Shown in pieces: positions 1-64,000 of a stretch of 64,000 bases of DNA. The translations under genes were made by a program, and so were the position numbers. The notes under the pieces are model-generated. The model searched no databases and was not told the origin of the DNA. It saw only the letters and a list, made by a program, of their open reading frames with translations. The DNA is from Vicugna vicugna (Eukaryota), in the NCBI GenBank assembly GCA_013265495.1, contig MU057887.1:4057668-4121667 (forward strand), in the 5' to 3' direction. The number at the start of each line of letters is the position of its first letter. Positions within the stretch are counted from its first letter, which is position 1.

Positions 1-1499
1 GGTGGCCTGCCAGCAGCTGACCAGCTCCAACCCAAGAAGGCAGTGGTTAGGGGGCTCCACGGTCCTCCCACCCCTGTTGCAGTGGATGTCTTGAGACTTA
101 TTCCTTCTGGCCACTCCGGGTGAGCAGGCATTGTGGGCTCCAGCCTTCTCCCCTGTCCTGCTCAGAGTCCACACACACCTGGAGTGCCCAAGCCCGTGTG
201 GCTCCAACCAGTTTGTCATGGAGCCCACCCATGACTCCTTCTGCCTCCCTGACGTTCCCTTCAGCTGCCACCACCATCAGCATGCCTCCTACCTGTCCTC
301 TGCCTGCGGTCTCTGCCTCCTCAGCCCTCCCTACATCGTCAGCTGCCAAGCCCACTCTACTCATGCAGCCCCTACCCTGGCACCCAGCCCAGGGCCCTAC
401 CCTGGTGCAGCCCCTTGGCCATCCTTGTTTCCCTGGATCGCATGCAACGCTCTGCTCCAGATGACAGGCCCTCCTCACTGCCCCCTCCCCACAAGCCTTG
501 AAGCAGATGGCTCTCTTTCTGGGCCTGAACAACACAGTGAACCTGACACGTGCAGACTGCAGGACGAGGACAACTGGTCCTTGCCCACAAGCACTCCCTT
601 TCTGGAGGGAGAGACGTGCTCATGACCAAGGGCGACTGGATGGATATGCAGACAGGTGGAGCAGAGAGGAGGAGCGAGTGCTGAGTGGACAGGCACTGAG
701 GAGCGTCTGGAAAGTGCAGGGTCCAGCAGGTGGAGGCTCAGCAAGAAGACAGGCAAAGAGGAGAGAAAATCCAGGTCCTGGATGGTGACAGTGGCTGCTG
801 CGGTGACAAGAGGCAGGGTAGCTTGGGGTAGGCGCAGGGGGTGCTCAACCCCACCCTCAGGCTCAAGGTTCAGCCCCAGTCTGACCACACAGCCACCTCC
901 ACCACCCCCAATGACATGCACTGCCCTCTTGCCACTGGGATTTGAGCCCACAGCTTGGCTCTGGGTTAGCCAGGGTGCGTGTCCCAATCCCTCTGTGGGG
1001 TCTCAGACCAGGCACTCAAACTCCGCCCTGACTCCACTCTACAGATGGGAGCAATAGGAGAGAAACCTCGGTGGGCTGCTGAGAGGAAGTGAGATCACAC
1101 ACACACAGGGCTGTGCAGGGCCTGGCACACCAAGTGCGCTCCCCAGCGCCACTGTCTCCCGACTGCTGCTGATGTCATTGCCAGGCTGCTTTCTCCTACC
1201 CTCTGGGCTGAAGGGCTCTCAGACATAGGCGCTGACCCTAGACGGACCTCCTGGCCATCTGCACCAGGCACCACACTGATCCCCAACCCAGGGCTTGGCT
1301 TGCAGGCATGAAGATGCAGGCCTTCTGCCAGGAACCTTCTCTCTCCTCCCCACGGTTCCTCCTGAAGTCCTTCGAGTTCCAGCTCAGACACCACCTCTTC
1401 AAGAAGTAGTCCCTGAACCCCATTCCTCTTCTGCATCCCACCCAGCCTCCTGGACCAGACACGGCACAGGGGCCGGAGGCTCCAGACCAGAGGCACTGG

Positions 1500-2600
1500 G
1501 GGTCAGAGGAGGGGCGTGCAAGTGAACGGTCCGTGCCCCCGGAGGCAGAGCCGCCCGGCAGTCGGCCAAGGCGGAGAGAGCCCATCCCACCCAACTGGGA
1601 GTCAGGAGGCCGAGCCGCCCCAGGGCCCTCCCACCTCCCGGGCGACGCCGAGGCGCTGCCGGCCTGGTTCTGCCCTGAGAGAGGCGGGCAGGCTAGGCTC
1701 GGCCCGCCCAGTCTCATCGCGCTGCCCACCTTGGAGAGGCCGGCCCTCTGCGACCCCTGACCCCAGACCCCGACCCAGCCCAGCCGGCAAGTGTCCGGCT
1801 GATCCTGGGGCAGCCCCGCCGCCGCGACCGACCCTTTCCGGCTCCCGACCCCCCGGCCCCGGCTCTCGGCCGCGCGCCGGCACTCACCGCGCGGGTGCGG
1901 CCCGAACGCCACCAGCACAAAGTAGTCCGCGAGCCGCGCCATGGCGAGGGGCGCGGGCGGGCTCCGCGGCTCGGGGACGCGAGGGCGGAGCGCTCATGGC
2001 CCGGCCTCGGCCCTGGCCCGCGCACCCCGGACGCCCCTGGCCCGCTCCGCGGCGGCGGCGGCCAGGGTTCCCGCCGCCATCTTCCCAGCCAGCCGGCCCG
2101 CCCGGCCGCGCCGTGCGCCTGCGCGATCTCGCCCCGCCCCCCCATGGGCGGGGCCTGTAACAGTGCGCCCCCATTGGTCCAGCGGGGCGGGCTCGGTACC
2201 CGGGGGCGGAGCTCTGCCTCACCGCCCCCTCACCGCCCCAGAGCGGTGACAGCGACGGCGGCTCCCGCGGGTCAGCGGCAGGAGCCGCCGGGGTCCGAGG
2301 GCGCCTCGCGGCGGTGGCTCCCGCGAGGGGCGGAGAAGGGTCCTGCCCTATCCCTGGGAGCTCTTAGTCTGGGATCGGGGCGGCTCCCGCGGCTCCCTTC
2401 CCCGGCGCTGTCAGTCTGGAGAAAGGCTGGAGCGCCCGGCCCTGCCCGCAGATCTCCCACGCTGGGGGAATACCCACCCAGGCCCTGCCCTTGGGGTTCC
2501 CAGCCTGAGGAGTGCTCGGGCCGCCCTTAGAAGCCCCATCTAAGAGGGGTGAAACGCTTAGCACATGACCTTAAGAAAGGCGCGCTGCACGGCCTGCTGT
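1500..2600. promoter_or_regulatory. SBF1 CpG-island promoter
   Basis: Very GC- and CpG-rich. Contains a YY1-type AAGATGGCGGC on the minus strand (~2073-2083), an NRF1-like TGCGCCTGCGC (~2114-2124), GC boxes, and CCAAT on the minus strand (~2174-2178). Confidence 0.8.
1888..1942 (-). CDS. SBF1: SET binding factor 1 (MTMR5), first coding exon; gene continues leftward out of the window
   Basis: ATG at 1942 encodes MARLADYFVLVAFGPHPR(G), the recognisable SBF1 N-terminus. The 55-nt exon is followed by a GTGAGT donor, lies in a CpG island, and sits in the expected synteny with ADM2/MIOX. Confidence 0.95.
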
Positions 2601-5600
2601 AAAGTCCAACGTTTTAGGCAGTGAGGGGTCTGGGGCCCAGGTTCGGTGCTTTGGAGAAGGCTACACCACCCTCAGGGCAGGGGCCGGCCAGGGCCTCCCC
2701 CGCAGTGGTGCAGGGTTGGGCAAGGGGGACACAGTCTAGGGCAGGACATGCTAGGAGAGGAGCTGGGGAGGAAGGGGGAGCCTCAGAGCTGTTCCACGGA
2801 CATGCTGGGAGAGGGAATCAGGGTTGAGCTTGTTTTTAGATGAGGTTGGCTGCTGCAAGAACCTCCGAAGGAACAAACTGCTGACATCCATGTTCCACCC
2901 CTTGCAGGGGCCAGCCAGAGACGAGCTGAGGGAGGGGTCTGTAGGCCCAGGCACAGCCTCCTCTGCTTCTGTCGGGTCCTGGATACACAGTCTGAGAAAC
3001 CCTCCTTTTTGCCCCTGCTGTCTTGAGTGGGTTTTAGTCATTTACACTGAAAAAGTTCTTCACCACCACATTAGCACCCCACTCAGCTTGTGCATGAGCA
3101 GGCAGTGCCCTCGGCAAGTCCTCTGGCCTGACACCTGAGCCAGGACTGGCTCTCCTCCAGAGGGTATGGGGACCCTGAACCCCACTCTCCCCTACCCTCA
3201 TGCCCTTCTTGCAAGGAACTCATTCCTTGCAGCCCTTTCAGAGGCACCTTAGGGTCAAGGGTAATTTTGGGGTTACTTCTAGACCATGATACCCCCATCA
3301 AGTTCCTTGCTATTGAGTTTCTTGCTCACCACACTGTCCGTGTCACCCTCAGAGGTGCTCACTCCTGCCTGCTTCCTCCCCTTCCCAGGGACTGAGCCTC
3401 CTCTCCGCCCAGCAGGGAGCGACTCTCTCCAGTCCTGTTCCCATCCTTTTACCTCCACCCAGCTTGGCTCCAATGTCAAAGCCATGGAGGGGAGGCCTAG
3501 TGTCATCACCACACCCCAAGCCTCTCCCTTCATGCTCACCTCCCCCTCCACAGCTACCACAGAGGCTCTACCCTCCTGCCCCCCTCCCCATAGCTGTTTT
3601 CTCTCAGTGTCCCAACTTCAACCCCTCCCTCTCTTGGATCCGTGCCATCAGGATGAAATTCAGTCTCTCCCACCTTAAAACACTCAAGCAAAACCTCCTG
3701 AGATGCTATCTGCCCAGCCAAGTGCCACCCTAGCTTTTCTTGCCCCGGAATTTCTCTTAAGCATTCCTCCAACGTCACCACCACCACCTGGCTTCCGTGG
3801 CCCAGTCCGCGTGCAGCAGGGGAAACTCTGGTTTACTTCTAGCGTGTTTCCATGGGTGAGTGGTACCCTGGGAGCCAGCCCATCGCCCCCCAGAAGCAGC
3901 CCCTCCACTGAGGATAAATGAAGGAAGTCCTTGGATTTCCCTTCGGAGGGCACGTGGACAGTGACAGACAACAACTGTCATGAGCTGTGCAGTGCAGGGG
4001 GCTGTGGGGTCACAGAGGGGTCCCTGATCCAAGCAGGAGGGATAGGGGTAAAATAAGCTACCAAGCTGAGGCCTGAGGACATCCTGTCTGTGGGCTGTTG
4101 GGGAGATGGGACCCCAGGCCCACGGCAGCAGCAAGCGTTTTGAGGCTTACCTCCACCTGTTGTAGAGACAGGCAATTTTGATTTATTTTTTGTTTACTAG
4201 AGGGGTGAGTAACATGATCACATGTGTTTTGGAAAGATGGTACTGGCAGAACTGTGGATGGCAGATTGAAGGACGATGGGATGCTGGTGGGAGAAGCAGC
4301 AGCTGCAGAACTTGGTAGGCCCCTGTGATCCTTTGCGTGCCCCCCCACCCCGATTTGTGGCTTCGGAGCTGGAGTGCTGGGTCCCATCCCCTCTCTGTGT
4401 GTGATGCTTACCACCTCCTCCCCTCCTTGCCTCCCAGAGCCTTGCCATCTCTGAAACTCCCAAAACCGTGTTCCAGGTCTGCCTTCTCTTCAGCTGCAGG
4501 CCCAGGACACTGGAGGCCAGCCAGACACCTCTGCCAGGATGTCCCCCAGGCAGCTCCCTGCATCAGTGAACAGAAGGGTTGACGCTCCCCATCTGCCCCT
4601 CTGCTGTGCTGTTTCTCTGACCCATCCACTCTGTCCCGCCCCCTGCCCCCACACCCTTCCTGCCAGCCCTCCAGCACCCACCTCCCCTGCTGAACTTCAC
4701 TTCTCTAATGTAAATGTGATCACATCACCCACTCTTGTCCCTGGTGAAAATAAACAAATAGAAACTCAAGTACCTGCTGATGCTTCCCTGCCTTTTTCAA
4801 GATGTAAGTCAAGCTCTTTAATATGGCCTGTGTTCAACACTTGTGGGTTTATTCATCCAGCAAATGTCTATTGAGGTTCTGTGACCTGTGCGGCAGGAGG
4901 GACGGAGACTGACCAGGTCATTGATGATGACCCGACAGAGGGAACAAGCCTGGGGCAGGGTAAGGCAGAAGAGGAAACACAAATGGACCTAGAGATGCTC
5001 AGATGATCACAGAAGTGTCTGTAAGGGGGTGATGAGATAATTGTTCCCGCTGACACTGAGTCCACAATCAGTTGACAGTTCATCAGCTTTGTGGGGAGCA
5101 GTTTGCTCCAACTGGTAACACAAACACAGGCTCACCTTCGGCCAGAATTTCCGCTTCTGGGAAAGCATCCTATACAGACTCATCTATGAGCTTACACTGA
5201 CGGGTTCTTGCTCTTGGAAAGCCTGGAAATCATCTGCTTGCTCACTAATAAAGATCAGCTAATTAAGTCACAGGACACCTACATGTTGGTGTAGGGCCAG
5301 CCATAAGAATGGCAGTCTCTTAAGTTCACACATGTTTTTACTGATACACGCATATATGTGAGTACCAAATATACACGGAGGACGCCCTCTCAACCACACA
5401 CACTAGTGCACCCAAGAGAAACGGGGCGCCAGCCTGGACTTGAGAGAGGAATTCACAGTGGGGGGCTGTGAGGGGTTCTCAGTTCTTATTTAAATTTCTT
5501 GTAAAAACCACTTAATACTTCAGTAATGGGGAGAAAAGGCAGAATTTTTATGAATACATCTGCTAGGGGGAGAGGTCTCAAAATGGCCTCTGGCCAGCCA

Positions 5601-5799
5601 CGCCCCCACCCCCCAGTCTAGGCAGGCACTGAGGGGTGAGACGCTCAGGGACTAGCTGGTGCAGAGGTGGTGGGTGTGGTTGACCCCACCCCCAGCACTC
5701 ACTACTTCAGCCTGGAAGTTTTGGCCCCTCCAGGCTCCGGGACAGTGTTCCCCACCAGAAGGAGCAGAGGCAAGGCTGGCATCTCAGGGCCTCCGGCCT

Positions 5800-6320
5800 G
5801 CCGCCCAGCGGGGAAGGGCCCCTCCGCCCACGCTCCCTTCCCTGCACGCACAGAGCTGGCAGCAGGGCCGTAGCCCACCCCGCGGCCCGCCCTCTGAGTC
5901 GGGGTCCGGGGAGGGCGCCCCGCCCAGCCGGCGCGTCTAGCTCCGCCTCCCTGGAAGACTATTTAGCCCCGGAGGTGCCCATGTTCCGGCCCCAGCAGGA
6001 CCCCGACGGACAGCCGATGAGGAAGTCCCCGCTCCACCAGTAAGAGACACGCCCGCCGAATTCGCACCCGAGACCCTCGCCAACGAACCAGGCTCCAGCC
6101 CGCACGCCCGAGCGCTGAGGTCGCCCCTAGGAGGAGGTGGCTCAGCCTAGGGCGCCCCGACACCTGCCCAGCTCACTGCCTCCCGCAACCCCGCCCACCA
6201 TGGCCTGGCACCTGACGGTCACCCTCGGTTGCATCAGCTTCCTCTACCTGCAGTTCCCAGGCACACTGTCCTTCGGCCTGGGCGGGAGCCGGCTGCCGGC
6301 GCGACCCAGGTGAGCCGGGC
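5800..6320. promoter_or_regulatory. ADM2 CpG island / promoter and first exon region
   Basis: CpG-dense stretch with GC boxes immediately upstream of and overlapping the ADM2 start codon. Confidence 0.65.
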
Positions 6321-7242
6321 TCAGATCAGCCTGACCCCTGGTCCACGTGGCAGGAAACCCTCCCTCTCCCCAGTCCCCCCAGCCCCGGCTTGGGGAAACT
6401 CACCACCTGCTGCTAGGGCTTATCCCTCTAAACCCAGGGCCAGCCCCCATGCCTTAAGCAACCCATGAGCAGGGCCAGAGGCTCCTCTTTCTTTGCCTCC
6501 CCTCCTGAGGCATGCCCACTCCCCTACTCAGAGTAGCCCCCTCAAAAGAAAAGGTCAGCTATGGGAGGGGAGGCTGGAGGGGTCCCCAGGCCTGCCCACC
6601 TCCCACCACCCCACAGGACTGAGGGAAGTCACTTGAGTCCTGAGCATAAGGACCTACTGAGGCCAGAGCTGCCCCTTGCCCAGGGAGGCAGAGGTGAATG
6701 GACATGTGACCTAGGCCGCAGGTCCTGAGCTCAGTGGGCTCCCCCTGGCCTGCTGAGTAATGTGGGGGCTGTGGGCTTCCCCTGGCGCTGCTCCAGGCTG
6801 TTGGGGAAGATGTGGGTTTCCCCTACCAGTGACCCCAGGCCTGTGTGGGAGGAAAAGTGGGTGGATTTATGGGCCTGTGAAAGGCTGGGCCATCAGGTTT
6901 ACTTCCTTCATCTCCCTCTGCAGGGAGCCCCCAGCCCGGACTTCTTCCAGTGGCTTGCAGCCCCGTTACCCTGGAACCCGGCCTGTGGTCTGGAAGTTGC
7001 CCCGGGCCCTCCAGCCACAGAAGAGTGCCAGCCTGGCCCCTGCTATGGGTCAAGCTCTCCGGAATGGCCCTCGCCGACACTTGGGTGCCCACAGGCCCCG
7101 AGCCCAGCTCCTGCGTGTGGGCTGTGTGCTGGGCACCTGCCAAGTGCAGAATCTCAGTCACCGCCTGTGGCAGCTTGTCAGGTCTGCTGGCCTGCAGGAC
7201 TCCCCCCCTGTGGACCCTAGCAGTCCCCACAGCTATGGCTGA
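6200..7242 (+). CDS. ADM2: Adrenomedullin 2 / intermedin preproprotein, 142 aa
   Basis: Exons 6200-6309 (MAWHLTVTLGCISFLYLQFPG..., signal peptide) and 6924-7242, joined by a GT-AG intron with compatible phase. The C-terminus AQLLRVGCVLGTCQVQNLSHRLWQL...PVDPSSPHSYG* has the CGRP-family disulfide ring and the amidation Gly. Confidence 0.96.
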
Positions 7243-10200
7243 GGTGGGGCAGGCCATACCCCGGCCTGCCCCGGCTGGGATGCTGCACCCAATCCCAGAA
7301 CTGCAGCTCAGCCCCCAGCCCAGAACCAGCCCTCAGAGCACCTGCAAACAGCAGTAATTAGAACATTGTACAGGCAGGTCCCTGAGGACACCCCCATCCC
7401 ACCCCACCCCACATCTACCAGGTTCTGCAACAGGCAACCTTGAATGGCTCTGGACACAGAAGCCCATGCACATGTGTGGACCTAGGCAGTCTGCATACCC
7501 AGGGGGTCTGGACCCTTGGGGTATAACACTCAGGGGACAGGGCCAAGCAGAGGCAGCCAGCAGCATTAGAAGCCAAAAAGGGCTTGAGAGGGGAGGTGTC
7601 TGTGCAAGGATGTAGAGCACAAGCCTGGGGCTTGAACCCCTGGGGGCATGTCCGGGGAAGCAGGAGAGAAGGGGTGAGTTGGCCTGGCATGGCCTCTTCA
7701 CTGCTGGTCCTAACATCAAAGGGTTAAAGCTGAGCTGCCCTGCTCCCTCTGGGTCCAAGGTCACAATGGTGACCCCTGCCTGGGTCCCCTGTGGGGTTCA
7801 AGAGGTGTTCTGGGCCAAGGCAGGGCTGGGGTAGGGGGGAAATCTCCCAGCCCAAGTAGGTCAGTTAAATCAGGTCCATCACCACCTCGAGGGGGTGGAG
7901 GCTCCACAGGCTCCCTGAGCCCCATCCTGCCCTGCGTGGGACTCCGTGGGACCAGGTGTGGGAACGACAGAGCAGAAGACTAAGCAGGTTTGCCAGGAGC
8001 CTGTGCAGTGGGGACTGGCCTCAAACCATCAGAAGGATGGGCAACCAACAGTCCACAGCCAGTAGGCAGAGTTCTCAGGGTGTGTCTGCCCTAGGGGAGG
8101 CTTTTCTGTGCGGTGATACCCGAGCCTCTGCTGGTCCTGCAGTACTGGCACCCCACACCGCATGGGCCTGGCCCAGGTGCAGAGAGGTGATTATTTAACC
8201 AACATTCATGCAGCACTGAATGAGTCGGCCTCTCAGCCGCCCTGTGCGGAGGGCACTGTCCTTACTCCAACTCTGGAGGCAGATGCTGCAGCCACAGAGG
8301 TCAGGGCTGTGCCTATGGTCACTACCGTGCCCACCCACAGAGCCCATGCTCTGGACCACTAGCAGGCCTGCCCCTCAGACCCCCGAAGCCCCCCAGGGGG
8401 GGAGGCTCCTGGAAGCACCCATCTGGGCATCCACCCTTGTATTTGCTCTTCCAGCTCAGGGATCAGCTGGCCAGGTAAAGGCATCTCCCCTCCACTAGGC
8501 CCCGTGGGAGCTGTTCAGGCTGGTCCCTGCCCTATTGGAGGCCTCCGTGCACAGGGAGTTGAACTGAGGACTGCAGGGGTCCCCAGGGGAAGGCACTGAG
8601 AGTGCCCAGGTCCTGAGTGCACAGGAGGTATGTGTGTACCTGGGGAGCTGGAACGGGCATGTGTTAGTAGGGGCTAGAGAGGCCAGCAGGCTGGGCCTTC
8701 AAGCCATGTGCCTGTGTGAGGGATGTCAGTAGAGGCAGGCAGGGAGGGTAGGCAATGAGCAGGGCAAGGGAGACTGGGGACCAAGGAGGAGGAGGGCTCC
8801 AGGAGAGTCGGAGCTCAGCTCTGCCAAGACCCTCCCAGACTCCGGCCCGGGGCAAAGTCCTCTGAGGTCTGGTCCTCCACACAGGATGCTCCCTCTGCCA
8901 GGAACACTGCTCCGCACGGCAGGCACTCTCCACGTGGCAGCACAGGCTGCCGGACCCAGGACTGCACTGCCCGGTCCCCTCGCTGAGATGCTCCCTGAGC
9001 CTTGGGCCATCTTTCCTTACAGTCACCTGCCATGGTCACAGCACTGCACCTGGTGTCCACATAATCCCTGAGCTCCAGGCTGAGTCCAAGCTGCCCACCT
9101 CACACCCCACTTGCAGGTCTGGTGGCAGCCCCCCAACTCCTCCCCCACCCCGTACCCTCCCATTGTTCCTGCTCCTGCCAGAACCTCCTCTTCCTCCTCA
9201 CCCCATCTCTCGCATCTGGATCCTGTGAGCCGGCTGTTCGCTCCTCCTCTTGGTCCAAGCCACCACTTGCTTTGGGGTGATGGTTCCTGCCTGCTCCCTA
9301 GAGACCCCGCTCCATCCCTGCAGCAACATCAGAGGCATAACACTGAATGAAATACATCCCTCCCCACCCCAGGGGCTGACATTCCAGTGGGGGGGGCAAA
9401 AGGAAACCAACCTCAGAGTACAGTGAATAAGGGGTGCACAACACGTGGGAAGCAGCTGGTGCTATGGGCTCACAGGGGCCAGGAGCCCTTGGCCATCTCA
9501 AGTGGGGGACCCCAGCACCCCCCCCTCCCGCCACCAGTTATTCTCAGTGCAGGCAGGAGGAGCCTTGTGGGGAACCCAACACCTCGCCCCTTGCCCACTG
9601 CCCTCTCCCACCCCAGCCTTTCCCTGGAGCCCAGGCCTCTTCCCAGTGAGACGAGAGCTTCAGCTCCAGGCAGGCACGTCGTCGGTGTGGTCCCTGCCGC
9701 TTCCCCACTGCCCTGACCTGGCTGCTCCTGACCCTGCTATGCATTCACCTCTGCCCTCACTCCAGGAGCCCAACAAAGACCACTCCCACCCGCCCTCCTC
9801 TGAGCCTGCTGCTCCTGAGTCCTGCCCCAGACAAGTGGGGACCCCACCCTTGATCTCACCACCTGGGCTGCCTTCGGGCAGAATCCTGCCAGGTTGGCTT
9901 AACAAGAGTCCCTACGCTGGATGTCTCCTCTGTCAATTCTCCGTCCTGACACCCCACCCCTGCGCCTTGCTCGGTGCCTGTAAATCCCCAGCTGTCTTTG
10001 CCGTGTTCAGAGTGGAGCCTGACCTCTCCCCTCCAGCTAGTCTTGAATATAGTCTTCCGTCCCATTTTAACAAGTGTCAGAATGATTTTCCTGAAACAAG
10101 CCCCGCTCAGACCCGCATCCCAGGTGCTGTGGGTGATAGGGTGGGCCTGGGGTCCGCACCACCTATGGAGGGGCCCACTGCGGGCATGGAGCGGTTTAAA

Positions 10201-10354
10201 GCTTACGGGGCAAGAGTGGGAGTCTGGCTACAGGGCGGCCTCGACCTCCCAGTCAGGTCAGTTGTCCAGAGGCTGAGGTCAGGGAGGGGGGCTTGGCCAC
10301 TGGGGCTGCCCCTACACTGACACATTAACTCGCTGAGCCAGGAGGAGGGTGGAT

Positions 10355-10430
10355 GGTCACTCATTACCAAGGGCCAAGGCCAAGGGGCTGGGTGGTGTCC
10401 GGTCACTTATGTAACCTGTGGGCATATATA
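10355..10430 (+). promoter_or_regulatory. MIOX proximal promoter: TATA box with adjacent D-box-like and HNF1-like motifs
   Basis: TATATA at 10425-10430, ~57 nt before the ATG. TTATGTAAC at 10407-10415. GGTCACTCATTACC at 10355-10368. Confidence 0.6.
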
Positions 10431-10486
10431 GGGGCACGCGAGCCTGTGGAAGTCCTGCCCACTCACCAGCTCTGCCCTGTCCCAGG

Positions 10487-12828
10487 ATGAAGGTGGCTGT
10501 GGTGAGTACCGGACCCACACAGGAGCTGCCCGGGGACCACTCCCTGTGGAGCGGGGCTGCACCACGCCCCTCCCGAGGGCTCCCGCCAGCACGCTCGCCT
10601 GGGCCAAAGGTCTCCCCCTTCCTGCCATGGTCTAGCTGGGGCAAGGGTCACCAGCCTAACCCCTGGGCTCCGCGTGGACCCAGGTCTCCAGGAGGAGATG
10701 CCGGGTGGGGTGCGGTGCTCCCGCGCAGCATCCCCGTACGTCACTGGGAAGCGGGTATCCCGCACACCTGCTCTGCAGAGTATGGCGCCAGGAGCGGGAG
10801 GCCGTCCAAGGCCCCTGTGCCTGTGCTGGGGAGGGGCTGTGCCCTGGGGCGTCTCACCTGGCTGCATCCACATCGCAGAGTCCTGTGCCCCGGGGGATGG
10901 CCTCACTCCCTCTTGGAGCTGGCATCACGGTGTAATAGGTTCAATCCCCCACCCAACCAGGGCCCAGACCCTTCCCTGGTCTACCGGCCTGATATGGACC
11001 CAGATGTGGCCAAAGACAAGGGCAGCTTCCGAAACTATACGGTAGGACCCTGTCCCCCAACTCCTGGGGAGAGTAGCACCTGTCCCCTCACACAGCTCCA
11101 GGGGCCACCCTTGGGGAGGCCCTGTGTGCACCTTGGGGCCCAGCCTGGGAGAGAGGAGATAGCAGCTCCCTGGGTGTGAAGGGCAGGCGTTGGCGAGCTG
11201 CCTGGCTGACTGTCCGGCTTGCAGTCTGGCCCGCTCCTGGACCGTGTCTTCGCCACCTACAAGCTTATGCACACGCGGCAGACTGTGGACTTCGTCAGGA
11301 AGAAGGTAGCTGGTGGGCTCCTAGCCCTAATTCTCCCAGTGCCAACCCTGCGGCCACACTGACCTTCTCTTCCTGGCCAGCATGCCCAGTTTGGGGGCTT
11401 CTCCTATAAGAAAATGACCGTCATGGAGGCTGTGGACATGCTGGATGGGCTGGTGGATGAGTCGGACCCCGACGTGGACTTCCCTAACTCCTTCCACGCC
11501 TTTCAGACGGCTGAAGGCATCCGGAAGGCCCATCCTGACAAGGGTGTGCTCCCCACCTGCCCCAGCTGTGGGGACGGGGTCAAGTAGGGGTCTGTCCCTT
11601 TCCCGGTAGGCCCCACTCACCCCGCCCGCCAGCCTGCCCTGTTCCTCTCTCTCCCAGACTGGTTCCACCTCGTTGGGCTCCTGCACGACCTAGGGAAGGT
11701 CCTGGCTCTGGCAGGGGAGCCCCAGGTGAGGAGAGGCTGGGGAGTGGGTTCAGCAGGGTGGGGCTCAGGGCAGTCTCAGCTATGGGCTCTGGATATCCAC
11801 TTGGTGGGCAGTCAGTCACGCCCACCCACGGCTGCCTGTCCTCCCCAGTGGGCAGTTGTTGGAGATACCTTCCCAGTTGGCTGCCGTCCCCAGGCCTCTG
11901 TGGTTTTCTGTGACTCCACCTTCCAGGATAACCCTGACCTCCAGGATCCTCTGTACAGGTGTGCCTCCCTTGCTGTTGGTCCTCCCTCTCCCCAGTGAGC
12001 TCCTGAGCCCCCCTCACCCTCCATCTCTCCCTGCAGCACGGAGCTTGGCATGTACCAGCCCCACTGTGGGCTCGAGAATGTCCTCATGTCGTGGGGCCAT
12101 GACGGTGAGGCCATTTAGTGAGTGGGGTGGGACCATGGTTGGGGACCACCTCTCTGGGTGCCTGGTGGTGACACCCTCTTTCTCACAGAGTACATGTACC
12201 AGATGATGAAGTTCAACAAATTCTCCCTCCCACCAGAGGTAGGTGGTAGGGAGGAACCAAACCAAGAGCCCAGCCCAGCCTGGTCCACCCCAGTCCCATC
12301 CAGCCCAGTTCAGTCTAGCCTAGCCCAGTCTAGTCCAGCTCAGCCTAGTCTGGCCCAGCCCAGCCCAGTTCAGTCCAGCTCAGCCTGGCCCAGCCCAGAC
12401 CAGCTCAACCCTGCCCAGTATGGTCTGGCTCAGCCTGGCTCAGTCCAGCCCAGCCCGGCCCGGCCCACCTGGAACGTGTGGGGTGTGGTTTCCTCTTGCC
12501 CCAGGCCTTCTACATGATCAGATTCCACTCCTTCTACCCGTGGCACACGGGTGGCGACTACCGGCAGCTGTGCAGTGCGCGGGACCTGGCCATGCTGCCC
12601 TGGGTGCGGGAGTTCAAGTAGGGCTGTACCTGTGGGGGATGGGGGGGAGGGAACGGGGGACGGGGACAAGAGGGGGGCATGGAGGGGTTTCACGAGGCAC
12701 CACACCTCCCCCAATGCAGCAAGTTCGATCTCTACACCAAGTGCCATGACCTGCCTGACGTGGATGATCTCCGGCCCTACTACCAGGGGCTCATCGATAA
12801 GTACTGCCCTGGCGTCCTGCGCTGGTGA
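10487..12828 (+). CDS. MIOX: myo-inositol oxygenase, 285 aa
   Basis: Ten GT-AG exons: 10487-10501, 10961-11041, 11225-11305, 11381-11543, 11658-11725, 11849-11958, 12037-12104, 12189-12238, 12505-12617, 12720-12828. Total 858 nt, open frame. Motifs include [25 protein letters not shown] and RFHSFYPWH. Confidence 0.97.
12267..12466. repeat. Degenerate pentamer tandem repeat (CCCAG/CTCAG/CCTGG family) in MIOX intron 8
   Basis: About 40 units of 5-nt period (agccc, agtcc, agctc, ggccc) fill most of the intron. Confidence 0.85.
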
Positions 12829-12962
12829 CCGGCCTGCCCACCCTGTGCAGGCCTGGCCGGGCGTCTGATGACGGCCCCCGTTGGGCACAGTGATGGCCTG
12901 CCTGGCCTTTCCAGGGGCCCCCACTGTGCCCACTTACGGGCTGCACTCCCTGAGCTGGTGGC

Positions 12963-12968
12963 AATAAA
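12963..12968 (+). terminator. MIOX polyadenylation signal
   Basis: AATAAA 135 nt after the stop codon. Confidence 0.75.
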
Positions 12969-13568
12969 GACCTTGAGGCAGCCTGTGAGTCGGAGCCTCA
13001 CTGAGGCGGACACTCAGTCCGTGTGCGGCCTCTTGGACACACGTCCTGCTTTTGCTGCCACCATAAGCATCTCACTAGTCCTCTGAGCTCTGGCATCAGA
13101 ACCTGGGGTCACCTTGCTCACCTCCACATTCTTGAAACAGTCCCTGAGCCCTCTGGGCTTGGTCTCCTTAAACAAAACACAACATCCGTGAGCTAGAAGA
13201 ACACACTACAGAAACATAAAATGAACACACAACCCTGAAGAGCCCCCCAGGCTGGTTTTCTGGGTGCCCCAAGGTGTGGCCTCACCTTGGCTGGACAGTC
13301 ACCTCCTCCCTGTGGCTTCATCCCCCAGGAGTAACCCTCAGCACTGCAGGGAGCGCCAGCCACTGCCATCCCAGCGTTTATCTCTGAAGAAAGTGGGTTG
13401 TTGGTCTGGGAGTTTCCTGTGGGAGTTCACGGATTGCAGCCCCTCAGTACCCAGCAGTGTTTTCTCTGTATTTCTTGCTAATTAGTAAAAGAATTCAGAG
13501 GCTTACTCAGTTTCAGGTTTGGCTTGTTGGGGACGGAAGCTGGCTTTAGTAGGAGGTACAACTGGGGA

Positions 13569-13613
13569 GTGTGTGTGTCTGTATGTGCGTGTGTGTGCAT
13601 GTGTGTGTGTGTG
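13569..13613. repeat. Imperfect (GT)n microsatellite
   Basis: gtgtgtgtgtctgtatgtgcgtgtgtgtgcatgtgtgtgtgtgtg. Confidence 0.85.
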
Positions 13614-13994
13614 GCCTCAGGGTAGTCTAAGGGTGTCCTTCCCCGTTGGCGTAAGAACAGCCGCTTCCCTGGTAGAACCTGGCGGGCGGCAAAGAGTGAT
13701 TCCGCCAGTGCAGTTTGGATACTGTTCATGCAGGAGAGGCAAATAAATGCTCTTGTCTTTCTCTCAACTTACCAATTTGCAAGAGCTGGCTCCCCAGCAT
13801 CCTTCAAATGCGATCAAGTTGTCTGCTTCTGTATCAAGAACGCAGAGATTTTAGCTACTTGTGCTTCACCTCAGTGAACTGATATCTTTCTGGTGCTCAG
13901 TCAGGGTTGGGGAGGGGCTTGCAGGTGGGCTCCTGGGTCCTTCTGACACCGTCTCGGGGATGTCTTGCCATCTGGTGTAACAAGATGCCCAGAC

Positions 13995-14398
13995 TGTTAA
14001 CATCCTGTGTCTGCTGTGACAGATTACCACAAACATGGTGACTTGTTTTAAGAAACAATAGAAATGTGCTCTCAAGTTCTGGAAGCCAGGAGTCTGAGAT
14101 CCAGGTGTGAGCAGGGACAGGCGCCCTCTAGAGGCTCTGGGAGGGTCTTCTATAGCTTTTCCAGAGGCAGGTGGCCACCAGGATCCCCGGGCTGGTGGCT
14201 GCGTGTCTCTGCTGTCTTCTTTACGTGACTTCTCTGTGTGTCAGTCTCCCTCTCCCTCTCTCTTATGAAGACGCTTGTGAGGTGTTTAGGGCCCTCCCGG
14301 GTTATCCAGGGTGATCTCCTCATCACAAGAGCCTTAGTTCTATCTGCAAGATGCTTTTGCACAGTAAGGTTACATTTGGCTGTTTTTCAGCTTACCAC
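13995..14398 (-). mobile_element. MaLR (MLT1-type) solo LTR
   Basis: Blocks typical of the reverse MLT1 consensus: ttaccacaaac...aaacaatagaaat...gttctggaagccaggagtctgagatccaggtgt...tctcttatgaagacgcttgt...tatccagggtgatctc...taccaca. Confidence 0.75.
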
Positions 14399-15829
14399 AA
14401 AGGCTGCCCTAGACGTGGAATTGGCCATTTCTCCAGCAAACCTTGGTTTCTCCGAGTGGGAAATTGTATTTTGAATCCTCGTGCTGAGGCTGAAGACCCA
14501 ATCACTTGAACGTCCACCTCCATTGCCCACTGCCCTGACCCTGCCTGGCCCGGCTGCTGCACGGCCCTGCCCTCCTGTCCTGCACAAACCCCTCCTGGCC
14601 CTACCCTTGTGCAGCCGTCAGGGGAGGGCTGGCTCAAGTATGCCAGAAGGCTTTGCCCAAGATCCTCCCCGCTCACTCTGCTTCCTTCTGGAGCATCACT
14701 GCCTGCCCTGGGCTTCCTCGTACCGTCCCCAGGCAGCCTCCCCAGCTGCAGCCCCTTCAGCTTTTGAGCTCAGGCAGGGAAGGTGCAGGCCGCCAAGGGG
14801 GGTCCCTCCCTAGAGCTGCTTGTGGGGTGCAGGGGGTGCTAGAGAGGCAGGTCTCTGAGGAGGCTGCGGGGGAAGAGAACTGGGAGCCCAAAGCTGGAGG
14901 CGAGGCCCGGCAGTCTGCCATCCCAGAGGAGCCTCCCCCATGCAGGGCAGGAGTCGCCACCTCCCCCCACCCCTGAGCCTCTCTGTGGCCCTGCAGACCC
15001 TAACCTGGCCACCTGCAGAAAGGCCCCAGGGTTGGGGATTGTGGGGGCCAGGGCCTCCATATTTCTGTCTACCCAGGGGACTGCCAGGCCTTACGGGGTT
15101 GAGGGTGCAGGCACTGGGGCCACTGAGGAGCCCGCAGAAAGAAGGGGGCTCGGCTTTGCCCTGACGCCTGCCCGCTGCACACAGCCCCTCCTCCAGCCCC
15201 TCCTGTGCCAACTGTGGCCTTCCAGCACCCTTCTAATGAGTTATATTTCTCTTGAAATAAGCCAGTTTCCTTCAAGAAAGTGGTTGCAAGCAACGAGAGT
15301 CCGAGAGGAACCTAGGACTTGTTATCAGGCCCATTTGGGGCTGAACATTGCGAATGCCCTGCGAGGGTTGGAGGCGGCTCTTGGCCTGCAGGGGCAGAGC
15401 TGCTGCTTACGGACTCTGCAGCCCTGGACAGGTCATGGGGACCACCAGGGGCAGGCACCGGGGGAGGAGGGCTACTTCTAGGGGCACAGATGGCCCAAGG
15501 GAGTACAACCAGTTCAGGTCCCTAAACTTCAGGCTCAAGGCTTGGACTGAAACAGGAAGGTCTGTGATTGTGCCCAGACCACAGCTCCTGGAGTGTGGCC
15601 AGCAGTGGCCTGGCTGCCCCTGAAGGCCTGGGTCCGCAGGGGGCCTGTGCGGTCACTGCTGTTCTCACAATAGGCCAACAAAATGGTCAGTATCACTCAA
15701 TATAGAAAAAATGTTTGGTGTCAATACTAGAGAAATGCAAATCAAAACTACAAAAAAAGTAAAATAAAATAATGTAAAATACTCGTCCCTTTTCCAACAA
15801 AACATCTTGCTGAGGCCGGACTGTCTTAA

Positions 15830-16160
15830 TATATTTTGACCAAAGCGTATTGTAACATTGACCGGAAGTGGATATAAGAAGCGGGACATTAAAGAGATTT
15901 TGCAAAAACATAAAATTACGCCACTCTTCTCACTCATTTTTATCTTGAAAAAGAGTTACCTTTCAATTAAAAATTTGTTATTATGATAACACATAGTGAG
16001 TTCATTTTTACATTTAAATAAAATTTATAAGCAAATATTTAAAGATCTTCTCAGTGTGATTTCCAATGTGGTAAACATTGACAGAAAGAATCCTAATAAA
16101 CAAAATCTGTTTGGGGTCCTCAGTAATTTTAAAGAACGTACAGGGGTCCTGAGACCAGAT
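15830..16160 (+). mobile_element. hAT-Charlie (Charlie1-like) DNA transposon 3' fragment
   Basis: AT-rich block ending ...aaacaaaatctgtttggggtcctcagtaattttaaagaacgtacaggggtcctgagacca, which resembles the Charlie1 3' terminus. Confidence 0.6.
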
Positions 16161-16998
16161 GGCCTGGTGACTTCCTTTTGCAGAAACCCCAAAGCTGGCC
16201 CCGGGGGCTCCATGAAGGCAGAAGTGGAGGCCACGTGTAGCTTTCTCACCAAACGCCAGGGCTACCAGCATGGCCACCCCAGAGCCCAAGGGGAGCAGGT
16301 GGCCTCTCCCAAAGGGACCTCCCATGTAGTGAGCGGCAATTTGTCACCACTGACCCCCTTGTGTGTGGACCTGCCACCCACCCCACGCTCCCTTCAGCAC
16401 CGCCGTCCACTGACTCACAAACGCCCTTCACTGAGGGGCCTGCGCAGCACTGCCTCTGCTTAAAGGAGAGGCTGGTGTCACAGGACCCCGTACACCCCAC
16501 GACCCCAAACCAACGATCTGAGGGAGTGAGTGGTGCAGGGACCACCGAAGACCCGGCCCTGGTGCCAGGTCAGAGACACTGCCCTTGGGAGTCGGGCTGC
16601 GGAAAATGCCCGGCAGGGAGCCCCGAACAGTCTGGTGTCTGTAGGGGAGCGGCTCTCACTCTGACACCTGCCACCCGAGGCGAGGCTGTGGCTACCTGTC
16701 CCAGTGACCGGGTGATGCCGCATGTGGACTGTGGCTCCTGAGGAAGCAGGGCCTCCTCCGAGAGACACAGCAGCATCTCCTCTGAGTGGGACACGGTTTA
16801 GAGCACCTCCGCCACTGGACGCGCAGGTGTGGCTGGCGTGGACCCCCACCGGGAAAGGGCTGCTGGCGGGCGACTGAGAGGCTGGAGGATGCGGAACAAG
16901 CTCCAGGAGACCCCGGGATGCTCGAAAACCGCCAGGCCCAGCGGCCAGGATCAGTGGAAGACACAGTGCCCTCTGCAGATGGGCCCGAGGGCTCAGAC

Positions 16999-17613
16999 TG
17001 TCACCAAGCAGGACCCTCTGGGGCCTTTCCAGGACAGACCCCCCTTGGCCCGCATGTCCTCTGCCTGCCTCTGGTTTCTAGAAAAACTTTAGCCTCATAG
17101 GCCACCCTGAGTTCCAAAGAGTACACTTAATCAGAGAAGTGAGAAAACACAGAAAGAAAGGAAAACAGTCCAGCAAGACAAAATAATAATAGTTTAGCTA
17201 TTAAACAAAGTCAAGGACCTGTAGCTCCTCCTCAGGGTCTGTGGATCATACTCTGAGCCCCATCCTTTGAGCTGCTTTGCAGGTGCTGAAGCCCCCACCA
17301 GGCGGAGGAAGTTAACTGTGCTGCCCACCAGCCCGGAGACCCCAGACCTGCTGGAACCAGAAGGCTGATGCTGCTGACGCCCCAAGACCTCACTACCCAC
17401 CAATCAGAGTGTTCTCCAGCTGATCACACAGCCCACAGCTCCTGCCCTCACCCTGTCTTTAAAAACTTTTCCCTGAAAGCCTTCGGGGAGTTCAGGCCTT
17501 CTGAGCGCCAGCTGCCTGGACTCCTTGCTGGGCACCTGCAGTAAACGCTGCGCTTTCCTTCACCACAACCAGGTCGCAGATTGGCTTAATTTTCCAAGCT
17601 TGTTTTGGTAACA
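16999..17613 (+). mobile_element. ERV1-class solo LTR (MER41/LTR39-like)
   Basis: Starts TGTCACC and ends GGTAACA. Contains a CCAAT box (~17400), a TATA-like TTTAAAA (~17458) and a polyA-like AGTAAA (~17540) in LTR order. Confidence 0.6.
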
Positions 17614-18383
17614 AGGTGCCTCTAAACGGTGCGGGTGGAGGAGGCCCTAAACACCAGCTGGGGATTGTTGCAGGAACAAGCGTAACAGGCATCTTCTCCT
17701 TTGTTGTCCTTCAAACATGGATCAATTTTTTGTCTCTTTTGGTGGCTAACTTCACAGTTCACTGTGGGAAATGCGGAATTTTGAGACGGGGCTGTGCTGA
17801 GCTCGAAGGGGTGGGTGTGGAAGAGGAGTAGACCTGGGGGCCTCCGACTTTGGCACGAGCCAGGGTTAGGGTCAGGGAGGCATAGTGAGTGACTGCCTTG
17901 TGTCAGTGGAACGCTGTGTCAAGGGGACGGAGTGTGAATCAGAAAGATGGGTTCATCAGGGGCCAGGCACCTGGGGTGGGCATCAGGTTTTCCAGTGTTG
18001 GGACTCCTCCCATGGAGGGGATCTGCCCTTCCAGGAGTCTGGGTGGGAGGCAAGAAAGAGAGAGCCCTGGCACTCACCAGCAGCAATGGGACCATGTTAT
18101 AGCCACACTGGACTCCGCATCTGAAGCTGGGAGTCAGTCTTCCCTGGATCCAGGCACCCTGTGTCCTCGCCAGGCTGGGCTGTGGCACAGCTTTGCCCCT
18201 GGTCAATCTTAGTAAGTTTATTCCTGGTATAGGGACATTCAAGAGAATCATTGGCTCACTGCATTTGTACGTCTATTTATTTACGGTTTTTTTTTTTTGA
18301 AGCTTGGAAAGATTGTTAGGTCAGATAACTGAGCAGTTAAAAAATAAATTCAAGTTAAATTTGTAAAGCAGTTAAAATATTTT

Positions 18384-20030
18384 AGGCATTTAAAATTTAT
18401 AAGTGGAACCCTTGAGAGTTATTGCTAAAACCGGCTAGATTCAAATAGAAGAAAATAAAAGTACATGGACTGGGAGACTTACCATTGTTAAGACGATACA
18501 GTTGACCCTGAACAATGCCAATTTGAACTGCAAGGTTCCACTTATATGTGGATTTTCCCCACTAGCTACCACCACCGTACTACACAATCCTTGGCTGGTT
18601 GAATCCATGGATGCAGAACCTTGGGTGTGGATGGCCAACTCTAAGCTTATACTTGGATTTTTGACTGCATGGAGGTCGGCACCACTAACCTTGGCATTGC
18701 TCAAGGGTCAACTGTACTATCAAAGTGATCTACAGATTCGATGCAATCTTTGTCAAAATCCCAATGGGACTTTTTTGCAGAAATAAAAGAAAAATCCATT
18801 CTAAAATCTCAAGGGACCCCAAATAGTCAAAAAGTCTTGAAAAAGAAGAATAAAGCTGGCAGACTCAGACTTCCCAACTTCAAAACTTACTACAAAACTA
18901 CAGTAATCCAAACAGTGTGACACTGGCATAAAGACAGATGTACAGACCCATGGACCAGAACAGACATTCCGTAACAGAGCCCTTACATATGCAGTCAGTT
19001 GATTTTCAGCATGGGTGCCAAGACCATTCAATGGGGGAAAGAATTGTCTTTTCAACAAATGGTGCTGGGAAAATGGATATCTCCATGCAAAAGAATGAAA
19101 TTGGACTTTTACTTCACATTATATGCAAAAATAAACTCGAAATGGGTCAATGACCTAAGAGTAAGAGCTGAAACTATAAAACTCTTAGAAGAAAATATAA
19201 GCGGAACTCTTCACAACCTTAGATTTGGCAATGATTTCTTGGATATGCCACCAAAAGCACAGACAATAAAAAAAATTAATTGGACTTTTAAACACTAAAA
19301 ACTTTTGCGTGTCAAAGGACACTATAAGGAGATGGATGTTGTCAAAAAAGGGAAAATAACAAGTGTCAGTAAGGATGTGAAGAAATGGGAGCCCTGGGAC
19401 ACTGCTGGAGGGAAGGTGAAAGGGTGCAGCTGCTGTGGAAAAGTTAGGTGGCCCCTCAAAAAGTTAACCATAAAATCTCCTTATGAGCCTGCAATTCCAC
19501 TCCTAGATATGTATCCCAAAGAAGTGCAAGCAGGGACTCAAACAGATACTTGTGCACCCATGTGCACAGCAGCACTGCTCACAACAGCCAAGAGGGGAAA
19601 ACTGAAATGTCTATTGATGGATCAATGGATGAACAAAATGCGGTATCAACATATAATGGAATACTATTCAGCCATAAAAAGGAACGAAGTTCTGGCACCT
19701 GCTACTATACGGACACTCTGAAAATGTTATGCTAAGCGAAAGAAGCCAGACATAAAAGGGCACAAATTGTATGATTCTATTTACCTATAGTGTCCAGAAC
19801 AGGTAACTCCATGCGGGCAAAAAGTAGATTAGTTGTTGCCTAGGGCATGGGAAGGAGCAGGGCAGAAGATGCCGGCTACATGGAACAGGCATTCTTCTCG
19901 AGTTGATAAAAAGGCTTTACAATTGACTACGGTGATGGATGCACAACCCTGTATCTGCTGAATTGTGCCCTGTGAGTGGATGAATTGTAGGCATATGAAT
20001 TGTATCTCAGGAAGGCTGTTACAGAAAACA
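18384..20030 (+). mobile_element. LINE-1 (L1MB-like) 3' ORF2 and 3' UTR fragment
   Basis: Degenerate ORF2 C-terminal peptides (IKLLEENI...GNDFLDM.PKAQT; PYEPAIPLLDMYPKE; MEYYSAIKRNE) followed by a typical L1 3' UTR and an A-rich tail. Confidence 0.9.
18499..18714. mobile_element. Tigger2-family non-autonomous DNA transposon nested in the L1
   Basis: Terminal inverted repeats CAGTTGACCCT...AGGGTCAACTG, each flanked by a TA duplication. The L1 resumes on both sides. Confidence 0.85.
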
Positions 20031-20111
20031 AAACAAAAACCCCAAAGGCAGATTCACACACTAAGCTCAAAAGCTTAAGAAAAAGAACAGGTTTTAATGT
20101 TTCATTATATT

Positions 20112-20428
20112 ACCATCGTTTCTCTGTATTCCAGGGTGGTTTGTTCCAGGAATCCCCGCCCAGATACCAAAATCTGTGGATGCTCAAGTACATAGTATAC
20201 AATGGAATAGTGTTTGCATAAGCCTACACACACCCTCCCATATGCCCTAAATCACTTCTAGGCTACCTGTAATACCTAATACAATGTAAATACTGTGCAA
20301 CTACGTGCTGGTTGTGCAGCAGATTCAAGTTTTGCTTTTTGGAACTTCATGGAATTTTTTTCGGTTCTTTTCAATCTGCGGTTGGTGGAGTTTGTGGCTG
20401 CAGATGCTGAGGAACGATGGCCAGCTAT
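20112..20428 (+). mobile_element. MER2-like (TcMar-Tigger) DNA transposon
   Basis: gttccagga...gataccaaaatctgtggatgctcaagt...gtgtttgcataagcctacacac...taatacctaatacaatgtaaat, matching the MER2-family pattern as I recall it. Confidence 0.7.
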
Positions 20429-21310
20429 ACAGGCTTGAGCAAAAAAGTCAGCTTGTGGATGATTTAATCATGTGTGAGAGCATCGGAAAGCTCAGTCATA
20501 GGTCCCCTTGAGCCGTGTGTGACTGTGGGCACAGGCTGAGCATGCAGCTCCAGCCACTTGGGTCAGTCAGAGGAGCTGGGCACCTTGAGGGGCCGTCTAG
20601 GGGTCTGTGAGGTGAAAGCATGAGGGGTGGGAGCTGAAGACAGAGCCAGGCAAAGGGAGGGCCGTGACCTCCTGATTGACAACTGATCCCCAAACAGAAA
20701 CCTGGACCGTGCTTTCAACTCTTGTTCCCAGGAAATGGTCAGAATACAGGTGGTCAGATGCATCCTCCCTCTTCTGCCCCTGGCCCAGGGCCTCCGTTCC
20801 ATGCTCCTCTCCCCACACATACCCCATTCCGCTCTGCCAGGGGCCTGACAAGCTTCCTGACATGGTGCCCATGCCTGCCCTTCCCACCTCCCCTCCCCTC
20901 CTCCTTCACCCCGCCTAAGCAAGGTCCAGTGGGCTGACCCTTCAGTCCCCTGAGATGAGGAAGCGGGAGCAGAAGAGTGGGAAGGGACTGGGTTCTGGGG
21001 AATCCTCCAGCCCTCACAGGTTCCACAATCTAGCACTGGCCTCGCAGCCTTGATGTGTGGAGCTGACAGGTCAGCCAGGCTGTGCCAGGCTGAGGCTGAA
21101 GGCCTCAGGCAGCGCTGGGCAAGGGCTTTGTATTCATTTTATAGACGGGAACGTGGAGGACTAGACAGCTAAGGCACCCACGAAGCCAGGCCAGCTATCA
21201 GCTGGACAGCATCTGGGCTGTGTCCACCACCCAAGGCAGGGTAGGCCCACTGTCTTCAGGCCTCCCCAGTGGGAAGGAAAAGTCAGGCACATGGTCAAGC
21301 ACAAATTGCC

Positions 21311-21316
21311 TTTATT
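21311..21316 (-). terminator. LMF2 candidate polyadenylation signal
   Basis: AATAAA on the minus strand, ~430 nt after the LMF2 stop codon. Confidence 0.55.
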
Positions 21317-21746
21317 GGCTCACAGATCCGAACGATGGGACAGGCTGGTGTGGACATGACCTCAGGGCCATCTTTCCACCTCTTCCTCAGCAGGTCAGCC
21401 TCATCCCTTGTGCAGGGGCTGGGGCCAGGGCCATCAGACTCGGACCCCTACAGTAGGGGCAGAGGGAAAGAGCCTCCCACAGGCCTGCTGACCACGTCCT
21501 GGGAAGGACGCCGAGCCACGTCACACATGGCCCTCCTGAGCCATCGATCAGGTGAGAAGGTGACCTCGGACAGAATGTGGCTGGTGTGGGGGGACAGGTA
21601 GGCCCTGGGAGCAGAAGGGCAGCACCCCAACCTGGGTCTGTGTGGCGGTTGGCTAAGGCACGGTGGCTGGGCCGTATCCTGCTGCAGAAGGCCAGAGAGG
21701 AGCTGGAACCCCGACCCCCTTGAGATATGCAGCTGATAGGACGCAA

Positions 21747-24700
21747 CTACTTTTTCCGTCGGGGGGTCTGGGAACCACTGCTGTTGTTGGGAGCTGGGGC
21801 AGCTTGTTTGCTGGCAATGTCCTCTCTGGGGGCTGGCCTGTGCTTCTCCTCCCTGGCCAGAGGCGGGGACCGGGGGCCCAGTAGGGCCTGCATGACCCTA
21901 ATGGCTGCCACGGTCAGGAGGAGCCCCCAGAGGATAGTGGGGGCCTCCAGGGGAGATAGCTGTTTCCGTACCCAGTGGAGGGCCTGGGTCAGGGTGTTGC
22001 TGGAGCTGCGGGCCCGAGGTGGGCTCTTGTCCTGTGGAGGCAGGATTGAGAAAAGTTCAGGGGGCCACCCTGTGGCCACCCTGCCATCTGCCCCAGCCTG
22101 GCTAACACCTTTCTACCTGAAGGCCGAATTGCCTGAGCAGCATGTCCAGCGTCGGGTCCCCCAGGGACACAGGTGGGAAAAATTCCTCCACCCACTGGCG
22201 GCGCCACCACTGTCTGCAACAGCACAGGGCGCTCAGGTGGCGGTGGCGCACAGGCCCAGCATCCCACGGGCCCCAGTACCTGGCTTGGCACCCGGCCTTA
22301 CCCCTGCTCCCCAGGCTGCGAGAACCAGTACTTATAGCGCTGAGCTCGCACATAGGTTGGTGGCTGCTTGTGGAAGGGGTATCCAGATGCGTGGTTCTGG
22401 ATGAGGCGGATCACTGCGGGGGGTGGGGACGGTACTCAGCATTTGGTGGCTGCCGCGGTCCCGCCCCACCTAGGCCCTGCCCCAGCCCCTTGCGCATCAA
22501 GGCCCCGCCCCTCCAACCCAGCCTCACCAGGCTCCTTGCCCTGCAGCAGGCGAAGGACCAGGCTCGTGAACCAGGGACTGTGCGTGTGGGGGCCCAGGGC
22601 CGCGAACCACATCTGCCAATCAAGGCGCGGCTGGTGGGGTGTCACGATGGGGGGCGGCCGGCTCACGTTCCCAGGCTTGTACATGAACTCAATCTCCTGC
22701 CGGGTAGAGTCACCTTAACACAGCCAGTAGGACGTGGTTCCCCTCTCCCCAACTCCGTGGAGCCAGCCAGGTGCCTTTCACAGGGGACCGGGGGCGCCCT
22801 CACCGTCCAGTGATGTCCGTCATAGCTGCCCTCCAGCACCACCTCAGGCCGCCCACCCAGACCAGTCATCCGGCGGAAGAGACCATAGGAGTTGGCCAAC
22901 TGCAGGTGCTCCACGGTGCCAAACAGGCGGTGGGCTCCAGTCCAGAGACGTCCATGGGTTGAGGGCTCCATGTAGGAGTATGGCACCTGGAGACAGGTAC
23001 ACAGAGGCTCAGCAACGACCTTCTAGTCCTCTCCCAACCCCTCCCCCTCCCCCGAAGGGCTACCCACCAGGCTGATCATGAACAGAGCCACCGTGGCGGT
23101 GCCAAAGATGGACAGCTGGACTGCAGCACAGAACTTCTGCAGCCATCCTTGCACCTGGGTCCACCTGGGGGGCAGGGGACCGAAGTGCAGTCAGGCCTGC
23201 CCTGCACAGCCCTATCCCACCCCCTCGGACAGTATACCTCCAGAGGGCAGTCAGCAGTTCCCAGGCAAGCGAGGCTGCCCCCAGCCACATGGTGGGTAGG
23301 GTCACCGTCTTTAGCCACTGGGAGAACTGGTGGAAGGTGAAGGCTGTGAAAGGAAGAGGGTGTGAGGGGGGCTGGAGAGTGTGAGGAAGGTGGTCCAGCC
23401 CCTGCCTTCTGAGCTCATCTCTGGCACTCACTTGTCTTGGAGTGAACAGCGTGCTGCTCCCAGTCGACCTCCAGGCCAAAGCAGTGTACCATGCCGTAGG
23501 CCAGCAGCCCGTAGACTGCCAATTCCAGGAGCAGGGACAGCATGGCCAGCAGAGCCTTGGGCCAGGCTGCAGGGCAAGACAGTCATCGGTCGGCTGGGAA
23601 CAGGGCTGGAGGGTCCATATATGGCCGGGGGCTGGGGTCACTTGGGGGTGTTGGCACCACCCTGGCGGGCAGCAGGTGGGAGGATGGCTGGCTGCCTGGG
23701 ACAGGCTGACACTCACAGGTGGGCGTCCTCCTGCGGCGGCTGTTGCCTGACTTCGCAGGCAGGTGAGCATCATCCAGGAGGGCGGTGGTGAGCACCAGGG
23801 TGAGCAGGTTGAAGAAGTTATAGTTGCCCGTGATGATAATCAGGACTTGCAGCAAGACCTGGGGAGGGGCTGGACTCAGAGTTCCCAGGGCCGCCCCCTT
23901 CCTGGGCCCTTCAGAGCCTGTTTCTAGGCCCCTCTGCACCCCACACCTGGGTCTCTCCTTCAGGGACCTGTGCCCTCCTCGTCACCTCCTGGCCTCTGCT
24001 GTTCCCACTCCAACTGTTCTGGCCCCCTGCTCACACCTTCCTTGGCTCCTCACCAAGCTCAGCATGCCTCGTGTGGCCCTTCCCCACCTGCCCCTGCTAA
24101 CTTAAGGTGAACAGCCTCCAGTGAGGCTGCAGCCTTGCCCCACAGGCACAGCTTCACACCTCAAGCTAATGCGTTCCTCTGCCCATGAAGCCTTTCTGAA
24201 ACTGCTGGCACCAGACACCCCATCCCCGCCCTCTGGGCCCTCTGAGCAGTGCAGAAGAAGGCCATGTCTCTCTGATGGCTGAGGACCCTACCCACCTGGG
24301 AGTAAAAGGCAGCCAAGCGCAGGCGGCGAACAGGAGCGAAGAACAGAGGGGGCACTGCAATCTCGATGAGGAAGGTGGCCACCACGCTGAGCTTGTGCAG
24401 CCAGATAGGCAGGTGGTGGGCGAACCAGGAGGCTGGTGTGGGCAGGCACTGCGTCTCGTAGTGGTAGGTGAGGGCTGCAGGTAACAGGCAGGTGGTCAGA
24501 GCTGGGCAGAGCCCCCAAGATGGCCCCATGTCCAGGCAGGGACCCTCACCGGTGAGCCCCCACCATGCGGGGCAACGGCTGGTCAGCTTGACCACGCCCG
24601 ATGCAAACATGAGACGAAACAGCAGCCAGCGTACGAGCCAGAAGGGTAGGCCTTCGTGGGGCGAGGCCCCTGCCACCCTGCCCTGGGGAGCCTGCTTGTG

Positions 24701-25945
24701 GTGGGGGGGCTGCCTCAGAGGGGCCACTAGCACAGCCAGGAACCCAGCCTCCAGCAGCAGGGAATCCCTGTGGGGAGAAAGAGTAGCACAAAGGGCCCCT
24801 CCCCATCAAGACTGCTCCCCCCGGGGGTCCTCCCAGAGAGACAAGCACCCCACCCATCCCACCCACCCAGCCTCCTGAAGCCCCACACCCAACAGTCACT
24901 CACCACTGGAAATAAAGAAACACCTGGCCCACCTGCAGGGAGAAGGGCTGTCAGGGAGCAGGGGGTGTGTGTCTGCAGAGGCAGGCAAGGCAGAGATGGG
25001 GTGGGGTGGAGGGTGGATGGGCCTGGACTGAGTTGGTGACAAGGGTCCCAGAGGGGCACTTGCCTGGCAGGCAGACAGGTAGGCGGCCCAGAGCAGCAGG
25101 TAGGTGAGGAGGTGGCGCAGCTGGGGCAGCAGCAGTGCACCCAGGGCCAGCAGGGTGCCCAGCAGGCTCAGAAGCTCCAGGCCCTGGGCTGTGTCCAGCC
25201 CCAGCAGTGGCGCCTCCCAGAGCAGTGTCGGGGTCTCCCACAGCTGCTGCCAGCGTCCCTTTCCCTGCGGCCTCAGCGTCCTCCGTGCAGGGAGGATGCC
25301 CTCAGGACCATATAGGCCTGTGGGAGGGCATGTCAGGTGGACACTGCCCACCAAGGTTAGACAGCCCCCACCTCCCACTGCGACCTAGGTCATGACAGGC
25401 AGACTGCAGACTCTGCCCACCACCCCCCCAACCCAGGTCAAGGCCTGCAGACTCTCCAGATCCACTCAGGCCAGAACCAGCTAACATCCCAACCAAGGTC
25501 AGGCCCCAGAAGGCGTGCTCGACTCCGCAGGTCAGGGTCTGCCACCAGTACATCTCTGTTCCCCTTTCCTTCAGGTCAGAGCCTTCTCTCTCACCAGCCC
25601 ACTAGGTCTGGCCCCACCCCCACCCCAGGTCACCCCCGCCCCAGGTCAGAACCCGGAACCCTACTGGAGACGGACCATTGCACACCTTCCCACCGCCCAC
25701 ACCCTCGCGGCCTGCAGAACACGAACCGCAGCCCCCTACCCCAAGCATCAGGGCCTGGACCTCACCCCTCTACCCCGGGACAGCGGAGTGTCCGGTGGGG
25801 AGATGAGGGGTCATATGGCGCAGGCTGGGGGTGTCCCGCCCGCGCCCTCACCTGGAATCTGCGTGTAGAGGGAAGCGAAGGCAAACATGAAGACGGCAGC
25901 CATGCCCTGGAGAAAGAGCTGCCGTGGGAGCCGGGAGCCCGCCAT
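21747..25945 (-). CDS. LMF2: Lipase maturation factor 2, 699 aa
   Basis: Fourteen exons: 25945-25852, 25317-25064, 24932-24904, 24767-24550, 24474-24296, 23858-23717, 23566-23432, 23343-23238, 23164-23068, 22986-22804, 22696-22528, 22413-22302, 22213-22117, 22031-21747. Total 2100 nt, open frame. Starts [14 protein letters not shown] and contains [34 protein letters not shown] and [16 protein letters not shown]. Intron 2 has a GC donor. Confidence 0.96.
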
Positions 25946-26265
25946 GTCCGCTACGCGGCGGGCTGGACTGGAGCCCGGGGTCACGCCCGGCCCCACCCCG
26001 CTCCGCGGCGGCAACTGCAAACCCCGCCCATCCGCCCCCACCCCTGCACACGCCCCACCCCCACGCGTGCCCCGCCCCCGCGCGCTGAGGTCCCTTCCGT
26101 CGCGCTTCGGCCGCGCTACGTTAGAGGTGTGCGCGGGTCGCCCTGAGCTACGTCATTTCCTGGGCGGGAACAGCAAAATGGCGCCAGAACTAGTGGCGGG
26201 CTGAGGCTACTGGCCCCCTCCAAGCCGGAGCTGTGGTCCCCGGGCCAACCCGGCCCCTCCCGGAC
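25946..26265. promoter_or_regulatory. Bidirectional LMF2/NCAPH2 CpG-island promoter
   Basis: The two ATGs are ~320 bp apart, head-to-head. Contains GC boxes, a CRE/ETS-like ACGTCATTTCC (26150-26160) and a YY1 motif AAAATGGCG (26175-26183). Confidence 0.85.
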
Positions 26266-29200
26266 ATGGAGGACGTGGAGGCGCGCTTCGCGCACCTCCT
26301 GCAGCCCATTCGGGACCTCACCAAGAACTGGGAGGTGGACGTGGCGGCCCAGCTGGGCGAATATCTGGAAGAGGTGAGGGCGGCCCCCGGGGAGTGGCGC
26401 GGGGCGCGAGCTGCCGGGCACCCCCGCCGCCTCCTGGTGTGTGTCCGTCCGGCGCTCTAACCGCACTCGTCCTCAGGCTCGTTTCTTTTATACATCTCTG
26501 CCCCGAGAAGACATCCTTTATTAGATTAAGCTGAAACTGTCATTACAGGTCCAGTGAGCACTGAAATTGATTTAGTGGGTGGTGACCAGCACTTTTCTAT
26601 AATAGAGTAGAATAGAATTTGTGTGCATGTTTGGGTGTGTGAGAGATCTGGATCATGATATAAGCGATTTCTTATCTTAGATTTTCAAACCAGTTTCAGG
26701 CTACTGCCATGTTCATCTCATCACTATTAATCTTTTCTCCATATTTGACAACTATGTCTAGACCTCGTTAAGGAGCTGTCCGCTGCATTTCTGTACTCCA
26801 CTTTTACTCCTCAGCGCACTTGTGTTGCTCTTGCTTAGATCAGTAATGACCTCCCTCTTACCAAATCCAAGGGTCACCACAAGTGTCATCCTAGCAGCAT
26901 TTGTTGGGCTGACCACACCCTCTTTTTTGAAACAGGTTTTGGTGTTCTGATTTTCTTCCAATTTCCTTGCTGACTGTTTCTCTCCAGTCTCAGTGTTGAG
27001 CTCCTCAGGGTGTGGCCTGAGCTATCTCTCTACACCCTTCCCCTAAACAATCTAATTTATTTCCACGACTTTAGGTATCTCGTGTATGAGAACAATTCCT
27101 AAATTGGTTTATTTATCCCCCTGCCCTCCTCCCATTTATATTTACATTCCAGGCCTTTTCCCTGAATCTGTTTTGTATATACAGCTACATCTTGACGTTC
27201 CACTTAGATGTCACACAAGCACCTCAGACTTAATATACTTAAAGGAGAGCTCTTTATGTTCCTGCTCAAATCCCAGTGTTCCTGATCCTGGTACATGGCA
27301 CCACTGTTAACCAAGGGAAAGCTAAGAAAAGCACACTCCACACCAGTTCACCCATGAGTTCTGTCAGTTATGCCATCAGAATTTCACTTGAATTCACCCG
27401 TTTTCCTTTTTCTCTGGTTCAGGCCACCCTCTGGCTCAGATTCATGTAAAAACCTTCCTTCCCAGACTCCCTACTGTTGTTTTTGGCCCTATGCAATTCA
27501 TGCTCCACCCAGCTACAAGTATTATTCTTAAAAGTTGAAATCAGACTACAGCACTGTCCTGGCTAAAACCTCTCAGTGGCTTTCCACTGCTCTCAGAATA
27601 AAATCCAAACTTCTTTCTCTGGGAGTGAGGGGAACAGCTCATTGGTGGATTAGCTCTGCACAAGGTCCTGAGTTCAATCCCCAGTACCTTCATTAAAAAT
27701 AAACAAGTAAATCAACCTAATACCCACCACCCCCAAATAAAACACAAGCCTCCCTTCTCTGAATCTGGCACTGCTCACTGCTTTCGCCTTGTCAGGCTCT
27801 TCACCTGTTCTTTCCAGCCAGTTAGCCTACAACACCCAAGCTCATTCTTGGCTGAGGGTTTTATATTTTTTGCCTTTGCTGGGGAATATTCTTCGCCAGT
27901 TCTTTTTATGACCGATTCCTTGTTGTCCTGTATGTTTCAGTGTAAATGCCAGCTGACCACTGTGTCTAAAATAGTTCTCTCTGGTAGTGCCTTCTGTATT
28001 TTAGAATGCTCATTACAGGCTGTTCTGTAACTTATTTGTGGTCTGTTTCCACGCCAGCATGTAAATTCTGGGAGGACAGGGACCATGTTCATGCGCTCTT
28101 CCCTTTGCTTAATAGAACACCTAGCACATAGTAGGTGCAGAATAAATGTTTGTAAAAAGAACAGTTGATCTGATGATGGGCCTTACATGCTTGAACGTAC
28201 AATCTCCTGAGAGAATGCAGAGAACTGTGCCAGGTGGGGCTACTGCAAACTCAGGCTTCCACATGGAGCAGGGTGCTTGGGGGTGCCTGGTAAACCTACT
28301 TCCTTGCTTGGTCAGCTCCCCTCGTGCTTCGTAGGTCTGCTTTTCCAAACCTTCTCTGCCCTGTGAAGCCCTGGTTTCCCTGCCTCTGGTTTTGTTTTCC
28401 TCCTCCTTTCATTTTACACACAGCTACCAGAATACTTTTTTTCTTTTTTTAAAAACACATTTTATGTTGTAGTTCTGTCTCATCCATTTATTCACTCATA
28501 ATTGTTGACTGTTGTGTGCTAAGAACCATCAAACACTGAAGAAACAGTGGCAAGTGAACAGCAGTCCCTGCTTCATTCTTGTGGGAAGTTGGATCTAATG
28601 CAGTTACCACCCAGAGTTGTAAACATAACATGCATTCGGTGCTCACTCAAGCACTGTTTTATGTGCTTTGTGTATATAAAGTCATTTCATCCTCACAAGA
28701 GCCCTGTTAGTACAGATACCGGTTCTACAGAGGGGTAGAGAGGTTAAATGCTCAAAGTCCTGGCTAGCAGGTGCCAGAGCAGAGCCCACCCTCCTCCCCA
28801 CTCGTGTGTCTTTGTGTAACCACAAACTGCTGAGAGGTTTGAAAAGAAAGTTGAGGGTTCCATGAAGAGTTTGACTGGGGGACCTAACTTTGGTTTCCTT
28901 TTTTTTGTGCCTGTGACCTAACTTTGGGATGAAAGATGTGGCCTTGTAGCAAGCTGAAAAGTGTTCTATGGTTCTGGGGCGGAAAGTACTTGGCACCGGG
29001 GAGGGCCGAGGACTGAAGGGGAGTCTTGTCAGTTGGGGGCTCTGTTTAGGGTTAGGGTTTTTTTCTAAGAGTGGCAGAAGCCTGTTAGGGTTCTGAGTGG
29101 GGTGAGGTAATCTACCTCAGATCTTAAGACAAGCGCTTAAGACAAGGCAGGAGAATCCAGTTAGTGCTGGCGGCAGGCCAGAGGTGAGGCTGGCTGAGCA

Positions 29201-32200
29201 AGAGTCCGGGCACTGTGGAGAGGAGCCGGCTGGCAGGATGGAGCGGAACATGGGATCGGCGTGACCTGGGCAGAGGTTGGACAGGGACTGTGAGAGAAGG
29301 CGAGAAGGAGCTAAGACCCCAGGTCTCTAGTGGGTGGCTGGGCGGGTGGGCAGTGGACAGCTAGAGAGCAGTGTGAACCTGTTGAGTGTGAGTTCCGATT
29401 AAGACATCCCAGTGGAGTTTGAAGAAGGCAGTTGGACGTAAGGGTTGGGCTTCAGTGGGAGGTCCAACCCAGAGTGTGCATTTAGGAGTCGTTACAAGGT
29501 GAATGGAATGTGAGGTCCTGGGAGCGTTGGAGGAAAGGGCCACCTCCTCAGCTCAGAGCCCGGGAGGCCTGGCTTCCCTCTCCTTCTGTCCCCTCCCTTC
29601 ACGTCCACACGTCCAGGATGCTCTGCAGTCCCCCGGACCGGTGTGCTCCTGTTTCCTCTCCTTCCCAGACTGACCTCGCAGACTCCCTCTGTCCTCAGGG
29701 ACGTGTGCCAGAGTGGGGCCCCAGCCCCGCCTCTCTCCCAGCATGCCCTTTGCTTTGGACGTGTTTGCGTGATACTTGTTTTCCTAACTAGTTGAGTCCT
29801 GTGTCTGCTGAGTGCCTTTGTGTGGTGGCCGCTCTTCCCGAAAGGCCTTTCCCTCCACCTGCCCCGGGAGCAGGCTCTCCCGTCTGTCTCAGCCCCGACA
29901 CCACCTCTTTGTTCATCAGACCGTGACTGGACTAGAGGCTGGAGTTACCCTAACATTGCTCACAGTCCCCTGGGGGATGAGAGACCCCAACAGTGTGACA
30001 GGACCACCCAGATAGGGCAGCAAAGCCCAAGGCATGTCTGAGGGAGACTGAAGAGTTTATAGTGGGCATGGCTGAGGGTGGGTGTTCCAGGCAGATGGAG
30101 ATCAAAGGTGAAGAGCTTGAAAACCATGTTAGGCCTTCAAAGTATTGACCCCGAGAAGAGCAGGGGAGGGGCCAGGCTGTGGGGAAGACCCTGAGTTACA
30201 GGTGGAGATAAAGTCTGGGGACAGTGGCATCTCAGTGGAGATACCTAGTCGGCAGCTGTAAACACAGTCCTGCAGCTGATGAGAGAGCTGGTCTAGATGG
30301 GTTTGGAAACTGTTGGCATACAGTCGGTAGACACAGACATTCAATGGGTGATTACAAATGGGACTCGGGAGGCTGGGAGAGTTGGATGTTACAGAGAACA
30401 GAGGACTCACTTGAAAGTATTTCCTGAGTTTTTTGCTCAGAGGATTGAGATCCCAGTGTTTTGTCTCTGTCTTCCTCACCCTAGAGGCTCCCCAGTCCTT
30501 CTCCCAGGGTGGGGGTCTTCCTGCCACTCTGCCCATATTGGCCTCGACTAGGAGGGATGCGGTGTGGAGTGCCCCCAGAGAGGAGCTGGTGCATAGCTCT
30601 GGTTGTTTGTGGATGATGCACTCTAGGGGCCTCCCTCTTCCAAAACACCAGGTCTCGGAGGTCACAGGAAGTAGGGGAAATCATGGAGATCTGTCTTTCT
30701 GTCCCCCAAAGTGGACAACTGGTGAGTCCCAGACAGCCAGAGCTGTCAGTCTGAGGGCTGCTCGTGGGACCCGTTGGGGAGAGGTACGTGTAGACTCGCT
30801 TCCCACCACCTTGCTCTTGTGTCTTGCAGCTGGACCAGATCTGCATCTCTTTTGATGAAGGCAAAACCACAATGAACTTCATTGAGGCTGCACTGCTGAT
30901 CCAGGGCTCCGCCTGTGTTTACAGTAAGAAGGTGGGTCCCACTGGCCCTTGGTCTTGGCATTTTAGTATGGGACCGAGGTCTGTGGTCCTGCTGGGGCAG
31001 GTGACAGGCTCCCCATCTCTGACCTGCCTCCTCTCTGATTCCTTGTGACCTTTTAATGCCAAAGAACAAGCTTGAATTTAAAATCGCAGGGCTCACTTCC
31101 AGACACCCAGCAGTGTTCAGGAGAGCCTCATACAACAAAGGCTTACCCAGTCCAAGGTGGCAGGAGTCCGCAGTCTGTTGTAGAGTAAGGAGAAGCAGAA
31201 CCACTGGGGAAAACCAGTGTTTGGGACACGCCCACGAGAAGGAAAGGTCGGAGGAAGGTAACTCAAGAAAAGTCCAGCTGTGGAAGTCAGAGCAACAGGG
31301 AATCTCAAGGCTGAAGAAAAAAGACCAAAAAGGTTGAAGTTAATTCGATCCATACAGTAAGGACTTCCAGATATCTGTGGGGTCTGCAGTGAGAAGGTCG
31401 CCAGGGAGTTTAGTGAATGGAGAGCCAGACTGCTGGAGATGGGGGGTAATGAGAGATGAGAAGGGCCACAGTAAATGTGGGTTCCTCTTGAGAAATTTTA
31501 CTGAAAGGGAGGGAAGAGATTGGGTGGTAACTAAAGCAGTGGCTCTCCACCCAGGCTCCAGTTGGGATGGCTACCAGGGCCTGGACCGCACCCAACAGAG
31601 TAAAGCAGATCCAGAATCCCGGGGGTGGGGGGCACGCAGGCAGGTAGCAGGATTTCTTGAAATATCCTCAGTGACAGCCAGGAGTGAAAACCACAGAGCT
31701 AGGGGTGGCGGGCCTGGGTTGGGGGGACAGGGAAGGGGAGCAGGGAGAGGAAAATGGGTGAGACAGAGTCCCAGGGTCAGGGACCTGGGCTGACCGGCTT
31801 GCCTTGAAGAGGGAAAGACACCTTCTCTCAAGACACAGGGGAGATGAATGTCTATGTAGCAAATTGGGCACCAGCTCTGGGGGTTCATGCCAAAGGTCCT
31901 GTCTTCATGATGGAGAATGTAAGTCAACTACTGGCCATCAGTGACTGGATAGAAATTTGGAGAGTGAAGTTTGGCAAAAGTTCAACATTTTTTTTTTTTG
32001 CTGAGGGGAATGCAAAATAAAAGGTTAATGGAAAGCATTGCTAGTCTGGGGAAGAGCCCACGCACCATGCTGTCTGCACGGGGACCAGTGGCCACGTTTA
32101 TGAGATTTCCCTTCAGCAGTGCTCAGCTGCCCCGAGTATGAGAGCGAGGATTGTGGACCACAGTGCTGGTCTGAAACTGGCATCTAGTTGAGGGGTAGGG

Positions 32201-35200
32201 ACTAAAAGGTGCCCAGGAGGGGAGAGTTCAGTAGTGTACTGAGGAGCTCGGTAGTGGGGTCCCAACCAGACAGGAGGGAAAGTAGCCCATGTGTGTGGGG
32301 TGGAGTGGACCTACCTCAGCACCAGGAGACATCAAGACAGCCTGAGATTTCGTTGGTGTTTGTCCTGCATAATTCCATGAAGTCAGATTCCTGTATCTTG
32401 TGCTTGTCTTAAGGAGGAGTGTCTACAACTAACTTTGAAAGCAGAAAACGTAAGGTGAACTGATACACAAATATGTGGTGAAACAAGTGTAGTGACACGT
32501 TAGCATGGGGTCTGGAAGGTGTGTGTGAGGTGTGCAGGCCGTAGTCAGCACTGACCAGTGGGCTTTCTGGGGGGATGGAAGTATGATCTGTGCTGTCATG
32601 TATGTGTGCTCCTGAGCCCCTGAGACATGGCCAATGTGACGGAAGAGTCTTGAGTTTTACTCACTTTAAATTAAATTTGAATCGATAAAGCCACACGTGG
32701 CTGAGGCTGCTGTGTTCGGTAGTGCAGCGCTGGACTCCTGCACCCCCGGGCGCAGGTCCTTGGGCTCCCACAGACCGAGGTTACCTTGTTTCCGAGTCTC
32801 AGTTGACCCTCGTGCACAGTGAGAATAGCAAGAGCTGGTGACTCGGACAGATGAGATGAAGCAGAGGCCCGTGTGTGTGGCAGACACCTGCAGAAGCACA
32901 TGTGTATTGTTTCTGGTGCGTGGGATCTGTGGGTCAGGTTTTGCTCGCTGTTGTGTTAGGCATGTCAGCCTGGAGGGAGTAGCCCAGAGACAGCCCTTAT
33001 TCCTGCCCTACTGGTGAGTGCTTTGTGGTCAGGATCTGGAAAATCCCAACCCTCACCCTGACAGTGGGGCATCCTACTGTGGCCGGAGCTGTGCTGGGGC
33101 CAGTGGAGACTCACAGGTGCCCTGGGAGGGGGAGGCGGCAGGCTGAGCCTGCAGGGGCAGTGCATGGGGTGCTGGCTGGGGGCAGCACGGATGCAGGCTG
33201 CAGGCAGGCTGGTTGGGGTGCCTGGAGGGAGGGCACACAGGGCTGCGTTTGGAGCGGGGTGGGTGCCATGCACTGCAGTGGCCACGCCTGCTGCTGCTGT
33301 GTGGTGTGGGGACAGAGGAGGAGCAGCAGGGAGCTTCGGCCCTCAGGTAGTTCTGATGAAATGTACTGGTTCAATTGAAGAAGGGCTTTTGGCAGCCAGA
33401 TTGGGTAGAATTGTGCTGGAGGTTTTGGAGCGGGCCCTGAGCATTTTGGGCGGGCCTCTCTGTTCTGCGTCCTCAAGTCTTACTTCCGGTTGGCAGGTGG
33501 AATACCTCTACTCGCTGGTCTACCAGGCTCTCGATTTCATCTCCGGCAAGAAGTGAGTACCAGAAGCACGCGGCAGGAGATGGGGACTGCGCGTCTGCTG
33601 TGCGTAGGGCGGGGAGGTCCTGCAGCCTCAGTGATGCTCGCACGCTGACTCTCTCTCAGGCGGGCCAAGCAGCTTTCCTCTGCCCGGGAAGACGGGGCCG
33701 ACGGGGATGGCAGCTCTAGGGCCCCCAGGGAGGTGGAGGACGAGGTGAGATTTTCGGGGTGCGTGGTGTTGGCCGCTGCACCTGCTGGGCGCACCCCTGA
33801 GCTCTTGGTCTCCCCACAGTTCCTGTTGCTGGATGACCTCCCCGACTCCCGCACTAACGTGGATCTGAGGGGTGATCAGGCCCCCAGTGTGAGTGCCCCT
33901 CCCCTGTGGGTGGGGGCCACTCTTAGCTGATGAGGGTGTTGGAAGGTGGTGTAGTGCACATGGGCTCCCCGCCCAGATCCATGGCCCACCTGTTCTCGGC
34001 CTCTGTGCAGGACACCCTCATCGTCCCCCTCCTGCCTATGGCCCTGGTAGCCCCGGATGAGATGGAGAAGAACAGTAACCCCCTATACAGGTGTGGGCCT
34101 GAGCCCAGTGGGCGGGGGCTGGGGTATGCTGGGAGGGGGCTCTACTGCCTGTGTTTCTGCTAGCACAGCTGTCATGGGGAGGTCCTGGCCAGCCGGAAGG
34201 ATTTCAGGATGAATACGTGCACCCCCCACCCCGGAGGAGCCTTCATGTTGGAGCCAGGGGTCATGTCCCCTGTGGAGGCCCTGCTGCCGAGGGACCAGAA
34301 GTGTGAGGCTTGGGCACCGGGGGCCTGGTGGGAAGGCAGGGTCTTCGGGGTGGGCTATTTGTCAGGTACCCTGTGCTCACCAGCTCTGGATCTGGGAGCC
34401 CCTCCCTCACCAGGCACCCGCTCTGAAGACGGGCCCCTTTGCCCATCTTTGCCCACAGCCAGATCCGTCCCAGGGTGCCTGAGTCCTGCACCTGCTCTGT
34501 GCTCCCCTCCCCGGCCCTGGCTCTGCCGGGTCCCTGGGAGGGGCCTTCTGCAGGGGAGTTGGGCCTACCCCGTTCAATCCCCCGTCTTTCCCAGTGGCTG
34601 GGAGGGCTGAGGAGCAGCCAATGGAAGTCTCTGTGTGCAGAAGTCTGGCCCCTGTACTCAGCATCTCCCAGGAGCCAGGTGAGGAGAGAGCTCCCTGGTG
34701 GACTTGCAGGTCGGAGTAGGGGAACTCTACTTGGGGTTGCACTCAGGCAGCCCAGCCTGCCCACCTCTGCCCCTTGTTGGGGGTGAGGCATTGGGGCAGG
34801 CCTCTGAGGTTTGGACCCACCCCCTCCTCTCCAGGCAGACATAGGTGGCAGCATTTAAAGAGGAAGATTTCTAACGCATAAAATGAACCAAACGAGACGC
34901 AGCAGCAGATGAGAGTGTAACATGCTCTGCTGTTCTCTCTGGTTCTGACAGACGCAGCTGAGGGGGAGGCAGCTCCCCATTTGCTGTCTGGTCTTCAGGC
35001 TTCCTGGGACTGACCAGTTTCTTGCTTCCCTGCCCAGGCACCTCACTGGAAGGCCCAGTGCCTGGATATAGGGATGACGAAGAGGATGCAGAGGGGGCGG
35101 CAGTGCTCCCCGAGGCCGTGGCCCCCGAGGTCCCTATGGAGCCCCAGGAGCCCAGGAGTCCAGAGCAGGTGGGACCCACAGTGAGGCCTGCCAAGCTTCA

Positions 35201-37993
35201 GCCCTCAGCCAGGCCAGCCCTGGCGGGGGCAGCCACACTTATCCAGGAAAGGCAATCCCATGGTCTCTGCCCCACTCTGCCTCTCTGGTCCTTGCACACC
35301 AGGGCAGTGGGTGCATCCTTCAGCCACCCTGGACTGGTCCTGCACCCAGCCCTTTTGAGCGGTGGCTTTCATGTCCCTCCCTTCTCTGAGCAGCTGCTGC
35401 CCTCTGGTGCTCTTGGCTGCTCCCCTGAGTGGCAGCTGGCCTTGAGCTGACGCCCCTGAGGTCAGGCTGGCCAGCACCAAGGGGCCTGCCTCCCTCTCCC
35501 CCCGTGGGTCAGCTCTGTGCCCTAGCCTAGAGCTAAGAAATCTTTTTATTCGTTATAAGAAAAAACCTTGATACGCTCAGGAAAAAACATTAACATTTGA
35601 TAACTTTGGTTAGTAGATACATAGATGGTTATCATTTTTTTTTGTATTTTTTAGAGAAAAAGTATCCCACGATCACTAATTTACTAGTTTGTGTGTTCTC
35701 TTAACGTTTTTCCTATAATTTTTGCTTTAGTTTTGTCATTGAACTACTTGAACTTCCTGTCCCACCCCCAGGGTCCCTGCAGGGTTCTTGGTGTCTGGCC
35801 CAGAGCAGAGCTGCTATGGGGGGAGGGGGGAGTTTGCTGGAGCCTCAGGTGGAGGAGAGAGGGGAATCCAGGCATTTCTCTGCAGGGCATCACCCAGCCC
35901 AGGAAGTGCCTGCTGCGGGAGCCTGCCTCCCGGCTGAAGGTGAGGGGTCATGGGGTCTGGACCCCAGGGAGGGCATGCGTGCTTGAGGCCCACAACCCAC
36001 CGCCTCACTGCTGCCAGCGCTCTTGGCTGCCAGGCTCCTAGCCTGAGGCCCTGCGCCTGGCTTGTGAGGAATATTCCTTGCCTCATAATTGAACTTCGCG
36101 TGGGCATCTCCCTCCCTGTGTGTCCAGACTGGGGGAGGGTTCCTGTCTACCATATTCTCGTGTCTGCTTGTGCTCTGTGCTCAGGAGACCCCAGATCCCT
36201 GGCAGGGCCTGGACCCCTTCGACTCCCTGGACTCTAAGCCCTTCAGGAAAGGTAACTGGGGGAGGGGCACTCCCTTTGGGCACCCAAGTGGGGCTCACTT
36301 GGCCTGCATGGAGCCTGGGGCTCCTGGGGCCTGTGGGCACAGTGGCCTGCCCTGGGCCATGGTTGTGCTATAAGACTGTCTGCCTGCCCCCAGGTAGGCC
36401 CTATTCCGTGCCCCCCTGTGTGGAGGCGGCTCCGGGACAGAAGCGCAAGAGGAAGGGCACGGCCAAGCTGCAGGACTTCCACCAGTGGTACCTGGCTGCC
36501 TGTGCGTGGGGCTGTGGGCCAGGGCCTGGGCCAGGGCTGAGGGTCCAGGTGTGGCTTGCGGGCCATTGGCTTAACTCCTGCTGACCCAGTCCTCTTGTAG
36601 ATGCTGACCACGCTGACAGCAGGAGTCCCCGGCGTAAGGGCCCCTCCTTTGCAGGTGAGGTGGGGGCCTTCTGTGTGCTCTCCTGGGGGATGAGGGCCCC
36701 ACTCTGCCGCCTCCCCTCAGCCTAGGAATGCCCGAGGCCCTGGGTGGACTAGGGTGGACCCAGGCGGGATGTGGGAGCCCCTCTCACGAGGCCTTTGTGT
36801 GCAGACATGGAGGATCTGTACTGGAGGCACGTGAAGGAGCAACTGGAGACCCTGCGGAAGCTGCAGAGGAGGGAGGCAAGTACTGGCCACTGCCTAGACC
36901 ACACTTGGCCCCACTGGTCGGAGACAGCAGTGCCTCTCAGATGCCCTCTCTGCACAGGTGGCTGAGCGGTGGCCGCCAAGGACCGAGGAGGGGCTATGGC
37001 CTGCGGAGGAGGACCGCCTGGAGGACTCTTTAGAGGATCTGGGAGTGGCAGGTGGGCACCTACTCGGGCAGGCCAGGTCAGGACTCAGCACCTGCTGCCG
37101 GCTGACCGGCTTCCTGCTGGGGTCCTCTGCTCCCAACAGGTGACTTTCTAGAGCCTGAGGAGTATGCAGAGCCTGAGGGGGCAAAGTCCGAGGAAGATGG
37201 AGACCTAGGTAGGTCTGGGAGTGGGCTGCTGGCTGGCGGGCCATGAGGGGCTCTGAAAACGGGAGGAAGGAGAGATTGTGGCTCACAGCTGCCCACTGTC
37301 CAGAAGCAGAAGCCATGCCGGCGTCCCTGAGCTATGAGGAACTGGTCCGAAGGAATGTGGTAGGCCCAGGTGGGAGCTGTGGGGAGTGGGGAGAGGGGCC
37401 CCTGCACAGAAGGCGATACAGCCCCTGGCCCGCCCCTAGGAGCTCTTCATCACCACGTCTCAGAAGTTTGTCCAGGAGACAGAGCTGAGCCAGCGCATCA
37501 GGGAGTGGGAAGACACCATCCAACCCCTGCTCCAGGAGCAGGTGAGGTGGGCTGGTTGGGCCTGTGGCTGAGAACAGGAGCATCCCACTGCCTGGTGGGC
37601 TAGCCCCAGGACTGTGCCCCTCCCTTTTGCAGGAGCAGCACATGCCTTTTGACATCCACACCTATGGGGACCAGGTGGTCTCAAGGTTCAGGCAACTCAA
37701 CCAGTGGTGTCCCTTTGCGGAGTTGGTGGCCGGGCAGCCTGCCTTCGAGGTGTGTCGCTCCATGCTGGCCTCCCTGCAGCTGGTGAGTGGCCTAGGAGCC
37801 TGTGTGGGAGGGTGGGTGGTCCCTAGTCTCTGCTGATATGTTGTCCCTCCAGGCCAACGACCACACGGTGGAGATCACCCAGCAGCCGGGGCTGGAAGCA
37901 GCTGTGGACACCATGTCCCTGAGACTGCTCACATATCAGCGGGCCCACAAGCGCTTCCAGACGTATGCCGCCCCCTCCATGGCCCAGCCCTGA
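26266..37993 (+). CDS. NCAPH2: Condensin-2 complex subunit H2 (kleisin beta), 604 aa
   Basis: Twenty exons: 26266-26373, 30830-30931, 33497-33552, 33660-33744, 33820-33888, 34011-34090, 34169-34302, 34595-34678, 35038-35168, 35886-35939, 36185-36251, 36394-36501, 36601-36654, 36805-36875, 36958-37051, 37140-37208, 37304-37359, 37440-37541, 37633-37782, 37853-37993. Total 1815 nt, open frame. Begins [27 protein letters not shown] and ends [13 protein letters not shown]. Intron 14 has a GC donor. Confidence 0.95.
26750..28160 (+). mobile_element. LINE-2 fragment in NCAPH2 intron 1
   Basis: L2-like ORF/3' blocks (cctaaattggtttatt...cacctcagacttaat; aaaacctctcagtggctttccactgctctcagaataaaatccaaac) ending ctagcacatagtaggtgcagaataaatgtttgt. 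Confidence 0.65.
27621..27742 (+). mobile_element. Vic-1-like tRNA-derived SINE (degenerate)
   Basis: agctcattggt...aggtcctgagttcaatccccagtaccttcattaaaaataaac...aacctaataccc, the same layout as the other three copies. Confidence 0.7.
28610..28830. mobile_element. MIR SINE
   Basis: tcatttcatcctcacaagagccctg...agagaggttaaatgctcaaagtcc...gctagcaggtgccagagc, the MIR core pattern. Confidence 0.6.
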
Positions 37994-38094
37994 GTAGGGA
38001 GCACTGAGACCAGGAGTGGGCCCTGGAGCCCTGTCCGCCACGGTGCTGGGCATGCATCTGCTCACCTCGCCTTGCTTCCTGGCTGGCCCAGCCT

Positions 38095-38100
38095 AATAAA
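38095..38100 (+). terminator. NCAPH2 polyadenylation signal
   Basis: AATAAA ~100 nt after the stop codon. Confidence 0.75.
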
Positions 38101-38274
38101 GTGTTGCCATCCCACCAACCCCTTAAAAAACCTTTACAAAACTGTTCTGTGTGGAGGAAAGGGCTGGCCATCTCCTGCACCTCAGGGAGCAACCAGGTCC
38201 TGAGCCCCTTTTCTGCACTGGCCTCTGAAGGCTGCTGGTACAGACCACACGCACACACCACTGGGTCACATCCC

Positions 38275-38280
38275 TTTAAT
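38275..38280 (-). terminator. SCO2 candidate polyadenylation signal
   Basis: ATTAAA on the minus strand, 8 nt after the SCO2 stop codon. Confidence 0.55.
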
Positions 38281-38288
38281 GACCCTGT

Positions 38289-39089
38289 TCAGTGCAGGAT
38301 GCTGCGGAAGGCAGCCATGTGGCGCCGCACGCTGTCTGCAATCTGCTCAGCTGACCTGGCCCTGCTGTAATAGTCTGTGAAGAGGCCGTCAGGGCTAAGC
38401 AAATAGATGGCGATGGAGTGGTCCACGATGTAATCCTGGTCCTCGTCCTTGGGGCCAGCGCTGTAGTACACGCGGTAGCTGCGGCTGACCTCGGCAATCT
38501 GCTCAGCTGAGCCAGTCAGGCCCAGCAGCCTTGGGTGGAAGTCCTGCACGTAGCGGGCCATAGCGGCCACGTCATCCCGCTCAGGGTCCACAGTGATAAA
38601 GAGGGGCTGCACGGGGGGCAGGCCAGGCTCTGTCTCCAGCTGCCTCACCACCTGCACCAGCTTCTCCAGCTCATCTGGGCAGATGTCGGGGCAGTGAGTG
38701 AAGCCAAAGTACATTAGCACCCACTGGCCCCGGAAGTCGGCTTTGCAGCGAGCCTGGCCCCGGTGGTCCAGCAGGCTGAAGTCACCCTGGCCCACAGCAG
38801 CCTGACGCAGGGCCTCTGTCCGCTGTTGCTGCCGCCGCTGCTCCTTTTCTGCCCTTGCAGCCAGCCAGGCTCCACCTAGCCCAGCCCCAAACAAGGCTGT
38901 GATCAGCAGCCTAGTTCGTAGCCCAGGACCCTGGGGCTGGCCCTGCCTGCCAGCCTCCACAGGGCCCTGCCTTGACAGGAGCCGGCACCTCACATGTGGG
39001 GCCTTGCCTCCTGGGGTCCTGGGGAGGGCAGGAGGCTTGAGCTGAAAGAGCCTGTGCCAAGCCTTGGGTGCCCGAGCCAGCAGCAGCAT
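38289..39089 (-). CDS. SCO2: Cytochrome c oxidase copper chaperone SCO2, 266 aa, single coding exon
   Basis: Begins [18 protein letters not shown] (mitochondrial presequence) and has a TM segment, the [14 protein letters not shown]xxxC motif and the YIVDHS copper-ligand His. A splice acceptor lies 13 nt upstream of the ATG (exon starts 39102). Confidence 0.97.
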
Positions 39090-40139
39090 GGACCTGGTGC
39101 TCCTGGAAAAGAGCATAGGTTTTGGAGCCAGGAGGTGCCTCGGCCTCCTGGGTCATCCTCCATCATTCTGGGGAGACTCGCCACCATCTTAAGGACCAAC
39201 CCCAAACGGGCTCAGCTGGGCTCAGAAGTGCTTCACCTCTGAAACTCTGCACTCTGGCCTAGGTGTTATCAAATGTCCCTGCCTGTTCCTCTTGTCCTCC
39301 AGCCTGAGACCCTCATCCATCTCATCCCACCTGGCCCCTGCCCGCGGTCCTGCTGCTGGCTGGCCTGCTCCTGCAGCTCTAACCAGCCTAGCCCAGCGCT
39401 GCCTGTATCTGAGTGAGCTGACTGAAAGCATTCCAAGTGCATGCTTGCTGGGATTCCTGAGCATATTAATCTGTGTGCAATAAACTCCCATTTCTTGACA
39501 GGAAGTGGGTGAGTCTCTGGCTTCAATCCCCAAAGACTGACTCCGACCCTTTTGCAGCCTTTCTCTGAGGACGGCTCCAACCATGGAGCTTTGGTTCCCT
39601 CCCCAGGCTCAGCCGAAACCCACCGTCACCCACACCCAGTCTGCAGTTACCTCCTGATGCCGCTCCGCCGCCCCTTCCACCCTGAACCTTTCTGGCTGGT
39701 GGTCACCTGGAAGGGAAACAAGGTTTCCACTTGTCTGGAGCCTACCTTGTCCACAGCCGGGTTTCCGACAGCAGCTCTGGGCTGGCGGCCCACGCTCTGC
39801 TGTTGCTTCGGTGACCTCCGACCCTTTCTCAGGGTCCGCTGGAGGTTTGCTAGTTGGAGGTCTTAGGACTCCGCCTTACCCGCTCCACTGCTGCTGGAAG
39901 GGCCTTCTCGAAGGCTACTAAATGTCCGGTCTCTGCCCGGTCCAAAGGTTCCTGGGCTTGGGCTCTGGGCTGGATGACCTTGGACACGTCCCTTAGTCTG
40001 TCTACATCAGCTTCCTCCTTTGCAAAATGCGCTGTAAGCGGTGCATGAGATGGGCCTGCAAGCGAAGGCAGCCTGTGGACGTTTCCAGGGCCCCTCTCCT
40101 CCAGAAGGCCCCTCTTCTCAAGGAGCCCCCTCCAGAGCG

Positions 40140-40560
40140 CCCTCCCGGAACGCGCCGCGCGGGCTGGGCTTCCAGGTCCTCCGGGCGCCGGCGTCGATGC
40201 CGCGTGCCTGTGGATGAGACCCAGGAAGCAGAGCTTGGCGCCCGCCCTGCTCGGTCCTTGGGCGTATGCGTCAACGGCGTCGCGCTCGCGCAGACGAGCG
40301 TGGAGCCAGCAGGCGCCGGGCCGTGCGCATGCGCCAAAGGTGCAGGACCCCGCCAGAAGTCACGTGTCGGAGGGCGGTGCGAGGAAGCCCCGCCCATCCT
40401 CGGCGGCCACGCCTCGCCCGGCGCTGTCTCCACTCGCCCGCGGTTTCCACCTTCTCGCTCCCGGCCCCCGTGGCGCCGGGCACCCGCACCAATGAACGCC
40501 TCTCGGGGTTAGTTGCCGCGTGTCAGCCAGCTCGCGGGCGCGGGGGGCTGGGGGTGAAAA
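40140..40560 (-). promoter_or_regulatory. SCO2 CpG-island promoter
   Basis: Perfect NRF1 motif TGCGCATGCGC at 40324-40334, E-box GTCACGTG at 40359-40366, GC box ~40387-40394 and CCAAT at 40489-40493. Confidence 0.7.
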
Positions 40561-40620
40561 GCTGGGCTCAGGAAGGGAGGGGCATGGGCTACTGGACGGA
40601 CGGACGTCTCTGGGCGTAGG

Positions 40621-43209
40621 GCTGAGCCAGAGCGGGTGCCCCTCTACCAGTCCCCTCACCGAGCCTGGTGACGGGTGACTGGGTCCGCAGGCCCGGGGGC
40701 CTCCGCACAGCAGCGCCTCCTCCACTCCAGGGAGTGGCCTACACTGGGGTTGTCCTTGGCGGTCAGAGCAACCGCCCCGCGCCAACCTGAGGAGACACGG
40801 CTCAGCGTAGACCCGCCCAGGATCTTGCGTGTCGTCAGAATCCAGTCCTTGATGCATCTTTGGTTGCCAGTTCCCGTGGAGTGAGGGGATCTCAGAAGGC
40901 TTGGGAGGGGACGGGAGAGACCTGAAGCAGGCAGTGTGCTTGACTTAAGCGGTGGAGGTCAGGAAAGCCTTGTATCTGGCCCGGGCGGGAGGGTTTCCCC
41001 AGACCAGATCAGCCTTGCTCAGATAAAGCTGAAGAAGGAGGAATGCCAGCACGGAGTCCAGTCCCAGCAGAGGCAGGGTGAGACAGGGCTGCTGAGAGGA
41101 CTAAAAGGTTCGTGGGGACCAGGCTGCCCAAGTTATAAAGGGGAGTTTGGGGCCACCTGAGATCCACACCATCAGAGAGGACACAACCACACGGCGACTC
41201 CTACGGAGAGGCCACACAGGCTCCAGCAGGCACTGGTGCTTGTCCGCTCCCACGCTGTGCCTGAATAGGGACGACTGCGGTTTCCCTGAACTTCCTGTCT
41301 ACCACCAGAGCAGACAGGCTGGCTGTCGCCTTCTCACTGAGGATGGGGGCTGTGGGGGAGGCTACGGGTCTGGAGATGATGGAGATCCTGGAGCTTCCCG
41401 GGAGATGTGGGGGGATGCTGAATCTCCGGTCTGTCATGAGGGGTCAGGGATCCAGAGCATGGGGTAAAGTTCCCTATGTGATGGATGACAGGTTGTGCAT
41501 CAGTCAGGTCACCCTCTTGAGTGGGTGATCAGGTATCCTGTGATGAGGATACACTGACCCTGGGTTTGGGTCAAATCACCAGTGATTGTGTGTGTTTGCA
41601 GGTTGGGGTCTTTAACATGCAGGAGGTGGAGTCTGGGGTGAGGTCACCTGTGATGAGTGGCAGGCTGTCGACGGTGTCTGTTACATCTCTTGCTTCATAC
41701 AGGATTCCATCTGCAAGAACCAGCTTCCTGCTCTGACCCACAATACAGCAGCTACCTGCCCCGGCAGCCCTTGCATCTGGCCAGCCCCCCCCCACCCCGC
41801 ATCAGGGCTGTTGGTGACCTTCAGTGGCCTCTGATCAGAAACCTTATCACTGACCCCGACTGAAAACTCATCAGCAACCTTGACAAAATGTTCAAAATCA
41901 TGACCAGTGACTTAGAAATGATTCTGGTAAGTCCTCACTAATGACTCATCCAGAATATTGATCAATGTCCTGTGGCTCATTAATGATTAATCAGTTAATC
42001 AGTATTTTACAAAGTCCCTATTAATGACTTCAATCAAATTTCCATTGATGATCTTGACCAAAGTCCTAGGGCCCATGAATAACTGGTCAATATCCTCACT
42101 AATGATCTTCTAGAGAGTCTGGCCAATGTATCCATCAATAACCCAGGTCAATGACCCATCAGTGGCCCACCTGTACCTGCTCTGGGCTCCAGGTGACACT
42201 GAATCCAGAAATATTCAAGGTGCTCCCCATGTGCCCCAGGCCATGTCCACTGATCATTGGTACACGCTGGACAGGGATGCTGAGTACACCTGCATAGTCA
42301 CCTCCCCACCCCCACATTTCTCCTTACCTTCCCTGGTTAGAACTTCAACTGGAGTTAAGTATTTACTAAGCAGTGTAGTAGTGGGTATTCAACTGGAGAG
42401 GAAACTGAAAACAGATCGTCCTGGTTTGGGATGCGGGTGTCAGTGGGGGAGGAGGCGAGTACCTCTCGCTTGAGGCATAAGTCTGGGGGTGGAGGGGTAG
42501 CAGTACCGGCTCTTCCTTTGGGAGTCCTGCCTGCGGAATCTAGGAGGGAGAGCTGGAAGACTTGTTCCTGTTCTTGGGGGTTGATGGGAAGGGAGATTCA
42601 GGTTCTGCCCTGGGGTCCTGTTTGGGCCAGGCTTGAATTGGGCTGCTGACCTCTTTGAGGTCAGAGTTTCTGGTCTTGAGAGGAGGCATCTTTTAACCTT
42701 GCAGCCACAGGCAGGCAGGGCAGGTGCCATGACTCTGCCTCAGGGCACGTTTGTCCCCGAGCTTTTGGCACCAGGCCACTCCAGCTGCTGCCCAGACTTG
42801 CCCAGGACGGGTCAGCGCTGCAGTCTCCACCAGATCCATGCCTCGCAGGCGGATGGCAAGATCATGGCCCCTAGGCGTGGGTACAGTGGTGTAGGCAGCA
42901 CAAGGGGGGGGGGCGTTCCCCCTGCAGTGGGTTATTCCGAGTGGCAGTGGCAGTGGTGGGGCGCTATGGCGTCGCCGGGGGCAGGCAGTCTCTGGGCCTG
43001 ACCTTTGGGTCGGAGTCAGGGGCGGCCAGCCGTCGCCACGCATGGATTTGCGCGCCCTGTGCCTTCCAGGACAGCACTCACGAAACCCCTGACTTCAGTA
43101 CGGCAGTTGCTTGGGCTCCGGCTCCCTCCCTGGGAGAGTTCAGCAGATGCAACTGGGGCAGGTGGGGACAGGCGTCCGCAACTACTCCGGGCTGCGACAC
43201 ACTTGGAAC
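40621..43209 (-). pseudogene. TYMP: Thymidine phosphorylase unitary pseudogene
   Basis: Collinear exon remnants between ODF3B and SCO2. Ex2 ~43209-43044 (PEPKQLP...RGFVSAV..AQGAQI; deletions, donor GT>AT). Ex3 42870-42698 (AIRLRGMDLVET...QQLEW...APALPACGCK; frameshifts). Ex4 42266-42177 (VPMISGHGLGHMGSTL...SPEQ). Ex5 41776-41648 ([31 protein letters not shown]; 1-nt deletion). Ex6 41349-~41233 (ILSEK...LSALVVD.KF). Ex7 40786-40660 (VEEALLC; frameshifts). Ex8 start ~40643-40621. Confidence 0.93.
41800..42170. repeat. Degenerate ~24-25 bp tandem repeat in TYMP intron 4
   Basis: Recurring units such as gtcctcactaatgactcatccagaa, gtccctattaatgacttcaatcaaa, tttccattgatgatcttgaccaaa and atcctcactaatgatcttctagaga. 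Confidence 0.55.
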
Positions 43210-43375
43210 CTGTCGCCGCCCTGTGTCCGTGTCACTGCAGCCAGGCTCACTTGTCCCGACCCGGTTCCCGTTTTTCTCTCGTGTAGTCCCCTCAGTCCAG
43301 TGTCTGTGTCGCCCGTGTGCATGTCTCCGTGTCTGGCTCCCACATCTCGGTCTCACAACTGACCCCGGTCCGTAC

Positions 43376-43620
43376 CTGTCCTGCACAGATGCCCTAGCCC
43401 GTCTTTCGAATCCTAGCGGGTTCCTCCTTGTCTTGCCGGCGGCCACAGCGTGGGAGCGGCGGGATGGCGCCTCCGGCCAGAGCCACGGAGGGGCGGGGCC
43501 TCACGGCCAGGCGGGGCTCTGGGCCAATCACCGCCTCGGAGGGGCGGGTATCCTGACCAATCGCGAGGGCCCGCTTGCTGCCTCTCTTGCCCGCCCGCCG
43601 CGCCGCAAGCAGAGGGAAAG
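43376..43620 (-). promoter_or_regulatory. Retained TYMP promoter / non-coding exon 1 region (CpG-rich)
   Basis: Paired GC boxes and CCAAT boxes (~43490-43562) and an intact minus-strand donor CAG|GTACGG at 43376/43375. Confidence 0.5.
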
Positions 43621-43686
43621 GCGACACGCTGCTGGCTCCGGAATCTTTTAAGAAAAACATTTGTGGGGCCGCGCCCGCCCGGCCGA

Positions 43687-45626
<1,940 letters not shown>

Positions 45627-45678
45627 CTAGACCCCATTGTGTCCAGGTCCCGCCTCCTGGGAGCCAGACTGCACCACC

Positions 45679-45695
45679 NNNNNNNNNNNNNNNNN
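45679..45695. other. Assembly gap (17 N)
   Basis: Run of N in GC-rich sequence upstream of ODF3B. Confidence 1.
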
Positions 45696-45809
45696 CCTCC
45701 CCGCCCTGCCTCCCCTCCTTGGAGTCCGCACTGGCAGACATCCTGCAGGCTAGGCCATGGACCAGAACTCCGTCCTCACCGTTTCACGGGCTTCACTAGA
45801 CCCATTCCA

Positions 45810-46320
45810 GAAATGGACAGATCTGCAGAAAGAAGCTAGTGGGAGAATAAAGAAATCAAGCTCAGTTTAATTATTATGTGTAGAGAGAGAACTTTGCATG
45901 TATTTAAGCCCATGGAATAGTTGCAGAAAATAACCATGTACCAGGCCACAAAAAAGCCCATTCAGGTTGAATAAAGAGCTGTCTATAATAGGACACATTA
46001 TCTGATCACAATCCAAAACAATTCTAAGCAAACAGTAAAATATTTTTTAAAAAGTTAATTACTTGGAAATTAACAGATTCTCTTTGAAAATGCCCTGGAT
46101 CAAAGAGAAACTCAAATGTGAAGTTACAAATTATACATAGAACTGCAAAGGCAGATCCCTTCACACCCAGCTTTAGAAGACATAGCTAAAGCTGTGTTCA
46201 GAGGAAAACATATAGCCATAAGTGACTTCATTATTAATGAAGAAAAATTTTAAATAAAGACACTTAGCATTTATCTTACAAACATTAGAAAAAAGAACAG
46301 TCAAGTAACCTAAAAGAATG
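45810..46320 (+). mobile_element. Old LINE-1 ORF2 (endonuclease/linker region) fragment
   Basis: A-rich block: gaaatggacagat...tatctgatcacaat...ggatcaaagagaaa...gacatagctaaagctgtgttcagaggaaaa. Confidence 0.7.
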
Positions 46321-47569
46321 GATCTATTCTGCCAACTTGGCCACTTGCCTACCTCCCCGTGGAAAAGAAGGGCCAGGAGGACTGCCCAGTGATCTGGTGG
46401 GAATTCCTAGCCTGTGACCAGAGCTCTCAGCCAGTGCGCCTATGGAGTGAGAACCAAGACCAGGGTTGCTGGGAGCCCCTGTGGTCTGGAGCCTCCAAGG
46501 GGTCTCCTAGGGTTGAAAGGGAGAAGCCGGCAAGGGTGCCTTGGTAGAGAGTCTTAAAACAATACTCAAAGTGTTCCAAAGTTGACCTGCTTTTTAGCAT
46601 CCTCATGAGCCCAGCAGCTCTAAAGAACGTTAGACATAAAATATTCCTCCCTTCAAATCTTTATTGTTTTAAACAATATTGTGGTCACTACTGAGTTTTA
46701 GTAGCATATGCGTACGTTTCCAATTAGCAACTTGTATTATCCTTTCCCCTTTAGTGAACATATTGTGTATAGAAATTAATTTAGAGGACTTCAGCTTGAT
46801 GGTTGGCAGACAAGCTTTCCTTGGGAGGGTAACTGTGTCATGCTTGGGTATCACGAGTGGTCTTCAGAGCTCAGGCCTGGGCAGTTAAGGTCTCCTCTCC
46901 CTGTTACAACACATATTTCTCCCTTTAAGTAGTAGATTTGAGATGAAAAATGATACCAGAGCAATTGTTACAGGAAGAAACAGAACTTGAGTTCTCTTTA
47001 CTCTTTTTTTTCTACCTGACCACTGAGAGTCTTTGCGTCTAACATCTAAAATAGTGAAGTAGGGCAAACTGCAAAGTAATTGTTTTGTTGAAAGGTTTTG
47101 TTGGTGCAAACTTTATTTCATGTGTGAATTATTTGACTGAATTTGAATATTTTTAAGATTGAAAATTATTATTTAGAAGCCACAAATTTAATGGCTAGTA
47201 AGAAGTAAAAAATAAGTCAATAAAGTAATCATTATTGCTGCTTATTCCACGATTATTACTGAAAATCATACTGCTCTATAGCAGAGCGGGTGCTAACAAA
47301 GGATCTACTCAGGGGCCAGATTCATCAGGTCGGTGCAAACATTTCGTCTTTCGGCATATTTTGCTTAATTGCCTGCCTCAAAAGTGCATTCTCTTAGAAT
47401 GCTGGCCAGTGAGGGAAGGAACTGTCTCCTTTGTTCACTGTCATGTCCCATGAGGTGACAAACATTTTATGAATAAGTAAATGAATTTACACTTTCTCCA
47501 ATGGATTATGAATGTTTCTATTTCTGAAACCCTAGCCAGTGAAAGTTAAGTTCAACCTTTTATATAATG

Positions 47570-47800
47570 GTAGCCAAGTAGGATTTATAAAGCCTGTGTT
47601 ATACGGCAGGCATTATTCTGAATACTGATTTACCAAAATTATTTTGTTTAATCTTCACACCAAAGCTCTGAGTCAAGTGCTATTATTTATTCCAGTTTTG
47701 CAGGCAAAGAAACTGAGGCACGAAGGGCTACATGTTTAGAAAGTGGTGGGACTGAAATTCGGACTTGGACTGTGGCTCCCACCACAGAATCTCTAACCCT
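47570..47800. mobile_element. MIR SINE
   Basis: tttaatcttcacacc...tattatttattccagttttgcaggcaaagaaactgaggcac, the MIR core. Confidence 0.65.
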
Positions 47801-49330
47801 TGGCCCTTCTGGGATGAAAAGAGATTATTGTTCTGCTGAGATTTCATTTCAGTGGTTTTAGAAGAACAGATTGTTTCATATATTTATTCGCCACATGTAT
47901 TACGGTGAACTGCCCGTTCGTGTGTTTTGGCCAATTTTTCTGTTGGCTTTGTGGTATTTTCTTATTGATTTGTAAGATATTTTTATGTTACATATGTTAA
48001 CTTTTTGGGGATCATATGTTTTCTGGATTTGTTATTTTCCTTTCTATTTTGTTATTGGTAATCTTTTGCTTGTCAAAAGAATTCCATCTTTATAAGGTCT
48101 AGTATGTTTAAACTATATTGATTTCCGATAGAGTAAGTACCTTTTCTTTTGCCCTCCTTCCTCAAAATTTCTTGGTTAATTGTATGCATTTTTTTCTAGG
48201 TGAATTTCTGAATCATTTGAAATTGACTGGGATTGCACTGATTGTATAGATTAATTGGGGCAATGACTGGCTGGTTTATAGTTTTGAGTTTACCAATTTA
48301 GGAACAGGTTGTATTTTTTCTAGGTCCAAGTTGGAGCTGTTGTGACTTGGACTAAAACAGTGACGGTGAAGACAGAGAAGGAGGTGGCTGGAGATATGTT
48401 TCAGAGGTAGAACTGAGCTGCTCTGGTGACATGTTGGACATCAGAGAGAAGGGCAGGTAGGAGTCACCTCTTGTTTTTTGGCTTGGTCACTGTGTGCCTG
48501 TTACCAATTCATGTTCTCATGTGACAGCTGCTCTTATGCACCAGCTCTGACCTGCAGCCTCTTTCCTCACCAGCAGCTGCACATTTTTTGTGGAAGCCTT
48601 GCCCCTCCAAGGAGCTGTAAGCCTCACTGTGCAGCAGGGAGCAGGGCTCTTCCAGATTCCCCAGCCCTTCAGCCCTTCAGCCCTTCAGCCCCACAGGTAG
48701 TACCAACTGCCGGCACTGGATGCTTCTGTAACCCTTGGAGTCTCTCTTACCTACTTAGTAGGTAACCTCCTTTTACTTGTTAACAATTCCATATATATAT
48801 GTATGTGTATATATATATATATTTTTTTTCCTTTTCACATTGCCAATGTGTTTTTTATCTTCTGCCTGGAGCCTGATTCATGGATGTGGACGGAGATGTC
48901 ATTTTCTGAGGTGAGGATGACAGGGCCAGGCTGTTTTGGTGGGTGTGTCAGTCAGGGCTCAGTGCAGAAAACAGAAACAACTCTTATGTTTTTAAGACAG
49001 AAATGGATTTATACCATGGGATATTATAAAATTATTGGATGGGCTGATGGTGTAGGGACTGAGAGGGATGGTGAGGGGCCACTGAGCTGAAGAAGAGACT
49101 GGGTAGCTGCGACGTGAGGCCAGGAACCCGGGGTGGTGACACTTAGCTCCTGCTGCCTGCACTGCACCCTCTCTTAGCAGCTGTCTCCACGCCTCATTTG
49201 CCTGCAGACTCGGCACAGACATGCTGTCTTCTCGACCTCACAAGGCTGTGCCTAATTCAGCAACTCCACTCAGAAGTTCAGCTTCAAGTGAGAATGAAAA
49301 ACTTAGTTTTTAGGTTCTAAAGTACAGAAT

Positions 49331-49460
49331 GGGGGAGGAGGTAGAGCTCAGTGGTAAAGCGCGTGCTTAGCATGCACGAAGTCCTGGGGTTCAATCCCCA
49401 GTACGTCCATTAAAAAAATTACCCAAATTACCTCCCTCCTTCACCCGGACAAAAAAATAA
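49331..49460 (+). mobile_element. Vic-1-like SINE derived from tRNA-Ala(AGC)
   Basis: Head agctcagtggtaaagcgcgtgcttagcatgcacgaagtcctggggttcaatccccagtac with Pol III A/B boxes, an A-rich tail, and a flanking direct repeat aaagtac(a/g)ga. Confidence 0.85.
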
Positions 49461-49479
49461 AGTACGGAGAGACAGAAGC

Positions 49480-50000
49480 GCGGGGCTTGGTGGAGGGGTC
49501 CAGGCGGAGGTGGCCTGGGGATTATGGGGTCATCAAATCCAGCCGCGCGGCGGGTTGGAGCAGAGCCACCACTCCTGTGGTGCTGTCCGCGGCCGCTTCC
49601 ACGTTCTGCTACAACGGCAGAGCTGGGTAGTTGCAACCGAGACCTCGTGACCTGCAAAGACAAAAGACGTCACTATCTGGCCCTTTACAAAAAACCTTTG
49701 CCGACCTCTGACTTGGAGGGCGGAGCGCGAGGGCGCCGCAGCAGAGGCCGAGGGATTTGGCAGAAGGGAGCGCTCCGACGTGTGAATCGGCAGGGAGTTC
49801 CAGTCTCCCGGGCTCGGCTGACTGCTCCGCGAGCCGCAGGTGCTGGGGGGCTCGGGGAGCATCGCTCCTCAAGGCTCCACCGCCCCGTGGGCGACTCTCG
49901 CGTTCGCCACCAGAGTCAATGCCGCAGACGCATCCCAACCACCTTACAGTGAAATTCCCGCATGATGAATTACCTGACGTGGTTGTTTAAAAGTGCCATT
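49480..50000. promoter_or_regulatory. Orphan CpG-rich island (candidate promoter/enhancer)
   Basis: Abrupt rise in CpG density within repeat-rich, AT-rich DNA. No recognisable coding exon nearby. Confidence 0.45.
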
Positions 50001-50559
50001 TGCAAGAAACAACACTTAGATCTGCATCCGGGTTCCTGGTGTACTTTCTCTTTATGTCGCCAGGGCCATCTCGCTGGCTTGCCCTCGGTTTACGTAATGA
50101 TGATTAGGCGTCATTCATGGGAATTACGTTGCCACCGTGTGACAGGGACTGTCCCCAAGGCTTGGCAGGGACCTGGCTCAAGCAGGTCTGGCCGGGCCCA
50201 CACAGCGTCTTTTTGGAAGATGAGGGGGAGCCAGCAACCAGCGAGATGGAAGGAAGACCAAGAGTGGCGGCACTAGGAGGACCGCGTGGAGAATTTCAGG
50301 AGGGCTGAGGGGTCGCTGTTCAATGTCTGGAGAAGCTGAGGAAGGCCAGTCTGCCGAGGCTGGTGAAATGGAGCTGCTGATGAGGAAAAAACCACGGTGA
50401 AAAGAAACAGCGCGGCCTGCGCCCCTGCACACTGAAACCCCATCCCCAAACAGCCCCTGACATGGTCTAATAGGATATATAACATGCAAGCGGATAACTT
50501 CCAGTATCTGAACCACAGTGGGGAACGGTGGTGCCAGAAACTGAGCCGGTGCCTCGGAG

Positions 50560-50880
50560 ACCCAAGAGCAGGAAAGCCCCCAAAGCACGGAGGAGAAATA
50601 CAGGGGAAGCCGTGAGGGAAAAGATAAACAGCTTGAGGAGGTATGTACCTGGCTAAACACAGGCGTTCTAGAAGGAGAAGAGGAAAGACTGGTGCTTCAG
50701 TCAACACCAGACGAGAACTCTCCTCGGCTGAAGCCAGACTGGAGTCTGTTGCCTGAGGTGCTTTCTGGACCCCGGGGCGACCTGATGGGAAAGGCGACTG
50801 TTCAGCTACAAGACAAAGATATCTTACAAGATTCTAGGAAGAAAACCCAAATTACCTACAAAAGGAAACATCAGAGTGGA
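50560..50880 (+). mobile_element. Ancient LINE-1 ORF1 remnant
   Basis: ...KDILQDSRKKTQITYKRK resembles the L1 ORF1p C-terminal motif (KEKILKAAREK.QITYKG). Confidence 0.5.
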
Positions 50881-51204
50881 AGCTGGAGGATAGCAAGATA
50901 GCAAGAAAGGTCTCCTGCAGGGAAAGACACACCTAGGGTCCTTCTCCAGGAGAGCCTTCACCTACCTGCGCAGGAGGGGTGCTGGGGTGATGGGATCTCA
51001 GAGAGCAGAGCATCAGTGCCCGAGAGGAAAATCCAGGAAGAGTAGAAACAAACAGCAAATATACCAGAGCCAGACTCTGCAATGGAGGGAGAGAGGAGAC
51101 GTTGTGGAGCTTTCTCTTTATGAATCTCCCCCACTTCACACACAGGTTCTAATAAAAATTAAACCATTTCAGTGAAACCTAGATGCTGAGGGAGAGGGAG
51201 ATGG

Positions 51205-53950
51205 TAGTTCTAATTTTAGTTTTATGAGGAATTGCTATACTGTTTCCAGAGTGGCTCTACCAATTTACATTCCCACCAGCAGCGTACAAGTGTTCCCTTT
51301 TCTCCACATCCTCGCCAACACTTGTTATTGCTTAGCTCTTTGATAATAGCCATTCTGACACGTGTGAGATGATATCTCACTGTGCTTTTGATTTATATTT
51401 CCCTGATGATTAATGATGTTGAGCATCTTTTCAGGTGCCTGTTGGCCATCCTTATGTGTTTTTTGGAAAAAAAAGTTTATTCAGGTCTTCTATTTTTTTT
51501 CTTTTTCTCTTTTTTAAACTAAATTGTCACTGATTTACAATATTATGTTAGTTTTGAGTGTACAGCTTAGTGGTTCAGTACTTTCCTGCCAATTTTTAAA
51601 TTACGTTGTTTGGTTTTTTGTTAATGAGTTGTGCAAGCTATTTATATATGTTGGATACTAACCCCTTATCAGTCATACTATTTGCAAATGTTGTCTCCTA
51701 CAGTAGGTTGTCTTTCTCTTTTGTTGATGGTTTCCTTTGCTGTGCAAAAGTGTTTAACTTTAATTAGGTCCCGTTTGTTTATTTTTGCTTTTGTTTCCAT
51801 TGCCTTAGGAAACAGATCTAAAAAATGTTGCTATGATTTATGTCAAAGAGTATTCGCCCATATTTCCTAGGAATTTTATGGTTTCTGGTCTTACATTTAG
51901 GTCTTTAATTCATTTTGAGATTATTTTTGTATGCGATGTGAGAAAATGCTCTAATTTCATTCTTTTACATGTAGCTGTCTAATTTTCCCAGTACCACTTA
52001 TTGAAGAGATTGTCTTTTCCTCGTTGTATATTCTTGCCTCCTTTGTCATAAGGTAACTGACTATAAGTGCATGAGTTTATTTCTGGGCTGTTTATTCTAT
52101 TCCATTGACCAATGTGTCTGTTTTTGTGTCAGTAACATACTGTTTTGATTACTGTAGCTTTGTAGCATAGTCTGAAGTCTGGGAGCATGATTCCTCCAGC
52201 TCTGTTCTTCTTTTTCAAGATTGTTTTGGCTATTTGAGGTCTTTCGTGTTTGCATACAAGTGTTAGAATTATTTGTTCTAGTTCTGTGAAAAATGCCTTT
52301 GGTGTTTTGATAGGGATTGAACTGAATCTGTAGAGTGCCTTGGGTAGTTCAGTCATTTTAACAATATTAATTCTTCTAATCTATGAACACAGTGTATCTT
52401 TCCATTTGTTTTTGTTGTCTTCAATTTCTTTCATCAGTGTCTTATAGTTTTTTGAGTACAGGTTTTTTACATCCTTGGTTACATTTATTCCTAGGTATTT
52501 TATTCTTTTTGATGCAGTGGCAGATGGGGTTGCTTTCTTAATTTCTCTTTCAGATAGTTCATTGCTATTGTAAAGAAACAAAACAGATTTCTGTGTATTA
52601 ATTTTGTATCCTGCAACTTTACTGAGTTCACTGATGAATTCTAGTAGTTTTTTGGTGGCATCTTTAGGATTTTCTATACATAGTTTCATGTCATATGCAT
52701 ATGACAGTTTCACTTCTTCCTTTCCAATTTCGATTCCTTTTATTTATTTTTCTTGTCTATTTGCTGTTGCTAGAATTTCAATACTATGTTCAATAAGAGT
52801 AGTGAGAGTGGGCATCCCAAGTGGACATCAGTCTTATGCCTGATCTTAGAGGAAGTGCTTTCAGTCTTTCACCATTGAGTGTGTTGTTAGCTATGGGCTT
52901 ATGATATATGGCCTTTATTATGTTGAGGTATGTTTCCTCTATACCCATTTTGCAGAGCGTTTTAATCATAAGTGGATGTTGGATTTTGTCAAAAGCTTTT
53001 TTTCTTTTCTCTCTCTTTTTTTTAAATTGAAGTATAGTCAGTTTATGATGTGTCAATTTCTAGTGTACAGCATAATATTTCAGTCATACATATACATACA
53101 TATATTCCTTTTCATATTCTTTTTTATTATAGGTTATTATAAGGTATTGAATATAGTTCCCTGTGCTATACAGTAGAAACTTGTTTATTTTTATATATAG
53201 TAGTTAGTATCTGCAAATCTTTTTTAAACTTTTTTAAAAAATATATTTTTATTGAAGTATAGTCAGTTTGCAATGTGTCAATTTCTGGTGTACAGCAAAA
53301 TACTTCAGTCACATAGGAACATACATACATTTGTTCTCATATTCTTCTTCACCATAGGTTACTACAAGATATTGAATATGGTTCCCTGTGTTATACAGTA
53401 GAAACTTGTTGTTTATCTATTTTATACATGTTAATTAGCATCTGCAAATCTCAGACTCCCAATTTATCCCTTCCCACTCCTCTCCCCACTGGTAACCGAA
53501 AGTTTGTTTTCTTTGTCTGTGAGTCTGTTTCTGTTTTGTAAGTTACTTTATTTGTGTCTTCAAAAGCTTTTTTTGCATCTATTGAGATAATCATAGGGTC
53601 TTTATTCTTCAGTTTGTTAATGTGCTGCATCACGCTGGCTGATCTGTGATGTCGAACGGTCCTTGCATCCTTGGGATAAGTCCCGCTTGATCATGGTATA
53701 TGATCCTTTTACTACATTTTTTGAGTTTGGTTTGCTGTATTTTGTTGAGGACTTTGGCATCTATGTTCATCTGTAATACTGGCCTGTAATTTTCTTTTTT
53801 GTGTGTTTTTTTTCTGGTTTTGGTATCAAGGTGATGCTGGCCTTGTAGCATGAGTTTAGAAGTGTTCCTTCCTTTGCAATTTTTGGAATAGTTTGAGGAT
53901 AGGTGTTACCTCTTCTTTAAATGTTTTGTAGAATTCACCTGTGAAGCCAG
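51205..53950 (-). mobile_element. LINE-1 ORF2 fragment (L1MA-like) with nested younger L1 3' ends
   Basis: Minus-strand peptides [45 protein letters not shown] and [15 protein letters not shown] from the reverse-transcriptase region, disrupted by stops. Confidence 0.92.
53003..53560 (-). mobile_element. Two nested 5'-truncated L1 3'-end insertions
   Basis: Two related copies (~53015-53219 and ~53245-53555), each starting at a T-run, bounded by the target-site duplication caaaagcttttt (52990 and 53561). Confidence 0.8.
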
Positions 53951-54339
53951 AACCTTTTTTTTGGTTTCTGTCCATTTTCTGCTTTAAACTATTCTTCCTT
54001 CCTTTTAGCTACCTAAAAAATTATTTGTTAGTGTATCAGACGCTCTTATGCCCATTTTAGCTCTTCTTGGGCTGATCCACCTGTAGGGACACTTGGCAGC
54101 CACCTCCTGTAGCCACTGGCTAGAGGCACCTTGCTCCTCACCTCTGTGCATTTATGTGCAGCTGTTCATATAGATGTAAGCCTCCATTTCTCTGGGATAA
54201 ATGCCCAGGAGTGCTGTTGCTGGGTGTATGGTAAGCATATGTTTGTTTTTTTTAAAGAAGTTGCCAGACTTTTCCAGAGTGGTTGCACCATTTTACATTC
54301 TCACCATGTGACTTGCTTTTTTAAATCACCATCATGCTA

Positions 54340-54470
54340 GGGGAGGGTATAGCTCAAATGGTACAGTGTGTGCTTAGCATGCGAGACGTCCTGGGTTCAA
54401 TGCCCAGTACCTCCTCTAAGAATAAATAAGCAAATAAACCTCCCCCTCCTCAACAGAAAAAGAAGAAAAC
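54340..54470 (+). mobile_element. Vic-1-like SINE
   Basis: gggagggtatagctcaaatggtacagtgtgtgcttagcatgcgagacgtcctgggttcaatgcccagtacctcc followed by an A-rich tail. Confidence 0.85.
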
Positions 54471-55529
54471 ACTGTCGTGCTGCTGAGATTCACCCACACT
54501 CTTGCTGTATCTGTATTTTCACTGTTTATAGCAGCAAATACCAGCCAGTGAGATGAGGCACAGTGGGGTGTCACAAATGAATTACAGATGTGCCTTGAGC
54601 TAGTAATGGACATCTGTTTTCTGCGGAGGTAAATTATAATCTAGTTTTTCAATAGTTACTTAAAAGTTTACTCGGTTTAGTTTACTCTTGAACAATTTCT
54701 GAGGCTCCTCCGTAAACTCAAGCCATTATTTTGGAAGAAGTGGTGCCTAGCACCCACCCCCAGAGGGCGCTCTGTACACGCCACGCCCCCCAAGACTTCC
54801 CTACTGTTTGCTCAGTTTGCCTAATTATTAGCCAGGATTTGTTTATCATTGGTGAACTTTTCTGTAACATTCATCAAGGATGAAATTTAGGTTTTTAAAA
54901 AAATTTACTTTGTTCTTTTTGTCACAAATTTAAGAACAGATACATATGGTTTGTATGACTTCTACCTTCAACGCTACCACTGCTGTCATGGGAGGCACCC
55001 TCCTCTTCTCCATCTGCTCTGTACTCAGTGCTTCTAAATAAAATATCATTAATTTTATTTGTTTTCTCAACTGTTACTTCTTGATTACTTGTTTATTTAT
55101 TACATATTGGTTGTTGATGTTAAGCATTAGCCTATTGATTATTGATGGGATTTCTCAGTTGTTGACCGCGAGGGTAGACGTTCCTTCCCTCTTCAGGTGG
55201 CTTAGCTGAGAACAGACCCGCCCGGACCGAGCGTGTCTCATCAAGACCTTGGCTGACGTCGGTGTCCAGTGCCAGGACTGCCACATGCAGCCTTGGTTCT
55301 TGGTAGGCCCTCTCCTGGGGGCTGTTCCTGGGCCTGGACGTACTTTGACTCATTTCTGGGTACTTGGAGAAGCTAGCTATGCCTAGTCCCTCTTTGGGGA
55401 GCCTGCAGATGTGTGATGTGACGCGTGCTTCTGGTCACCCTGGCTGTTGAGCCCTTACATGGTGTCTTGAGAACATCTACGACTGGCCTGTGCTGCAGAA
55501 GGATGATAGTTTGGGGACTGTGTGTTAAT

Positions 55530-58495
55530 TTTTATCATTTTAACCGTCTGTAAGGGTACAGTTCAGTGGCACTTAATACATTCACAAAGCTATGTGCCCA
55601 TCACCACGGTCTACACCCTAAACTGTCATCGTTGCTAAGATAAACTCTGTCCCCACTAAACAGTAAGTCCTCATTCCCCTCCCCCAGCCCTTTGTAACCT
55701 CTGATCTACTTTCAGTCTCTATGAATTTGACTACATTAGGTACCTTGTATGAGGGAAGTCATGCAATATTTGCCCTTTTGTGTCTGGCTTATTTCATTGA
55801 GCATGAGGTTTCCAAGTTTCATCCATGTAGTAGAGTGTGTCAGAATTTCCTTCCTTTAATGGCTGATCCAGTGTGTGCATAGATCACAATTTATTTATCC
55901 ATTTGTTGAACATTTGGGCTGTTTCTTCCTTTTGACTATTCTGAAAAATGCTGCTATGAACGTGTGTATACATATATTTACGTACCTGTTTTTATTCTTT
56001 TAGATGTGTACCTAACATTGCTGGATTATATAGCAATTTCATGTTTAGCTTTTTCAAACTCTGCCAAATTGTTTTCCACAGTGCTTGAACAATTTTACAT
56101 TCCCACCAGCAATATATGAGAGTTCTAGTTTACACACATCCTCACCAATAATTGTTTTAAAATTGTTAACTTATTTAGCTTTATTTTTTGGTATTAACTG
56201 ATTACTTAACTATTCTAACTCATGAGGGTGTAAACAAAAGTATTTGGCTTATAGCCTCCTTAATGGCCCTTTGTTTTCCTGTTCATGGCTCACTCACCAG
56301 CACTTTAATTTTCTATTTTTTTAATTTATAGTCACCCTAGTGGATGTGAAGTGGCATCTCATTGTGGCTTTGATTTGCATTTCCTTAATGATGCTGAGCA
56401 TCTTTTCACATGCGTGCTGGTCATTTGCATTTCTTCTCTGGAGAAATGTCCATTCAGGTCCTTTGCCCATTAAAAAAGGTGGGGGGGGTTGTTTGTCTTT
56501 TTGTTTGTTTGTTTTTGAGTTGGAAGAGTTCTTTATACATTTAAAAATATTTTATTTATTTATTTTTTGTTTGGGAGGGAGGTAATCAGGTTTATTTATT
56601 TACTTATTTATTTTAATGGAGGTACTGGGGATTGAACCCAGGATCTCATGCATGCGAAGCATGTGCTCTGCCACTGAGCTAGGACCCCCCCCCACCACTC
56701 TTTATACATTTTGGATGTTAGACCCTTATCAGAAACACAATTTGAAAATACTTTCTCCTGTTCTGCAAGTTGTTTAGTTACTTTTTAAAATAATGTCCTT
56801 TGATGCACAAAATTTTACATTTAGTTGTAATTTCTATTTTTTCTTTTATTGCTCATTTTTATTGATGTCATATCTAAGGATCCACTGCCAAGAATACGGT
56901 CATGAAGGTTTACCCCTGTGTTTTCTTCTAAGAGTTTTATGGCTTTAGGTTTCGTATTTAGGTTGCTGATCCATATTGATTTCATTTTTATGTATAGTGT
57001 GAGGTAGGGGTCCAAGTTCATTCTTTTGCATGTTGATATCTAGTTGTCCTGGCACCATTTATTGGTGATACTATTCTTTCTCCATTGAATGGTCTTGGCA
57101 CCCTTGTTGAAAATCAGTTTTTGCCATAGATGTATGGGTTTACTTCTTTCAGTAATATTCCGTTGGTCTTTATGTCCATCCTTATGCCAGTACCACACTG
57201 TTTTGAAACTAGTAAGTTTTGAACTTGGGAAGTGTGACTCCTCCCATTTTGTTCCTTTTCAACACTGTTTTGGTTATTCAGGGCCCCTTGCAATTCCATA
57301 TGAACTTCAGGATTGGCTTTGCCATTTCTACAAAAATGGCCATTTTGATAGAACTTGCTCGAGTCTGAAGATTGCTTTGAATAGAATTAACATCTTAATG
57401 ATATTGTCTTCCGATCCACGAATATGGGATATCTTTCCATTTATTTATGCCTTTAGTTTCTTTCAGCAGTGTTTTATAGTTTTCAGCATACAAGCCTTTT
57501 ATGTCCTTGATTTGATGTATTCCCAAGTATTTAATTCTTTTAAATAATATTGTTAAGTGGAATTACTTTCTTAGTTTTCTTTTTAGATTGTTCATTGCTG
57601 GTGTATACAAACAACTGATTTTTATATGTTGATCTTGTATTTTGTAATTTTGCTGAATTTATTTATTAACTCTAACTGCTTTCTTATTGATTCCTTGGGA
57701 TAATCTACGTATAAGATCATGTCATCTGTAAATAGAGTTAGTTTTACCTCTTCCTTTAGTATTTGGATGCCTTTTTATTTCTTTTTCCTCACTAAATAGC
57801 TCTGGTACATTCCAGTACAATGTCGAGTAACAGCAGTGAGTGTGGGCATTCTTTCCTTATTCTTGATTTACGAGGAATGAACATTTTCAATCTTTCACCA
57901 TTGTGTTAGCCGCAAGTTTTCCTTAGATGCCCTTTATGGTGTTGAAGTGGTTCCCCTTGATTTCTAGTTTGCTGAGTGTTGTTGTTGTTGTTTTTTAAAT
58001 CAGGAAATGGAATTGGATTTTGTAGTCGTCTTTCTCTGTTGTTTGAGATGATCATGTGATTCCCCCCTTTGTTCTATTAATGTACTCTAGTACATGAACG
58101 CTGTCTAATAATGAATGTATTCTGATCAGTGTATTACATTGATTGATTTTTCTTATGTTGAAGCATTTTTGCATTCCTGGGATAAATCCCATCTGGTCAT
58201 GGTATATATAGTCCTTTTAATACCCTGTTGGATTTAGTTTGCTAGTATTTTGTTGATTTTTGCATCTGTATTCTTAAGGGATATTGGTTCATAATTTTCT
58301 TTTCTTGTGATATTTTTACCTGACTTTGGTATCAAGGGGGTAATGCTGGCCTCACAAAATGAGTTAGGAAGTGTTCCCACCTCGTAAATTTTTTGGGAGA
58401 GTTTCAGAAAAATTGGTTTTAATACTTTAAATGTTTGGTAAAATTCACCAGTGGAGTTATCTGGCCCAGGAATTTTCTTTGTTGGGAAGTTTTTG
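55530..58495 (-). mobile_element. LINE-1 (L1M) 3' UTR and ORF2 fragment; continues in pieces to ~60350
   Basis: Typical reverse L1 3' UTR (cagttcagtggcacttaatacattcac...) and ORF2 peptides (NLDPYLTLY.K..S.WI..LN.KPKAIKLLEENTG). Confidence 0.88.
56543..56698 (-). mobile_element. Vic-1-like SINE inserted in L1
   Basis: Reverse tRNA-Ala-like head and A-rich tail, with a 13-bp target-site duplication tctttatacattt (56530-56542 and 56699-56711). Confidence 0.9.
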
Positions 58496-59215
58496 GGTTT
58501 TTTTTGTATTTATCTGGGGCATTGTTTTATTTATTCTAGGATTTACATTTCAAGTGCCTTTCACCTTTGATAAGAAATTCTGAAAAGAGAATCCACTTTC
58601 ATAGAGCCAGGTAAACTCAAACATTTGTCAGAGCTAGGCCATATAAAAGACATTTTAGGATATTTATAGAACTCACATGCTCTTTTCTAAAAGTCCAGGA
58701 ACACTGGCTTCTTGGTGGGCCTGGTTTGCTTGTATCTTAGTTCCTCTAGAACCTGGCTGACCTTATGTTGCATACAGTTTATAATTTAAACATATCCTAA
58801 GCTTTGTATTTCAAACTCAAAGCATGATTCAAACATAGTAAACTGTGTGAATCAGTTCTGAAATTTAACTTTCCTACTAACAGATTGCAGTTCTTTGAAA
58901 TCTGAGATTCTTTGAGCTATGGACAGTATAGCAGTGGGAAGTGAGTTATGTCATGAATGCATAAAATATATGTAGATATTTGTCTATCTGTAAATAGGTA
59001 TAGGGAGAGTGATATTCTACATAAAATTAGTAATGTTACTTTTCTTACTGTTTTATAACTTTGCTTTTAAAGAATTACATTACCATATAGCATTCCTCTC
59101 TCTCTCTCGTATTGGGAGAAATTGTTTGTCAGCCTGACCTCACAGGTAAGTGGCTTTCAAGCCTGTAACAAGATTCCCAGGGCTGCGTTATGAATATGAC
59201 TGATGTTGCAAGCCT
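58495..59215 (-). other. Retroposed non-repeat insert (mRNA 3' UTR retrocopy or L1 3' transduction)
   Basis: Interrupts the L1. On the minus strand it ends in AATAAA (58526-58531) followed ~20 nt later by an A-run. Degenerate direct repeat gaagtttt/gaggtttt at the flanks. Confidence 0.5.
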
Positions 59216-59239
59216 TAGAGGTTTTATAACGACTCGTTC

Positions 59240-59791
59240 ATCAGTGTACAGACTGGGCTGCCGTGAAGCAGTGGTGTCGATGACACTAGGCGACCATGAA
59301 GCCGTTGTATGACTGCTGCTTCATCATCAGTGCATGAACTGTTACACCCGTAAGTAAGTGTGAATTTATTTTCATATTATCTTCTCATTTGTCATGTCTA
59401 GTTTTAGTAATATGTGTAACACCGACAGTGTTTGTATCGTCTAACACAATACTGATGTAAGTACTGACAGAAACAACTCATTTTGTAAGCAGATGATGAC
59501 ACAAACTCATGATAAACTAATGATATTGATACAGTACAGAATTTTGGATGTATTTTGTCTTCCTTAGGGTTTTCTGTATAATATTTTCTGTAGATACTTT
59601 ATTGTAAGAATACAGTATATAATATGTAGCATAAAAGATGTGTTCATTGACTTTGTCTTATTGGTAAGGCTTCCGGTGAATAGTAGGCTATCAGTAGTTG
59701 TCTTCTGTTTTGGGGAGTCAAAATTACGTGTGGAATTTTGATTGCACAGAGGTGAGTTCCCCTAACCCCTGTGTTGTTTGAGTGTCAACTG
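59240..59791 (+). mobile_element. Tigger2-family DNA transposon fragment
   Basis: 3' part ...ttattgtaagaatacagtatataat...ggtaaggcttccggt...cccctaacccctgtgttgtttgagtgtcaactg ends like the 18499-18714 element. Confidence 0.7.
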
Positions 59792-62700
59792 CATTTTTGT
59801 CTTTTCCGTTTTTTTCTTGGTCAGTCTAGCTAAAAGTTTGTTAATTTTGTTGATCTTTGCAAAGAAACAACTTTGGTTTCATTGATTATATATATTTTTT
59901 AATTCTACATGATTTGTAGAGTCAATGTTCGTTTAGATTCACTCACTTTCTTACCATTCTCACTGCTGTGGTTGCCCATCTGTTGTTACATCAGTCTTAA
60001 TCCTTTCATCTGGTATGATTTTCTTTATGCTGAAATACATAGTTTAGAATTTCCTTTAGTGAAGATTCTTAGTGTTTGTCTGAAAATGTTTTTATGTTGC
60101 CTCATTTTTGAAAGATACTTGTTTTAAGTATAGAATTTTAGGTTGGCAATTATTGTCTTTCAGCGCATCGGAAGTTTCATTGCGTCATCTTCTGGCCTCC
60201 ATTTTTTTTTGTCATTGAGAAGTCAGCTGTAAGGCTGTCTTTCCTTTTAGGTAACCTGCCTTTTTCTGTGGTTGCTTTGATTTTCTGTCTTTTGTGATTT
60301 CTGTGCTTCACTTGTTTTGTGTCTTGGTATTCATTTCCTTTTATTTCTGCTTGAGATGCATTGAGTCTTTTGAATCTCTGAATTGTAATTCATCAGTTGT
60401 CATCTTTATGACATTAAGTTTTCCAATCCCTGAATGTTGTAAATTGTGGCATCAACTTAGAACTAAAAAAATTTAAACTTACATTTGAGCTGAATTTAGT
60501 AACTGGTCTCAAGATTTAGGCAGTGACTATTCTTGGAATAGAGGTGACTCTTCATTATACTTTCTTTCTTCTCTCTCCCTTTTTATACTTTGTCATTATT
60601 TAAATATTTTATTTTATGCCTCTTCTAAGACTCCCTGTTAATAGTTGTATTGAGCTTTTCAGCCACATTATTAATAACTATTTAAATTCATTTTCAATAC
60701 CACACTTTAAAGTCATGAGCATGTTTTCCTAATCATTCCCATATTGTTGAATGCTTACATGTTCTAATTTTTTTCCATTATAAATCATATTGCATTGTCC
60801 TTTTTAAAAACGTTTTTGCATAAGCCTTTTCCCACGTCAGCCAGATTCCTTAAGCGGTATTCCCTGTTGGATGTAATTATTAAATCTGAGATTTATATTT
60901 TTTAAGCCTTAAACATTATTCTAGATTTGTTAACATATATATAAAAATAATATATGCTTTTAGCATAAATATGATTATATATTATAGTCCTTGTTTTATA
61001 TCATTTCTGATTATGTATTTCCTACCTTTAAAAAATTCCAATAGAGAAACTCTACATTAGGCGGGGTTTACTGCTGTCTATCGTCTTATTTATGTCAGCT
61101 GTTCACTTGTATTTAGCATTCCACGTGGAATTACGTCTTCATTTCACTAGGCTTTTCCTCCAGTATATGTTTCAGGAAGGGCACAGTGGGGGCCAGGGTA
61201 CCACCCAGCTTTGTTGGGGCTCAGTGACCAGGCAGTGGGGGTTCTTTTTCTTGTGGGTGCTGCAGTGGACCAGCTCATATGTGGGTGGATTTCCCCACCT
61301 CCCAGGCCCCCAGTGTCCATTGGTGTTGGCTGCTGGCAGGCAGGTGACTGCCTCCACTCCTGCTCTGCCTGTGTTGTCTCTGAGGAAACAGGATCTTCAG
61401 GTACATAGGCACAGGTCCCTCTCTCTTCCTTGTATAGACTGGAACAGGATTCCTGCCTCAGCAGGCAATTGGAAAAGGAGCTCTAAGGAGGCCACTAAAG
61501 TTTGGACGTTCCCGGGACCCACTTTCTTGATTTTAATTTTTACCTCGATGGGAATTTGTGATATTTATGCCATCATAGCATAACCAGGACAATTACTTAT
61601 GTCTCACAGTTTCCGTGGGTGATCCTGTGTGCTTCTGAAGTTCTGTCACCTTTCCAGCAGTGCCACATTTTTACTCTCTCTGGAAAGTTAAGACGGCAGA
61701 AGTCCCACTATTTCAGGAGGTAACATGTCTCTAGTCACCTTCCCAGTAGTGAGTTTCTCCATGCAGGGCTGAGGTTGCCCTCAGTCTGGGTTTTGACAAG
61801 GTAAGGTGTTTTCTCTCCGTAGAGAAGGGGACTAGACCCTTCCTTGGTCACCTGTGTGTCTCTAGGACCCATCACGGTCCTTGCATCTTGTGAAGCTGGT
61901 TATGGTGATCTCCCCACCAAGATGTCCTAAGCTATCTCAAGTGGACCCTTCTGCTCTCTGACAGCAGCCTGGCACTCAGACAGGTGATGCTGCAGGGAGA
62001 CACATGGCCAATGGGGAGGTGCATCTCCATCCTCTCAAGGTCTTTGGATCCCAAACTTAACCAGGAGGCAGAGCCTGGGACAGGGACAGAATCAGGGCAG
62101 CGTCCAGAAAGCTGGCCTCCAGCTTGAGGTCCACCTTAAGGCAGGGCCCCTTACATCCTTTACTGCCATCTGATACACTGGGCAGGGGGTGTTGGGAGGA
62201 GCAGGTAGGCGAGATACCTGAGGATAAGCAGAGCCCAGGCTGGGAGCCAGGGGTGTGCCTTGGCCAGCCTGCTGCCTGAGTCAGGGAGCATCTGTGCCCC
62301 AGAAGAAGAAACAAGCATGTGTTGTGGGGGGCCTGCCTCTGTCCCAGGAACTCCAGGCTCTTTTTCATGTCTGGGCCCTATCTGGCATCTGTCCCAAGAC
62401 TGACTTACTCCTCAGCTTAAGTGAGAAGAAGATGCAGGAGACACGGCTTGTCCCTGGGAAACCAAGCACTGAGAGGAGGCCAGGCGTATGCACCCCCAGA
62501 AGCATCTGCACACAGGCCTGGAGGGGCCCGAGTCCTGGCGAGGAGGGGTTTGGATGAGGGAAGGCCGAGAACTGAGATATCTGAGACGCCCAGGATGACT
62601 CCCAGGCTTTCCACAGGGCCCAGTGATGGCAATGGGAGCCGGTGTGAGTGGCACCTGGCAGTCAAGACTTTCCAGAGGGCACAGGGGGAGGCCCAAGAGG

Positions 62701-63602
62701 CCAGGCCAATGAGGAGGGAAAAACAACTTTTGGATTTTCTTTATTTCGTTCATTTTTTACTCTTGATATCTCTGCTGAACTCGGGGTAAGAAGGTCCAGA
62801 GGCTGCTGGACGAGGGTGTGGGAGGCTCAGCCTTGGCCTCTCGGGCTCTGCTGTGGACCCTGGGAGGGAACAGTGCTAGCCTCCACTTCACACGTGTGGT
62901 GACGGGAGGGCACAACTTCCTCAGCAGCCCATCCCTGTGCTGGGCAGGACCGATGCCCCTGACCCCTGCGCTCCCTCCTCAGGGAGACCAGCCCCCTCCT
63001 CTCCTGTTAGCTCACAGTGGAATGGTCTTCTCAGGTTTCTGGTAATTTCATCAGGGCTGCATCATGTTGCTGAAACTACAGATAACATCTTCCTGTGGGT
63101 AACTCTTCCCTGCCAGAGCCCCCTGAGGCTGGACCCAAGCTCAGAGGAGGGACACGGTGGGTGGGGGACAAGCTTGGTGGTGTGAGGTCTGTTAGGCAGA
63201 AGCCAGTTGGCTGGGATGCCCGAACAGTGTTGAGAAACACTGCCATTTGCCACTAGAACCTACGGAAAAAGAGAAGGGGCAGGAGCTTGGTGGGGGGCCT
63301 GAGCTCCTGGAGCTGCTGTCGACTGTGTTGTCTCCTGACACCTCCAGCGGGGGGCCTCCTGACAAACCCCCAAGCCCAGGCACAGACACAGAGACCCACC
63401 CCTCCCAGAACAGCAGAGCACTGCCCCAGCCCAGGTCCACCTTAACTGGGCAGCCCTCTGGGCGGGGCAGGGTGCGTCACTGATGCCATCTGCATGGAAA
63501 GAGCCCCGGTGGCGCCCAGGCCTGAATCAGGAGTGGTGCATGCAGAGCTCCCGGCCTCCAGTCTCTTGCCTGGCTCCTCACGCTGGATCTGCGGCCCAGA
63601 CC

Positions 63603-64000
63603 ATGATCCAGGGCGCCTCAGAGGCTGACGGCCCCAGCTGGGGCTGGGACGGGGACGGGGACGACGACTGGGATGGCGCCGTGCTGACCCTGCTGGCGCT
63701 GGCTGTGGTGGCCGCCACCGCACTGGCCTTGCACTGGTTTGGCTCTGGGCAGGACCAGGAGGCAGCAGGACCAGCGTCCACAGCCCCTCGGACCCAGACT
63801 TCTCAGGTGGGAGGAACTGGGCCAGCCCTGCCCCCAAAGTCCAAGGTCAGTGGTGGCATCAAGGGGCCCAGCTCAGGGCAGGGGAAGTCAGAGCCTCCAG
63901 GATGTGGCCAGGGGAGCCTGGCGGCAGCAGAGACACAAAATCAGGAACTCCTGGGAGGTAGAGGTCTGGCTGCCACAGCCGCACCTCCACCCAACACACG
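63603..64000 (+). CDS. KLHDC7B: Kelch domain-containing protein 7B, N-terminal part (runs off the window)
   Basis: accATG opens MIQGASEADGPSWGWDGDGDDDWDGAVLTLLALAVVAATALALHWFGSGQDQE..., with no stop to the window end. Matches the long KLHDC7B N-terminus as I recall it and fits synteny. Confidence 0.88.
   Translation, partial: MIQGASEADGPSWGWDGDGDDDWDGAVLTLLALAVVAATALALHWFGSGQDQEAAGPASTAPRTQTSQVGGTGPALPPKSKVSGGIKGPSSGQGKSEPPGCGQGSLAAAETQNQELLGGRGLAATAAPPPNT

Follow-up and report, generated by a model that had tools for sequence, protein, structure and literature searches.

Between ODF3B and SCO2 on the minus strand of the vicuña genome lies the position at which thymidine phosphorylase (TYMP) would be expected from the human gene order ODF3B–TYMP–SCO2, which we take as the synteny reference. 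The locus raises the question of whether a gene able to encode the enzyme is still present there. According to the part of PMC7671337 available to us, loss of TYMP leads to MNGIE, a fatal mitochondrial disease in people, so that animals without the gene are natural knockouts. We addressed the question in a stretch of 64,000 nucleotides of a Vicugna vicugna contig (the window), to which all coordinates below refer unless stated otherwise.

The interval contains six remnants of TYMP coding exons, all colinear on the minus strand and spaced by intron-sized gaps of 172–429 nt, with AG/GT at most borders; their position is conserved, with ODF3B upstream and SCO2 downstream. When the intact rhinoceros TYMP (P0015, 493 aa) was compared with the window by tblastn, seven colinear minus-strand matches were obtained that cover residues 1–304 (E 1.7e-13 to 7e-4), and a frameshift-aware protein-to-DNA alignment of the same protein extended the remnants to residues 1–313. 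Bat TYMP (P0010) produced the same pattern of matches by tblastn. The intact TYMPs of human (1UOU, 2J0F and 2WK5) and rhinoceros are orthologous to the remnants, and the exon-5 piece shares 84% identity with its rhinoceros counterpart; this piece also matched human TYMP structures with E 2.5e-12 (phmmer against solved structures). Used as the query in a homologue search, it retrieved the intact TYMP of rhinoceros, horse and bats, together with cetacean TYMP models annotated as 'low quality' or hypothetical. The exon-6 remnant returned zero matches in the same kind of search, and a Pfam scan of single remnant open reading frames (ORFs) assigned no family to any of the eight ORFs of the TYMP region, because the pieces are too short and too damaged.

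The flanking genes are in a different state. The SCO2 protein of the window has its closest named match in Camelus ferus (98%), followed by hippopotamus (92%); by tblastn, 271 aa can be compared with the Camelus ferus protein at 97.8% identity, falling to 91–94% in less constrained pieces. These values place the animal among the camelids, and probably outside Camelus. The ODF3B frames match bovine CIMAP1B in structure 8otz (E 6e-36). The original prediction, made from the letters of the window, had placed TYMP remnants in order between ODF3B and SCO2 and had described the neighbours as intact; the order holds for six exons, by both tblastn and alignment, and the state of the neighbours holds for SCO2, with its uninterrupted ORF, and for ODF3B, with its open exons. 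An assembly gap, visible as a run of N at about 45660–45700 and as X in the ORF translations, adjoins ODF3B on its upstream side. Searches for Rfam families and tandem repeats across 38–46 kb returned nothing of note. The features of the locus are collected in Table 1.

Table 1. Features of the ODF3B–TYMP–SCO2 interval in window coordinates, with tblastn matches to rhinoceros TYMP (P0015) given by residue range.
Feature	Coordinates	Strand	Evidence or remark
ODF3B (CIMAP1B), six open exon-like frames, stop at about 43690	43690..45111	-	SHIPPO repeats; frames read
Likely old non-coding TYMP first exon (inferred), ends at GT	43375..43473	-	gene model P0030 only
First coding exon remnant	43044..43198	-	tblastn and frameshift-aware alignment
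tblastn match, aa 1-70	43198..43052	-	E 7e-4
Exon 3 remnant, acceptor AG and donor GT retained	42698..42870	-	tblastn and alignment
tblastn match, aa 79-96 and 98-143 (two frames)	42860..42807 and 42805..42695	-	E 2e-10
Exon 4 remnant	42177..42266	-	tblastn and alignment
tblastn match, aa 142-177	42266..42171	-	E 8e-7
Exon 5 remnant, 129 nt, best conserved piece	41648..41776	-	tblastn, structure match, alignment
tblastn match, aa 185-221	41750..41640	-	E 1.7e-13
Exon 6 remnant	41216..41349	-	tblastn and alignment
tblastn match, aa 218-250	41353..41255	-	E 3e-4
Exon 7 remnant, donor GT at 40659-40658	40660..40786	-	tblastn and alignment
tblastn match, aa 264-304	40793..40683	-	E 2e-4
Possible exon 8 start (PLWLS), 17 nt past exon-7 donor	40620..40642	-	4-residue LWLS match, no statistical support
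G+C-rich stretch at expected exons 8-10, no detectable TYMP similarity	39950..40619	-	
SCO2 coding exon, intact 275-aa ORF	38289..39116	-	SCO1-SenC domain, E 3e-48

The remnants were examined for lesions by three-frame translation, after which each lesion was located by coordinate; indel sizes were inferred from the protein-to-DNA alignment, and exon borders were set where similarity stops. In total, the remnants carry at least 10 frameshifting indels. In the first coding exon, which presumably corresponds to human exon 2, the start position is occupied by GTC (43198–43196) instead of ATG, and the surrounding stop-to-stop frame (43016..43231) contains no Met. Three gaps follow: one of 22 nt, which deletes GPPDPPP and shifts the frame; one of net 41 nt (14 codons), which deletes ELIRLKRDGGRLSE; and one of 5 nt, which precedes QGAQI. 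The dinucleotide AT is found at 43043–43042, where the donor GT would be expected from the point at which similarity ends. Exon 3 carries indels of -1, -2, -7 and net -20 nt, the last of which deletes STGGVGD from STGGVGD(K), which we take to be the phosphate-binding motif of TYMP. Exon 4 has lost four codons (DKLE/KLES) through an in-frame 12-nt gap, has gained one codon at its start, and shows substitutions within the otherwise invariant SGRGLGHTGGTL stretch. A 1-nt deletion affects the VGCC codons of exon 5, and exon 6 has a 3-nt gap (one codon) and a strongly diverged latter half. Exon 7 combines a 9-nt in-frame gap (LGR) with a 1-nt deletion ahead of VEEAL and another shift ahead of VTRLG, and is thereby spread over three reading frames.

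Most of this damage had been anticipated. The missing start codon, the frameshifts and motif loss in exon 3, the KLES deletion in exon 4, the 129-nt exon 5 with its single-nucleotide deletion and the frameshifts of exon 7 were all recovered as originally described, and an exon-2 deletion put at about 15 codons was refined to 14. The 22-nt and 5-nt gaps in exon 2 are additional to the lesions listed there. Regarding the claim that the exon-2 donor had changed to AT, the dinucleotide itself is present as predicted, whereas its role as a former donor is inferred from the end of similarity.

Comparison with living genes indicates the extent of the loss. Every segment absent from the window's TYMP is present in all nine intact TYMPs aligned, a marsupial sequence included, and the STGGVGDK motif is invariant in the same nine. 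A live TYMP has an ATG, one reading frame, STGGVGDK and a C-terminal domain; the window is without all four, lacking the start codon, a single frame of ~480 aa, the motif and the part corresponding to aa 314–493. We are therefore highly confident that the window's TYMP is the remnant of a dead camelid gene at its ancestral ODF3B–SCO2 site, unable to encode the enzyme. Since the exon–intron layout of the live gene is kept, with gaps of intron size and mostly AG/GT borders, the remnant classifies as a unitary pseudogene rather than as a processed one. The colinear remnants, their introns and the ODF3B and SCO2 flanks thus support the central claim with which the analysis began, that of a unitary TYMP pseudogene at the syntenic locus.

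The 3′ third of the gene was considered separately. Within the 733 nt past exon 7, nothing traceable to residues 314–493 (the C-terminal ~181, including the PYNP_C domain) was detected. The frameshift-aware score of the C-terminal part was 78, compared with 80.6 ± 7.3 for shuffled proteins, 24 of 40 of which reached 78, and alignment to the opposite strand scored 84. Local alignments in the three frames were equalled by 43, 109 and 26 of 200 shuffles. A horse isoform (P0007) continues out of frame into intron 7, and its tail fared similarly, the real score being reached by 30, 128 and 89 of 200 shuffles in the three frames; its first six translated residues are the same as in the window, after which it diverges. 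In contrast, this DNA is strongly matched by the tail of the humpback whale model (P0002), whose real score was reached by none of 200 shuffles in any of the frames. The DNA past exon 7 is thus conserved among cetartiodactyls, though unrecognisable as TYMP. The putative collapsed intron 7 and exon-8 stub of the original prediction rest on a four-residue LWLS match, part of PLWLS at 40635..40620, and the humpback model has the same PLWLS arrangement past the exon-7 donor as the window. Matches to exons 8–10 that appear colinear by eye (RQLTPRGVH, PGARRW, ATPLTH and others) were rejected as chance resemblances in G+C-rich DNA. The stretch 39950..40619 is probably the promoter and 5′ region of SCO2. 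Within this G+C-rich stretch upstream of SCO2, short tandem repeats of 18 nt and 12 nt occur at 40089–40145.

To place the loss in time, the window was compared with the cetacean remnants represented by the fin whale (P0001), humpback whale (P0002) and Lipotes (P0006) models; the comparison works with translated frames, and the annotator had corrected the frames in two of these three models, which are labelled 'LOW QUALITY'. Like the window, the cetacean remnants have the 22-nt gap and the seven-codon loss of STGGVGD, and the same sequence past the exon-7 donor. At both deletions, the fin whale model can be aligned gap-free to out-of-frame ORFs of the window, with PHLP..HLL.SP..AQA.A extending over the 22-nt gap and LVP.A.GQTCPEAESWHLP.LPVAAR over the loss of the motif. 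In Lipotes, the same seven residues are absent relative to rhinoceros, and AWSQYLGDKYAL of the Lipotes model matches AWCQKLGDKRAL of the window. Since the whale remnants carry both the 22-nt gap and the STGGVGD deletion, these lesions predate the camelid–whale split, and the loss is old, as had been proposed from the window itself. The shared deletions make it likely that TYMP was already inactive when the camelid and whale lineages separated.

Other lesions have a narrower distribution. Unlike the window, the whale models keep the 14 exon-2 codons, the exon-4 KLES codons (in Lipotes) and the G of the exon-5 VGCC codons, which implies that the window acquired its lesions at these places afterwards, within the camelid lineage. 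The 7-nt gap of the window is likewise absent from the whale models. Taken together, the two classes of lesion are consistent with a history in which TYMP would have died before the camelid–whale split and then decayed further along the camelid line.

Similarity to the whale models is also seen outside the coding exons. At about 43290–43330, within TYMP intron 1 on the minus strand, an out-of-frame ORF contains 13 consecutive residues, SQTRRHAHGRHRH, that are identical in the fin whale model. This 39-nt non-coding stretch, conserved across cetartiodactyls, is possibly regulatory. It bears on a reading that is compatible with a dead coding sequence, namely that the promoter and first exon of TYMP, or a transcribed remnant, have been retained in a new capacity, one candidate being that of an alternative 5′ exon or a regulatory region of SCO2. 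In addition to the identical translation of the intron-1 stretch in the window and the fin whale model, such reuse would be favoured by the Camelus ferus model P0030 ('SCO2 isoform 2-like', 391 aa), in which 43473..43375 is linked to the coding exon of SCO2. This upstream piece corresponds to aa 88–121 of P0030 (91% identity), and GT follows ...GGACAG at its end. However, P0030 was generated automatically and is a chimera, which further includes one exon of ODF3B and a segment at 55 kb; its pieces map to 43375–43473, 38292–39104, 44129–44269 and 55246–55353. The chimera is probably an annotation artefact, although it does hint at the idea that transcripts from the TYMP promoter could be spliced to SCO2.

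Sequencing runs provided a further view of the region, through the share of 309 sampled words of 40500–43400 that each run contains. Six RNA runs from three studies contain 0.20–0.41 of the sampled words, which may reflect partial transcription of the pseudogene region and would be in keeping with reuse; however, DNA or unspliced precursors can occur in RNA libraries. Overall, we regard reuse of the 5′ end in some form as unlikely. The more specific proposal, in which the TYMP promoter and non-coding first exon owe their survival to a present role in driving or regulating SCO2, an essential downstream neighbour, appears slightly less probable still. Either could hold alongside the favoured reading of the locus as a unitary pseudogene.

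A working copy elsewhere, duplicated or retrotransposed, or residing in an unassembled part of the genome, would leave the animal with TYMP activity irrespective of the state of this locus. The genome searched comprises 2.03 Gb in 12,405 contigs, and the copy search scores only the best candidates; the absence of another copy is accordingly not absolute, given the number of contigs in the assembly. With the intact rhinoceros protein as the query, 14 candidates were scored and one match was obtained at E <= 0.01. This sole match, G000:C1013:4099307-4099420, is the exon-5 remnant itself (window 41640–41753), so that the genome-wide check for an intact copy that accompanied the original prediction led, among the 14 scored candidates, back to this locus only. 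A search of the whole genome with Pfam PF00591 gave zero matches and missed even the remnants of the window, and is for that reason uninformative on TYMP copies. In the accessible part of the published study, species with the loss had been checked for functional duplicates and none was reported (PMC7671337). Considering the single match together with the published check, a second copy is very improbable.

Least credible of all is the idea that the animal has an intact TYMP and that errors of sequencing or assembly account for the lesions, an idea for which the N run near about 45680 might be cited, but which would have to contend with more than 10 independent indels, the loss of a motif, the absence of the C-terminal third, open genes on both flanks, the repetition of two lesions in whale models, a printed account of camelid TYMP loss validated by reads or sister species in the portion of PMC7671337 at hand, and 14 DNA runs (of 24 runs listed) that contain 0.96–0.99 of the sampled words. 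These DNA runs represent seven studies and three organism codes, and five of the 14 carry no flag as a possible source.

The pseudogene at this locus agrees with what has been published. In the sections of the paper available to us, Sharma and Hiller 2019 (PMC7671337) describe the loss of TYMP in six mammalian lineages, Cetartiodactyla among them, with lesions validated by reads or sister genomes, and with conserved gene order and the absence of duplicates checked. The loss is presented in their Figure 3 and Supplementary Figure 1, and the latter, as far as its content could be retrieved, shows the ruminants cow, bison, goat and Tibetan antelope, and also dolphin, killer, sperm and minke whale, Bactrian camel and alpaca. 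The suspicion voiced at the outset, that the loss might already have been reported, was therefore right, since two camelids are included. The window resembles this cetartiodactyl loss in gene, in clade and in kinds of lesion, namely deletions that shift the frame, altered splice sites and lost exons. Figure text recovered for the cetartiodactyls lists deletions of -22, -21, -42, -1 and -2 together with an AT splice site; the deletion sizes match those inferred from the window, with the qualification that the text order is scrambled and the correspondence is not row by row. Earlier still, the loss in cow had been described by Elsik et al. 2009, the first such report for a cetartiodactyl according to the portion of the PMC7671337 supplement at hand; cattle are cetartiodactyls like the vicuña, but ruminants. 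In our search of the literature on TYMP in camelids, no paper besides PMC7671337 was found. The loss of TYMP at this locus is thus already known, and we attach no new biological claim to it; the window adds a lesion-by-lesion account for another camelid genome and a check of two lesions common to whales.

How these animals handle thymidine was considered with reference to the same study, which proposes, in the part consulted, that UPP1 with a broader substrate range makes TYMP dispensable, and cites mouse data (PMC7671337). The idea put forward with the original prediction, of another enzyme taking over thymidine catabolism, corresponds to this published hypothesis. If the hypothesis applies to the vicuña, thymidine breakdown would pass to uridine phosphorylase, an expectation drawn from the literature. 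Comparison of the genome with TIGR01719 gave matches with open exons at two uridine phosphorylase loci, G000:C600:1622232-1626146 and G000:C12403:154560-179826, presumably UPP1 and UPP2. One further uridine phosphorylase match, resembling a first exon, lies on the small contig C6360.
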